Shown here: in pieces, positions 1 through 64,000 of the stretch
Layout: each line of letters starts with the position of its first letter
Position numbering within the stretch: the stretch's first letter is position 1
Program-made: the position numbers and the translations under genes
Notes under the pieces: model-generated
Database searches by the model: none
Seen by the model: only the letters and a program-made list of their open reading frames with translations
What the model was told of the DNA's origin: nothing
Assembly (NCBI RefSeq): GCF_011386835.1
Contig: NC_088807.1
Coordinates: 19,344,001-19,408,000 of the forward strand
Direction: 5' to 3'
DNA from: Chrysemys picta bellii
Lineage: Eukaryota
DNA: 64,000 nt

Positions 1-159
1 TTGGTGTCCAAATGTTTCTCAGAGTCGCTCCTGCCCAGGAGAGAGTCCCCCAGCCTGTAAGCATGGCCGACATTCTTTGCTCCTAGGTGGACGTGTTGGC
101 CTTTACCTGTATTAAAACGCCCGTTGTTTCCTTGCGCCCGGTTGCTCTGAATCACTGAC

Positions 160-505
160 CCACCCGCTGCATTGGTTACTTTCCCCCAATCGTCGTACAA
201 AACTCATCAGGGGTGAGCATATGTTTTCTTCCAGGCCGTTGATAAAAATGTTGAACAGCGGAGGGCCCAGGACTGAGTCCTGAGGGACCCCCCTGGGAAA
301 CAGACCCACTCCATGATGATTCCCTGTTCGTAGCTATATACTGAGATCTATCAGTTAGCCAGTTTTTAGTCCACGGAGCAAGGGCCAGGGTCATTTTCTA
401 GCGGTCTAGGGTTTTTAGGTTTTTTTTTTTTTTCATCAAAATGTCATGCCTTCATCGGCCAAACTCAGCATCTCCCCAAAATAGCTAGTGAGTGAGTTTG
501 ACAAG
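160..505 (-). mobile_element. CR1 (L3) LINE reverse-transcriptase fragment, degenerate
   Basis: Minus-strand frames give SLSNSLTSYFGEMLSLADEG, WTKNWLTDRSQ and GVPQDSVLGPPLFNIFINGL. These match the CR1 RT motifs SCLTNLISFF, WIKNWLTDRSQ and GVPQGSVLGPxLFNIFINDL, with frameshifts. Confidence 0.9.
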
Positions 506-924
506 CTCCCCCGAGTTCCAGCCCCCTCCCCCCCACGCCTGTCCCGCCTTTCCACCCGGCCGCGGCTCGGGGGGTCTGGTCCCTTCTCTGCACACTGCAA
601 CTCACCTTCTTTTGCTTTAATCATGGGCCCAGGGTTAATTGGTGAGGAGGAGCCAGCCCTGTGGGTGAGGCATCCCATGGGGGCCTTGGGAGGGGAGTTA
701 GCGAGATGCCCCAAAAGTTACAGGGTCATGGCCGGCTTGCTTGCTGTCTCTTCATCCCCATTTACTTGCTTCTCTCTCAATTTATTGTGCCGCCCCACAG
801 AGTTTCCTTCTCTCTCTGCCCCCCTCCCCCGATCAACCCCACCCCTTTAAGCTAAATCAGCCCCCAGCCCCCCAACCCCCCCTTCCCAACCGAACGCTGC
901 AAAAAGGATGGAGATGGACAACCC

Positions 925-1185
925 GCCCCGGCCAATCAGGTGCTCCTGCATCCCTCTCCTCAGCCAATCAGAAGCTGGGAGTTCACCCTTTTTGTTAATG
1001 AAACCTTTCCCCCACACACACCCGCTTCCCAGGGTGGGGGGAGCAGAGAGCAGAGTGAAGGGGGGGGATTTCCAGGGATTGGGAAAAAAGAGGTCTGGGG
1101 GGGTTGTAATTACCCACCCATTGGGCAGCCTCCACCAATGGAAACCCTCTCCCCCCTCCCCATTCCAAGGCTGGCCAGCCAATGG
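925..1185. promoter_or_regulatory. Cluster of CCAAT boxes with a GC box (promoter-like)
   Basis: CCGCCCCGGCCAATCAG at ~923, CAGCCAATCAG at ~961, CATTGG at ~1120, CCAATGG at ~1135 and AGCCAATGG at ~1177. Confidence 0.5.
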
Positions 1186-1789
1186 CATAGCCCCAGCAGA
1201 ATGTCTAATTCACCCGCTGGCTTCCCCTCCCCAGCCAAGAATTTGGGGGGGGTTTAATAGAAAGTGCGGAAAGATTTTTTTTTTTTGTAGGGAAAAAGAG
1301 GGGTGGGAGGGGTGGGGCACTGGCCTCTGTCCAAGTCGGGGCTAGACGAGGGGGCGCCGGGCACGAATTGGGGGCGCTGGGCACCGGCTCTTTCATCTCC
1401 CCCCCCCTCCTCCATTTAAAAAAAAAATCTTTTTTGCATCTGCAGCTGCGATTTTTTTCCAAGCAGAAGTAAAGGCACTTGGGGTTTTGTAAACGGGAGC
1501 TTTTTTTCTACCAGCGGATTGAGGTAAGAGCGAGCCCCCGTGCCAAGGCACCACTCCACCCCATTTGCCACCTGTGCCAGTTACGGCGTGGCCCCCACTT
1601 GGGCACCTTCCTCAAGGGAAGCCGGGCGTGGATGGGCGCATTCGGGGGGGGGCATGAGCCGCGGCAGAGGGGAGGGATGGTGGGCAATGCTTAACTTGGG
1701 CCAGGGCTGAGCCCCGGTACCTCTGGCTTGGCAATTCCTAGCCCTGGCACCTCATTCATTACAAATTAAGCACGGAGGGAGGCTGTAAT

Positions 1790-2950
1790 TGTGTGTGTGT
1801 GTGTGTTTTCTCAGAGCGGCTGATGCCCCCATGGGCTTAGTTCTTGGGTGCCGTCTTCGGGCAGAGGGGGGCACGCTAAGAGATGGGTGTCACACGGGAT
1901 GGGTGCCTTGCGTTTGTGTGAGTGTCTCGTCGATTGCAGGCTGGCCTGGGCGCTGGGTTGTGTGTGTGTATGCGCTAATGCCGGTGCGTGCATCATGGTT
2001 TGTGCTGATTGTGTGAGAGTTGGCGGGGGGAAGGTGTCGAGGGTTGTGTTGAGTGTGTGTGAGCGAGTTGGGCTGTGTGTCAAGGATTGTGCATGTGTGT
2101 GAGTTGTGTGTGTCAAGGGTTGTGTGTGAGAGAGTGGGTGGGTCGGTGTCGAGGGTTGTGTTGGGTGTGTGTGTGTAGAGCGAGAGAGTATGTGTGCGTG
2201 TGTGTCAAGGTTTGTGCTGATTGTATGTGTGAACTGGGGGTTGGGTTGAGTCCGTGTGTGTGTGTTTGGTTGTGTCAAAGTTTGTGTTGGTTTGTGTGTG
2301 TGTGTCAAACGTGCTGAATGTGTGAGAGAGAGTTCAGTTGTGTGTCAGTCTGTGCTGGTTGTGTGTGTAAAGGTTTGTGTTGGTTGTGTGTGAGAGTTGG
2401 GATTGTGTCAAGGGATGTGTTTGTGCGTGTGAGAGAGAGTAGTGTGTCACAGTTTGTGCTGATTGTGTGTGTGAGAGAGGGTTCAGTTGTGTGTCAATCT
2501 TTGTGTTGATTGTATGTGCTGCTATTGTTGATTGTGTGTGTGAGTTGGGGGTATGTCAAGGTTTGTGTTAACTGTGTGTGTGTGTGTGTGTACTGCTTTT
2601 GGTTTGTCTGTGATTGCGTGCAAGGAAAGCTTGTGTTGATTGTGTGTCAAGGTTTGGGGTGGTGTGCATGTGCTGCTGCTGTTGCTTTTTGTGTGCATGA
2701 CTTGGTGTGCATGTGTATGCGTGTGATGTGCTTGTGATGACTATTGGGGCGTGTGTGTCATGGCTGGTGGCCATGTGTGCACTCCAGTTTGTGTCAGCGT
2801 GTGAGACACACAGCATCTGTGCTTTGTGGGGGTGTTGTGTGTTGTGTGTGGTTTCCGCTTTGTGTGTGCGTGAGACAATTTGTGTGTACATTGCTGAAGT
2901 GGTGTGTGTGTGTGTGTGTGTATGTGTGTGTCCCATATTGTGTGTGTGTG
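1790..2950. repeat. Degenerate (GT)n-rich low-complexity tract
   Basis: Continuous tgtgtg-rich sequence; a second such tract lies at ~4370-4660. Confidence 0.9.
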
Positions 2951-4899
2951 TTGTAGTTATTTTTAATACGAATCCAAAGCATCTGAATATATCCAGCTTT
3001 TCTCTTCGTAATTCTCGGCTTAAGACCTCCAGCAAATACACCGTGCAGGATCTATTGGCATTTTCTATCACACAGACACAAACGCGCACACACCATCTAA
3101 TGCTCTCTCTCTCTCTCTTACATACCCTGAGTCAAACTGATGCAAGATGACTTCTTTGGTATTTTCCTGGCTGGAGCATACGAAGCTGATGAGCCATTAA
3201 AAAAAAAAAAAAAAAAAAAAACCCTCGTTGCCGCATCTTCCGGGCTTTTGACATGTTTATTCCTCTTTAAGGAAACAGGTGCCGTGTGTACATGCCTAGA
3301 AACGTGCGCCGGTGGCCGGGTGTGCGCCCTTGCACGTGCGTTGTGTGTCAACGACTGTTAAGAGCGACTCATCGACGATCGGTCACTTGCCGATAATCAA
3401 TACCCAATTCATTGATAACTGGGCATTTCTCTGGGCTTAGAGGTGGGATTCGTTCGATAAATCTACCTGGATTGGATTTATTGATTGCCAGTTGGCAAAG
3501 AAAGGTGCACCGACAGTCCTGGATGATGGTCGTTCTCTGCCAGCCTGCGTCCCGGCCGAGGGTAATTATATCCTCGTTCCTCTTTGGTATCGTTCCAGGC
3601 CTGATCTATTTCCTTCTTTTGGTGCAGCCTCTGTCTGCTCTTCGGTTGATTTCGACATTCTCCGTTGTCTTGTGTCCAACGGCCTCAACACTTCAATGTT
3701 TATCCCCCTTTTAGGGGGGCTGTTACCAGTCACACCCCTTGCATTCTAGCATTATAACATCGCTTGCCGCCATGGTGAAATCTGCACAAGGCTCAGTAAA
3801 ATGCCACTCCTTAAAGTTAGCTTAACTGCAAAGGATCCTGGGATGCTCGCTCGCCGGGGCTTTCTTTGGCCTGTTTTCGGTGGCGACAGCCACCCTGCGT
3901 TATTAGGGTGAGTGAGTCTCCCGGTAACAAGCCCTAGATGGGTTGTTACACACACACACGCACAGAGCCTTCAATCAGTTCCTTTAGCTAGCGGTAACCT
4001 GGCTGTTGCGTACGAACTGGCACATGTTCCAGTGGGCCTGGAGGGAACACAAGGCCAAACACACGGGTAGGCCGGTTGTTGTTTAGCCGCAGAATCGGTA
4101 CAATAGGCGACAAGCTAAGCCATACGTGGGATCTCTGTCCGAGGATGTGCAAACAAAGAATGTCTCCGGCCGGTTTAGGGAATTGTTAGCCTTTGCCCTG
4201 CTGCTGCCAAGACGTAAGCCATGGGTGGCTTTACGCACCACGTATAAGTTTAGGTGGTGAGATACAAGGCGGAAGCATACGGCCGACGGAGGTGTACAGT
4301 CGTCCCGCCTCCCCTGTGATCTCCTTACTGTTGATTGCAGAGTCCTTGTCGGAGATTGGGACCGGTGTGCACGGCTGAGTGTGCGTGTGTCTGTGATTGT
4401 GCATGGCGGAGTGTCCGTGTGTCCAGGACTGCACGGGTGAGCAGCCGCGTGTGTGTGTGTCAATGGTTGTGCATGGCGGAGTGTCTGTGTGCGTGTGTGT
4501 GTGTCAGTGATTGTACAGGCGTGAGGGCTGCATGTTGTCCGTTAGGGCACTCTGGAGTGCTGGGGAACGAATGTGTGGGCCCGTTTGTGAGTGCACAGGT
4601 GTGTGTGCATGAATGGTTGTGCGAGGCGGGGCACGGGAGTGTGCGTGTGCAGGTGTGTACATACTTCGGGCATTGAAAGTCAGCAGCCTCCTTACGTTCT
4701 CCTTCAGGGACTTGTCCCGCTGTTGCTGTCAATGGGGGTGTTTGCCCCCCGCAGCTGACTGGTTAACGCCCAGACAGTTGGGCCAGGGATGGTGCACACG
4801 CCGGGTGCGAGCTCCCTGTGGGGTGGAATCGCTCCTGATGTGGGGCATGGGCTAGACGGAGAGATGGATGGAGGGGGGTGAGGATGGATGGCCGAATGG

Positions 4900-5560
4900 A
4901 TGGATGGACAGACAGACAGACAGACAGATGGGTGTGTGTGTGTGTGGGGGGGTGGATGATGGACAGAGAGATGTGTGTGGGGATGGACAGAGAGATGTGT
5001 GGGGAACAGAGGATGGACAGACAGACGTGTGGAGATGGGCAGACAGAGATGTGGGGATGGAGGACGGACAGACAGAGGTGTGGGGACGGAGGACGGACAG
5101 ACAGACGTGTGGGAATGGGCAGATGGAGGTGTGGGGATGGAGGACAGACAGACAGAGGTGTGGGGATGGAGGATGGACAGACAGAGGTGTGGGGACGGAG
5201 GACAGACAGACAGACGTGTGGGGATGGGCAGACGGAGGTGTGGGGATGGAGGACAGACAGACAGAGGTGTGGGGATGGAGGACGGACAGACAGAGGTGTG
5301 GGGATGGGCAGACAGGTGTGGGGATGGAGGACGGACAGACAGAGGTGTGGGGATGGAAGACGGACAGACAGACGTGTGGGGATGGGCAGACAGAGGTGTG
5401 GGGATGGAAGACGGACAGACAGACGTGTGGGGATGGGCAGACGGAGGTGTGGGGACGGAGGACGGACAGACAGAGGTGTGGGGATGGAGGACGGACAGAC
5501 AGAGGTGTGGGGATGGGCAGACAGAGGTGTGGGGACGGAGGACGGACAGACAGATGTGTG
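4900..5560. repeat. Minisatellite GGACAGACAGAGGTGTGGGGATGGA-type
   Basis: Tandem ~22-30 bp variants are visible directly. Confidence 0.9.
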
Positions 5561-5765
5561 GGGCTCAGGAACTGGCTCTGACCCCTGTGTGTGGGGCTGA
5601 TGGGCCCTGCTGCGGTCCTGCCACCCCCCAGGGCCCTGTGAAAGCCCGTTAGCTCCAGTGGGGCGTTGGCAGGGCTGGGGTGTGTACCCCCCACACACCC
5701 CTGCTCTCTGAAGGGGAAGGGGAATGGGGGGGAGGGGAAGAGACGAAGTGGGGGATGGGCCTGCA

Positions 5766-5793
5766 GTTTCCATGGAGCTGTCGCCATGGAAAC
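5766..5793. promoter_or_regulatory. Tandem RFX X-box motifs
   Basis: GTTTCCATGGAGC followed by GTCGCCATGGAAAC; the latter fits the X-box consensus GTNRCCATGGNAAC. Confidence 0.45.
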
Positions 5794-5940
5794 AGCACAG
5801 GCTGCCTGGATCCTTTGGGCTCCAGGAAGCTGTCGGATGAATGAGGAAGGGGGTGGGGGGTTCATGGCAGGGCCCGATCCTGAGGGATCAGCAGGCCCCA
5901 GGGAACACCCCCACTGCTGGGTGTGGGGTGGGGCGGGCAT

Positions 5941-6440
5941 NNNNNNNNNNNNNNNNNNNNNNNNNNNNNNNNNNNNNNNNNNNNNNNNNNNNNNNNNNNN
6001 NNNNNNNNNNNNNNNNNNNNNNNNNNNNNNNNNNNNNNNNNNNNNNNNNNNNNNNNNNNNNNNNNNNNNNNNNNNNNNNNNNNNNNNNNNNNNNNNNNNN
6101 NNNNNNNNNNNNNNNNNNNNNNNNNNNNNNNNNNNNNNNNNNNNNNNNNNNNNNNNNNNNNNNNNNNNNNNNNNNNNNNNNNNNNNNNNNNNNNNNNNNN
6201 NNNNNNNNNNNNNNNNNNNNNNNNNNNNNNNNNNNNNNNNNNNNNNNNNNNNNNNNNNNNNNNNNNNNNNNNNNNNNNNNNNNNNNNNNNNNNNNNNNNN
6301 NNNNNNNNNNNNNNNNNNNNNNNNNNNNNNNNNNNNNNNNNNNNNNNNNNNNNNNNNNNNNNNNNNNNNNNNNNNNNNNNNNNNNNNNNNNNNNNNNNNN
6401 NNNNNNNNNNNNNNNNNNNNNNNNNNNNNNNNNNNNNNNN
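5941..6440. other. Assembly gap (500 N); may hide SHISA7 5' exons
   Basis: N run; the Shisa-domain and TM exons of SHISA7 are not found elsewhere in the window. Confidence 0.95.
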
Positions 6441-6909
6441 GCCTGGGGACTAGAACTGCTTGCTAGTCATGGGGGGTGGATTCATTTTCCAGGGTCTCGT
6501 TAGTGGGGGTCTAAGTGGGTGTTTTGGGGGCACTGAAGGTCCACTCGCCCAGAGCCCCGGCCTCAACCCCATCGCCTGCGCCTAGGAATTGGGGACCCAT
6601 TGAATATTCTTTGGGGGGCAAATTTCCCATTTTGTGGCCCCCTGCCTGTAATGCCGGCCCTGAGCCTTCCCTACTATTCCACACTCCCTTTCCTGAGCTG
6701 GGGGGAGAACTCAGGAGTCCTGGCTCCCAGCCCCCGCCCCCCTAACCACTGGCTCCCCCCCCCGTCCCCGAGCCAGGGAGAGAACCCAGGTGTCCTGGCT
6801 CCGGCTGGGGTGCGCCCTGGAAGTTGGGCAGCATTAGGCGGGCCAGGGAGACACCCAGTGGCTGTTTGGGGAATGGCAGGTTTCTTCATTGCACTGGTCC
6901 AGAGAGTAT

Positions 6910-8250
6910 CCATCCATTCCTCCTCTGCACCCCCACATCCCCCGATCCCTCCATCCATCCATCCCTCCACCCCACATCCCCCCAATCTCTCCATCCATCC
7001 CTCCACCCCTACATCCCCCCAATCTCTCCATCCTTCCCGCCCCCTGCACCCCCACATCCCTCGATCCCTCCAACCATCCCTCCCCCTGAACCCCCCACAT
7101 TCCCCGATCCTCCCTCCATCCCTCCCCCTGCACCCCCAGATCCCCCCAATCTGTCCATCCATCCCTGCACCCCCACATCCCCCCAATCTCTCCATCCTTC
7201 CTGCCCCCTTCACCCCCACATCCCCCCTCTCCCTCCACCCATCCCTCCCCCTGAACCCCCACATTCCCCCAATCCCTCCCTCCATCCCTCCCCCTTGCAC
7301 CCCCACATCCCCCGATTCCTCCATCCATCCCTTCCCCTGCACCCCCAGATCCCCCCAATCTCTCCATCCATCCCTTCCTGCACCCCCAAATCCACTGATC
7401 CCTCCTTCCATTCCTCCCCTTCATCCCAATACCTCCATCCCTCCCTCCCTTTGCACCTCCACATCCCCTATCCCTCCATCCATCCCTCCCCCCTGCACCC
7501 TCACATCGACCCGACCCCTCCATCCATCCCCCTCCTGCACTCCCACATCCCCGATCCCTCCCTCCATCCCTCCCCTGCAACCCCCACATCCCCGATCCCT
7601 CCCTACATTATTCCCCTGCACCCCCACATTGACCCGACCGCTCCCTCCATCCCTCCCCTGCACCCCCACATTGCCGTGACCCCTCCCTTCATCCCTGCCC
7701 CTGCACCCCCACATCACCCCGACCCCTCCATCCATCTCCCTCCTGCACTCCCACATCCCAATCCCTCCCTAAATTATTCCCCTGCACCCCCACATCACCT
7801 CAACCCCTCCTTCCATCCCTCCCCTGCACCCCCACATCCCCCGATCCCTCCGTCTATCCCTCCCCCTGCACCCCCATATCGCCACGACCCCTCTGTCCAT
7901 CCCTCCCCCTGCACCCCCACATCGCCCCAACCCCTCCATCCATCCCCCTCCTGCACCCCCACATCCCCGATCCTCCGTCCATTCCTCCCCTGCACCTGAC
8001 ATCCCTCATCCCTCCCTCCATCCCTCCCCCTGCACCCCTACATCCCCCAGATCCTTCCATTTCTCCCTCCCCCTGCACCCCCACATCCCCTGATCCCTCC
8101 CTCCCATCCCTCCCCTGCACCCCCACATCCCCTGATCCCTCCCTCCATCCCTCCCCTGCACCCCCACATCCCCCGGATCCCTCCGTCCATCCTCCCCTGC
8201 ACCCCCACATCCCCGATCCATCCCCTGCACCCCCACATTCCCACTCACCC
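6910..8250. repeat. C-rich minisatellite (CCCTCCATCCCTCCCCCTGCACCCCCACATCCCCCGAT-like)
   Basis: Degenerate ~35-40 bp tandem units; these explain the Pro-rich and Gly-rich ORFs in the track. Confidence 0.9.
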
Positions 8251-8259
8251 CAGAGGTGT

Positions 8260-9080
8260 CTGCCCTCACACATTACCTTTAAGGGTTTGGGTTTTTTGGT
8301 CCCCAGACAGAAAATACCATCAGGCGGACTCAGAGGTGTCTGACCTTGCACATTACCTTTAAGGGCCTGGGTTTTTGGGTTTTTTTTTGCCCCCAGATAC
8401 AAAATACCATCAGGCGACCCCAGCAGTCTGGCCTTGCACATTACCTTTAAGGAGCTGTGTTGTTTTTTTTTGTCCCCAGACAGAAAATACCATCAGGCGG
8501 GGGACCCAGAAGTGTCTGAGCTCATACATTACCTCAAGGGGGCGTGGGTATTTGTCCCCAGACAGAAAATACCATCAGTTGGACACACCAGTTTCACCTT
8601 GCACATTACCTTTAAGGGGTTGTGGGTTTTTTGTCTCCAGGCAGAAAAAGACCATCAAGTGGACCTGGGCCAGAAGTGTGTGACCATGCACGTTACCTTT
8701 AAGGAGCTGTGTTGTTTTTTTTTGTCCCCAGACAGAAAATACCATCAGGCGGGGGACCCAGAAGTGTCTGAGCTCATACATTACCTCAAGGGGCGTGGGT
8801 ATTTGTCCCCAGACAGAAAATACCATCAGTTGGACACATCAGTTTCACCTTGCACATTACCTTTAAGGGGTTGTGGGCTTTTTGTCCCCAGGCAGAAAAG
8901 ACCATCAAGTGGACCTGGGCCAGAAGTGTGTGACCTTGCACATTACCTTTAAGGGGCCAGGTTTTTTTGTCCCCAGACGGACAATAGCACCAGGGAGACC
9001 CAGAGGTGTCTGACCTCGCACATTACCTTTAAGGGGCTGGGTTTTGGTGGTGAGGTTTTGGGGGGTTTTGCCCCCAGACA
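8260..9080. repeat. ~80-90 bp tandem repeat with a duplicated 251-bp trimer
   Basis: ACATTACCTTTAAG anchors at ~8270, 8350, 8438, 8527, 8603, 8689, 8779, 8854, 8940 and 9021; 8438-8688 is nearly identical to 8689-8939. Confidence 0.85.
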
Positions 9081-9103
9081 AATAACCCGGCTTTGCCTTG
9101 CAG

Positions 9104-9169
9104 ACGCCAAGCACCACAACTACGTGCACCTCAACGTGAGCAGCCCGAAGCACCACGCCGCCACGCTGG
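9104..9169 (+). CDS. SHISA7: SHISA7 (CKAMP59) small internal exon, DAKHHNYVHLNVSSPKHHAATL
   Basis: 66 nt, phase 1-1, ttgcag|AC...CTGG|gtaggt; resembles the rodent Shisa7 alternative exon (NVNSPKHHAATL). Confidence 0.85.
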
Positions 9170-9417
9170 GTAGGTGACGGGCCCGGGCGGGGGGCTCAGG
9201 GCCCAGCTCTGTACCCCCTGACCCGGGGGGAGGGGGCCCCGTTTTCTCACCCGAGCTGCCCCAGGGAATCAGAATCCTCCAGCCGGGAAAGGGGGTGGGG
9301 TGGGGTGGGGTGGGGGGAGATAAAATGGCCCAGAGATTTAATCTCTATCTTTGCCCCTCCCCCAACCCCCTCTTCTTGGCCCCCTCCCCCGCCCTCCATC
9401 TGTCCTCTCCCTCCTGA

Positions 9418-10032
<615 letters not shown>

Positions 10033-10334
10033 TGACTGGTAGCCTGTGGGTGAAATGAATTCATTCACAGTCGCCCCATCCAGCCATGGAGCCTGTGAAC
10101 GTGCAAAGGGAGAGTTGGTCACATTGTCCATTATCTCCCATCCCCCCTGCCCCTCCCCTGCTGCCTTTGCCCCTCCCATCCTCCTGCCCCCGCCCCTCTT
10201 GCCTTTGCCCCCTCCCATCCCCCCTTTGCCCCTCCCCTCCTGCCTTTGCCCCTCCCATCCCCCTGCCCCTCCCCTCCTGCCTTTGCCCCTCCCATCCCCC
10301 ACCCCCCCTGCTGCCTTTGCCCTGCCCCCCCCAG

Positions 10335-10917
10335 CGGAGAAGGACATGGACGAGCTGTACCTGAAGCGGCGGCACCTGGCCGAGCTGACGCGGGGCACGC
10401 TGCCCTGCACGCCATGAAGATGAACTACGAGCGCTACGGGGAGGCGGCCCAGCACCCGCGACGGGTGATGTCCCAGGAGCACATCCTTTCGGACGGCTAC
10501 CGCCCCCTCCCCCTACGACTGCGCCGGCCCCCGGGAGCGGGTCGTCTCCCACGAGCGGCTGCTCTCTCGCGAGGCCCTGCACTCCCAGGAGCCTCTGCTC
10601 TCGCCCGAGCGCCTACACCCAGGGCACGGGGCCTTTCCAGGAGCTGCGGCTGGGCCACCAAAAGGCCCTGTCCCAGACCAACATCTGCGCCGCCGGCACC
10701 CCGCTGCTCGAACGCCACCAGGGGCACAAGATGAACTCCCACCCCTCCTCCGCCAACTCCGCCAGGCCGCCTGGGAGGTGGGCAGCAACCACACGGCCAG
10801 CCGGCGCCAGGGCTTCGGCGCCCGCCGCCAGAGCACCATCGAGCAGCTGCAGTTCATCCAGGGCACCACCCCAGCCAGCATCTCCGCACCGGGAGCAAGA
10901 ACGAGGTCACCGTGTGA
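10335..10917 (+). CDS. SHISA7: SHISA7 last coding exon, ending in the PDZ ligand SKNEVTV; about five apparent 1-nt indels
   Basis: AEKDMDELYLKRR, PRRVMSQEHIL, RQSTIEQLQFI and QHLRTGSKNEVTV* lie in shifting frames; breaks are at C-runs near 10403, 10508, 10625, 10760 and 10858. Confidence 0.9.
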
Positions 10918-11067
10918 GGGCCCAGCTCAGGTGGACTCGACTTTCCAAGGCCATAGCTCTCTTCCTCCTCCTCCCTCTGCGTCTTCCCCCGTCCTTCCCG
11001 TCTTCTTTCTTGGACCGGGCAGCCTGCCGGGCTTCGAGGCCTTTGCCGGCTTTGGTGGCATCCGCCT

Positions 11068-12560
11068 TTGATGACCTCAGCGCCACGGGCCCTGTCAACT
11101 TTTGATGATGTCAGGGTCACGTTGAACCCATCCACACTGGATGACGTCAGGCCCTGAGACCCTGTTGACGTTGGGTGACGTCGAGATTGCCTTGTCTCCG
11201 TCCGTGTTAGATGATGTCCAGAATTGGTGACATCACTGCTGCAGGCCCTCTTGACTTGTGATGATGTCAAGATTGCCTTGGGCCCATCCGTGTTGGGTGA
11301 CCTCAGCGCCACGGGCCCTGTCAACTTTTGATGATGTCTGGGTCGCGTTGAACCCATCCACGTTGGATCGACATCAGCACCTTGGAGCCTGTCAACATTG
11401 GGTGATGTCAAGATTGCCTTGTCTCCGTCCATGTTAGATGATGTCAGTGCCCTGGGCTCTATCGACTTTTGATGATGTCAAGACTGTGTTGAGCCTCTCC
11501 AAGACTGATGACATCAGTGCTGGGGCCCTCTCGACTTTTGATGATGTCAAGATTGCCTGGGGCCCATCCCCGTTGGATGACATCAGCACCATGGGCCTTG
11601 CTGACATTTGATGATGGCAAGATTGTGTTCGACCCATCCACGTTGGGTGACATCAGCGCCCCAGGGCTCTGTTGACATTGGACGACGTCATGATTGCTTT
11701 GGACCCATCCACGTTCAATGATGTCAAATTGCATTTGGCCCGTCCACCGACATCAGCGCTGTGGGCCCTGTTGATGGTTGATGATGTCAGGACAGTCAGG
11801 CCTGTCCATATGGGATTACGTCAGTGCTATGGTTGTGTCCTGTTGACTTTTGATGATGATGTCAGCACTGGCCATCTTTGATGACATCTGCACTGTGGCC
11901 CTTGTCTATGTGTCATGATGTCAGTACCACCAAGCCTGTCAACCTGTGATGATGTAAACACTGTGGGTCAACCTTTGATGATGCCAAGAGGGCTCTCAAC
12001 CTCTGCCATCCATACCGTATCCATCTCATGACATCAACACTGTGGACCTTGTCGGTGATTGATAACATGAGTGCTGTGGGGCTCGTCGACGTCTGATGAC
12101 ATCATCGCCGTTTCATGGTCTCAACACTGTGGACCTCGTTGACCGTGGATGACGCCAGTGTCCTGGGCATCAGCCTGTTGGTTTTGACATCAGACCAGTG
12201 GCTCCGTCGCCGATTGATGATGCCTGTTCACTGGCCGTTTTTACTGATGATGTCACAGTGGTTGGCCTGGTCAATAGTTGAGGAGATCAAGCACTGCCAG
12301 GCCTGGACAACCCTTGATGATGTCAGCACTGCGGACTTTGTCAGTGATGGATGATGTCAAGATCATCGGGGTTGTTGATGTTTAAGGTCGGCCATGTTGA
12401 TATTCGGTGATGTCAGCTCTGTGGACCTGGTTCCTTTTTTTTGATGACATCAGCACTGTGGGCCTTGTCTATCTTTTGATGATGTCACTGCTGTGGGCCC
12501 AGTCCACTTGTTGATGATGTCACTGCTGTGGGCCCAGTCCCCTTTTTTATGACATCACGA
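11068..12560. repeat. Diverged 34+36 bp dimeric tandem repeat with TGAYRTCA cores, just downstream of the SHISA7 stop
   Basis: GATGAYRTCA recurs with alternating 34 and 36 nt spacing through ~11720, and more loosely to ~12560. Confidence 0.8.
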
Positions 12561-13309
12561 CTGTGGACCTGGCCCGCTTTTTGATGCTATCGCCGCCAGA
12601 GGCGCGGCCCCCCTTTTGAGACTCAGCCTGCCCTCTGATGTCACGCCTGCCGGCCCCGTCCGTTCGATGAGGACGCCACGGTGCCTTCCGATGACATCAC
12701 TGCTCTCCTCCAGCAGGCCGAATGCCCCCCGGTGCCGGGGTGGGAGTGAGTGGCGACCCTGGCGCATGGCTCCCTCACTCCAGATCTCACGGCCGGGACT
12801 GGGAGCTCTTCACGTGGGCCGTGGTATGGCCGAACCTCCACTTCCATCCCATCCCACCGCTGCCCCCCATGTACATATCTTTATATAGCGCTCTCTGGTT
12901 TCTCTCTTCCAGTGCTTCGGCTCTTTGGATTTCCAGCCCACTCCACTGCCATGGGGTGGGGGAGCGCCAGCCCCACCCCTCCAGCACACGTGAATGTAGT
13001 TTGAACAGCCTCAGCTCTTTTGAACCCCACCCCTCTCTCCCCAAGATTGTGGGTCACCCCCACGCTGCGGGGGACTGGGTCTTCGTATCATGCCTTTTTC
13101 TTTATTTCTCTTCCGTTTCTTCGCGGGCCGCTTGCGAGGCCCTGGGATCTTCGATCTCGTCACCCAGTAGAGTTCTGACGGGTCTCAGCCTCAAACCTTT
13201 TCATCCCTTCGTCCTGCTCTGCGTTCAGATCCCTCCCGTCCGATGCCAAAACATGCTCCTCTTCTGCACTGCGGTGTGCCTATGGGGCATGGCCAGCTGC
13301 TACCCATAC

Positions 13310-13450
13310 AGAGGTGCTGAGATGGGGTCCTGCCGCGCTGGGCGCTGCGCAGATATCGTCACCGAGAGCGGAGCCCCGTCAGGCCAGGCGCTGCCCAGAC
13401 ACAGAGTCACTGAGATCGGGGCCCTGTCGCGCTGGGCACTGCCCAGATAC
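13310..13450. repeat. Short array of the ~48-bp GAGATCGGGGCCC...GGGCRCTGCCCAGACACAGAGTCAC repeat
   Basis: Same unit as the array at 42790-43215. Confidence 0.7.
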
Positions 13451-16129
13451 ACACTATCTGTGTCTTCCCCACAGAGTTCTCCATCTAAACGTATCAAAAG
13501 CACCTGGAACCCAGGCTAACCCAAGGGCCCCCTCTCCCCTTCATGGCTGTACCACAGATAGTGGTTTATAGGCCGCGTACCCCCGTAGCTCTTTAGCCCA
13601 GGCGCTACACAATCTCATTCTTCCCCAAGGCATTAGGAACTCCCGAGGGCCTTGGCATGGCTTCTGGTGCAGAACGTCTTGGCCTCAAATAAAACCCCTC
13701 TCTTCACATTGGCTCCTGACGTCAGGGGACTCTCTGCAACCCTGGGAGGCAGTAGCTTAAAAACCAATACAAGGAGCGGCTTTGCTGCTATATGGTTAGC
13801 CTGCGGAACTCCCCACCACTGGATGTCTCTGTGGCACCTTCAAAGGATCAGCTTCTCTAGGGGTGACTGTGACTCACGGCAATTCAACCGGGCCCTCTGT
13901 CACAAATCTCTTCAGCTGGGGTTATAAATCAAGAGCTGAAATCATTTAAAGCCAACCCTCTGGGTGGGTTATGCCGTATTTGGGATGTCTTGTCCCTTCC
14001 CCTGAAGCAAGTCTGTAGAGACCACTGGTGGAGACGGGATACCAGGCTAGACGGGCCTGCCCATTGGTCAGTTCTTAGACTCCTGTGATTTGGGGGGGGG
14101 GTGCTTCAGTGTTTGGGGTGCCTGTCTCGAGCGCCTGATTGTGAGAGAGGCGGGCGCTCAGTGCTGCCAGGTAATTGGGAATGCCTTGATGGCATCCGGA
14201 AATCACAGGAACAGAGGAAATTGCCTGGAGGCGATTAATGGGCCCATCTGGCCCATCCCGTCTCTGACTGTGACCAGTACCGGATGCTTCAGGGGAAGGT
14301 GGTTAAAGCAGAATGTTTGGGAAATCAGGACTCCTGGGGTCTATCCCTGGGGAGGGGAGTGTATCTAGTGGTTAGAGCAGGGGAAGGGGATGTCAGGACT
14401 CCTGGGTTCCATTCCCCCTAAAACCGGTTTGATATCCTTTCTCATGTTACGATCCCGCTGGATAGTCCTGTTCTCCATGGAGTCTGGGGCGCTGAGATCG
14501 CCTAATCTGGCCCCCAGCGTAACGCAGGCTGGACCTGTCCACTCCCCTTTTGAACCGCCCTAAATTCTTGGTCTCAACGACTCCCTGTGGCGGTGAGTTC
14601 CCCAGACTCGTTCCACCTCATGTGGAAAAAAAGCATTGCCTTTAACTCCCATTGTCCTTCTAGCCAGTCTCTCACGCTCCCCTCCCCGCCCCCCCTTTCA
14701 AAACACCATCCCTGCCACCTGAAGAGGCCACTCCCTTTAAGGGTCAGGCTGCAGGACATGCCAGGCAGGGGGGTTTTAGGATTTGATTTTTTAGGGTCCC
14801 CTTTTGAGGGGCAATTTTCTCTCCCCGCGTCTGATCATCCGGGGTGGCAAAGCTCTAAGCTTTCCTCTCCGGATGGGGAGCCCCAGCCTCCAACCTTCCC
14901 CTCCCCGAGCTCGATTTCCGCTCCCCCCCCCCCCACTTCTCAGGATCTTTGCATGAGGTCAGCTGAGCTCTGCCCTCTTGACTTCACTGGTGCCATAGGA
15001 CATGGAATAGCCACGGCTCAGGACGCCCCGGCCCTGACCCACATCCGCCCTTATGGGTCCCAGGGGGCAGGGAATAGCCACAACTCAGGGCACCCCAGCC
15101 ATGACCCCGATCTGCCCCCATGGGCCCTGGGGGGCAAGGAATAGCCACAGTGTTGGGCGCCCCAGTCTGCCCCCTACCACCCAGCGGGGGTGCAGCACCC
15201 TCACCCTGGCCCCACGCTGGCTCGGGCAGAGCAGGACTCCTCGGGGGGGGGCTGGACTCCGCCGAAGCAGCACCCAGGGGCCCAAGCGTCCGCCGAGGCA
15301 GGGTATGGGGGGATTGGGGGAGAAGCTCGGGGGATTTCTGCCCCCCAATACTGGCGACGGCAGCACAAGCCATTCCCCCGTCCCCCCCTACCTCCCCACT
15401 ACATTGTGTTCCTGTGATCTGTGGGGGACCCCCTCCGCCCCCCCATTCCCCTCCCCAGACATCCCCTCCCCCCCGCTGAACTCGAATCAAGGGCTAATGT
15501 TTCCTCTTCCTCCCCTCCTCACCCCAGGGGTATTTTCGTGTTGGGGGCGAGCAGGTCGGGGTGGGGAGGGTCAGGGTTTTGTTGCTGTTGTTGTTGTTTT
15601 TTGGAAGCATCTCAATGCAAAACTTTCCCCTGATGGGGGGGAGGTCCCCTGGGTCTCTGCTGCCCTCCCCCCATCTTGGCTTTGGGGGGCAGAGGGAGCC
15701 AAGCCATTGGCTCCATTTGTCCTGCCCTTTGCCCCCCAACTCGAGCCATCACCCCCCCCCAAAAAATCCCAAGGATTTTGGATCTCCCAGTCAGCTCAGA
15801 CCCCAAGTTGGGGTGGGGGAGCGACCGGTTTGGGAGACTGCCATGGGCCTCCCTTGTGTGGCCCTCCTGGGGGTGTGTGTCACAGAGTGCCCCCCCTCGG
15901 TCCCATGCCTCCAAGCATAAGCCATAGTTGACCGGGGGCGGGTTGGGTCCCCGGATGAACAGCCATTTGGCCGGGATGGGACCCAGTACCCGCTGTTAGA
16001 GGAAAGGTGCTGAGATGTGAGGGGACTGGCTGGGGGGGATCCCTAGTCACCCACGTCGCTGGGAGTGGGGGGGGGGCTGGTCATGGCAACCTCGGGATTG
16101 TACAGAGAAGATGGGGCAGTATGTGTAGG

Positions 16130-17050
16130 GGGTGGGGACAGGCGGGAGGTGTGAGGGGAATGTGGGGGGAGGTGGGAAGTTGGGAAAAATGGGGAATAGC
16201 AGAGGCGGGGGGTCAGTGGGAGGTGGGGGGGTTGGCAGGAAGAATGTGGGGGGACAGCGGAGGTGTTTGAGAATGTGGGGGGATGGCAGGAGGTTTGGGG
16301 GGGATGGTGGGAGGTGTGGGGGGGTGATGGAGGTGGGGGGGTTGGCAGGAGGAATGTGGGGGGATGGGCAGGAGGTTTGGGGGGATGGTGGGAGGTGGGC
16401 AGGGTGATGGGGGGGTTGGCAGGAGGAATGTGGGGGATGGCAGGAGGTTTTGGGGGGCGGCGGGAGGTGTGGGGGGGTGATGGAGGTGGGGTTGGCAGGA
16501 GGAATGTGGGGGGATGGCAGGAGGTTTTGGAGGATGGCGGGAGGTGGGGGGGTGATGGAGGTGGGGGGTTGGCAGGAGGAATGTGGGGGGATGGCAGGAG
16601 GTTTTGGGGGGATGGCAGGAGGTGTGGGGGAGTGATGGAGGGCGGGGTTGGCAGGAGAATGCGGGGGGAATGCCGGAGGTTTTGGGGGACGGCGGAGGGG
16701 GTGATGGGGGGGTTGGCAGGAGGAATGTGGGGGATTGGCGGGAGGTTTTGGGGAACGGCGGGAGGTGTGGGAGGGTGATGGAGGGGGGTTGGCAGGAGGA
16801 ATGTGGGGGGATGGCAGGTTTTGAGGGACAGCGGGAGGTGTGGGGGGTGATGGAGGAGGTGGTTGGCAGGAGGTTTTGGGGGACGGGGGAAGTGTGGTGG
16901 GATGACGGAAATGGGAACAGCGGAAGTGTGGGAGGAACGTGGGGGGACAGCAGAAGGTGGGAGGTTGGGGGTTGGTGTGAAGTGCGTGAGGAATGTGGGG
17001 GGGACAGCAGAGGTGTGAGGGGTCTCTGGGAGGTGCAGGGGTTGGCAGGA
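16130..17050. repeat. G-rich degenerate minisatellite (GGTTGGCAGGAGGAATGTGGGGGGAT)
   Basis: Direct tandem units. Confidence 0.85.
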
Positions 17051-17364
17051 GGTGGAGGGGCTGCGTGGGTTCTATATGAAGATAACGCATGTGTGGGGAG
17101 CATGGGAGCCGTGCCGGATTGTGCCTGGCTGTGGGCGTCGGGTGTGGCACGCGCACAGCGGGATCCGGGTAGGCTCAGCAGGGGGCGCAATGTGTGTTGT
17201 ATGGTGAGTCCTCGGCACCATGCCTGAGACCCAGCTCTCCCTGCCCCTCGCAGGGCCGGGGGGCCCGCACCCCCCGGAGACCAGAACCCAGCAGCCGGGC
17301 CTATCCCCTCACCCCATGCTCAGCACCCACTCCCCATGGGAGTCCAGCACATCCTCCCCTCCGG

Positions 17365-18258
17365 GGCTGGCCGAGTCGCTCCTCCGCCCCGTGGCCCCGT
17401 TCTGGAGAACTCCCGGCACGATGCCGAGGGGCACCCAGGGCTGGGCCGTGTCGCTCCTCCGCCCCGTGGCCCCGTTCTGGAGAACTCCCGGCACGATGCC
17501 GAGGGGCACCCAGGGCTGGGCCGTGTCGCTCCTCCTCCCCGTGGCCCCGTTCTGGAGAACTCCCGGCACGATGCCGAGGGGCACCCAGGGCTGGGCCGTG
17601 TCGCTCCTCCGCCCCGTGGCCCCGTTCTGGAGAACTCCCGGCACGATGCCGAGGGGCACCCAGGGCTGGGATGTGTCGCTCCTCCGCCCCGTGGCCCCGT
17701 TCTGGAGAACTCCCGGCACGATGCCGAGGGGCACCCAGGGCTGGGCCGTGTCGCTCCTCCGCCCCGTGGCCCCGTTCTGGAGAACTCCCGACACGATGCC
17801 GAGGGGCACCCAGGGCTGGGCCGAGTCGCTCCTCCGCCCCGTGGCCCCGTTCTGGAGAACTCCCGGCACGATGCCGAGGGGCACCCAGGGCTGGGACGTG
17901 TCGCTCCTCCGCCCCGTGGCCCCGTTAAGGAGAACTCCCGGCACGATGCCGAGGGGCACCCAGGGCTGGGCCAAGTCGCTCCTCCGCCCCGTGGCCCCGT
18001 TCTGGAGAACTCCCGGCACGATGCCAAGGGGCACCCAGGACTGGGCCGTGTCGCTCCTCCGCCCCGTGGCCCCGTTCTGGAGAACTCCCGGCACGATGCC
18101 GAGGGGCACCCAGGGCTGGGCCGAGTCGCTCCTCCGCCCCGTGGCCCCGTTCTGGAGAACTCCCGGCACGATGCCGAGGGGCACCCAGGGCTGGGCCGTG
18201 TCGCTCCTCCGCCCCGTGGCCCCGTTCTGGAGAACTCCCGGCACGATGCCGAGGGGCC
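17365..18258. repeat. Homogeneous CpG-rich 75-bp tandem repeat, ~12 copies
   Basis: TCTGGAGAACTCCCGGCACG recurs every 75 nt (17401, 17476, 17551...), with few substitutions. Confidence 0.95.
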
Positions 18259-18859
18259 GGTTCTTCAGCCCCCGGGTGTCTTGTTTTGCATTTTTTTTAA
18301 TAGAAAAAAATAAAACAGTGTCTTCTATTTTTAGAACCGCGACTGTTTTGACCAGTCGCGTCACACGCGCTAAGGGTTAAGCCATAGGCTCTGACTGGAA
18401 AGCCCAGCCTCGGCTTGCGAGGCGCCCTCCCCCCTCCTGACCGGCCGGCGCGTGGCGTTGACTTCGGCCCCGTCTCCTTTGCCGGCCGGCAGGTATGGTG
18501 GTGCCTCCCGCGAAGTTCTGTGCGATCGGATGGATGTGTCGGCCCCCCAGCTCCCACGCTCAGGGTGTGACCGGCCTCGAAGCTGGCCTAGGCCTCACTT
18601 CGCGGCCACCTGGCTCTCGTCGCTCCTCAGGAGTCCCTATTGCGTGGCAGCTCCCCCGGCACGGCGGACCGAGGCACGCGGTGTCAGTGCCTAGGTGTGT
18701 GTGTGGGCAGGGGGGCCTGGGTCCCGAGCGCTGGGGAATGGCTGTGTAAACGTCCCATAAACAAGAGTCTTCACTGAGCGGCTTGTTCCCGCTCGTTCAC
18801 CCTCTGCCATTCATGGTCCGTTAGGCACTTGGCAGCGCGCTAGTGGTGAGCTTGTGTGT

Positions 18860-19420
18860 CTCAATAGTCATTTGCTATTCACTCCTTCCTGTTCACTTTG
18901 TTATTCACTTCCACTATCCCCATTCACTGCTCACCTTTCACTATTAGTCATTTGCTATTCACTCCTCCCTGTCCCCTGTTCACTGCTCACTGTTCACTTT
19001 GTTATTCATTTCCACTATCCCTGTTCACTGCTCACCTTTCACTATTAGTTATTTGCGATTCACTCCTCCCTGTCCCCTGTTCACTGTTCACTTTGTTATT
19101 CACTTCCACTAACACCGTTCATTGCTCACCTTTCACTATTAGTTATTTGCTATTCACTGTTCACTGTCCCCATTCACTCCTCACCGTTCACTATTAGTTA
19201 TTTTCTGTTCACTATCCCCATTCACTACTGGCTGCTCATTATTAGTTATTTACTATTCACTCTCCCCATTCACTGCTCACCATTCACTGTTAGTTATTTG
19301 CTATTCACCGTTCACTCTCCCCATTCACTGCTCACCATTCACTGTTAGTTATTTGCTATTCACCGTTCACTCTCCCCATTCACTGCTCACCGTTTCACTC
19401 TTCGCTGTTCATTGCCTGCT
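18860..19420. repeat. Degenerate TTCACTGCTCACC / ATTAGTTATTTGCTATTCAC repeat
   Basis: Recurring motifs on a G-poor strand. Confidence 0.8.
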
Positions 19421-20079
19421 ATGCAGTTTGCACTCTCAGATATAACTCACTATTCTTTATTCACTATTTGGCCCTCGTGTTTCACACTTCAATAGACATT
19501 ATTTCCTGTTCACGGTGTAGCTCGCTCTTTGCTGTTCACTGTTCTTTCTCTTGTCACCATTTCTCATTAAGACCCTCTCGTTCCCTGTCCGCTGTGCTTT
19601 GCATATGATTCCCGCTTCATCGCTCACTCTTCCCTGCATCTGCGCTAGTTCTCATTCCCTTGCCGCTCTTGACTCCTTGGCTGCCAGCCGCTACTCACCA
19701 GTGGCCGTTGGCTCCTCCTCACCCGCCTGGCTGTTTCGAGAAAGGCCCAGGAAGCCAGCGGGTGGCCAGTCCCACGCACCGCGAGATCAACCCACCATGG
19801 GCCGACAGGTGCAGAAAGTGTCCCGTGACCAATCAGTTGGGTTCCTGTAGCTCAAACCCAGGGAAATCAGGGCTAAACCCAGGGGAACAGGAGGGGCCTT
19901 AGCAGCCGGTCGTTCCACTGGCCCCAGTAGCGAAAGGGCCCCAATAACCAGCTACTGAGGACGGGGAACCCATTTCCCCTGCCGCACGTCCGCTCGTTTT
20001 CGGCCAGCAGAGGCTGCAGTTCCTGGTGTACCCCGAACACGCCATCTATGGGCAAAAGGGGGAACTGAGCCCTCCGCCC

Positions 20080-21540
20080 AGTGCCCCCTGCTGAGCCACC
20101 AGCCCCGCAGCCCAGCGCCCCCTACTGACCCCCCACCCCGCAGCCCAGCGCCCCCTGCTGAGCCCCCAGCCCCGCAGCACAGCGCCCCCTGCTGACCCCC
20201 CGCCCTGCTCCCCGCAGCACAGCGCCCCCTGCTGAGCCCCCCGCCCTGCAGCCCAGCGCCCCCTACTGACCCCCCGCCCCGCTCCCCACAGCGCAGCGCC
20301 CCCTGCTGAGCCCCCAGCCCCGTAGCACAGCGCCCCTTACTGAGCCCCCACCCCGCTCCCCGCAGCCCAGCGCCCCCTGCTGAGCCCCCAGCCCCATAGC
20401 ACAGCGCCCCCTACTGACCCCCCGCCCTGCTCCCCACAGCCCAGCGCCCCCTGCTGAGCCCCCCGCCCTGCAGCAAAGCGCCCCCTACTGACCCCCCGCC
20501 CCGCTCCCCGTAGCACAGCGCCCCCTACTGAGCCCCCACCCCGCTCCCCGCAGCCCAGCGCCCCCTGCTGAGCCCCCAGCCCCGTAGCACAGCGCCCCCT
20601 ACTGACCCCCGCCCTGCTCCCCGCAGCACAGCGCCCCCTACTGACCCCCCGCCCTGCTCCCCACAGCACAGCGCCCCCTGCTGAGCCCCCCGCCCTGCAG
20701 CAAAGTGCCCCCTACTGACCCCCCGCCCCGCTCCCCGTAGCACAGCACCCCCTACTGAGCCCCCACCCCGCTCCCCGCAGCCCAGCGCCCCCTGCTGAGC
20801 CCCCAGCCCCGTAGCACAGCGCCCCCTACTGACCCCCCGCCCTGCTCCCCGCAGCCCAGCGCCCCCTACTGACCCCCCGCCCTGCTCCCCACAGCACAGC
20901 ACCCCCTGCTGAGCCCCCCGCCCTGCAGCAAAGCGCCTCCTACTGACCCCCGCCCCGCTCCCCATAGCACAGCGCCCCCTACTGAGCCCCCACCCCGCTC
21001 CCTGCAGCCCAGCGCCCCCTGCTGAGCCCCCAGCCCCGTAGCACAGCACCCCCTACTGACCCCCCGCCCTGCTCCCCGCAGCCCAGCGCCCCCTGCTGAG
21101 CCCCCAGCCCCGTAGCACAGCGCCCCCTACTGACCCCCCGCCCTGCTCCCCGCAGCCCAGCGCCCCCTGCTGAGCCCCCAGCCCCGTAGCACAGCGCCCC
21201 CTACTGACCCCCCGCCCTGCTCCCCACAGCACAGCGCCCCCTGCTGACCCCCCGCCCTGCTCCCCACAGCACAGCGCCCCCTGCTGACCCCCCGCCCCCC
21301 TCCCCGCAGCCCAGCGCCCCCTGCTGAGCTCCCCGCCCCACAGCTCAGCGCCCCTACTGACCCCCTGCCCCACTCCCCGCAGCCCAGCGTCCCTGCTGAC
21401 CCCCCACCCAGTGCCCCCTGCTGAGCCCCCAGCCTTGCAGCCCAGCGCCCCCTGCTGAGCTCCCAGCCCTGCAGCACAGCGCCCTCTACTGACCCCCCGC
21501 CCTGCTCCCACAGCACAGTGCCCCCTGCTGAGCCCCCTGC
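20080..21540 (-). repeat. ~38-bp GC-rich minisatellite; each unit carries a CTCF-like motif on the minus strand
   Basis: CAGCGCCCCCT(G/A)CTGA repeats; the reverse complement is TCAG(C/T)AGGGGGCGCTG. Confidence 0.85.
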
Positions 21541-22439
21541 CCTGCCCCCCAGCGCCCCCTGCCCCAGTCCCATCAGCACAGTGGCCCCTCCTGAGCCCTC
21601 AGCACGGCGCCACCTAGCACCACACTGGGGTATCGGGGCCTGCACAGACTGCTGGGGGAGAGCGCCCCCTAGTGAGCAAAGGACCCATATAGCCTGGTAC
21701 CCTGCCCTCTCTCTGTCCCCCCAAATAAGACCCATGGCTCCATCTAGCTCAGTATCCCATCCCCTGCCAGACCCCTCCGGGTTAGACCTGTGGGCCCATC
21801 TAGCCCGGTATCTGACCCCAGCTGATCCCATCTCCGGCAGTGGGCAGCACCAGCTGCCTCAGAGGTAGGTACAAGGACACCCCCTAGTGGGCAGCCGAGG
21901 AGCAGCCTTCCAAACCCCAGTGCGGCAGGCAGAGTGGGGGGAGGTGAGTTGGTGGGGTCGTCCTTCTGGCTCTGAACTCCCCCTGGTCTGGCAAGGGGGT
22001 TCACGTGCCTTTAGGTCACCATCTGCGACTGCCTACCCCGACAACATCGGGGTGGGAGCCCCATCCGGCTACAGAAACGACGCAGCCCCTGGATCGCACA
22101 GAACTCGGAAGGCGCCAGAACCAAATCAGGTTAATTTAAACGGAATTTCAAGCAGAAAAAAAACCCCAAACCCTAATAATTAAAAATAATCAAAGTAATT
22201 AACTACCGACTCAATGAATCAGGGGACCATGCCAGCGGGTGCGGCAAATCTCGAAGGACTCTGGGCTCAACCCATAGGCCAGTGACTTCATATGTATTTA
22301 AAGGAGAAATAAAGTTGTTATAAAGTACCCGGGAATTGCTGTAATTTTGGGATTTTGAATAAACTGATGTTTCCTGCTGCTGGTTTTGAGTCCTCCCCTT
22401 GCTGTGAGCTGTTACTCACGACAGTGTGCAGATGCAGCC

Positions 22440-22830
22440 CCTCTAGGGCGGGGGGCGGTTATATGGAGACCCCTCTCCTGCCGCTGGGACGTGGCCCCTC
22501 TGGAGTGGGGCAGGGAGCTGGGTATACAGGGACACCTCGCCTGGTGCTGGGACGGGGGCTGGTTATCCGGGGACCCCTTGCCTGGCAATAAGACACGGCC
22601 CCTCTGGGGCAGGATGTGGGGGCTGGGGACCTGGGGACCCCTCGCCCGGCGCTGGGACACGGCCCCTCTGGGGCAGGATGTGGGGGCTGGGGATCCGGGG
22701 ACCCCTCGCCCGGCGCTGGGACACGGCCCCTCTGGGGCAGGATGTGGGGGCTGGGGACCCGGGGACCCCTCGCCCGGCGCTGGGACGTGGCCCCTCTGGG
22801 GCAGGATGTGGGGGCTGGGGACCCGGGGAT
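22440..22830. repeat. 57-bp GGGGACCCCTCGCCCGGCGCTGGGAC... tandem repeat; related units at 29160-29310, 40900-41585 and 57730-57990
   Basis: Direct tandem units; the CCCTCGCCCGGCG / GGGTATAC family recurs across the window. Confidence 0.8.
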
Positions 22831-23239
22831 CCCTGCCTGGCACAGGACAGCAGCAATTCTGCACAGGCCCGGCCCGATGGATCCGCCCAGCGGAGGATGT
22901 GGCCAGGCCCCATGGCCGTGGCGCTGCCGGCCGGAGGGTCCGAGTGCGTTTTATGGGGCACCCCGAATACCAGGCCTTTGGCTTTATTATGCTGAGAGAA
23001 GGGAGCAAGGACGCCCCCCAACGCCACCCTGGGGCATCAGGCACCCCCTCCCTGGAGCGCTATAGGGCTCATGACACACACTGAGCCTCTGGGGTGGCTC
23101 GGGGGACAGGGAAGGGGTCAGAAGGGGTCACAGGGCCCCTCCCCTCTGGGGACTGCCCCCAGGCCTGGCTGAGGTGGGGTGTGGTCATTCCTTTGATTTA
23201 GGGTGACCCTAATTCTCCCCCTGCCCATGGCCCCAATTC

Positions 23240-23830
23240 CATGAGCTGATTGGCTGATGTTATATTTGCATATTATATGAATATTTATAAGACTGTGATA
23301 TATACGGGGGGGGGGTTCGCTCCTTTAGCTCTGATTGGCTGCTTGGGCTGCCATTTTCAGCAAAATAAAGGGAAGTCCCGACCCCTCAAGTTTTTTTTTA
23401 AAGGTCGCGCCCCTTTGTGGGAAGTGGATCGTGTCCGGCCCTCCCCATTCCGTGCGAGCCTCTCTGCCCCCATTGGCTCCGGCGGCCGTCAATCCGGCAT
23501 TTCAAATCGCTGTCCCGCCCTTCTCCGCGACCGTTAGGGGTAAACAACCCTGTGCTCCCTCTTCCCCCCTCCCTCCTGCTTCTCAAACCGCCGCCTCCAC
23601 GCGTTCATATTCAAATCTCGCCAATCGGGTGGCTGGCCCCGCCCCTCTTCCCCTTTCCCATTGGCTCCTGCCCGTCGCGGACATTCGTTGTCAACGTCCT
23701 CCCGGGGAAGACAGGAGGGGGGGTTCAAACCCCTCCGTTCCACCGGGCCTGATTGGGCGGCCGGGATTCGAAAGGGCGTGGTCGGCCCGGGCCAAAGGCT
23801 ATAAAGTCCCTTGCTGGGCACTAGCCCAGC
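23240..23830 (+). promoter_or_regulatory. UBE2S: UBE2S promoter: CpG-rich, multiple CCAAT boxes, CHR-type elements, TATA-like element
   Basis: ATTGG/CCAAT at ~23250, 23334, 23472, 23622, 23660 and 23751; TTCGAA at 23767-23772; TTCAAA at ~23500, 23610 and 23724; CTATAAAG at ~23800. Confidence 0.7.
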
Positions 23831-24103
23831 TTCAGTGAGGGTGGGAGGCGATTGGAGAGAAGCCAGGAGGGGGAATCCCTGCAAGGGGGCAGCCCAGATT
23901 GGGGGGGGGCAGGTAGAGGGAAAGGGGTAAGCCTGGTTGGCACAGGTGGGGAGGGGGGGGCCTGAGAAGAGACCCTGCCTCTCCCCACCCTACAAAGTGA
24001 AGTGAGCGCTATAGGGCTGGGGGGGTAACCCCCAGATTTAGGGGGTGCCCTGCCTGTGCAGGGGGCACCTGGTGTCTGCCAACCTCAGGCCAGACCCACC
24101 GCC

Positions 24104-24106
24104 ATG
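24104..24106 (+). CDS. UBE2S: UBE2S start-codon exon (ATG only)
   Basis: CCCACCGCC-ATG|gtgagt: strong Kozak context, with the donor directly after ATG as in the mammalian gene. Phase 0 joins to AAC TCG AAC at 28029. Confidence 0.75.
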
Positions 24107-27100
24107 GTGAGTGGTTCTTGCTCCCTTGATCTCTGCTTTCCCCAGGCACCCACCAGGTTATGGGGCAGCAATTTTTTGGAGGTGGTTGAGCCGCATTTTG
24201 TGGGGGGTGGCTGCCTGAGCCCCCTTAATGGGGTGGGGCTGCTAGCAAGGGCTTATGGGGCAGGCAGCTCCATTATCGATAATAACAGCAGGTTTGGTTG
24301 GGTTTTTACTAGGGTCTGGTTGCAATTTGGGGTAGGGTGCACAAGGCATGGAAATTGGGTGGGTCCCATTAGCCCTTTAAGGTTGAAATAAAGGGCCTAC
24401 CCTTGGGGGGGGCAACTGCATTCAGGGAGTCATTAGCCAAAAGCAATGGCTGTGGTTAGAAATAACAGGGGCTACAATTCGCTTAAGATCCAATGGGTAC
24501 ATTTGGTGCATTAGGAAGAATAGAACAAACAGGATATTTAATGGGGCGAGATTGGGGCACCTGGTTCTTTAAAAGCTGTAGCCGGTGCTTATTTAAAAGG
24601 AAATACTTCAGTAGGCCCTAAACTTGGGGTGAAAGTTGACGGTTTTCTTTTCATGTGCCTCGTTGTTTATTAAACAGCTGCTTTTTAAAAATGTAGGTGA
24701 CAATTGGCGCCAATATTAGAGGGAGGTGAAAGGTGGCTGTGTATTTTTCTGGGTTATCGATAAAGGCTGCCTTTTTTAAAAAAGTATGTAGATTTAATTG
24801 GGTCTGACAGTCGTCAGAGGTGGGACTAATTTTTGCTGCCTCCCTTATTATCGATCATACTAAAAGTGGCTCCTAAGCTCTGTAGAGTTTTTTAAATCTC
24901 TGGGTAACCTGACAACCACGTGGCCTTTCAAAATATCTTCTCTGTTGGGTGCCGCTGTGGGAACAAGAAATGGTGTTCTAATTTGCTTAGCTCTGTATTG
25001 CATGCTATTTGTAAGGAGGATCTGAACGTGTGGCAGGTACGTATGGATCTCTGTGTGTCTTGTCTGCCGGGCGATGGTTCATCCCTGGAAAGGACTGGAC
25101 AAAAAGCGATCTGCATGTATGAATTTCTTCTACACAAGACCAGTGACTTTCCAGACTTACCCCTGTTTTTTTGGACAGCGAGGGATCTGCATGGATGATT
25201 GTCTTATACAGGCCTTGCACGATCCTGGTGACTTGTCCTAGTAACTTTTGAGTGTAAAATTATTATTTTCATGATGGGTGTTTGGGGGGGGGGGGGGGTG
25301 GGAAAAGCTGAGGGACCAGCAGTTACTAGCTCAGCTGGTTGGTTTGAGGCAACGATAAACTGGGCTAGTTAGCCTTGTGGCTGGGCTAGTGGTTTTTGAT
25401 GCTGATCTTGCATGGTTTAAGAATACCTGGTAGAAAAAGTTTTTGGTGGCTGGCTGGAATGTGCCATGGGTCGGGCTGTCAGATTCTAGGGCAGGTATGA
25501 AGGGTCTTATGCCTCCATGGGGGCGCTTATTTCCTGCTTTTCAGATCATCTGCTCATTAACGTTTAGCTCTTCCTCAGCCTATGTTTCACCCCCCCACCC
25601 CCACCCCAGATCTTGTTGCCAGCAAAGGCCGGGACTTCTCAAAAGCATGTAGTTGTTTTCGGATGCCTGATTTATGTTGCTTTTACCTTCCCACGGGAAA
25701 ACCAAGAGCCCCTTTTTTGCGAGGGTGGGGGGGCTCGAACCGGGCACCTCCCGATGCCTAGCCACTTTTGAAAAGCCGCGGCCTAATTTTGAACAGGCCT
25801 CCGGTGTGAAACTGGCCCACGGAGAACGTTGTAGAGGTGGCTGCCGCGTCATTTCTTCCCTGGGCATAGCCCCTGGAGCAGATGCAGCGTGTGTTCTAAA
25901 AATGTCTCTGTGCAGCACCGCAGCGAGGAACTGTCTGCGCCGGGTAATAATGGCTCAGGCCGGGCGGACAGTCCCAGGCTGGCTTGGAGGAGGGCTTGGA
26001 TTGCATATTGGTTGTGTAGCTTCATCTCTGGATCCTTTCGGTCACCTGCCACGTACCATGGAGCAAAGCTCTTTAAGGGATCCCCCCCCTGTTTTATCGG
26101 CAGCAGGGCCTAGCGCCCGCCGGTGTCTCTGTGCTTTGCAGGGTTAACCAGGGATCCGGGCTGGTGGCTTTTGGAGCGTTGTGGGCCTGGAGGGATCTGC
26201 CTTAGGGAAGTCCTGTTTACAGGCCTGGCCTGCCTTGACCACACTCTCCTCCTTTAGCTGGAGCTTCCTGGCTTTGTAGCGCCTTTGTATTTACCTTTTA
26301 GAGGCTGGGTCAAGGAGGCAGCTTCTAACCAATCTGCTGCCTCCTATCCCAGGACACTCTTGCTGCTGGCTTCTTAGTTCCTCTCTTTGGAGGCCAATGC
26401 CATGTCCCAGGCTGGTTGTAAGGGGTGGGGGGTGTAAAACTGACTTGGTTTGAGATTGGGGGCAGGGAAGGTACTCGGGGGTCCCCTTGAGCTGCTCTGG
26501 GGCACTGAGCCTGTAGTGTGTGTCTGGCCCTCATGTGCTAATCCAGGAGTGCCTGCGAGTCATCCCCATCTGATGTCTGCTGGGCTGTCCTCTCTGGCAT
26601 GACCTGAGTTAGTGAGTCTCAATCGGTGTTCCCTCCAAGGTACCAAAAAAACAGGACCTCGGGGAGTGACCCTGAGCCCATAATGCTGGACGGCCAGCTG
26701 GGCACCCTTAAAGATTTCCCAGGGCAGCTCGATCTGAGGCTCATGGCCTGGGGTGCATGGTCAGCAGACCCTGCTGTCTCTTCTGTGAAGCTGCATCTGA
26801 TCTGGGGTAGCCGTTTGCCGGGGCTAAATCCGCACCTTCCCCCGGATATGGGATTTTCAGTGGCTCTGGGGCTGGTTCTAGCCTCTTCTGAAGCTTGTCC
26901 TGGCTTGCGAAGCATCCCATAACCCCGGCAGAGACCTTGAAGGGGCTGACACCAAAATCCACCTCCCTTGAGCACTCCAGCATCTTCAGAAACCTGGCTT
27001 GGCCTTTGGAAACTGAGCCTCGCTTGAGGAATGCAAGTAGCAGGGCCTTCCTCCCCCCCCCAAAAAAATCTTGTAGTGTCCTGTGTCCCTAGCACAATGG

Positions 27101-28028
27101 GGGCCTCATCCTTGTTAGTACGGGGGGGGGGGCATCTTTGTATCTGTCTCTAGCTGGTCAATATCTTTGAAGGCCCCCTGCCAACGTTTAGCTGCTACAG
27201 GGTTTCAGGGGGAGAGGAGGCCTGCAGACTCAGGAAGATGCTGCTGCTTGATAGTGTGGGTGTGACAAACTGAACTGAACCCCCCTAGAGAGTCTTTCTC
27301 TGGGGGGGGGGGGGGAATTTTGCTCTGCCACTTCTGGGGATGAATCCCGGGCATCAGATTCCAACTGATCCCCATGGACCAGCCTCGGTAAAGCCAATCT
27401 GCGTCCCCGGCTGGTGCCCGCTGGTTTGGGGGGAGATCCCAAGACAGGATTTTGGGGGGGGGGGAAATCAGTGGGTGGCTGAAGCTGATGGACAGCCTCT
27501 CCTTTTAATCTCTCTCTCTCTCTGGGTTTCATCTTCACCAGAACCACTCGCTGCCTCTTCCCCGGTCCCGTGACTCGGTGTGAACGGTGCTTCCCTCTTG
27601 CACCAAGTGGGGCAGGGGGCTGAATTAATGGGTGACCTAGAGGGGCCCTAAGATAGCTTGGGGCAGGGGGCCGCACCGGAGCCGATTGCAGACGCTCAAG
27701 TCTGCGCTGCACTTCTTACCATCTAGGGATGCGAGATCTCGGGGCTTAAAGCCAACCTGGACCAGGTGGTGAGAACGCTGGGAAGGGAGGCTGTGGGCCC
27801 GGAAGGGGGCACTCTCCTCTGTCGGTGCTGACCCCAATGCCCCATTGTGCCCGTCCCTGGCACGCTTGGTCCCTGCTTTCCGGGCGTGTGCGATTCTAGA
27901 GTCCGTCAGGCACATCCGCCGGAGCGTAACTGCTGGGCCCCGCTGGTGGGGGTGGGCAGGGGGTGGGCCCCCCCCCGGAGCAGGTTATCACTTGGTCTGT
28001 GACGCGCCTGTGTCCCTCTCTCCTGCAG

Positions 28029-28176
28029 AACTCGAACGTGGAAAACCTGCCGCCCCACGTCATCCGGCTGGTCTACAAGGAGGTCTCCACCCTGACGTCG
28101 GACCCGCCAGAGGGCATCAAGGTCTTCCCCAACGAGGAGGACATCACAGACGTCCAGGTCACCATCGAAGGACCTG
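28029..28176 (+). CDS. UBE2S: UBE2S exon ([19 protein letters not shown]...VTIEGP)
   Basis: 148 nt, ctgcag|...|gtgaga; diagnostic UBE2S N-terminus. Confidence 0.97.
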
Positions 28177-28676
28177 GTGAGATGGGGGTGTGGCTGGCTG
28201 TGTGGGGGCGTGGCTAGTGCCGGTAAGGGGGCGTGGCTTTCATCTGGGGCCTCCCCCCTTGCTAGCTGCCACCTCCCCCACTGTGTTTAATCATTCTGCT
28301 CCTGCCTGAGGCTGGAGGAGTCGGCCTCGTCCCTGAAGAGGGCGCTGTGATTCCTGCTCTGACCCCAGTGTGTCACTGGGGCTGCTGTGCTGGGCGCTCA
28401 GTGGGGGCGCTGTGCTGTAGGGAGCCTGGGGGGCCTCAGGGCAAGCACACACCCTGCCCCCGGCACAGATAGGGCCTTCCTGGGACACGGGGGCCATTCA
28501 TTAAGGTCCCTCCCCAGCCGTGACTTGCTGTCATCTTCCCCTGCAGTCCGGTGCCCCCAGCCTCATGGGGCTGGTCCCCTCCCAGGGGCAAGTTGGGGGT
28601 GGGGATGTATCCCCTGGAGGTGGGGGGCTGGTGCGTGGGAGTGGATCCCTTCTCACCCGCTTTGCTCCCTTGGCAG

Positions 28677-28867
28677 AGGGGACACCCTATGCCGGGGGCG
28701 TCTTCCGCATGAAGCTCATCCTGGGCAAGGATTTCCCGGCTGCGCCGCCCAAGGGCTACTTCCTCACCAAGATCTTCCACCCCAACGTGGGCGCCAACGG
28801 CGAGATCTGCGTCAACGTCCTCAAGAAAGACTGGAAGGCAGAGCTGGGCATTAAGCATGTGCTGCTG
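28677..28867 (+). CDS. UBE2S: UBE2S exon with the catalytic Cys ([10 protein letters not shown]...[19 protein letters not shown]...HVLL)
   Basis: 191 nt, ggcag|...|gtaagc; UBC fold HPN...ICVNVL. The final exon is not seen. Confidence 0.97.
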
Positions 28868-30158
28868 GTAAGCGGAGGGCTCAGCAGGGGGCGCTCTCCC
28901 CTGGCAGGCAGGGCTGGCCCCAGGGTGACACTAGGGGGCGCTGTGCTGCAGGGCCAGGGCTCAGCAGGGGGCGCTCTCCCCTGGCAGGCAGGGCTGGCCC
29001 TAGGGGGCGCTGTGCTTTAGGAGTTGATCTTTCAGATGAGGGGGGAACCCAAGCTCTGGGTAGAAGGTCATCAAAGGGGAGCCTCAGGGGTCACCAAACC
29101 CAGTATTTGCTACAGCTGTTGAAGCAGCCTCATGGGGGAGGGACGGGGGGACGCGGGGGCTGGGTACACGGGGACCCCTCACCCAGAGCTGGGATGCGGC
29201 CCCTCTGGGGTGGGATGAGGGGGCTGAGTATACGGGGACCCCTCACCCAGCACTGAGAGGTGGCTGCTCTGGGGTGGGGCAGGGGGGTTGGTTATACTGG
29301 GGCCCCTCACTCGGCACAGCAACCCCGGGTCAGGGCAGTGCAGAATCCTGCCTCTGAAGCTGCAGGGAACTTTGGAGAGCACAATCTGATCACCCTACAG
29401 GCCTCCCCCACCCCCTTATCCCCAAAGACCTGATACACCAGGATGGGTTTCCATCAGCACAGCACCCCCTGGTGCGAGCTCCCCTGGCTGTCTGTCCCCA
29501 AAAAGGATTGGCCGCTAGTCACAGAGCTGCGCCGAGTGGGTTAAACGTCCCGCTGCCCGGCCGGGAGTTTTCCTAGCTAGGACGACTGGAGGCTTTAAAA
29601 CCTTAAAGGGACCCTCTGTCTGAAACGCTGCATGAGCTCACGGCATCCCCCGGGGCGATCCCTCCAGCCCCCTGCGTTTCAGGGTCTCCCACGGTCCCCC
29701 TCCCTCACGGCAGGGGCTCTGGGTGTCCCATTCCCCCTGTGCTCCCCGATGGCTCCTCCTTTTCCCCCTTCCCATTTTCTAGCTTCCCTTTGGCTTCTAG
29801 CGTGTTAGACATCCCATCCCATCCCCCCATGGAGTCATGTCCACCTTTGCTCGTCCAATTACACAGACGACCAAAGATGCGTGTTCAGCGGGTCCCTGCC
29901 ACCAGGTTATCTGAGCACCTCGATATAGTTACATCCGCAGCTGGGATGGTGGCAGAATGCTTCCTTCCGGGGAGGGAATAACCCATCTGGGCTGGTGTAG
30001 CTCTGCTGGTCGTCTCTGCAGCATAGACATACCTTCAGTCTGTGCCTCGGTTTCCCCGCGTACAACGGGGATAGCTGCCCTCCCCTGCCTCTCGGGGGGG
30101 GGGGGGGCGGGGCGCTGGGAGGATAAATCCTAAGGCGGTGATGGCCAGATGAGCCCCT

Positions 30159-30658
30159 NNNNNNNNNNNNNNNNNNNNNNNNNNNNNNNNNNNNNNNNNN
30201 NNNNNNNNNNNNNNNNNNNNNNNNNNNNNNNNNNNNNNNNNNNNNNNNNNNNNNNNNNNNNNNNNNNNNNNNNNNNNNNNNNNNNNNNNNNNNNNNNNNN
30301 NNNNNNNNNNNNNNNNNNNNNNNNNNNNNNNNNNNNNNNNNNNNNNNNNNNNNNNNNNNNNNNNNNNNNNNNNNNNNNNNNNNNNNNNNNNNNNNNNNNN
30401 NNNNNNNNNNNNNNNNNNNNNNNNNNNNNNNNNNNNNNNNNNNNNNNNNNNNNNNNNNNNNNNNNNNNNNNNNNNNNNNNNNNNNNNNNNNNNNNNNNNN
30501 NNNNNNNNNNNNNNNNNNNNNNNNNNNNNNNNNNNNNNNNNNNNNNNNNNNNNNNNNNNNNNNNNNNNNNNNNNNNNNNNNNNNNNNNNNNNNNNNNNNN
30601 NNNNNNNNNNNNNNNNNNNNNNNNNNNNNNNNNNNNNNNNNNNNNNNNNNNNNNNNNN
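30159..30658. other. Assembly gap (500 N), probable location of the UBE2S last exon
   Basis: No TIKCLLIHPNPESALN-type sequence is found between 28868 and the visinin gene. Confidence 0.85.
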
Positions 30659-30970
30659 CCATGATGCACCGTGGCTTCCTCAAATGGCTCAGCTGCTGCA
30701 GTGCCTCATGGGAGTTGTAGTTCAGTGACCCTGATACCCCCATTTTTCCCTAAGGGCTGCTCCCTGGCGGGAGTCCAACTCCCATGATGCACTGTGGCCT
30801 CCTCCCTTCGCTCAGCTGCTGCAGTGCCTCATGGGAGTTGTAGTTCTGTGGTCTCTAATGTCCCCATTCCTGCCGTAGGCCCCGTTCCCTCAGCTGGACT
30901 CCATCTCCCATGATGCACCGTTACCTCCATCATGAGATGGGTGGATTTTCCATCACCTGGCGTCTTCACA

Positions 30971-31159
30971 TAGGGTGACCAGACGTCCTGATAAAATTGG
31001 GACCGTCCCGATTTTGAGCTGTTTGTCCCGCGTCCCGACCGATCTCTGGTCGGGACACAATTTTTGTCCGATATTTTGCGCCACCGGGATCACTCGGGTT
31101 TTTTTTTGCCCCCCTCCCCCGGTGTCCTGATATTTTCTTCATCTCATCTGGTCACCTTA
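30971..31159. mobile_element. Non-autonomous hAT (Tip100-like) MITE
   Basis: TIRs TAGGGTGACCA / TGGTCACCTTA and a perfect 8-bp TSD TCTTCACA on both sides. Confidence 0.9.
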
Positions 31160-31416
31160 TCTTCACATCAGGACCAGATGTCGTTCTAACAGAGCCCCTC
31201 TAGCGCAGCCATCAGATCTGGGCTGGAAGCAGGCATAACTGAGTGCAAAGCTCTGGCCTGGGTTACAGGAAGACAGAAACAGCCAGACTGTGTCAGACCT
31301 GAGGCCCATCTACCCTGGTATTCCGGCACCAACAGTGGCCAGCACTGGCTGCGTCAGAGGACTCTAGGAACCCTGCAGAGGCAGATCTGGGCTAGAGGTT
31401 AGAGAATGGGATGGAC

Positions 31417-31900
31417 TGGGAGCCAGGACGCCTGGGTTCTATCCCTGGCTCTGGGAGGGGAGTGGGGGCAAGTGGTTAGAGCAGCGGGACTGGGAGCCAG
31501 GATGCCTGGGTTCTATCCCTGGCTCTGGGAGGGGAGTTTGGGCTAGTGGTTAGAGCAGCGGGACTGGGAGCCAGGACGCTGGGTTCTATCCCTGGCTCTG
31601 GGAGGGGAGTGGGGGCGAGTGGTTAGAGCAGCGGGACTGGGAGCCAGGACGCCTGGGTTCTATCCCTGGCTCTGGAGGGGAGTGGGGGCTAGTGGTTAGA
31701 GCAGCGGGGTTGGAGCCAGGACACCTGGGTTCTATCCCTGGCTCTGGGAGGGGAGTGGGGGCTAGTGGTTAGAGCAGCGGGACTGGGAGCCAGGACTCCT
31801 GGGGTCTATCCCTGGCTCTGGGAGGGGGCTGGGATCTAGTGGTAAGAGCAGGGGTGTGGGGGCTGTGAGCCAGGATTCCTGGGTTCTGTTTCCAGCTGGG
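31417..31900 (+). repeat. Tandem array of tRNA/SINE-like ~70-bp monomers (TAGTGGTTAGAGC...CTGGGAGCCAGGACTCCTGGGTTCTATCCC)
   Basis: A-box-like and B-box-like motifs in each unit; the same family is at 37640-37930, 43870-44105 and 52380-53250 (minus strand) and as scattered singles. Confidence 0.75.
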
Positions 31901-32521
31901 GGGGGTCACAAGGTGCAGAGCTTTACATGAGTGCTGGTACTCAGGAGCCCGGGGTCCCAGAGAGGTGTTTAGCTCCCTCGCTCCTCAGGACACTTCGACC
32001 CAGAGGCCTGCGGGAAGTGGAGCTCAGTGAGCTGTGGGTCCCCCCGAACCCATCTACTTGTGATGCTGTCCCCTTTCTGCCCCCCCCCCCCGCCATGATA
32101 CGGAGCCGTCCCCGTCCTGACAGATCAACCGTGACACTAATGCCGCTTTGCTGACAGATCTGACCCACCAAAGCCGATTGAGCATATGGCACAAGGCACA
32201 GAGCTATAATTAGTTGAGGCCCATTGTAATTAGCCACATGAAACAGCTCTGGGAGGGGAGTGGGGTCTAGTGGTTAGAGCGCGCGGGGGCGGGGGGGGCT
32301 GGGAGCCAGGACCCATCTCTCTACCCACCCCTATACAAACCCCTCTATCCACCCAATCCACCTTATCTATCTACCCCCAGCCACCCCCTCCATCTATCTT
32401 CATACACACCCAGCATCTCTTTATCTAGCTAAAGTTACAAAAAACCCTCCTGTGTTTTAAAAGAGCAAATTTGAGTGGGAATCAAAGTCAGGACTCCTGG
32501 GTTCTATCCTGGCTCTGGGAG

Positions 32522-32740
32522 GGGAGTTCTCAAACTGGGGGTCGGGACCTCTCAGGGGGTCGTGAGGTTATTACATGGGGGGGGGTGAGCTGTCAGCCTC
32601 CACCCCAAACCCCCGCTTTGCCTCCAGCATTTATAATGGTGTTAAATATATAAAACAGTGATTTTAATTTATGGGGGGTCGCACTCAGAGGCGTGTTATG
32701 TGAAAGGGGTCACCGGTACAAAAAGTTTGAGAACCCCTTG
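32522..32740. mobile_element. hAT/Charlie-like MITE
   Basis: Termini GTTCTCAAAC ... GTTTGAGAACCCCT are inverted repeats. Confidence 0.7.
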
Positions 32741-32801
32741 TCTAGTAGTTAGAGCAGGGGGGCTGGGAACAGGACTCTGGGTTCTCTCCCCAGCTCTGGG
32801 A

Positions 32802-33290
32802 GGTGTGACAGGATCCACGGGGTACAACCTGGAACTGGGGTACCGCTGTGCCCCCTTAACTCTCCAGCCTGGGCTGTGCTAGTGACACCAGCAAACCCCT
32901 CCAGGCGCTGTGATCACTCAGCACTACGGCATGTGGAGCCCCACACCCAGCTACATAGCATGAAACGCTCCCAGAGCCGCTCCCGAATCCCACCGAGACA
33001 GGCCCAGCCAAATCTCCCCGGCTCCCAGCCTGCACCCAGGGCTGCACCATCCTGCCGGGTCAGAAGCCTGGCGAGGCTGCCCCTCCCTCAATGCGGAGAG
33101 GACAATGCACCAGCCTTTGTAACCGGAGCTGAGATTCCCCCAAAACACACGGCGTTGGGGGAAATCGAAAACGGGAATTAACGACGGAACGCTGGATTTG
33201 AAGTGGTTATCAGTGGTGGGCACAACAGGTCAGAGAGAGTTACCAAAGAGAAGAAAAGCTCAGCGCCCAGGCTAAATCTTTAACCTTCTG
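32802..33290. mobile_element. Probable LTR-element fragment
   Basis: Begins TGTGACAGG; recalled similarity to turtle LTRs only, and the boundaries are uncertain. Confidence 0.35.
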
Positions 33291-33420
33291 ACACTAGCAG
33301 TGTTCCAAGCAAGCAATTCTCCCAGCCCACTGGGTGTGACCGTTCTTAATAGACAGGCCTCTCCCTTCAGCAGGGGGGCTGGGAGCCAGGACTCCTGGGC
33401 TCTCCAAGGGGACTGGGGTG

Positions 33421-33968
33421 GATANNNNNNNNNNNNNNNNNNNNNNNNNNNNNNNNNNNNNNNNNNNNNNNNNNNNNNNNNNNNNNNNNNNNNNNNNNNN
33501 NNNNNNNNNNNNNNNNNNNNNNNNNNNNNNNNNNNNNNNNNNNNNNNNNNNNNNNNNNNNNNNNNNNNNNNNNNNNNNNNNNNNNNNNNNNNNNNNNNNN
33601 NNNNNNNNNNNNNNNNNNNNNNNNNNNNNNNNNNNNNNNNNNNNNNNNNGATAGATNNNNNNNNNNNNNNNNNNNNNNNNNNNNNNNNNNNNNNNNNNNN
33701 NNNNNNNNNNNNNNNNNNNNNNNNNNNNNNNNNNNNNNNNNNNNNNNNNNNNNNNNNNNNNNNNNNNNNNNNNNNNNNNNNNNNNNNNNNNNNNNNNNNN
33801 NNNNNNNNNNNNNNNNNNNNNNNNNNNNNNNNNNNNNNNNNNNNNNNNNNNNNNNNNNNNNNNNNNNNNNNNNNNNNNNNNNNNATAGAGGATGTGGATT
33901 GGGATGGATAGATAAATAGATAGAGGGGGTGGATGGAGATAGATAGACAGACAGAGGGGGTGGGTTGG

Positions 33969-34035
<67 letters not shown>

Positions 34036-34123
34036 GGGGTCGATGGGGATAGATAGATAGATGAGGTGGATGTAGATAGATAGATTGATAAGGTGGATTG
34101 GGATAGATAGATAAGGTGTCTGG

Positions 34124-34211
<88 letters not shown>

Positions 34212-34305
34212 GGGGGATGGATGGGGATAAATAGAGATGTGGATTGGGATGGATAGATAAATAGATAGAGGGGGTGGATGGAGATAGACAGAGGGGGTGG
34301 ATTGG

Positions 34306-34342
<37 letters not shown>

Positions 34343-35330
34343 GGTGGCAGGGGGGAGATAGATATGGTGGATGGGGGTAGATAGAGGGGTTTGTTTAGGG
34401 GTGAGTCGATAGAGGGGGTGTTGGGGGAGATAGAGGGGTTTGTTTAGGGGTGGGTCGATAGAGGGGGTGGCTGGGGGAGATAGAGGGGTTTGTTTAGGGG
34501 TGGGTCGATAGAGGGGGTGGCTGGGGGGAGATAGAGGGGTTTGTTTAGGGGTGGGTCGATAGAGGGGGTGGCTGGGGGGAGATAGATATGGTGGATGGGG
34601 TAGATAGATGGGTTTGTTTAGGGGTGGGTTGATAGAGGGGGTGGCTGGGGGGAGATAGAGGGGTTTGTTTAGGGGTGGGTCGATAGAGGGGGTGGCTGGG
34701 GGGAGATAGAGGGTTTGTTTAGGGGTGGGTCGATAGAGGGGGTGGCTGGGGGGAGATAGATATGGTGGATGGGGTAGATAGATGGGTTTGTTTAGGGGTG
34801 GGTCGATAGAGGGGGTGGCTGGGGGGAGATAGATATGGTGGATGGGGGTAGATAGAGGGTTTGTTTAGGGGTGAGTCGATAGAAGGTGTGGCTGGGGGGA
34901 GATGGAGGGGTTGTTTAGGGTGGGTCGATAGAGGGGGTGGCTGGGGGGAGGTAGATATGGTGGATGGGGGTAGATAGAGGGGTTTGTTTAGGGGTGGGTC
35001 AATAGAGGGGGTGGCTGGGGTAGATAGATGGGTTTGTTTAGGGTGGGTTGATAGAGGGGGTGGCTGGGGGGAGATAGAGGGGTTTGTTTCAGGGGTGGGT
35101 CGATAGAGGGGGTGGCTGGGGGGAGATAGAGGGGTTTGTTTAGGGGTGGGTCGATAGAGGGGGGTGGCTGGGGGGAGATAGAGGCGTTTGTTTAGGGTGG
35201 GTCGATAGAGGGGGTGGCTGGGGGGAGATAGATATGGTGGCTGGGGGTAGATAGATGGGTTTGTTTAGGGTGGGTCGATAGAGGGGGTGGGCTGGGGGTA
35301 GCTGGGCTGGGGGGGGGTGATAACAGCTGT
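33421..35330. repeat. (GATA)n microsatellites, N gaps and a ~40-bp GGGTTTGTTTAGGGGTGGGTCGATAGAG minisatellite
   Basis: Directly visible. Confidence 0.9.
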
Positions 35331-35548
35331 GGGAGGAGACGAAGCAGGCATGGAGGTGTGCGCACAAGGGCAGCGGCCGACAATACACCAAGTGGCTCAG
35401 AGCTGCCAATCTCCCTTTAATAGCGCTAAAGAGCTTCTCATCCCCTGGCCGAAAATGTGATCAGTGCTCCTGAAATAGCCTCGTGTGTGTGTGTCCCCGG
35501 GGGGGGGAGGGGGTGTCTATCAGAGCCCCCCCACCTACCCAGAAAGTC

Positions 35549-35556
35549 TATATAAG
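35549..35556 (+). promoter_or_regulatory. TATA box of visinin
   Basis: TATATAAG ~210 nt upstream of the ATG, followed by a GC-rich leader with short repeats. Confidence 0.65.
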
Positions 35557-35761
35557 CAGGGAAGTGCGAGGGCTCGGGAGAGAGGAGACGGAGCCAGGGA
35601 ATCAACCTCCAAGTGCCAGGGATCTGAGCGGAGGCTCGGGCGCTAGGCACGGGGATCAGGGCGAAGGATCGCGCTAGGCCGGGGATCAGGGCGGAGGCTC
35701 GGGGCGCTAGGCCGGGATCAGGGGCGCTAGGCCGGGGCTCGGAGCGGAGGCTCGGGGCGCC

Positions 35762-36141
35762 ATGGGGAACAGTAAAAGCGGGGCGCTGTCCAAGGAGATT
35801 CTGGAGGACCTGAAGCTCAACACCAAGTACTCGGAGGATGAGCTGTGCAAGTGGTACGAAAGCTTCCAGAAGCAGTGCCCGGACGGGCGCATCAGCCGGG
35901 CCGAGTTCGAGAAGATCTACGGCAACTTCTTCCCAACTCGGACCCCAAGGTCTACGCCCGGCACGTCTTCCGCAGCTTCGACACCAACGACGACGGGACG
36001 CTGGACTTCCGGGAGTACATCATCGCCCTGCACCTCACCTCCTCCGGCAAGACCAACCTCAAGCTGGAGTGGGCCTTCTCCCTCTTCGACGTCGACCGCA
36101 ACGGCGAGATCAGCAAGAGCGAGGTGCTGGAGATCATCACG
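35762..36141 (+). CDS. RCVRN-like: Visinin (recoverin paralogue) exon 1; one base missing at ~35930
   Basis: [12 protein letters not shown] myristoylation motif; EF-hand loops [12 protein letters not shown] and [12 protein letters not shown]. The exon is 380 nt versus the expected 381; adding one C in TTCTTCCC restores FFPNSDP. Confidence 0.95.
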
Positions 36142-36159
36142 GTGAGTCCGGGGCAAGGG

Positions 36160-36680
36160 GTGTGTGCTGTGAGCTTCCTCGCTGCAGTGCCCTGAGGGAG
36201 TGCTGTGAGCCTCCTCACGGCAGTGCCCTGAGGGAGTGCTGCAAGCTTCCCCACAGCAGTGCCCTGAGGGGGTGATGCGAGCCTCCTCACGGCAGTGCCC
36301 TGAGGGAGTGCTGCGAGCCTCCTCATGGCCGTGTCCTGAGGGAGTGCTGCAAGCTTCCCCACAGCAGTGCCCTGAGGGGGTGATGCGAGCTTCCCCACAG
36401 CAGTGCCTTGAGGGGGTGCTGTGAGGTTCCCCGCAGCAGTGCCCTGAGGTGGTGCTGCGAGCTTCCCCACAGCAGTGCCCTAATGGGGTGCTGTGAGCTT
36501 CCCCACAGCAGTGACCTGAGGGGGTGCTGCGAGCTTCCCCACAGCAGTGCCCTGGGGATGGGAAAACAATGTGAGTGCTCCCGCAGCAGTGTCTTGTAGG
36601 AATTTCAGCCCCAGAAGGGCGGGCGGGGGGGGAACAAGGCGTGCTGCAAGCTTCCTTCCCAGCAGTGCCCTGGGGAGGGG
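36160..36680. repeat. ~39-bp minisatellite (GAGCTTCCCCACAGCAGTGCCCTGAGGG)
   Basis: Direct tandem units starting just after the exon 1 donor. Confidence 0.85.
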
Positions 36681-38136
36681 TAGATGTGCAGGCTTGCCGC
36701 GGAACACTGAGAAGATTCCTGGTGCTCACCGAGCCAGAAAGTTTTTCCCCAGCTCCAACTGCGATTCCCCCTCGTGGCAAATGAAACCGATTCCCGCTTG
36801 TTCTGCCCGCCGAGGGGACCGGCTCCCTCAGCCAGTGTCACAGCCTGTCCTCAGGGGCCCCCCCTCTTTTCAAGTGCGGCACCCGAGGCTGGACTCCCCA
36901 CTGAACCTGTTGCCGCCCGTGTCTGATGCTCCCGTGAACGGAGGCCGGACACAACGGGCCCATTTACCCCGGTATCCCGCCTGCTCCCTGCCCCTCCCAG
37001 GCCCATCTAGCCCGCTGTCAATCCCCTGCTCCCAAGAGGCACCGGGAACATGCCCGCAGCCAGCCCGTTTGGCAGAGCGGGGAAGGGCCCGAGGGCTGCC
37101 TGACCCCCGGGCAGGTGGCGGGATGACGCCGGGCAGCATGACAGTGGATTAGCCCCGATCAAGGTTTGCGTAGTTCGCAAATGGCATTAGCCGCCCCTGA
37201 TGGAATCCCTCTCCCCCCGCACAAAATCCTGTTACGCTAATTTCCCTGCGCTGAGCCTCTTCGTTGCCAGTCGCCCGCCCGAATGGAGGCTGAAAGCGGC
37301 TTGGCCGAAAGCAGCCCCCCCATTAATTTTCTCAGGGTGGCCTCACCCGGCCCTTGCAGAGCTGCTGCGCGGGGGCCGGGGGGGTATTGGGGCAGAACGT
37401 AACAGGCCTTAAGCTGGATTTGCCACCGCAAAGAGGAGGAGGAGGAGGAAGGCTTGGGGCGGGGGGGCAGTGGCTTTGAGACAAGAGAGGTCACTCTAAA
37501 AACAAGCGGGGCAATTCCCAGAGGGGGCCAAAGATTTGGTGATGGTGACGTTGACAACACGCCAAGGGGCCTGGACATGAGGTTGGAAGCTGAGGGTGGC
37601 AGGGGCTGAGTAAATGATTCATTCCTCTCTGGAGAGAGAACCCAGGAGTCCTGGCTCCCAGCCCCGCCTGCTCTAACCACTAGACCCCACTCCCCCCCCC
37701 CCCAGAGCCAGGGAGAGAACCCAGGCGTCCTGGCTCCCAGCCCCCCCGCTCTAACCACTAGACCCACTCGCCTCCCAGAGCCAGGGAGAGAACCCAGGCG
37801 TCCTGGCTCCCAGCCCCCCCGCTCTAACCACTAGCCCCCACTCCTCTCCCAGAGCCAGGGAGAGAACCCAGGAGTCCTGCTCCCAGTAGCTCCCCCGCTC
37901 TAACCACCAGACTCTCTCCTCCCAAAGCCAGGGATAGGGCCTGTATTGCAATCTATGGGTTGAGTGCCCCCCTAGTGGCCAAAACCTCTCTTTGCTGCTG
38001 ATTCCCCCCCCCCCCCCCCTCCCCTCCCGGCTATGCTGGGCTACCGTCTTGCATCTGAAGTCAATCTGAATGGCGCATTGGGTTTGATCTCCCTTGGGAC
38101 CGGATCAGGGTGGGGTGGGCAGCTGTTACTCTGATC

Positions 38137-38259
38137 TAGGGTGACCAGACAACAAGTGTGAAAAATCAGGACGGGGGTGAGGGGTAATAGGATCCTATAT
38201 AAGAAAAAGACCCCAAAATCGGGACTGTCCCTATAAAATTGGAACATCTGGTCACCCTA
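38137..38259. mobile_element. hAT MITE (same family as 53548-53670)
   Basis: TIRs TAGGGTGACCAGA / TCTGGTCACCCTA; degenerate 8-bp TSD CTCTGATC / CCCTGACC. Confidence 0.85.
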
Positions 38260-40899
38260 CCCTGACCTAATGTCTATGGAGGGCCTGGGGAACTACCTGC
38301 TCCTGGATTTCAGAGAGGCTAAAAGATGGCTAAGATTTATTTATTTTTAAATAAAAGGACATTTTTATTTAATAAAGGAGGGGACGAGACGCGGACGGGT
38401 TTAAACCAACTCGGTAGGAATCTGTCCCCACTCCTGAAGAAATAGGAAGCCACCCTGGAGCTGAGCCGTCATTCAACTCGACCCAAGCTTTTCCCCTGTG
38501 GGTTTCCGATTCGGCCATTTCCGGAGGGGTTTCGCTCAGCCGCTTTTGGGGTGGGGACGGGGGGTGAGTGTCAAAGGTCACCTTCAAAATCGAAAGACCA
38601 CTTCCATGTGAAAAAAATCTCATTCACTCTTTTTTCTCCCCCCCCTCTCCAGAACTCTTTCCGGGCTCTGCAAATCCATTTTTGATGGGGAGAAAACAGC
38701 AGACGAAATGTGGCCCATCACAACCTCTGAGGCCTTCATAGTGGGGGGCCTGGCTTTAAATCAAGGCGATTTAAATCACCCACTCTAACACCTCCGTTTC
38801 AATCACCGACTTTAACCCACTTTTTCATCTGTACGTCGGACAGAACCATTCAAACCCGGTGATTTACAACTCCCGGGTGCCTTTACCCTAGATTTTGTGC
38901 GTCTTTTTGCTTCCTAGCAGGGTCCGCTGTACGTTTATTTAAGCAACTAAGTAGCTTAATATTGTCAGGTTCTTATTCATTGTACTTTTTTAGTATGGGA
39001 GAAACGGGTGACTCACAGCTTGCTGGGTTCCTACCGTCGTGCCATATTTATAAAGCTTGCCTCAAAAGTTACGTTTCCCCCCCCCGGATTCTTGCTTTGT
39101 CTAGAAAAACAGCCTTTAACGCAGCGTTTTCCACACAGGCTCCTGGATTCAGCATATTTGTAGGGTTGAAGAGATGCTAATAAGTTTAGGCCTTAGTGGA
39201 ATTTGTATTAAATTCAGATTTCCTTCGGAACAGATTTAGTTTTAAAAAGGGAAACGTAATCATTTAAATATAAGAATTTTAAAAATTCGGATTTACATTT
39301 TTTAAATACATTTTTTTTTCAAATAAAGACCAAAAACCATTGGTTTTTATCCATCCTGGTTCTGCTCCTGCGAAGGAGGGTTAACCAGCGACCCACTAGC
39401 AAAGTCTCATGTATTCAGAACAAAAGATGGTGTCTGAACCTCTCCTGCTCCCGTCTGATCCCAAATTACCCGGCTACTGGAGACATCTGATCAGCTAATG
39501 CCTCTCCGAGCACGTATTCACCCTCACCCCCCCCCTCACCAGCCGGGCTCTCTGATCCCCTGTAAATCGGGGATTAGCCCTTAGCTGCAATGGGCATGAA
39601 CCTAGAGTGGGATCAGGGGGTAAGATAAAGAGTCACCTGCTTGTTAATAGTAGGGGGAGGAGAAAATATGTTGATGGTCAGTGGAACTACCTGCCACTTG
39701 GTTTTGCTGAGAAGGTAACAGGGAGGCAAGACACTGGGGGCCTTGGGGGTGGAGGTTCTTGGCTAGAAGGCAGGTGTTTCTGAGGACCAGGCTAGTGGCC
39801 AGGGGAGGATCCCTGGGTGGGAGGATGAGTCTCACCAGGCACGGGTGGGGATGCAGGACTAGGGACCTTGGAAATGGATCAGAAACCTCCTCTGGGAAAC
39901 AGCTGCCTCCACAGAGCAGATGGGGGGACTTGGCTGATTGGAATGCAGGGGTGTTTGGGACTCATGGCAGGCAGCGAAGAGAATGTGTCTGCGTCCATCC
40001 ACTCACCCCTCCACCTACCCCTTCACCTATCCCTCCATCCATCCATCTACCCCTCCACCCACCTCTCCATCTACCCCTCCATCCACCCACCCCTACACCT
40101 ACCCCTCCATCCACCCACCCCTATACCTATCCCTCCACCGACCCCTCCATCCACCCCTACACCCATCCATTTGTCCATCCACCCACCCCTCCCCCTCTAC
40201 ACCTATCCCTCCACCCACCCCCTATGGGTGGGTTAACCCCATTCTTTCCCTGGCAGAAAGTTCCTGTCCCCCCCGCTGTCCCTTTCCCAAGCATGGCGTT
40301 TCCCAGAGGCTGGGTTAAGCTGCCCTCTGATCAATCCCTGGGACCCTATAATCATTTTAATATTCCTCAGGGCTCGGATTCCATTCAGCGCCCGGCTCAG
40401 ATTAATCTCCCGAGCCCAGACTGGGGGAAATCTTAAAAATGCCCCCCCCCCCGCAATCAGCTGGGGCTGGATGCGAGGTCATTAGAGCATCATATGGACA
40501 CAGCTGAAATGAGGGTCACACAGGGTATGGGGGGGACACCTTCATAGCCATGGGGGTGGGAGCAGGGGACTGGGAGCCAGGACTCCTGGGTTCTATCCCC
40601 AGCTGTGGTACGGGAGGTAGGGCTCATGGTTGGGGGGGGGGGGGGGGGTTGGGCGTCAGGACGCCTGGGTTCTATCCTTGCTCTAGGAGGGCAGTGCGGT
40701 CTAGTGGTTAAAGCTGGGGGAGGGGACACGCTGGGAGCCAGGCCCACATGGTTTACTGTTCTCTGCCTCATTGCATTGATTTGGAGAGGGAGGCAGAGCT
40801 ACCCCCCCGCCCGCCCCCGCCCCAGTGCAGCAATAAAACACCAGCTTCATACACCCACCAGCTGGGAAAATTCAGTGAGATGCAGACAGCTCTGGGGTG

Positions 40900-41585
40900 A
40901 GGTGCAGGGGCTGGGTATCCGGGACCCCTCGCCCGGCGTGGGGGCTGGGTATACGGGGCCCCTTGCCCGGCACGGAGATGCAGCCAGCTCTGGGGTGGGG
41001 CGCGGCAGATGGGTATACGGAGCCTCTCGCCCGGCACGGAGATGCAGCCAGCTCTGGGGTGGGGCACGGCAGATGGGTATACAGGGCCCTGCGCCCGGCG
41101 CGGAGATGCAGCCAGCTCTGGGGTGGGGCGCGGCAGATGGGTATACAGGGCCCTGCGCCCGGCGTGGAGATGCAGCCAGCTCTGGGGTAGGGTGCGGCAG
41201 ATGGGTATACAGGGCCCTGCGCCCGGCGTGGAGATGCAGCCAGCTCTGGGGTGGGGCGCGGCGGATGGGTATACAGGGCCCTGCGCCCGGCGCGGAGATG
41301 CAGCCAGCTCTGGGGTGGGGCGCGGCAGATGGGTATACAGGGCCCTGCGCCCGGCGTGGAGATGCAGCCAGCTCTGGGGTAGGGTGCGGCAGATGGGTAT
41401 ACAGGGCCCTGCGCCCGGCGTGGAGATGCAGCCAGCTCTGGGGTGGGGCGCGGCGGATGGGTATACAGGGCCCTGCGCCCGGCGTGGAGATGCAGCCAGC
41501 TCTGGGGTGGGGTGCGGCGGATGGGTATACAGGGCCCTGCGCCCGGCGCGGAGATGCAGCCAGCTCTGGGGTGGGGCGCGGCTAG
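40900..41585. repeat. 64-bp tandem repeat ending just upstream of the visinin exon 2 acceptor
   Basis: GGGTATACAGGGCCCTGCGCCCGGCG recurs every 64 nt. Confidence 0.9.
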
Positions 41586-41613
41586 ATGTCAAACATTGTG
41601 TCTCTCCCCACAG

Positions 41614-41725
41614 GCAATATTTAAGATGATTCCCCTTGAAGAGCAGAAAACGCTCGCTGAGGATGAAAACACCCCCCAGAAACGAGCTGACAAGCTCTGG
41701 CAATATTTCAAAAAGGGGGAAAATG
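41614..41725 (+). CDS. RCVRN-like: Visinin exon 2 (AIFKMIPLEEQKTLAEDENTPQKRADKLWQYFKKGEN)
   Basis: 112 nt, cacag|...|gtaagg. Confidence 0.95.
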
Positions 41726-42145
41726 GTAAGGGATCTGCCAGGCTCTCCATCACCCCACGGCCTAACCCCACCTGGGCCGGCTCACACAGCCCAGTGCCCC
41801 CATATTGGTATTACACGGTGCCGTGCACACCCCCCCCACACACACACATGGCACCTCAGGTCAAACCCTGAAGCCCTTTTAACCTACAACAAAACCCAGC
41901 CCTACAGGGAACAAGCCCCGGGCCCCATTCCCTGCCTTCCCAAGCCAGCCAGTCCCTGCCCTGGGGCTAGAGGGGAGCCATGGCCCTCTAGAGAGGAAAG
42001 ACCCCGGGCCCCATTCCCCGCCCCCCTAAGCCAGCCTGCCCTGGGGCCGGATGGGAGCCAGCACCCCCCTAGAGGGGAAGGTCCCTATATTGCATTTTAT
42101 TAACCCCTCTTCTCCTGTCTCCCTCCATTCCCCCCACCCCCCCAG

Positions 42146-42231
42146 ACAAAATCGCCGAGGGGGAGTTCATCTCTGGGGTGATGAAGAACGAAGCTATCAT
42201 GAAGCTGATCCAATACGAACCCAAGAAATAG
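42146..42231 (+). CDS. RCVRN-like: Visinin exon 3 (DKIAEGEFISGVMKNEAIMKLIQYEPKK*)
   Basis: cccag|; total 192 aa with C-terminus IQYEPKK, as in chicken visinin as recalled. Confidence 0.95.
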
Positions 42232-42789
42232 GAAGGCCGAGGTCCCGGGCCGGGAGGGGAACGGCAACCTGGAGGGAGAGCAGGCGCGGCCCCCCAGCCA
42301 CGTGCATGGAGTGAGAGAGAAAACGAGTGACTGAGAAAACGATGAAACGAATGAATGAAACGATACGTGTGAGAGGTGCCCGACCCATCTCCAGCCATAC
42401 GCTGCCATGTCGGTCTTCAGCCCTTTCCCCGGGTAGCTGTATCCCTCCTCCTCCAGACCACTCCGCCGCTTCGGGCACTTCCAAACAGGCTGTCGTGGGA
42501 GGCCTAGGGGGGGACCCCACTGAGAGCCCGGGGGGGGGGGGAGAGGAGCAGGGGAAATGTGTGGGAGGTGAAAAAGAGGATGATGGGAAAGGGAGGATAG
42601 CAGAAGGAGAGAAAGAAACAGAGCAATGAAGGAGGAGAGGAGGGATGTAAGGGGGGGAAGGGAGGAATGAGAAAGAATGGAGAATAAAAAGGAGAAGGCA
42701 GAGCAGCAGTGAACACGGCAGAGAGCGGGAAATGAGAGAAGGAGAAATGGCTGATGGAAGAGAAGGATCACATAAAGAAAGTGCTGCCA

Positions 42790-43215
42790 GACAGTCACTG
42801 AGATTGGGGCCCCGTCGGGCCGGGCACTGTCCAGACACAGAGTCGCTGAGATTGGGGCCCTGTGGGACCGGGCACTGCCCAGACACAGAGTCGCTGAGAT
42901 CGGGGCCCCGTCAGGCCAGGCACTGCCCAGAAACAGAGTCACCGAGATCGGGGCCCCGTTGGGCCGGGCGCTGCCCAGAAACAGAGTCACCGAGATCGGG
43001 GTCCCGTCGGGCCAGGCACTGCCCAGAAACAGAGTCACCGAGATCGGGGCCCCGTTGGGCCGGGCGCTGCCCAGAAACAGAGTCACCGAGATCGGGGTCC
43101 CGTCGGGCCGGGCACTGCCCAGACACAGAGTCGCTGAGATCGGGGCCCTGTCGGGCCGGGCGCTGCCCAGAGTCACCGAGATCAGGGGCCCGGGGCGCTG
43201 CCCAGAGACAGCGTG
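42790..43215. repeat. ~48-bp tandem repeat in the visinin 3' UTR
   Basis: CAGAGTCACCGAGATCGGGG...GCCCAGA units. Confidence 0.9.
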
Positions 43216-43605
43216 AGAGCCAAGCGTTGAACCCAGGCGTCCTGTCTCCTCGTCTAACACTCCAGCCGCGACTCAGCAAAAATCCCTCTCAACTAGCACA
43301 AACCAACGACCACCGTCTAGGGCCCTGAAAACCGCTCTGCCTTTCTCCATTTGCTCCTTCTCTTCCTGCCCCCTCGGGTCCAATTCGTCCCCCCTCCCCA
43401 CGGGCCCTTGAGGCAGATCATCATCCCCCTCCCTCCTGCTGAAGCCTGTTTGGAAAACACCCCCCGCCCCCCAGATTCATGTTGTGTTCTGCAGTTTGTG
43501 CTTCTGTCTCGTTTCTTCCCCACCCCAGAGCCAGCGCTGGTGGGGGTGGAAGGAGGGGAGACAAAGGGCATTTGTCTTACATTTCTGTACTGGTGTCTGG
43601 TTTTC

Positions 43606-43611
43606 AATAAA
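43606..43611 (+). terminator. Likely visinin polyadenylation signal
   Basis: AATAAA after a U-rich tract containing TGTA, ~1.4 kb beyond the stop. Confidence 0.6.
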
Positions 43612-44344
43612 GAGCGTTGTATGTAAGCCATTCGCCCGGCCTCCGGGGGGAGGGAGCGAGCAGGCCAGGGGGGAATCGAACCAGCCACCTCCATGACAAC
43701 GGGCACCAGCCCCTGCTGCAGCTGGAAGGCAGGAGCAGGCACACGGCCTGGCCACTAGGGGCGATACCGAGCGCCCTGCCCAAAGCGGGCCCCTGAGCAG
43801 TGAAGTACCAAGTGCTGCCACTAGAGGGGGCAGGTGGGAGCTGACAAACTAGGAGCCATTCGTCCCTGACCCCCCCTCGTGTAACCAGCAGCCCCCACTC
43901 CCCTTCCAGAGCCAGGGAGAGAACCCAGGAGTCCTGGCTCCCAGCCACCCCCCCCCCAACCACTAGCCCTCACTCCCCTCCCAGAGCCAGGGAGAGAACC
44001 CAGGAGTCCTGGCTCCCATCCCCCTGCTCTAACCACTAGCCCCCACTCCCCTCCCAGGGACAGGGAGAGAACCCAGGAGTCCTGGCTCCCAGCCCCCTGC
44101 TCTAACCCGTGGCATACGTGGCCCCACTGACAGGCATTACAGCGATAATCCGAGTGTCCAGGTCTGTTGGCAGGACGGGGGTTATGTAACAGCCCCCCCG
44201 CGCTGCTTCCAATCCCGTTAGTGAGGATGAGCTCAGGGCCTGGCGCCGAAAGCCCAGTGTAAACACGGCATTAAGCAGCTTGGGCCTGGCACCCAGGGGA
44301 CAGATGGCAGCATCTGAGCCAGCCAAAGCTCCACCCCCCGCCGG

Positions 44345-44945
44345 GGGAATGGCACCCCCAGCCCTGCCAGTGTCCCTCACAGCCCCTGCTAGCCCAGTCC
44401 TGGGCTCCCCCCACCCCTGCCGGTGCCCCTCACTCCTGACCCACAGCCCCTGCTAGCCCAGTCCTGGGCTCCCCCCACCCCTGCCGGTGCCCCTCACTCC
44501 CCACCCACAGCCCCTGCTAGCCCAGTCCTGGGCTCCCCCCAGCCCTGCCAGTGCCCCTCACTGCCGACCCCCAGCCCCTGCTAGCCCGGCCCTGGGCTCC
44601 CCCAGCCCTGCCGGTGCCCCTCACTGGGGAAGGACATAGCTCAGTGGTTTGAGCATTGGCCTGCTAAACCCAGGGTTGTGAGTTCAATCCTTGAGGGGGC
44701 CACTTAGGGATCTAGGGCAAAATCAGTACTTGGTCCTGCTAGTGAAGGCAGGGGGCTGGACTCGATGACCTTTCAAGGTCCCTTCCAGTTCTAGGAGATA
44801 GGATATCTCCATTAATTTAAATCACAGCCCACCCCCAGCCCTGCCAGTGCCCCTCACAGCTCCCTGCTAGCCCAGTCCTGGGCTCCCGCCAGCCCTGCCA
44901 GTGCCCCTCACTCCCGACCCGCAGCCCCCTGCTAGCCCAGCCCTT
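44345..44945. repeat. ~53-bp CAGCCCCTGCTAGCCCAGTCCTGGGCTCCCC...GTGCCCCTCACT minisatellite; also at the window end (~63930-64000)
   Basis: Direct tandem units, interrupted by a SINE. Confidence 0.85.
44626..44815 (+). mobile_element. Turtle tRNA-derived SINE with a CR1-type 3' tail (tortoise PolIII/Cry SINE type)
   Basis: tRNA-like head ATAGCTCAGTGGTTTGAGCATTGGCCTGCTAAACCCAGGGTTGTGAGTTCAATCC, then the CR1-like tail GGGCTGGACTCGATGACCTTTCAAGGTCCCTTCCAGTTCTA. Confidence 0.9.
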
Positions 44946-45606
44946 GCATCCCCCCACCCTGGCGGGACCCCTTAGGAAAGGGCAGCTCGTCTTCCTCTCC
45001 CACCCACCCTCCCGCGGATGAAGCTGGCCTGGCTCTGCCTCTCCTGAGTGGCCAGCAGGAGGCAACGTCCTGGGACCAAATCTAGGTCCCCGCAGCCACT
45101 GCTTAAGCCTTCCCATGCTGCGGGGATGGGGGTCACTGCTGCAGGCCCTGTCGTCCACCAGGGGGCACCCTCCCACTGCCATTGTCAAGACCAAGTCGGG
45201 AAAAGAGGGCCCAGGTCCCACTTGCAGCCGGACCGGCCGAGGAAGCCACCGCCCGGGAAACAACCCTTCCCTCCCCGAAATCAGAGACCAAAACGTGGCC
45301 CAGGATCTGGGCGGCAACTTGGGCTACTGGGCCTCAGACTCCTGGGTTCTCTCCCCCGCTCTGGGACGGGAGAGGGCTGGGAACCAGGACTCCTGGGTTC
45401 TCTCTCTTTTCAAGGTCACACAGTGGCAAAAACATGTCCTATCTCCCGGCCTCAGTTTCCCCACCCGCGACAAACTATGTTTGAAGATCACTGGACCACC
45501 GCCATGGGGCACCCCCTCCACACATGTCGTGCATCCCCAGGGACCCGCCCCCTTTCCCATTCTCCCCCCACAGAGGTTGTGCCACGCTGCAGGCTGGTTT
45601 GAACCC

Positions 45607-45612
45607 TTTATT
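45607..45612 (-). terminator. RPL28: RPL28 polyadenylation signal
   Basis: TTTATT on + (AATAAA on -), 17 nt past the stop. Confidence 0.85.
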
Positions 45613-45628
45613 GGGACGTGCTAGCCAT

Positions 45629-45718
45629 TCACGCAGTCTTGGTAGCCCGGGTTCTCTTCTTCTTCACCACCACCGGCTTCTGACTCCGCAGGATGGCGCT
45701 GGCGCGGCGCAGAGCAGC
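45629..45718 (-). CDS. RPL28: RPL28 last exon (AALRRASAILRSQKPVVVKKKRTRATKTA*)
   Basis: 90 nt, ctccag acceptor. Confidence 0.97.
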   Translation of the reverse strand, partial: AALRRASAILRSQKPVVVKKKRTRATKTA

Positions 45719-46282
45719 CTGGAGACGGGGGAAAGAGCGTGAGGCTGATGCACACTGGAGTGGGGTGCCCCCTGCAAAGGGGAGGGGGGCTACTGCAGGT
45801 ACTGGGCCTCGCTTCCCCACCCCACCTGCACCAGGGGTGCCCGGAGTGGGGCTGCACCCCACTTCTAGAGATCGCCCCTGAAGCTAAATGGGGTGAGGGC
45901 ACTGACCAGACATGGTGAGCTGAGTGACTATCACCCCCACATCACTTCTCACCCATGTGGTGGGAAGGGGGCGCTCAGATTAGGGGGGCGAGACGATCGC
46001 CAATCAATCCCCCCTTTCTAGCGTGATCATCCCCCCACGTGAAGAGAGGGGAGGTCTCCAACCAGGCACGCAGCAGCCACCTGGGTTAAATCCAGAGAAT
46101 CCTGGGTTTAAAATGGAGGTGTGCCGCCCCCACCCCCGATACACCCCCCTCCAAGAGCCAGCCGTGTCCCTTTCTGCCCCTCGGGACGGGCGCTTTGGCC
46201 AATGGGGCAATGCCCCTCCCCCGTGGGTTCCTGAACACAGGACGGCCCCGTTCGGGAAGGGGGGACCAGACCCAGCACTCAC

Positions 46283-46401
46283 CATGCGCAGATCCTTGCG
46301 GTAGTTGTTCTTGCGGATGATGTGACGCAGGCTGTTGAGCGTGGCCCGGGCGTTCTTGTTAATGGTGGTCTTCTCGTAGGACGTGGCTGGCTTGCGCTGG
46401 C
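46283..46401 (-). CDS. RPL28: RPL28 exon ([40 protein letters not shown])
   Basis: 119 nt, ccccag|...|gtgagt. Confidence 0.97.
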
Positions 46402-46686
46402 CTGGGGGAAGGGGCCATGGGTCAGCCAGGGGACGAGCTGGTCTAGTTAGCAGGACAGGACGGGGGCGTTTCCCCTCTAAGGGGCGCCTGCCCCAGGGCA
46501 GGGGACTGGAGGACTCAAGGGGGGTGGGACTGGAGTATGGGGCCTTCCCCCCCCCCCCCCCCCAGGCGGCCCAAGCATCCAAATCTGCCCCCCCCAGAAG
46601 AAATCACTATTTCACACCCCCTGGCTCCCACAATCCTTTGCGGGGGGGGGGGGGGGGGGGGGGGGAGAAGCAGCCTGTCGGCATCA

Positions 46687-47337
<651 letters not shown>

Positions 47338-47341
47338 TCAC

Positions 47342-47423
47342 GGGTGCTGTAGGTTTGTTTGTTCCGCTTGAGGAGGAAGCTGGAGCTGTTGCGGACGATC
47401 ATCCACTGCAGATGGGCCGACAT
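47342..47423 (-). CDS. RPL28: RPL28 first coding exon ([27 protein letters not shown]); one extra C before the donor
   Basis: 82 nt versus the 81 needed for a phase-0 join to GAG CCG. Confidence 0.95.
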
Positions 47424-47449
47424 CGCCCTGCGGGGACAGGCGCGTTAGC

Positions 47450-49710
47450 GGGGGGGGGTCCGGGGGGGAGGGGCCGGTCCCGAGGGGGGGTTCGGGGGGC
47501 GCGGGGGGGGTTCGGGAGGGAGGGGCCGGTCCCGAGGGGGGGTTCGGGGGGAGCGCGGGGGGGGTTCGGGAGGGAGGGGCCGGTCCCGGGGGGGGGGTTC
47601 GGGAGGGGTTCGGGAGGGAGGGGCCGGTCCCGAGGGGGGGTTCGGGGGGCGCGGGGGGGGGTTCGGGGGGGAGGGGCCGGTCCCGAGGGGGGTTCGGGGG
47701 AGCGCGGGGGGGTTCGGGAGGGAGGGGCCGGTCCCGAGGGGGGGTTCGGGGGGCGCGGGGGGGGTTCGGGAGGGAGGGGCCGGTCCCGAGGGGGGGTTCG
47801 GGGGACGCGGGGGGGGTTCGGGGGGGGAGGGGCCGGTCCCGAGGGGGGGTTCGGGGGGAGCGCGGGGGGGTTCGGGAGGGAGGGGGCCGGTCCCGAGGGG
47901 GGGTTCGGGGGGCGCGGGGGGGGGTTCGGGAGGGAGGGGCCGGTCCCATGGGGGGGTTCGGGGGGCGCGGGGGGGGGTTCGGGAGGGAGGGGCCGGTCCC
48001 ATGGGGGGGTTCGGGGGGCGCGGGGGGGGTTCGGGAGGGAGGGGCCGGTCCCGAGGGGGGGTTCGGGGGGCGCGGGGGGGGTTCGGGGGGGAGGGGCCGG
48101 TCCCGAGGGGGGGTTCGGGGGGAGCGCGGGGGGGTTCGGGAGGGAGGGGCCGGTCCCGAGGGGGGGTTCGGGGGGCGCGGGGGGGGTTCGGGAGGGAGGG
48201 GCCGGTCCCGAGGGGGGGTTCGGGGGGCGCGGGGGGGGTTCGGGGGGGAGGGGCCGGTCCCATGGGGGGGTTCGGGGGGCGCGGGGGGGGTTCGGGGGGG
48301 GAGGGGCCGGTCCCGAGGGGGGGTTCGGGGGGAGCGCGGGGGGGTTCGGGAGGGAGGGGCCGGTCCCGAGGGGGGGTTCGGGGGGAGCGCGGGGGGGTTC
48401 GGGAGGGAGGGGCCGGTCCCGAGGGGGGGTTCGGGGGGCGCGGGGGGGGTTCGGGGGGGAGGGGCCGGTCCCGAGGGGGGGTTCGGGGGGAGCGCGGGGG
48501 GGGTTCGGGAGGGAGGGGCCGGTCCCGAGGGGGGGTTCGGGGGGAGCGCGGGGGGGGTTCGGGAGGGAGGGGCCGGTCCCATGGGGGGGTTCGGGGGGCG
48601 CGGGGGGGTTCGGGGGGGAGGGGCCGGTCCCGAGGGGGGGTTCGGGGGGAGCGCGGGGGGTTCGGGAGGGAGGGGCCGGTCCCGAGGGGGGGGTTCGGGG
48701 GGCGCGGGGGGGGTTCGGGGGGGAGGGGCCGGTCCCGAGGGGGGGTTCGGGGGGAGCGCGGGGGGGTTCGGGAGGGAGGGGCCGGTCCCATGGGGGGGTT
48801 CGGGGGGCGCGGGGGGGGGTTCGGGGGGGGAGGGGCCGGTCCCGAGGGGGGGTTCGGGGGGAGCGCGGGGGGGTTCGGGAGGGAGGGGCCGGTCCCGAGG
48901 GGGGGTTCGGGGGGAGCGCGGGGGGGTTCGGGAGGGAGGGGCCGGTCCCATGGGGGGGTTCGGGGGGCGCGGGTGGGGGTTCGGGGGGGAGGGGGCCGGT
49001 CCCGAGGGGGGGGTTCGGGGGGAGCGCGGGGGGGTTCGGGAGGGAGGGGGCCGGTCCCATGGGGGGGTTCGGGGGGCGCGGGGGGGGTTCGGGGGGGAGG
49101 GGCCGGTCCCGAGGGGGGGTTCGGGGGGAGCGCGGGGGGGTTCGGGAGGGAGGGGCCGGTCCCGAGGGGGGGGTTCGGGGGGGCGCGGGGGGGTTCGGGA
49201 GGGAGGGGCCGGTCCCGAGGGGGGGTTCGGGGGGCGCGGGGGGGGTTCGGGGGGGGAGGGGGCCGGTCCCGAGGGGGGGGTTCGGGGGGAGCGCGGGGGG
49301 GTTCGGGAGGGAGGGGCCGGTCCCATGGGGGGGTTCGGGGGGCGCGGGGGGGGGTTCGGGGGGGAGGGGCCGGTCCCGAGGGGGGGTTCGGGGGGAGCGC
49401 GGGGGGGTTCGGGAGGGAGGGGCCGGTCCCGAGGGGGGGTTCGGGGGGCGCGGGGGGGGTTCGGGGGGAGGGGGCCGGTCCCGAGGGGGGGTTCGGGGGG
49501 AGCGCGGGGGGGTTCGGGAGGGAGGGGCCGGTCCCGAGGGGGGGTTCGGGGGGCGCGGGGGGGGTTCGGGGGGGAGGGGCCGGTCCCGAGGGGGGGTTCG
49601 GGGGGCGCGGGGGGGGATTCGGGGAGGGAGGGGCCGGTCCCGAGGGGGGGGGCGCGGCGGGGGGATTCGGGGAGGGAGGGGCCGGTCCCGAGGGGGGGTT
49701 CGGGGGGGTC
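47450..49710. repeat. ~2.2 kb extremely G-rich ~48-bp minisatellite filling RPL28 intron 1
   Basis: GGGGGGTTCGGGAGGGAGGGGCCGGTCCCGAGGGGGGGTTCGGGGGGCGC units. Confidence 0.95.
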
Positions 49711-49747
49711 CCCACGTGGGGGCCGGGCCCGGAGCTCCGGGCGATAC

Positions 49748-49785
49748 CTGCTCTCGCGGCCGCTGCCGGAAACGGAAAGGGAGGA
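49748..49785 (-). promoter_or_regulatory. RPL28: RPL28 non-coding exon 1 with 5'TOP tract
   Basis: Minus strand reads TTCCTCCCTTTCCGTTTCCGGCAGCGGCCGCGAGAGCAG|gtatcg. Confidence 0.8.
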
Positions 49786-49829
49786 ACCCGGCGATTGGCG
49801 CAGGGACGGAACATCCGCAGCGCGCGCCC

Positions 49830-49990
49830 CACTCGGGAATCTCCGGCCCCGCCCCTCGGGCGCGTTCGGCTCCGCTCGGGAATCTCCGGCACCGCCCCTC
49901 GGGCGCGTTCGGCTCCGCTCGGGAATCTCCGGCACCGCCCCTCGGGCTCGTTCGGCTCCGCTCGGGAATCTCCGGCTCGTTCGGCTCCTC
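49830..49990. promoter_or_regulatory. 43-bp tandem repeat x4; each unit has GGGAATCTCC (NF-kB consensus), and three have a GC box
   Basis: GGGAATCTCC at 49835, 49878, 49921 and 49964; CCGCCCC follows in the first three units. Confidence 0.65.
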
Positions 49991-50683
49991 TCGGACACAT
50001 TCGGCTCCGCTCGGCTCTTTCCGGCGCTAGCCCCCCTTTCCCCACCCACATCAAAGCGGGGATGTGTGTAAATCTTTCCTCGCCCCGGGCGCGGCCCGCC
50101 CCAGGGCTCCCCCAGCGGCCCCTGCAGCCCAGGGACCAGGCACCTGCCCCCCCCCCTCCACAGCAACGTCCCCCCAGTTGGCGGGGGGTGGGTGAGGTTT
50201 TTGACTCCCAATATATATTTCTATTAGGTGTATTGCGGTAGTCCTGGGAGCTAGGCGCTGTTCATTGTTCATTCGGTGTATTACAGTAGCGCCCAGTCAT
50301 GGCCCCTTGGTGCACGGTGCTGTACATGACGGTAGCACCATGTCACATTTTTTCCATTTCCCTGTGACTTTTTTCTTCTGGCTCATTAGTGATCACTGAG
50401 GGGCTGAGGGTCGGGAGTGAGGGGCACCGGCAGAGCTGGGGGGAGCCCAGGGCCGGGGTAGCAGGGGGCTGCGGGTCGGGAGTGAGGGGCACCGGCAGAG
50501 CTGGGGGCTAGCAGGGGGCTGTGGGTCAGCAGTGAGGAGCACCGTTCATTGAGCCAGTTGCGGGGGCTGGTAATTAACAAGCCCCAGGGGGTGCATTGAT
50601 CGGGGCTGGCGCGCAGGCCGGGGATCGATGGGGCGCGGGGCTGGCTCCGGTGTTCAGTCGGGACGGGGCCGTGGGCGGGCGGG

Positions 50684-50861
50684 ATGGGGCTGTGGGGGGC
50701 CCTGGTGCTGCTGGCCCTGCTGGGGGGCGGGGGGCGCCCCTTCGAGCTGCAGGAGGCCATCCGGGAGCTGCAGAGCGAGAACGCCCAGCTGCAGGGCCGG
50801 GTTCAGAACCTGAGCCAGGCCCTGGGCGAGCTGCGTCTGCTCGTCTGGAACCGCTCGCGGG
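50684..50861 (+). CDS. Unrecognised gene exon 1: signal-peptide-like N-terminus plus five-heptad leucine zipper
   Basis: MGLWGALVLLALLGGGGRPFELQEAIRELQSENAQLQGRVQNLSQALGELRLLVWNRSR. Nearly all codons end in G/C; in-frame TGA upstream at 50597; donor G|gtgagc. Confidence 0.8.
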
Positions 50862-51747
50862 GTGAGCTGGGGATGGGGATGGGGTGGGGCCTAGGGACCA
50901 GCCCCCTCCCGGGTGCAGAGCCCCCGTTCCTGGGTGCAGAGCCCCCATCCCGTGACACCCCCCCTGAGAGCATAGCACCCTCCGGGTTCAGAGCCCCCCC
51001 CCCGGCATCAGAGCCCCCCTCCTAGGGTCCCCTAACAGCAGAGCCAACCCCCCTCCCAGGGTGCAGACCCCCCCAATGCATATCCCCCACAGGCCCCCCC
51101 CCCCCGAGAACAGAGCATCTGCACCATTGAGAGTAGCCCCCCCAGAATAGAAACCCCCTTTTCTGAAACAAGACTCCCCCAAACCAGTGACCCAACCCCA
51201 GAGACCCCCCTTTGAGATCAGTGACCCCCCCACCCACGTCCCCTTCCCCCCAAGACTGGGACCCCCTTAGACCAGAGACCCCCCCTTCACTCCTTCTGTC
51301 CCACTCCCCCAGACTGGACACCAGCTCAGGGGACCCCAAACCTGGAGCAGGGTAGGGGGGGGCTCCGTCATCCATCCCTCGACTTCTCTGCTGGGGGGGG
51401 GGCTGTCAGTGCCTGGGAGGGGCCTGTTTGAGAACTAGGCTGAGGCCCCCCAAATTCATCACACATACGTAGCCATCAGGCCATGACTGATCTGGGCTGG
51501 GTTGGGAGATCAACTGGACCCTTGGCTCGGGGGGGTGGACGAGGGGTGGTGGTGTCTAGTGGGTTAGAGTGGGGGTGAGGCTGGGAGCCAGGACTCCTGG
51601 GTTCTCTCCCCTGCTCTGGGAGGGGAGTGGGGTCTAGTGGCTGGAGCAGAGGAGGGGCTGGGAGCCAGGACTCCTGGGTTCCGTCCCTGGCTCGGGGGTG
51701 GGGGACGTGGTTAGAGCGCCTCTGATTCCCCTCTGTCCTCCCCCCAG

Positions 51748-51908
51748 ATTCAGGAGCTGCGCCCGAGCACCTACTCCATGACCACCTGCCCTGCCGGCCG
51801 GACCCGCCCCACGGCCGCAGCGCTGCCCCCCAACTCCACGTACCCTGCCTAGGGCTGCTGGGGGCGCTGGCCCTGCGCAGCCCCCTCCTGCTGCTGGCGG
51901 GGGACTGA
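51748..51908 (+). CDS. Unrecognised gene exon 2: linker plus GPI-signal-like hydrophobic tail
   Basis: Pyrimidine tract and cag|AT, phase-compatible with exon 1; DSGAAPEHLLHDHLPCRPDPPHGRSAAPQLHVPCLGLLGALALRSPLLLLAGD*; AATAAA at 52059-52064. Confidence 0.7.
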
Positions 51909-52379
51909 GACACCGCGTGCCCCTGGCTGTGTGTGTGGGGGGGGCGACTGCCCCCCACCCTGTTAGAACCCTGAGGAGCAAAGAACAATGAGGGGAGGGG
52001 CTGGAGTTGGGACAGATTTGGGGTGGCAAATCCCCCCCTCACCCTACAGCCCTGCAAAAATAAACAGCCTGGGGCAACATGGATGAGGCTGGGCTCGTGT
52101 TTTGTGGTGCCGGGTTCCCCGCTGCCCCCCCCCCCCCCCCCGTGTCCCAGCTCCTCCCCCGTCCCCGTCAGTTGATTAGCTGCCGCTGCTAATTGTGTCA
52201 TTAAGCAGCAGGGGCTGAGGTGGGGCTGCAGCTAATGTGGGTCATTCGATGGGCTTTTTCCATCCCGCCCCCCCCCCCAGTGCGGGCCCAGAACCCCCGG
52301 GGGCGGCGGGGGCTGAGCAGGGAGCGGGAAGGAGCAAATTTGTAACTGCAACACATGGTAGCAATGGGGGCCTGAGCCT

Positions 52380-53250
52380 GGGAGCCTCCCAGAGCCGGGG
52401 GGAGAACCCAGGAGTCCTGGCTCCCAGCCCCCCCCCCCCACGCTCTAACCACTAGACCCCCCCCCCTCCCCTCCCTGAGCCAGGGAGAGAACCCAGGAGT
52501 CCTGGCTCCCAGCTCCCCCTGCTCTAACCACTAGACCCCCCCTCCTCTCCCCTCCCTGAGCCAGGGAGAGAACCCAGGAGTCCGGGCTCCCAGCCCCCCC
52601 TGCTCTAACCACTAGACCCCCCTCCTCTCCCCACCCTGAGCCAGGGAGAGAACCCAGGAGTCCGGGCTCCCAGCCCCCCCTGCTCTAACCACTAGACCCC
52701 CCCCCTCCTCTCCCCTCCCAGAGCCAGGGAGAGAACCCAGGAGTCCGGGCTCCCAGCTCCCCCCCGCTCTAGCCACTGGACCCCCCCTCCTCTCCCCACC
52801 CTGAGCCAGGGAGAGAACCCAGGAGTCTGGGCTCCCAGCCCCCCCTGCTCTAACCACTAGACCCCCCTCCTCTCCCCTCCCTGAGCCAGGGAGAGAACCC
52901 AGGAGTCCGGGCTCCCAGCCCCCCCTGCTCTAACCACTAGACCCCCCTCCTCTCCCCACCCTGAGCCAGGGAGAGAACCCAGGAGTCCGGGCTCCCAGCC
53001 CCCTCTGCTCTAACCACTAGACCCCCCCTCCTCTCCCCTCCCAGAGCCAGGGAGAGAACCCAGGAGTCCGGGCTCCCAGCCCCCCCTGCTCTAACCACTA
53101 GACCCCCCCCTCCTCTCCCCTCCCAGAGCCAGGGAGAGAACCCAGGAGTCCGGGCTCCCAGCTCCCCCCCGCTCTAACCACTGGACCCCCCTCCTCTCCC
53201 CCACCCTGAGCCAGGGAGAGAACCCAGGAGTCTGGGCTCCCAGCCCCCCC
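52380..53250 (-). repeat. Long tandem array of tRNA/SINE-like monomers
   Basis: GAGCCAGGGAGAGAACCCAGGAGTCC...GCTCTAACCACTAGACCCC units of ~60-62 bp. Confidence 0.85.
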
Positions 53251-53547
53251 CCCACTTCCTGTCCCACTGCTCAGCCTCTCTCCTCTAATTACTTCCCTGT
53301 GTTTAAATCTCCCCTGGCCTCCCGGGCTTTAGGGGAAATGCTCTGGCTCCCTGACATGTTGATCTTAATGAAAGGAACATGCCAGGCAGTGCTTTGCTGC
53401 CAGCTGGGCCCTAATCCCCTGGGATTTCAGCCCTCAGCTCGAGGGGGGGGCTGGGTTCCCCCGTTAACTCTGCCCTCCACTGCCCAGCCTGGATGGGAGC
53501 TGGCGCCCCCTGGAGGGGAAAGGCCCCGAGCCCCATTCCCTGCCCCC

Positions 53548-53670
53548 TAGGGTGACCACATAGCAAGTGTGAAAAATTGGGATGGGGGTGAGGGGTAATA
53601 GGAGCCCATATAAAAAAAAGCCCCAAATATCGGGACCGTCCCTATAAAATCGGGACATCTGGTCACCCTA
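53548..53670. mobile_element. hAT MITE
   Basis: TIRs TAGGGTGACCA / TGGTCACCCTA flanked by the direct repeat CCTGCCCCC. Confidence 0.85.
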
Positions 53671-53969
53671 CCTGCCCCCCCCGAGCCAGCCCAGCTGCCC
53701 CTCTGTAACCCAGCTGGTTCCCCATATACATCCTATCCCTGCCCTGCCCTATTCCTGCCCCCCCCATTCCTGCACTCCATGTCCCCTCCCCTGTCCTTGG
53801 GAAACAGGGGTGGGGGGGGCCTGTGTCTGGACCCCTCCCTCCACTGACCTCTACTCCCCCCAGTGCAGAGGAGCCGGTCGGTCCCTTTCCGTACATAGGG
53901 GGAGCTGTGGGGCCCCATACGGACCCGAACCGGCTGGCACCCTCAGCCCAGGCGGCGGGGAGTGTGAGC

Positions 53970-54760
53970 AGATACCGCCCCCCCCAGCAGGGGGCAGTGG
54001 GGAGTGTGCGCAGATACCGCCCCCCCAGCAGGGGGCAGCGAGGAGAGTGAGCAGATACCCCCCAGCAGGGGGCAGCGGGGAGTGTGAGGCGATACCCCCC
54101 CCAGCAGGGGGCAGCGGGGAGTGTGCGCAGATACCGCCCCCCCAGCAGGGGGTAGCGGGGAGTGTGCGCAGATACCACCCCTCCAGCAGGGGGCAGCGGG
54201 GAGTGTGAGGCGATACCCCCCCCCAGCAGGGGGCAGCGGGGAGTGTGCGCAGATACCACCCCTCCAGCAGGGGGCAGCGGGGAGTGTGAGGCGATACCCC
54301 CCGCAGCAGGGGGCAGCGGGGAGTGTGCGCAGATACCGCCCCCCCAGCAGGGGGCAGCGGGGAGTGTGCGCAGATACCCCCCAGCAGGGGGCAGCGGGGA
54401 GTGTGAGGCGATACCCCCCCCAGCAGGGGGGAGCGGGGAGTGTGAGGCGATACCCCCCCAGGAGGGGGCAGCGGGGAGTGTGCGCAGATACCGCCCCCCA
54501 GCAGGGGGCAGCGGGGAGTGTGAGGCGATACCCCCCCAAGAGGGGGCAGCAGGGAGTGTGAGGCGATACCCCCCCCAGCAGGGGGCAGCGGGGAGTGTGC
54601 GCAGATACCGCCCCCCCAGCAGGGGGCAGCGGGGAGTGTGAGGCGATACCCCCCCCCAGCAGGGGGCAGTGGGGAGTGTGAGGCGATACCCCCCCCAGCA
54701 GGGGGCAGCAGGGAGTGTGAGGCGATACCCCCCCCAGCAGGGGGCAGTGGGGAGTGTGCG
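53970..54760 (+). repeat. ~40-bp minisatellite, ~20 copies, most with a perfect CTCF core CCAGCAGGGGGCAG
   Basis: Directly visible in each unit. Confidence 0.85.
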
Positions 54761-54829
54761 CACAGATACACACACACACATGCACACATACGGATCTGCT
54801 TTCAGGGATCGTTTCTGTCGTGTGTATCT

Positions 54830-55430
54830 CACAGACTTTAAGGTCAGAAGGGACCATTATGATTGTCTAGTCTGACCTCCTGCACAGCGCAGGCCACAGA
54901 ATCTCACCCACCCACTGCTGTAACAAACCCCTGACCTGTGTCTGAGTTACTGAAGTCCTCAACTCGTGGTTTAAAGACCTCAAGGTGAGAGAATCCTCCA
55001 GCAAGTGACCCGTGCCCCACGCTGCGGAGGAAGGCAAAAAATCCCCAGGGCCTCTGCCAATCTGCCCTGGAGGAAAATTCCTTCCTGACCCCAAATATGG
55101 CGATTGGCTAAACCCTGAGCATGTGGGCAAGACTCACCAGCCAGACACCCAGGAACGAATTCTCTGTAGTAACTCAGATCCCAGCCCATCTAACAGCCCA
55201 TCACAGACCATTGGGCATCTACTGCTAATAGTCAAAGATCAATTAATTGCCAAAATGAGGCTATCCCATTATACCATCCCCTCCATAAACTTATCAAGCT
55301 TAGTCTTGAAGCCAGATAGGTCTCTTGCCCCCACTGCTCCCCTGGGAAGGCTGTTCTAGAACTTCACTCCTCTGATGGTTAGAAACCTTCGTCTAATTTC
55401 AAGTCTAAACTTCCTAATGTTCAGTTTATA
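54830..55430 (-). mobile_element. CR1 LINE 3' end (ORF2 C-terminus and 3' UTR)
   Basis: Minus strand encodes IRKFRLEIRRRFLTIRGVKF*NSLPRGAVGARDLSGFKTKLDKFMEG, followed by the typical turtle CR1 3' UTR. Confidence 0.9.
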
Positions 55431-56796
55431 TCCATCACGATGCTTATCCCCCTTCTTTGTCTGTCTCCTGAGCATCGGTACTCTCTTTCTTCCATCCACT
55501 CACCTACCCCCTCTGCCGAGACACCCCCTCTATCTATCTATNNNNNNNNNNNNNNNNNNNNNNNNNNNNNNNNNNNNNNNNNNNNNNNNNNNNNNNNNNN
55601 NNNNNNNNNNNNNNNNNNNNNNNNNNNNNNNNNNNNNNNNNNNNNNNNNNNNNNNNNNNNNNNNNNNNNNNNNNNNNNNNNNNNNNNNNNNNNNNNNNNN
55701 NNNNNNNNNNNNNNNNNNNNNNNNTCTCTCCCTCTCTCTGCCCCCCGCTGACCCCTCCAGCTGTGCAGGGCCGAGGGGATCAAGCTGAGTATCCCCCCCC
55801 CAATTGATTAGATGCTAATCCACAGCCCTCGGCACCAGGGCGCCTTTGCGCTAATGAAGAGCTTTTCAATCAGCCGCGCGGTGTGTCGTCCCCCGCCCCT
55901 CAGCGGCTCAGTCCTGGGGGAAGCGGTTCCCCAGTCCCCAGCCCAGCAGGCATCAAGGGTCGTAGCCAGGCGCAGAGAGCCGTTCGGGGGGCTCACAGGA
56001 CACAAGGGGCAGGAGACCGCGGATTTTATGAAGCCAGCCAGACTCCAGGCTGCGTCCTGTGGGTGTGGAGCCCAGCGGAGACGGGTCCGGTTTGAGACTG
56101 TTCCAATCCACGGAGCAATTCCTCGCGGATCCGCTTTTCCTTTGCATCCCCCAAGCCCGGTAGCCAACGTCGCCTGGTCGAAGAGCCGCGTCGGTTTTAT
56201 TGAGCGATGCAAAATCCAGTCCCGGCCCCGGCCCCGCTCCCTGGCTTGAACAGCTGAGGTGAGCCAGATCTCAGACTCTGCTGGAGTTTCATTCCTTTGA
56301 AGGGAAAGGCCCAGCTCAAAGTGTCTTCAAAACGGCCTCTTTTGAGTCGTACTCCCTGATACACGCTCCGGCTTGAAGACTCAGTCTGGTGTGTGTGTGG
56401 GGGGGTGTTGTTCTTTTGAACGGATTAAATCTTTGGGGACCAAATGAAGGACCGTCGTGCGCCCAAAACTTTGCCTCCCGAAATTCACCCGGTTTAAGAC
56501 TGCGTGAGAGCCAAAGACTCCCAACCCCGTCCGGCTCCCCGATCTCAGCAACGGATAGTCACTGGATTTCAGACTCTCTTGCAATTTTCTTCTGTGGGCT
56601 CCACCCAAGTAACTCGGCATCCATCTAAGGCTCTCGACGGCCTGGCTCTTCGCCGCTCATCCTGGCCCTGTGGCGGCAAATCGGGCCAGTCACACGCCGA
56701 TTTTTGGCAGGTAGCCCAAACGCTGCTTCGTTTGCCGCCCCAATCTCCACAACCGCTGGAGTTTGTTCTTTTGAACCAGCGCCGGTCCGAAGACGG

Positions 56797-56969
56797 TGTA
56801 ACGCCCGGGCGGGCGGGATCGAACCGGGGACCTCGGGAGCTAAATGCGTGAGCCTTCACTGCATGAGCTAAAAGCCAACTGGCTGGCGAGCAGACTCATT
56901 AATCTCTAAGTGGTCTCCGTGCCACTCGATGGGCCAGAGCACCACACCCAGGAGGTGTGTGGGTTACCA
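56797..56969 (-). mobile_element. Short element with TGTAAC...GTTAC termini containing a tRNA-like segment
   Basis: B box GGTTCGATCCC on the minus strand at 56815-56825; inverted TGTAAC/GTTAC ends; no TSD seen. Confidence 0.5.
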
Positions 56970-57407
56970 GGGCCCCAAAGTGCCTCCAACCCCGAACTGA
57001 GCAGCTGATCTTTAGCCCAATAAAGCAGCGGGTTGGGGGTGGGGGGGAACGGGGAGTTGGATGCTACATAATTCGCCGCAGCTTTGCAGGGAAGACAGAG
57101 ACCCAGCGCTGGATTAGGGAGCAGCGAGGAGAAAAGATTTGATTCCTGCCTCCAAGACAGGCTAGACGCTAAGAGTGGATTAACCGATCAGTCTGCAGAG
57201 CGTGGAGCATCGGCCTTGCCCGTCCAATTTGGGGAGGGAGGGAAGGGGCCATATGGGAGCCCAAATCGCCGTCTGGAATCCAAGAAACTTTCTTTCCCGG
57301 AGAGATTTGAATCCTTGGCTGTGAGTGGGAGGGAGAGAGAACGACCCGGGGGTGGGGGAGGCACATTAGGAAGGGAGCCGACGGTCTGTGGCGACGGAGG
57401 CCGGGGG

Positions 57408-57720
57408 ATGATGATCAAGCTAAGCCGGAAGACGCGCTCGCTGCTGGCGCTGGCCTTGAACTCGCTGGCCCTCTGCTTCGCGGTGTCGGCCTTCGCCACC
57501 AGCTACTGGTGCGAGGGGACGCACAAGGTGGTCAAGCCGCCGTGCCTGTCGGCCATCAGGAAGGGCAACTGCGTGCCCGTCGGGGCCAACGAGACGGAGG
57601 CCGGGAACGCCACCCTGGACCCCAATGTGGTGCAGTACATCTGGGAAACGGGCGAGGACAAGTACGCCTTCCGGTACTTCCACACCGGCTTCTGGCTCTC
57701 CTGTGAGGAGCACCACGGAG
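57408..57720 (+). CDS. GSG1-like: GSG1-family (claudin/PMP22/TARP-like) gene exon 1
   Basis: MMIKLSRKTRSLLALALNSLALCFAVSAFATSYWCEGTHKVVKPPC...YIWETGEDKYAFRYFHTGFWLSCEE; GSG1 signatures WCEGT, WETGED and FHTGxWxSCEE; donor |gtagga. Confidence 0.95.
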
Positions 57721-58117
57721 GTAGGAACAGCCCCCGCGCCCCACCCCAGAGGTGGCTGCATCTCAGTGTCGGGCGAGGGGTCCCCGTATACCAGCCCCCG
57801 CGCCCCACCCCCAGAGGTGGCTGCATCTCAGTGTCGGGCGAGGGGTCCCCGTATACCAGCCCCCGCGCCCCACCCCAGAGGTGGCTGCATCCCAGTGTCG
57901 GGCGAGGGGTCCTTATATACCCAGCCCCTGCGCCCCACCCCAGAGGTGGTCACATCTCAGTGTCGGGCGAGGGGTCCCCTGATGTGGCCGCGTCTCAGCC
58001 CACCGCCAAGGTAAACCCAATAAAGATTTGGTGGGGGGGTTGAACTGTGCCCCCTCCGTCCCGCTGATCTCACACTCTGTCCTTTTCTCTCTCCCTTACC
58101 CCGCCCCCCCCCCCCAG

Positions 58118-58167
58118 ACGAGATCTGTCGCAGTTTCATAGAGCTGCCCCCCGAGTCGGAGAAAGAG
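58118..58167 (+). CDS. GSG1-like: GSG1-family exon 2 (DEICRSFIELPPESEKE); one G apparently missing at the junction
   Basis: cccag|...|gtgagc; CRSFI motif. One added G restores the frame into GVLWLS. Confidence 0.85.
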
Positions 58168-58299
58168 GTGAGCGGCCGGACAGACGGACAAAGCCGGGAC
58201 GGGACTTTCCCCTCCTGCCAGCCAAGGCCCTCGCCAGAGGCATGTGGTGGGCCCAGCTTGGGAGCTCCCCCATGGGCACCCCCAGGATTGGGGCTCCAG

Positions 58300-58640
58300 C
58301 TGGCAGCCCCCCCACTGACACACACACCAGCAGCTCCCGACACACACACATCCAGCAGCCCTCCCACTGACACACACACCAGCAGCCCTCCCACTGACAC
58401 ACACACCAGCAGCCCCTGACACACACACATCCAGCAGCCCCCCCCCACTGACACACACACCAGCAGCCCCCGATACACACACCCCAGCAGCCCCCCCCAC
58501 TGACACACACACCCCCAGCAGCCCCCCCCGATACACACACCACCCCAGCAGCCCCCCCACTGACACACACCCCAGCAGCCCCCCCCACTGACACACACAC
58601 ACCAGCAGCCCCCCGATACACACACCCAGCAGCCCCCGTC
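58300..58640. repeat. CCCCCCACTGACACACACACCCAGCAGC minisatellite
   Basis: Direct tandem units. Confidence 0.85.
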
Positions 58641-58736
58641 CCGTCTGGGGCAGAGCAGGGCTGAGAGGGAGGCAGCGGGAGGCAGGTCCGGGGGGCGGGA
58701 TGGGGGGGCTGTGCTGACCGTGGGGTGCCCCCCCAG

Positions 58737-58890
58737 GGGTGCTGTGGCTGTCGGTGGCGTCGGAGTTCCTGTACATCGTCCTGCTCAGCGTCGGCTTCGT
58801 GCTCATGGGGACTGGACGCCACCTGCTACGCAGACTTCATCGCCGGGCTCAAGATCAACGCCTTCGCCGCGGTGATCACCGTGCTGTCGG
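58737..58890 (+). CDS. GSG1-like: GSG1-family exon 3 ([51 protein letters not shown]); one extra base at ~58808
   Basis: 154 nt versus a frame-preserving 153; TM2 and TM3 with the GLKxNAFAAV motif. Confidence 0.9.
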
Positions 58891-59544
58891 GTACTGGCCC
58901 CCTGTCTCCCCCCGGCCCTCCAGCCCCCCGCCTGCCCCCCAGCCTGTCCCCTGCCTGCCCCCCCCGTCCCCCAGCCGCCCGCCTGTCCCCTGCCTGCCCC
59001 CAACCTGCCCCCCAACGCCTTTGCCGTGGTGATCACCGCGCTGTTGGGGTACCGGCCCCCCGCCTCCCCCGTGACCCCTGCCTGCCCTCCAGCCCCCCGC
59101 CTGCCTCCCAACACCTTCGTCGCGGTGATCACTGTGCTGCCGGGTACCAGCCCGCCCCGGTCCCCCGCCTGCCCCCCGGCTCTCCACCTGCCCCCCAGCA
59201 ACCCAGCCCCCCGCCTGCCCCCCAACACCTTCACCATGGTGATCACTGTGCTGTGGGATACCGAGCCCCCGGGCCCTCTGCCCCCCTGCCTTCCACTCTT
59301 CCCCGTGCCCCCTCTGCCCCCCGCCTGCTCCCCTGCCCATCAACATCCCCCCAATGTCTTTGCCGCTCCCCCTTCGCCCCCCCCCCAGCCTCCCATCCCC
59401 TACATTCATTAGTGTGCTGCCGGGTGCCACCCCACCCAAACTCCCATGGCCCCCAGACATCACCCCCCCCATTAATCCCTTCAGTGCCACTGCCCTCCCT
59501 GATCCCCCCCTGCCCCCCCGTGCTCACTGAGCTCTGTCCCAGAC

Positions 59545-60501
<957 letters not shown>

Positions 60502-60829
60502 TGAGTGGGTGAGTGACCCTGGGGACATGGGGCCTTTCCCTTCTAGGGGGCGCCAGCTCCCATCTGGCCCCCAAGTGCCCTGCTGTTCCCCCTGTTCTGG
60601 GGACGCACGGTGGAGTCCATCCTGGCCCTTTGGAAGAGCCCCGGAGATGTTGGACAGATAGGTGCATGGCTGGGGAGGGGCAGGCCTGGGGGACGGACAG
60701 ACTGAGGGACAGAGGGACGTGGGGCGGCTGGGTGTAAGGGTGGGTGGGAAATACATGGGCCGATGAGAGGATGACTAGCTGGCTGGCTGGGAAGGGAATG
60801 GCGGAAGAGCTGCTGGATGGGAAGATTGC

Positions 60830-62560
60830 TAAGTGGTGGATGGTGGGTGGGTGCGGATGGCCGAGTAGAGAGCTGGGTGGGTGGGTGGGTAGGTAGCTGG
60901 GTGGGTGGATGGATGGTTGAGNNNNNNNNNNNNNNNNNNNNNNNNNNNNNNNNNNNNNNNNNNNNNNNNNNNNNNNNNNNNNNNNNNNNNNNNNNNNNNN
61001 NNNNNNNNNNNNNNNNNNNNNNNNNNNNNNNNNNNNNNNNNNNNNNNNNNNNNNNNNNNNNNNNNNNNNNNNNNNNNNNNNNNNNNNNNNNNNNNNNNNN
61101 NNNNNNNNNNNNNNNNNNGGGTGGACGGATGGATGGGTGGGTAGGTGGGTCCGTGGATGGATGGGTAGCTGGGTTGGTGGGTAGGTCGGTGGATGGACGG
61201 ATGGATGGGTGGGTGGATGGGTAGCTGGGTGGGTGGGTGGATGGGAGGTAGGTCAGTGGGTGGATGGGTGGGTGGGTAGGTAGCTGGGTCGGTGGGTGGA
61301 TGGGTAGATGGGTCGGTGGGTGGGTGGGTGGATGGGTCGGTAGGTAGGTCGGTGGGTGGATGGATGGGTAGGTAGGTCGGTGGGTGGATGGATGGGTGGG
61401 TGGGTAGGTAGGTGAGTGGGTGGATGGATGGATGGGTGGGTAGGTGGGTCCGTGGATGGATGGGTAGCTGGGTTGGTGGGTAGGTCGGTGGATGGACGGA
61501 TGGATGGGTGGGTGGATGGGTAGCTGGGTGGGTGGGTGGATGGGAGGTAGGTCAGTGGGTGGATGGGTGGGTGGGTAGGTAGCTGGGTCGGTGGGTAGGT
61601 CGGTGGGTGGATGAGTAGATGGGTGGATGGGTAGGTAGGTAGGNNNNNNNNNNNNNNNNNNNNNNNNNNNNNNNNNNNNNNNNNNNNNNNNNNNNNNNNN
61701 NNNNNNNNNNNNNNNNNNNNNNNNNNNNNNNNNNNNNNNNNNNNNNNNNNNNNNNNNNNNNNNNNNNNNNNNNNNNNNNNNNNNNNNNNNNNNNNNNNNN
61801 NNNNNNNNNNNNNNNNNNNNNNNNNNNNNNNNNNNNNNNNNNNNNNNNNNNNNNNNNNNNNNNNNNNNNNNNNNNNNNNNNNNNNNNNNNNNNNNNNNNN
61901 NNNNNNNNNNNNNNNNNNNNNNNNNNNNNNNNNNNNNNNNNNNNNNNNNNNNNNNNNNNNNNNNNNNNNNNNNNNNNNNNNNNNNNNNNNNNNNNNNNNN
62001 NNNNNNNNNNNNNNNNNNNNNNNNNNNNNNNNNNNNNNNNNNNNNNNNNNNNNNNNNNNNNNNNNNNNNNNNNNNNNNNNNNNNNNNNNNNNNNNNNNNN
62101 NNNNNNNNNNNNNNNNNNNNNNNNNNNNNNNNNNNNNNATGGATGGGTGGGTAGGTAGCTGGGTTAGTCGGTGGGTGGATGGGTAGCTGGGTGGGTGGAT
62201 AGGTCGGTGGATGGATGGATGGGTGGGTAGGTAGGTCAGTGGGTGGGTGGATGGGTGGGTAGGTGGGTAGGTAGGTGGACGGATGGATGGATGGGTTGGT
62301 AGGTAGGTAGGTGGGTGGATGGGTAGCTGGGTGGGTGGGTGGATGGGAGGTAGGTCAGTGGGTGGATGGGTGGGTGGGTAGGTAGCTGGGTCGGTGGGTG
62401 GATGGGTAGATGGGTCGGTGGGTAGGTCGGTGGGTGGATGGGTGGGTAGGTAGATTAGTGGGTGTACGGATGGATGGGTGGGTAGGTAGCTGGGTCGGTC
62501 GGTCGGTGGGTGGATGGGTAGCTGGGTGGGTGGATAGGTCGGTGGATGGACGGACAGATG
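60830..62560. repeat. (GGAT/GGGT/AGGT)n compound microsatellite with N gaps
   Basis: Directly visible. Confidence 0.9.
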
Positions 62561-62735
62561 GAAGTTATGTGGAGGGGGCAGCAGGTACCTGGCTGTAGGG
62601 AAGAGGCTGGGGGTGGATAGGAAGAGGTGGGGAGCACAGGGCTGGGTAGTTGGGGAGCGTGGGGGGCTGTGGCTGGGGCGTACCACTCCCTGGCCCTTGG
62701 GCTCACCCCACTTCCCCCCCCCACGCTGCCCGCAG

Positions 62736-63063
62736 CATGGCCTGGCTCTCGTTCACGCTCTGCATGTCGGCCGCGGTGCTGACCCTCAACACCTACACCA
62801 AGACCCTGCTGGAGTTCCAGCACCGCCGGCGGATCTGCGAGCAGCAGAGCCAGCGCGGGCCGCGCTCCCCCAGCCTGGCGCCCGAATTCCAGCGCTTCCT
62901 GTGGGACAAGTACGTCTTCAGCGTCAGTGACTCGCTGGACTTCTCCCCTGGCCGCTCCCGCCCCACCGCTGGGGGGCGCAAGGGCCGCGGGGGGGGCTAC
63001 GCCGGCCTGGCCGGGGGGCGCTGCGGGGATGCCGGCGACCCAGACGATGGCGAACCCTGCTAG
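62736..63063 (+). CDS. GSG1-like: GSG1-family exon 5 (MAWLSFTLCMSAAVLTLNTYTKTLLEFQHRRR...DDGEPC*)
   Basis: cgcag|C, phase-compatible with exon 4; TM4 AWLSFTxCM and NTYTKxxLEF motifs; stop TAG at 63061-63063. Confidence 0.95.
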
Positions 63064-63189
63064 GGGGTGGGGGGAATCGACCCACACAATTCCCCTCCCC
63101 CATTCATGCCCCCTTCCTCCTCCCCAATCCATGTCCCTTTCCCTCCTCCCACAATCCCCTCCCCAATGGGGAAACTGGGCAGGTGGTGC

Positions 63190-63610
63190 AGGGCAAGGCA
63201 GCCCCAGGGTCAGAGACCCTTAGTGGGGATGGCGGGTGGCGAAGGCCGGGGAAGCCTGAGGGTCAGAGACCTCTAGTGGGGACAGGGCGGTGCAGGCTGG
63301 GGAAGCCCCAGGGTCACAGGCCGGGGCAGCCCCAGGGTCAGAGACCCCTAGTGGCGGTGGGGACGCCGGGCGGCGCAGACCAGGGAAGCCCCAGGGTCAG
63401 AGACCCCTAGTGGGGACGCTGGGCGGCGCAGACCAGGGAAGCCCCAGGGTCAGAGACCCCTAGTGGGGACGCCGGGCGGCTAGGCCGGGGCAGCCCCAGG
63501 GTTCAGAGAACCCTAGTGGGGACGCCGGGCGGCACAGGGCAAGGCAGCCCTAGGGTCAGAGACCCCTAGTGGGGACGCCGGGTGGTGCAGACCGGGGAAG
63601 CCCCAGGGTA
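63190..63610. repeat. CCCCAGGGTCAGAGACCCCTAGTGGGGACGCCGGGCGG minisatellite in the 3' UTR
   Basis: Direct tandem units. Confidence 0.85.
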
Positions 63611-64000
63611 CCTTTGGTCCCAGCAGCCTCAGTCCAGAACCGGGAGTGATCCTGGTTCCAGCCTCGGGCCCCACAGCAGGAACCGAGCGGGGGAGACTCA
63701 GCCTGGTGGTGGCAGCGAGGGGCTCACACGGGGGCGGGGGGATGTAATGACCGGAAGCTGGAGTTGGGGAGCGAGGCATCTCCGGGCCGCCCAGGGGCCA
63801 TCACTGGGGGGGGGGGCAACAAGGGGGAGAAATGGCCCCCTGGGTCCTGCTGGTGTCACCCCCCCCCGGGAATTCCTGTGGGGTCACCGTGACATCGAGT
63901 GGCTATGTGGGGAGCAGGCATAGCTGTGCCGGTGCCCCTCACTCCCGACCCGCAGCTCCCTGCTAGCCCAGCCCTGGGCTTCCCCCCCACCAGCTCTGCC

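What the first reader, a model, noticed from the sequence alone, without database searches (positions are those of the whole stretch)
50684..52064. Unrecognised two-exon gene: signal peptide, extracellular leucine zipper and GPI-anchor signal (tetherin-like layout)
Seen: a spliced 112-aa ORF with strong GC3 bias, canonical splice sites and AATAAA. It has an N-terminal hydrophobic stretch (LWGALVLLALL) and a perfect heptad pattern, d = L22/L29/L36/L43/L50 and a = I26/N33/V40/L47/V54 (GCN4-like dimer-specifying Asn). There are two N-glycosylation sequons (N42-L-S, N56-R-S), a small-residue omega candidate S84-A-A, and a C-terminal hydrophobic tail. Known: BST2/tetherin is defined by topology (N-anchor, glycosylated parallel coiled coil, GPI) rather than sequence, but it lies at a different locus (PLVAP neighbourhood). 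The human gene at this position, TMEM238, is unrelated in sequence. Inference: either a GPI-anchored dimeric surface microprotein or, if the N-terminal segment is not cleaved, an independently evolved tetherin-like tether. An out-of-frame ATG at 50628 could supply a basic cytoplasmic tail if a homopolymer indel is present. There is only a faint resemblance to PLAC9 (ELAWN...APDLLGD versus LLVWN...APEHLLHD).
Basis: partly seen in the sequence, partly recalled or inferred. Interest (0 to 1): 0.85.

Follow-up and report, generated by a model that had tools for sequence, protein, structure and literature searches.

The report
Conserved GPI-anchored leucine-zipper surface microprotein
This is a real, spliced, expressed turtle gene for a 112-residue protein (secretion signal, short leucine zipper, GPI-anchor-type tail) that belongs to an unnamed, unstudied family found next to RPL28 from sharks to birds, with no annotated mammalian member detected.

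Summary
The two-exon ORF (50684-50861 + 51748-51908) gives 112 aa, with a GT..AG phase-1 intron and AATAAA at 52059-52064. Transcript contigs from four runs (four studies, two turtle labels) show exactly this splice and no indel in exon 2.

The gene is not an orphan. Profile searches find about 65 relatives in sea turtles, squamates, a parrot, frogs, sharks and many teleosts. All are called hypothetical or uncharacterised, or are misnamed. No Pfam family matches, and I found no paper.

The neighbour RPL28 and the intron position and phase are conserved from shark to turtle. Across 39 full-length members the invariant residues are the heptad core (L22, L29, N33, L36, L47) and C75. An N-L-S/T sequon is nearly invariant. 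A small-residue site (G-S-A-A) lies about 27 residues before a C-terminus that ends in a hydrophobic stretch.

Best reading: a cleaved signal peptide, then a glycosylated, probably disulfide-linked, parallel zipper dimer held by GPI. The double-anchored, tetherin-like reading is not supported, because the N-terminus is only 17-23 residues and looks like a signal peptide. There is no sequence link to BST2, PLAC9 or TMEM238. Function and tissue are unknown.

The scan had not noted this before on other DNA.

The parts
50571..50600 (+). Conserved upstream element (TAATTAACAAGC ... ATTGAT), about 110 nt before the ATG; probably part of the proximal promoter
   Evidence: Same element at -113/-114 in the window and Lepidochelys, and at -110 (CAATTAACAAGC..ATTGAT) in the skink Lerista. 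Its function is inferred.
50628..50630 (+). Upstream ATG, out of frame (-56) with the main ORF
   Evidence: Same spacing, with no indel, in the window and Lepidochelys. It gives no N-terminal extension.
50684..50861 (+). Exon 1 coding part. Codons 1-17 are a signal-peptide-like segment (50684-50734). Codons 19-58 are the leucine zipper. Sequons N42-L-S at 50807-50815 and N56-R-S at 50849-50857.
   Evidence: translation. (contigs cover 50724-50860). (1.7% divergence from Lepidochelys). (AlphaFold2 helix 19-60, pLDDT block means 90-98 for residues 21-60). (invariant L22, L29, N33, L36, L47).
50862..51747 (+). Phase-1 intron, GT..AG, containing turtle SINE copies
   Evidence: Joint seen in 4 of 4 runs. 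Same intron position and phase in Lepidochelys, skink, parrot, frog and shark.
51748..51908 (+). Exon 2 coding part. E66-H-L-L-H-D-H-L-P-C75 motif at 51765-51794. Omega-site candidate S84-A-A at 51819-51827. Hydrophobic tail, codons 93-112, at 51846-51905. Stop at 51906-51908.
   Evidence: No indel in four transcript contigs. C75 invariant and H67 near-invariant. An in-frame 18-nt indel against sea turtles lies inside the tail. Family C-termini.
51909..52090 (+). 3'UTR with AATAAA at 52059-52064; transcript contigs end at about 52087-52112
   Evidence: 13.7% divergence from Lepidochelys.

Best explanation
A protein-coding gene of an ancient, unnamed jawed-vertebrate family that sits beside RPL28.

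Shown: the gene is spliced and present in transcript assemblies. Its sequence, two-exon structure and neighbourhood are conserved from shark to turtle.

Inferred from sequence: the first 17 residues or so are a cleaved signal peptide, so the mature chain begins one to three residues before the conserved FELQ. Residues about 20-58 form a parallel, in-register two-stranded leucine zipper. Its 'd' positions are all Leu, its 'a' positions are I/N/V/L/V, and the buried Asn33 is invariant; in GCN4-type zippers this pattern specifies dimers. The zipper carries an N-glycan at the near-invariant N42-L-S/T. The invariant Cys75 in the conserved H-L-L-x-[ED]-H-x-x-C segment is placed to form an interchain disulfide. 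The chain is cut at the small-residue site (S84-A-A here, G-S-A-A in teleosts) and transferred to a GPI anchor, and the C-terminal hydrophobic tail is removed.

The product would be a rod of about 65 residues per chain: a glycosylated dimer with two lipid anchors on the outer face of the cell and no globular domain. It would most likely act by binding a partner through the conserved exposed residues of the zipper and the His-rich membrane-proximal motif. The partner, the tissue and the physiological role are unknown.
For: Gene is real:
- ORF and splice sites.
- Spliced contigs in 4 runs from 4 studies, with no frame-changing indel.
- Exon 1 is 1.7% diverged, against 10-14% in neutral flanks.
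- Third-codon-position bias against the skink.

Family:
- Orthologues in sea turtles, squamates, parrot, frogs, sharks and teleosts.
- RPL28 is adjacent in shark, perch, skink, sea turtle, parrot and the window.
- A phase-1 intron after W-x-x-S in five lineages.

Architecture:
- 18-23 residues precede FELQ in well-annotated members.
- Invariant L22, L29, N33, L36, L47 and C75; near-invariant E32, N42, L43, T44, A46, L50 and H67.
- AlphaFold2 gives one long helix 19-60 (pLDDT block means 90-98 for residues 21-60), a low-confidence linker (below 50 at 80-90) and a C-terminal hydrophobic helix.
- The best solved-structure matches are dimeric bZIP zippers (C/EBP beta, E 0.0015).
- Teleost C-termini read C-G-H-D-L-H-G-S-A-A-P, then a spacer of about 8 residues, then 14-17 hydrophobic residues reaching the last residue. 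Squamate tails have only about 13-14 hydrophobic residues, too short for a membrane span. The distance from omega site to C-terminus is 27-28 residues in most lineages.
- The tail evolves fast, but indels stay in frame and it stays hydrophobic. That is the usual behaviour of a GPI signal (general knowledge).
Against: No experiment and no dedicated predictor (SignalP, NetGPI) was available; signal cleavage, GPI attachment, glycosylation, dimerisation and the disulfide are all inferred. The homodimer prediction gave no verdict. In sea turtles the tail is 24-26 residues and could span a membrane. One relative (L007) appears to read on about 50 residues past the hydrophobic stretch. The window's tail contains an Arg and a Pro. 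Function is wholly unknown.
Confidence: 0.6

Rival explanations
1. A type I single-pass membrane protein. The signal peptide is cleaved and the zipper ectodomain dimerises, but the C-terminal hydrophobic segment stays as a transmembrane helix with almost no cytoplasmic tail, rather than being exchanged for GPI.
For: Sea-turtle tails are 24-26 residues, and AlphaFold2 models residues 92-116 as a helix. The relative in L007 seems to continue beyond the hydrophobic stretch.
Against: Squamate tails have only about 13-14 hydrophobic residues. Tails run to the last residue or within 2-5 of it, with no basic stop-transfer cluster. A conserved small-residue triplet lies 27-28 residues from the end. 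The tail sequence is poorly conserved while the triplet region is conserved.
Confidence: 0.2
2. A secreted, soluble coiled-coil peptide (PLAC9-like or hormone-like), in which the C-terminal part is a propeptide or is not membrane-inserted.
For: It is small and has a signal peptide and a single helix. A-P-[DE]-x-L resemblance to PLAC9.
Against: No PLAC9 match appeared among the matches listed at E<=10. A terminal hydrophobic stretch is kept in every lineage from shark to bird, which a soluble product would not need. There are no conserved dibasic processing sites.
Confidence: 0.1
3. A tetherin-like double-anchored tether: the N-terminal hydrophobic segment is an uncleaved signal anchor and the C-terminus carries GPI, so the dimer bridges two membranes.
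For: The C-terminal half of the layout (glycosylated parallel coiled coil with Cys, GPI-type signal) resembles BST2. Two skinks have an in-frame upstream ATG that would add a basic N-terminal extension.
Against: The N-terminal hydrophobic core is only 9-13 residues, with G/S/A at -3/-1. There is no conserved cytoplasmic tail. The turtle upstream ATG is out of frame in two species. The skink upstream ATG at -120 overlaps and lies 5' of the conserved promoter-like element. No BST2 match appeared in Pfam or among solved structures. The locus is RPL28, not PLVAP. The only interferon-response-like motif is turtle-specific and lies next to the RPL28 promoter.
Confidence: 0.04
4. A chance ORF in GC-rich DNA, on a non-coding transcript.
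For: The region is 67% GC and full of long stop-free frames.
Against: Protein-level conservation over roughly 450 million years, with conserved intron phase, synteny and codon-position bias.
Confidence: 0.01

Closest known systems
BST2 / tetherin
   Same: An extracellular, N-glycosylated, parallel dimeric coiled coil with Cys for interchain disulfides, followed by a C-terminal GPI-type signal. It is defined more by layout than by sequence.
   Different: This family has a short cleavable-type signal peptide in place of a cytoplasmic tail plus transmembrane anchor. Its zipper is about 40 residues rather than about 100. It lies next to RPL28, not PLVAP. No sequence or profile similarity was found. 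No conserved interferon-response element was found.
Dimeric bZIP leucine zippers (C/EBP beta, GCN4)
   Same: The heptad pattern has Leu at 'd', beta-branched or Leu residues at 'a', and one buried Asn at 'a'. These are the best, though sub-threshold, matches in PDB and Pfam.
   Different: This protein is extracellular, glycosylated and lipid-anchored, and has no basic DNA-binding region. The likeness is one of coiled-coil type, not of descent.
PLAC9 (Pfam PLAC9 family; accession PF15205 from memory)
   Different: No PLAC9 hit appeared among the matches listed at E<=10. PLAC9 has no conserved Cys and no hydrophobic C-terminal tail (from memory).
Very small GPI-anchored glycopeptides (CD52, CD24)
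   Same: A tiny mature chain, glycosylated and held only by GPI, with no globular domain (general knowledge).
   Different: Those are unstructured mucin-like peptides. This one is an ordered, strongly conserved zipper dimer.

Membership tests
Unnamed RPL28-linked signal-peptide / zipper / GPI-signal family (jawed vertebrates) | Significant profile match over the whole length | tested here: met
   The family profile was built from the turtle sequences (window rows included in A1). It recovers the skink at E 1e-53, the frog at 4e-15, a teleost at 8e-9 and the shark at 9e-8. A second profile search gave 67 proteins at E<=1e-3.
Unnamed RPL28-linked signal-peptide / zipper / GPI-signal family (jawed vertebrates) | Adjacent to RPL28 | tested here: met
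   In the window, RPL28 exons lie at 46220-47423 (-) and the gene starts at 50684 (+). RPL28 is also the neighbour in skink, sea turtle, parrot, shark and perch.
Unnamed RPL28-linked signal-peptide / zipper / GPI-signal family (jawed vertebrates) | Two coding exons split by a phase-1 intron just after the zipper (W-x-x-S) | tested here: met
   Found in the window, Lepidochelys, Lerista, parrot, Ascaphus and shark. Teleosts have extra coding sequence and the two-exon model did not fit the perch.
GPI-anchored proteins (class) | N-terminal signal peptide, plus a C-terminal small-residue omega site, a spacer, and a terminal hydrophobic stretch with no cytoplasmic tail | tested here: met
   By sequence inspection only. 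No GPI predictor was available.
GPI-anchored proteins (class) | Actual GPI attachment (PI-PLC release, lipid analysis) | not testable with these tools
   Needs an experiment.
BST2 / tetherin | N-terminal cytoplasmic tail and transmembrane anchor (type II) | tested here: not met
   17-23 residues precede the conserved mature start, and the hydrophobic core is 9-13 residues. The upstream ATG is out of frame in turtles.
BST2 / tetherin | Sequence or profile similarity to BST2 | tested here: not met
   No BST2 family appeared among the Pfam matches listed at E<=10. No BST2 chain appeared among 51 PDB matches at E<=10.
BST2 / tetherin | Genomic position beside PLVAP | tested here: not met
   The flanking genes are RPL28 and a GSG-1 family gene.
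PLAC9 | Match to the Pfam PLAC9 model | tested here: not met
   Absent from the matches listed at E<=10. HMMER filters can drop very weak matches.
bZIP transcription factors | Basic DNA-binding region N-terminal to the zipper | tested here: not met
   The zipper follows directly on a signal peptide. bZIP_1 and bZIP_2 hits cover only the zipper and fall below the cut-off.
TMEM238 | Match to the Pfam TMEM238 model | tested here: not met
   No such hit for the gene or for the downstream neighbour's exons. Exon 1 of the neighbour is GSG-1 family, E 1.4e-37.

The most novel reading that the evidence does not exclude
This would be an ancient vertebrate cell-surface device that has not been described: a minimal, doubly lipid-anchored, disulfide-locked leucine-zipper rod with a conserved His/Cys membrane-proximal motif. 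It would be kept beside RPL28 for about 450 million years and be lost or unrecognisably changed in mammals. It could act as a trans-acting 'zipper' (cell-cell or particle tethering, for example tetherin-like retention through lipid anchors alone) or as an obligate co-receptor or ligand in a pathway that mammals handle differently.
Probability: 0.15. Interest if true: 0.85.

Novelty: new variant of a known kind. Interest (0 to 1): 0.62.

Why it matters
Unstudied protein families that are conserved from sharks to birds are now rare, and this one has no Pfam model, no name and no paper that I could find. Its layout is unusual: a bare leucine zipper displayed on a GPI anchor. It is small enough to be missed or misnamed by annotation. 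The Komodo copy is labelled 'Chaperone protein DnaK', the parrot copy 'KCNH4-like', and the Scomber copy is fused to PTGS1. It is absent from this turtle's protein set as far as the searches show. The family is easy to test, because zebrafish and other teleosts carry it, and its apparent absence from annotated mammalian proteomes raises a clear evolutionary question. The antiviral analogy with tetherin is weak on present evidence.

Tried and rejected
- Homodimer prediction (P0001 residues 18-85, two copies): score 0.32 against a control at 0.34, so no verdict. It counts neither for nor against.
- ESM Atlas look-alike search with the perch member: no usable hit.
- Pfam on 6 and then 39 sequences: only sub-threshold generic coiled-coil families. 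No PLAC9, BST2 or TMEM238.
- PDB profile search: only bZIP and designed zippers, with no BST2.
- Literature: six RefSeq LOC identifiers gave 0 papers. Two keyword searches gave nothing relevant.
- Earlier scan notes: nothing near this place or on this theme.
- N-terminal extension from the ATG at 50628: rejected, because the ATG is out of frame in two turtle assemblies with identical spacing.
- Interferon-response element: the only match (GAAACGGAAAG at 49769) is shared with Lepidochelys, where it lies about 165 nt from RPL28's annotated 5' end. It is absent in the other lineages.
- Exact-sequence look-up of the Chaetodon paralogue: not on record.
- Exon 2 in the unidentified relative L007 was found only by eye in a noisy tblastn.
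- I could not see the 77 unmatched letters of the organism-C contigs, so the 5' structure stays open.

Full report
**1. What is in the sequence**

The window is GC-rich turtle DNA; earlier notes on this genome call it a turtle.
- An ATG at 50684 opens a 178-nt coding exon that ends GGG|GTGAGC at 50861.
- After an 886-nt intron ending CCCCCCAG, a second exon (51748-51908) closes the frame with TGA.
- The joined CDS is 339 nt = 112 aa, with GC3 0.88 and GC2 0.48.
- AATAAA lies at 52059-52064.
The only slip on my side to note is that the conserved Cys is C75.

**2. Is it transcribed and spliced as drawn?**

Exon 2 plus the 3'UTR is held at 0.41-0.56 of sampled words by many small assemblies from seven studies and two organism labels. 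For the whole 1.5-kb stretch the share is only 0.12-0.16, which is what exon-only coverage would give.

I laid four of these runs (four studies). Each carries one contig that joins 50860/1 to 51747/8 with GT..AG ends.
- No insertion or deletion was reported between 51748 and 51908.
- The contigs stop at about 52087-52112, just after AATAAA.
- Differences from the window inside the CDS are few: 50806 G>A (synonymous), 51819 A>G (S84G, still a small residue) and 51841-2 (V91A). The 180-nt 3'UTR carries about 7 substitutions plus indels.

Two caveats apply. The tool only guesses that these runs are RNA, although a joined form lacking the intron in small assemblies is hard to explain otherwise. 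One of them has 77 unmatched letters and then matches 50125-50302. I could not read those letters, so the 5' end, which includes the start codon, is supported by conservation rather than by RNA.

**3. It is a member of a wide, unnamed family**

- A word-indexed search with exon 1 found 118-aa proteins of Lepidochelys and Eretmochelys, a 106-aa protein of Caretta (unnamed products), and a Komodo dragon protein misnamed DnaK.
- A second search found skink and gecko proteins of 109-110 aa with the same layout end to end.
- An exhaustive profile search then found 47 proteins at E<=1e-3. They include a frog (Ascaphus), a bamboo shark and many teleosts.
- A further profile search listed 67 proteins.
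- A parrot protein (Neopsephotus, misnamed KCNH4-like) also belongs.
- Every source name is 'hypothetical', 'uncharacterized' or an obvious misnomer.
- No Pfam family reaches its threshold, and only generic coiled-coil models score weakly.
- No mammalian protein appeared in either search. This shows only that none is annotated and detectable.

**4. Orthology**

- In the window, RPL28 lies on the minus strand at 46220-47423 and a GSG-1 family gene starts at 57411.
- Lepidochelys has the same order: EF-hand gene, RPL28 (-), the gene (+), GSG-1 family gene (+).
- In the skink, RPL28 (-) precedes the gene, and a gene matching the window's GSG-1 neighbour follows.
- The parrot has the EF-hand gene, RPL28 and the gene.
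- Shark and perch have RPL28 immediately upstream on the same strand.
- The two-exon structure with a phase-1 intron right after W-x-x-S is found in sea turtle, skink, parrot, frog and shark.

**5. Selection**

Divergence of the window from Lepidochelys, by region:

| Region | Divergence |
|---|---|
| Upstream | 11.8% |
| Intron | 10.0% |
| 3'UTR | 13.7% |
| Exon 1 CDS | 1.7% (one replacement, R18C) |
| Exon 2 CDS | 7.5% |

- The first third of exon 2, up to C75-R-P-D, has no amino-acid change.
- The changes, and one in-frame 18-nt indel, are concentrated in the tail.
- Against the skink, differences over the 39 codons from F20 fall 8/3/15 on codon positions 1/2/3.
- This is the signature of a coding gene whose mature part is constrained and whose C-terminal signal needs only to stay hydrophobic.

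**6. Anatomy of the protein**

Across 39 full-length members the invariant residues are L22, L29, N33, L36, L47 and C75. Near-invariant are E32, N42, L43, T44, A46, L50 and H67.

- *N-terminus.* In well-annotated members 18-23 residues precede the conserved F/Y-E-L-Q start. The hydrophobic core is 9-13 residues and G, S or A sit at -3/-1. That is signal-peptide geometry, not a signal anchor.
- *Zipper.* AlphaFold2 with the family alignment gives one long helix at 19-60 (pLDDT block means 90-98 for residues 21-60), a linker that falls below 50 at 80-90, and a terminal hydrophobic helix. Leu at every 'd', beta-branched or Leu residues at 'a', and a single buried Asn are the rules known from GCN4 variants to favour parallel dimers (established knowledge). 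The nearest solved sequences are dimeric C/EBP beta zippers at E 0.0015, sub-significant and analogous only.
- *C-terminus.* Teleosts read C-G-H-D-L-H-G-S-A-A-P, then about eight polar residues, then 14-17 hydrophobic residues to the last residue. Turtles read C-R-P-D-P-P-H-G-R-S-A-A-P, then a spacer and a tail. Squamates read R-N-T-G or R-N-I-A, then a spacer and only about 13-14 hydrophobic residues. The small-residue triplet lies 27-28 residues from the end in most lineages. This is the classical GPI attachment signal, and it is too short for a membrane span in squamates.
- *Membrane-proximal motif.* [ET]-H-L-L-x-[ED]-H-x-x-C is conserved from teleosts to turtles. Its two His and the invariant Cys suggest a disulfide and perhaps metal or pH sensitivity. 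That last point is speculation.

**7. Most likely mechanism**

I propose the following sequence of events:
1. Co-translational signal cleavage.
2. N-glycosylation at N42, and at N56 in reptiles.
3. Zipper dimerisation locked by a C75-C75 disulfide.
4. GPI transfer at S84.

The result would be a short rigid dimeric rod with two lipid anchors and no globular domain. It presumably works by binding a partner through its conserved exposed face. I put this whole chain at about 0.6. That the gene and the family are real I put at above 0.95. Dimerisation could not be supported computationally, because the complex job returned no verdict.

**8.

A tetherin-like double anchor needs an uncleaved N-terminal anchor. 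Several points argue against it.
- The N-terminus is too short and is built like a signal peptide.
- The ATG at 50628 is 56 nt upstream, out of frame, in both the window and Lepidochelys, with no indel.
- In skinks there are in-frame upstream ATGs. The one at -120 overlaps and lies 5' of a promoter-like element (AATTAACAAGC..ATTGAT) that is conserved between skink and turtles, so it is probably not transcribed.
- No BST2 or PLAC9 similarity was detected.
- The single interferon-response-like motif sits by the RPL28 promoter and is not shared outside turtles.

**9. Novelty**

The sequences are already deposited for other species, but only as hypothetical or misnamed proteins. I found no family model, no name and no paper. 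The parts (signal peptide, zipper, GPI signal) are all known kinds. The combination, as a conserved stand-alone family, appears undescribed. I rate it a new variant of a known kind, with interest 0.62.

Noticed in passing
window 47451-49707: A G-rich minisatellite of about 43 copies of a 53-bp unit (GC about 0.83) fills most of the RPL28-to-gene intergenic space. In Lepidochelys the same interval is only about 1.1 kb, so the array is lineage-specific.
   Followed up: partly
window 58808-58812 (exon of the GSG-1 family gene, 57411 onward, + strand): ATGGGGACTGGAC in the window against ATGGGC-CTGGAC in Lepidochelys. This one-base excess, also seen against the skink, shifts the frame between ...GFVLM and LDATCYADF.... 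It is either an assembly error or a disabled gene copy.
   Followed up: partly
The 5' exon structure or sequence may differ between taxa, or the G-rich stretch may have been skipped by the aligner.
   Followed up: no
window 27930-28214 (+), 35842-36192 (+), 46220-47423 (-): Neighbouring genes: a UBE2S-like E2 exon (weak UQ_con hit), a recoverin/visinin-like EF-hand exon, and RPL28. The order EF-hand gene, RPL28, the gene is shared with sea turtle and parrot.
   Followed up: partly
window 52385-53253 and 51540-51700: A tandem array of about 80-bp units derived from the common turtle SINE (GGGAGCCAGGACTCCTGGGTTC...) lies just downstream of the gene. SINE copies in the intron draw very high contig depth from unrelated transcripts.
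   Followed up: no
L007 (Logan contig of SRR18112698), about 719-1650: An unidentified relative has the gene followed by a GSG-1 family gene. Its exon 2 (…SAEHLHRSRTPCHLDTPHPSAAPHPGTPHLGLLGGALLLGALAVHAALW…) seems to read on about 50 residues beyond the hydrophobic stretch. This could be a true transmembrane variant or a sequence error.
   Followed up: partly
L003 (Etheostoma) and L008 (Epinephelus): Teleosts have two paralogue types (FELQDTIH... and YELQDTIH...). The first lies beside RPL28 near PTGS/PDCL and SEC16. The second lies beside a peptidase M16 gene and a large Ig-domain gene. In Scomber the second type is fused by annotation to PTGS1. They are probably duplicates from the teleost genome duplication.
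   Followed up: partly
P0003, P0004, P0042, P0065, P0078: Annotation errors in relatives. The Caretta model lacks 12 zipper residues. The Komodo model, named 'Chaperone protein DnaK', has an unrelated second half that looks transposon-derived by eye. Three others carry misnomers: parrot 'KCNH4-like', Lates 'histidine-rich glycoprotein-like' and Dissostichus 'Fucolectin-2'.
   Followed up: no
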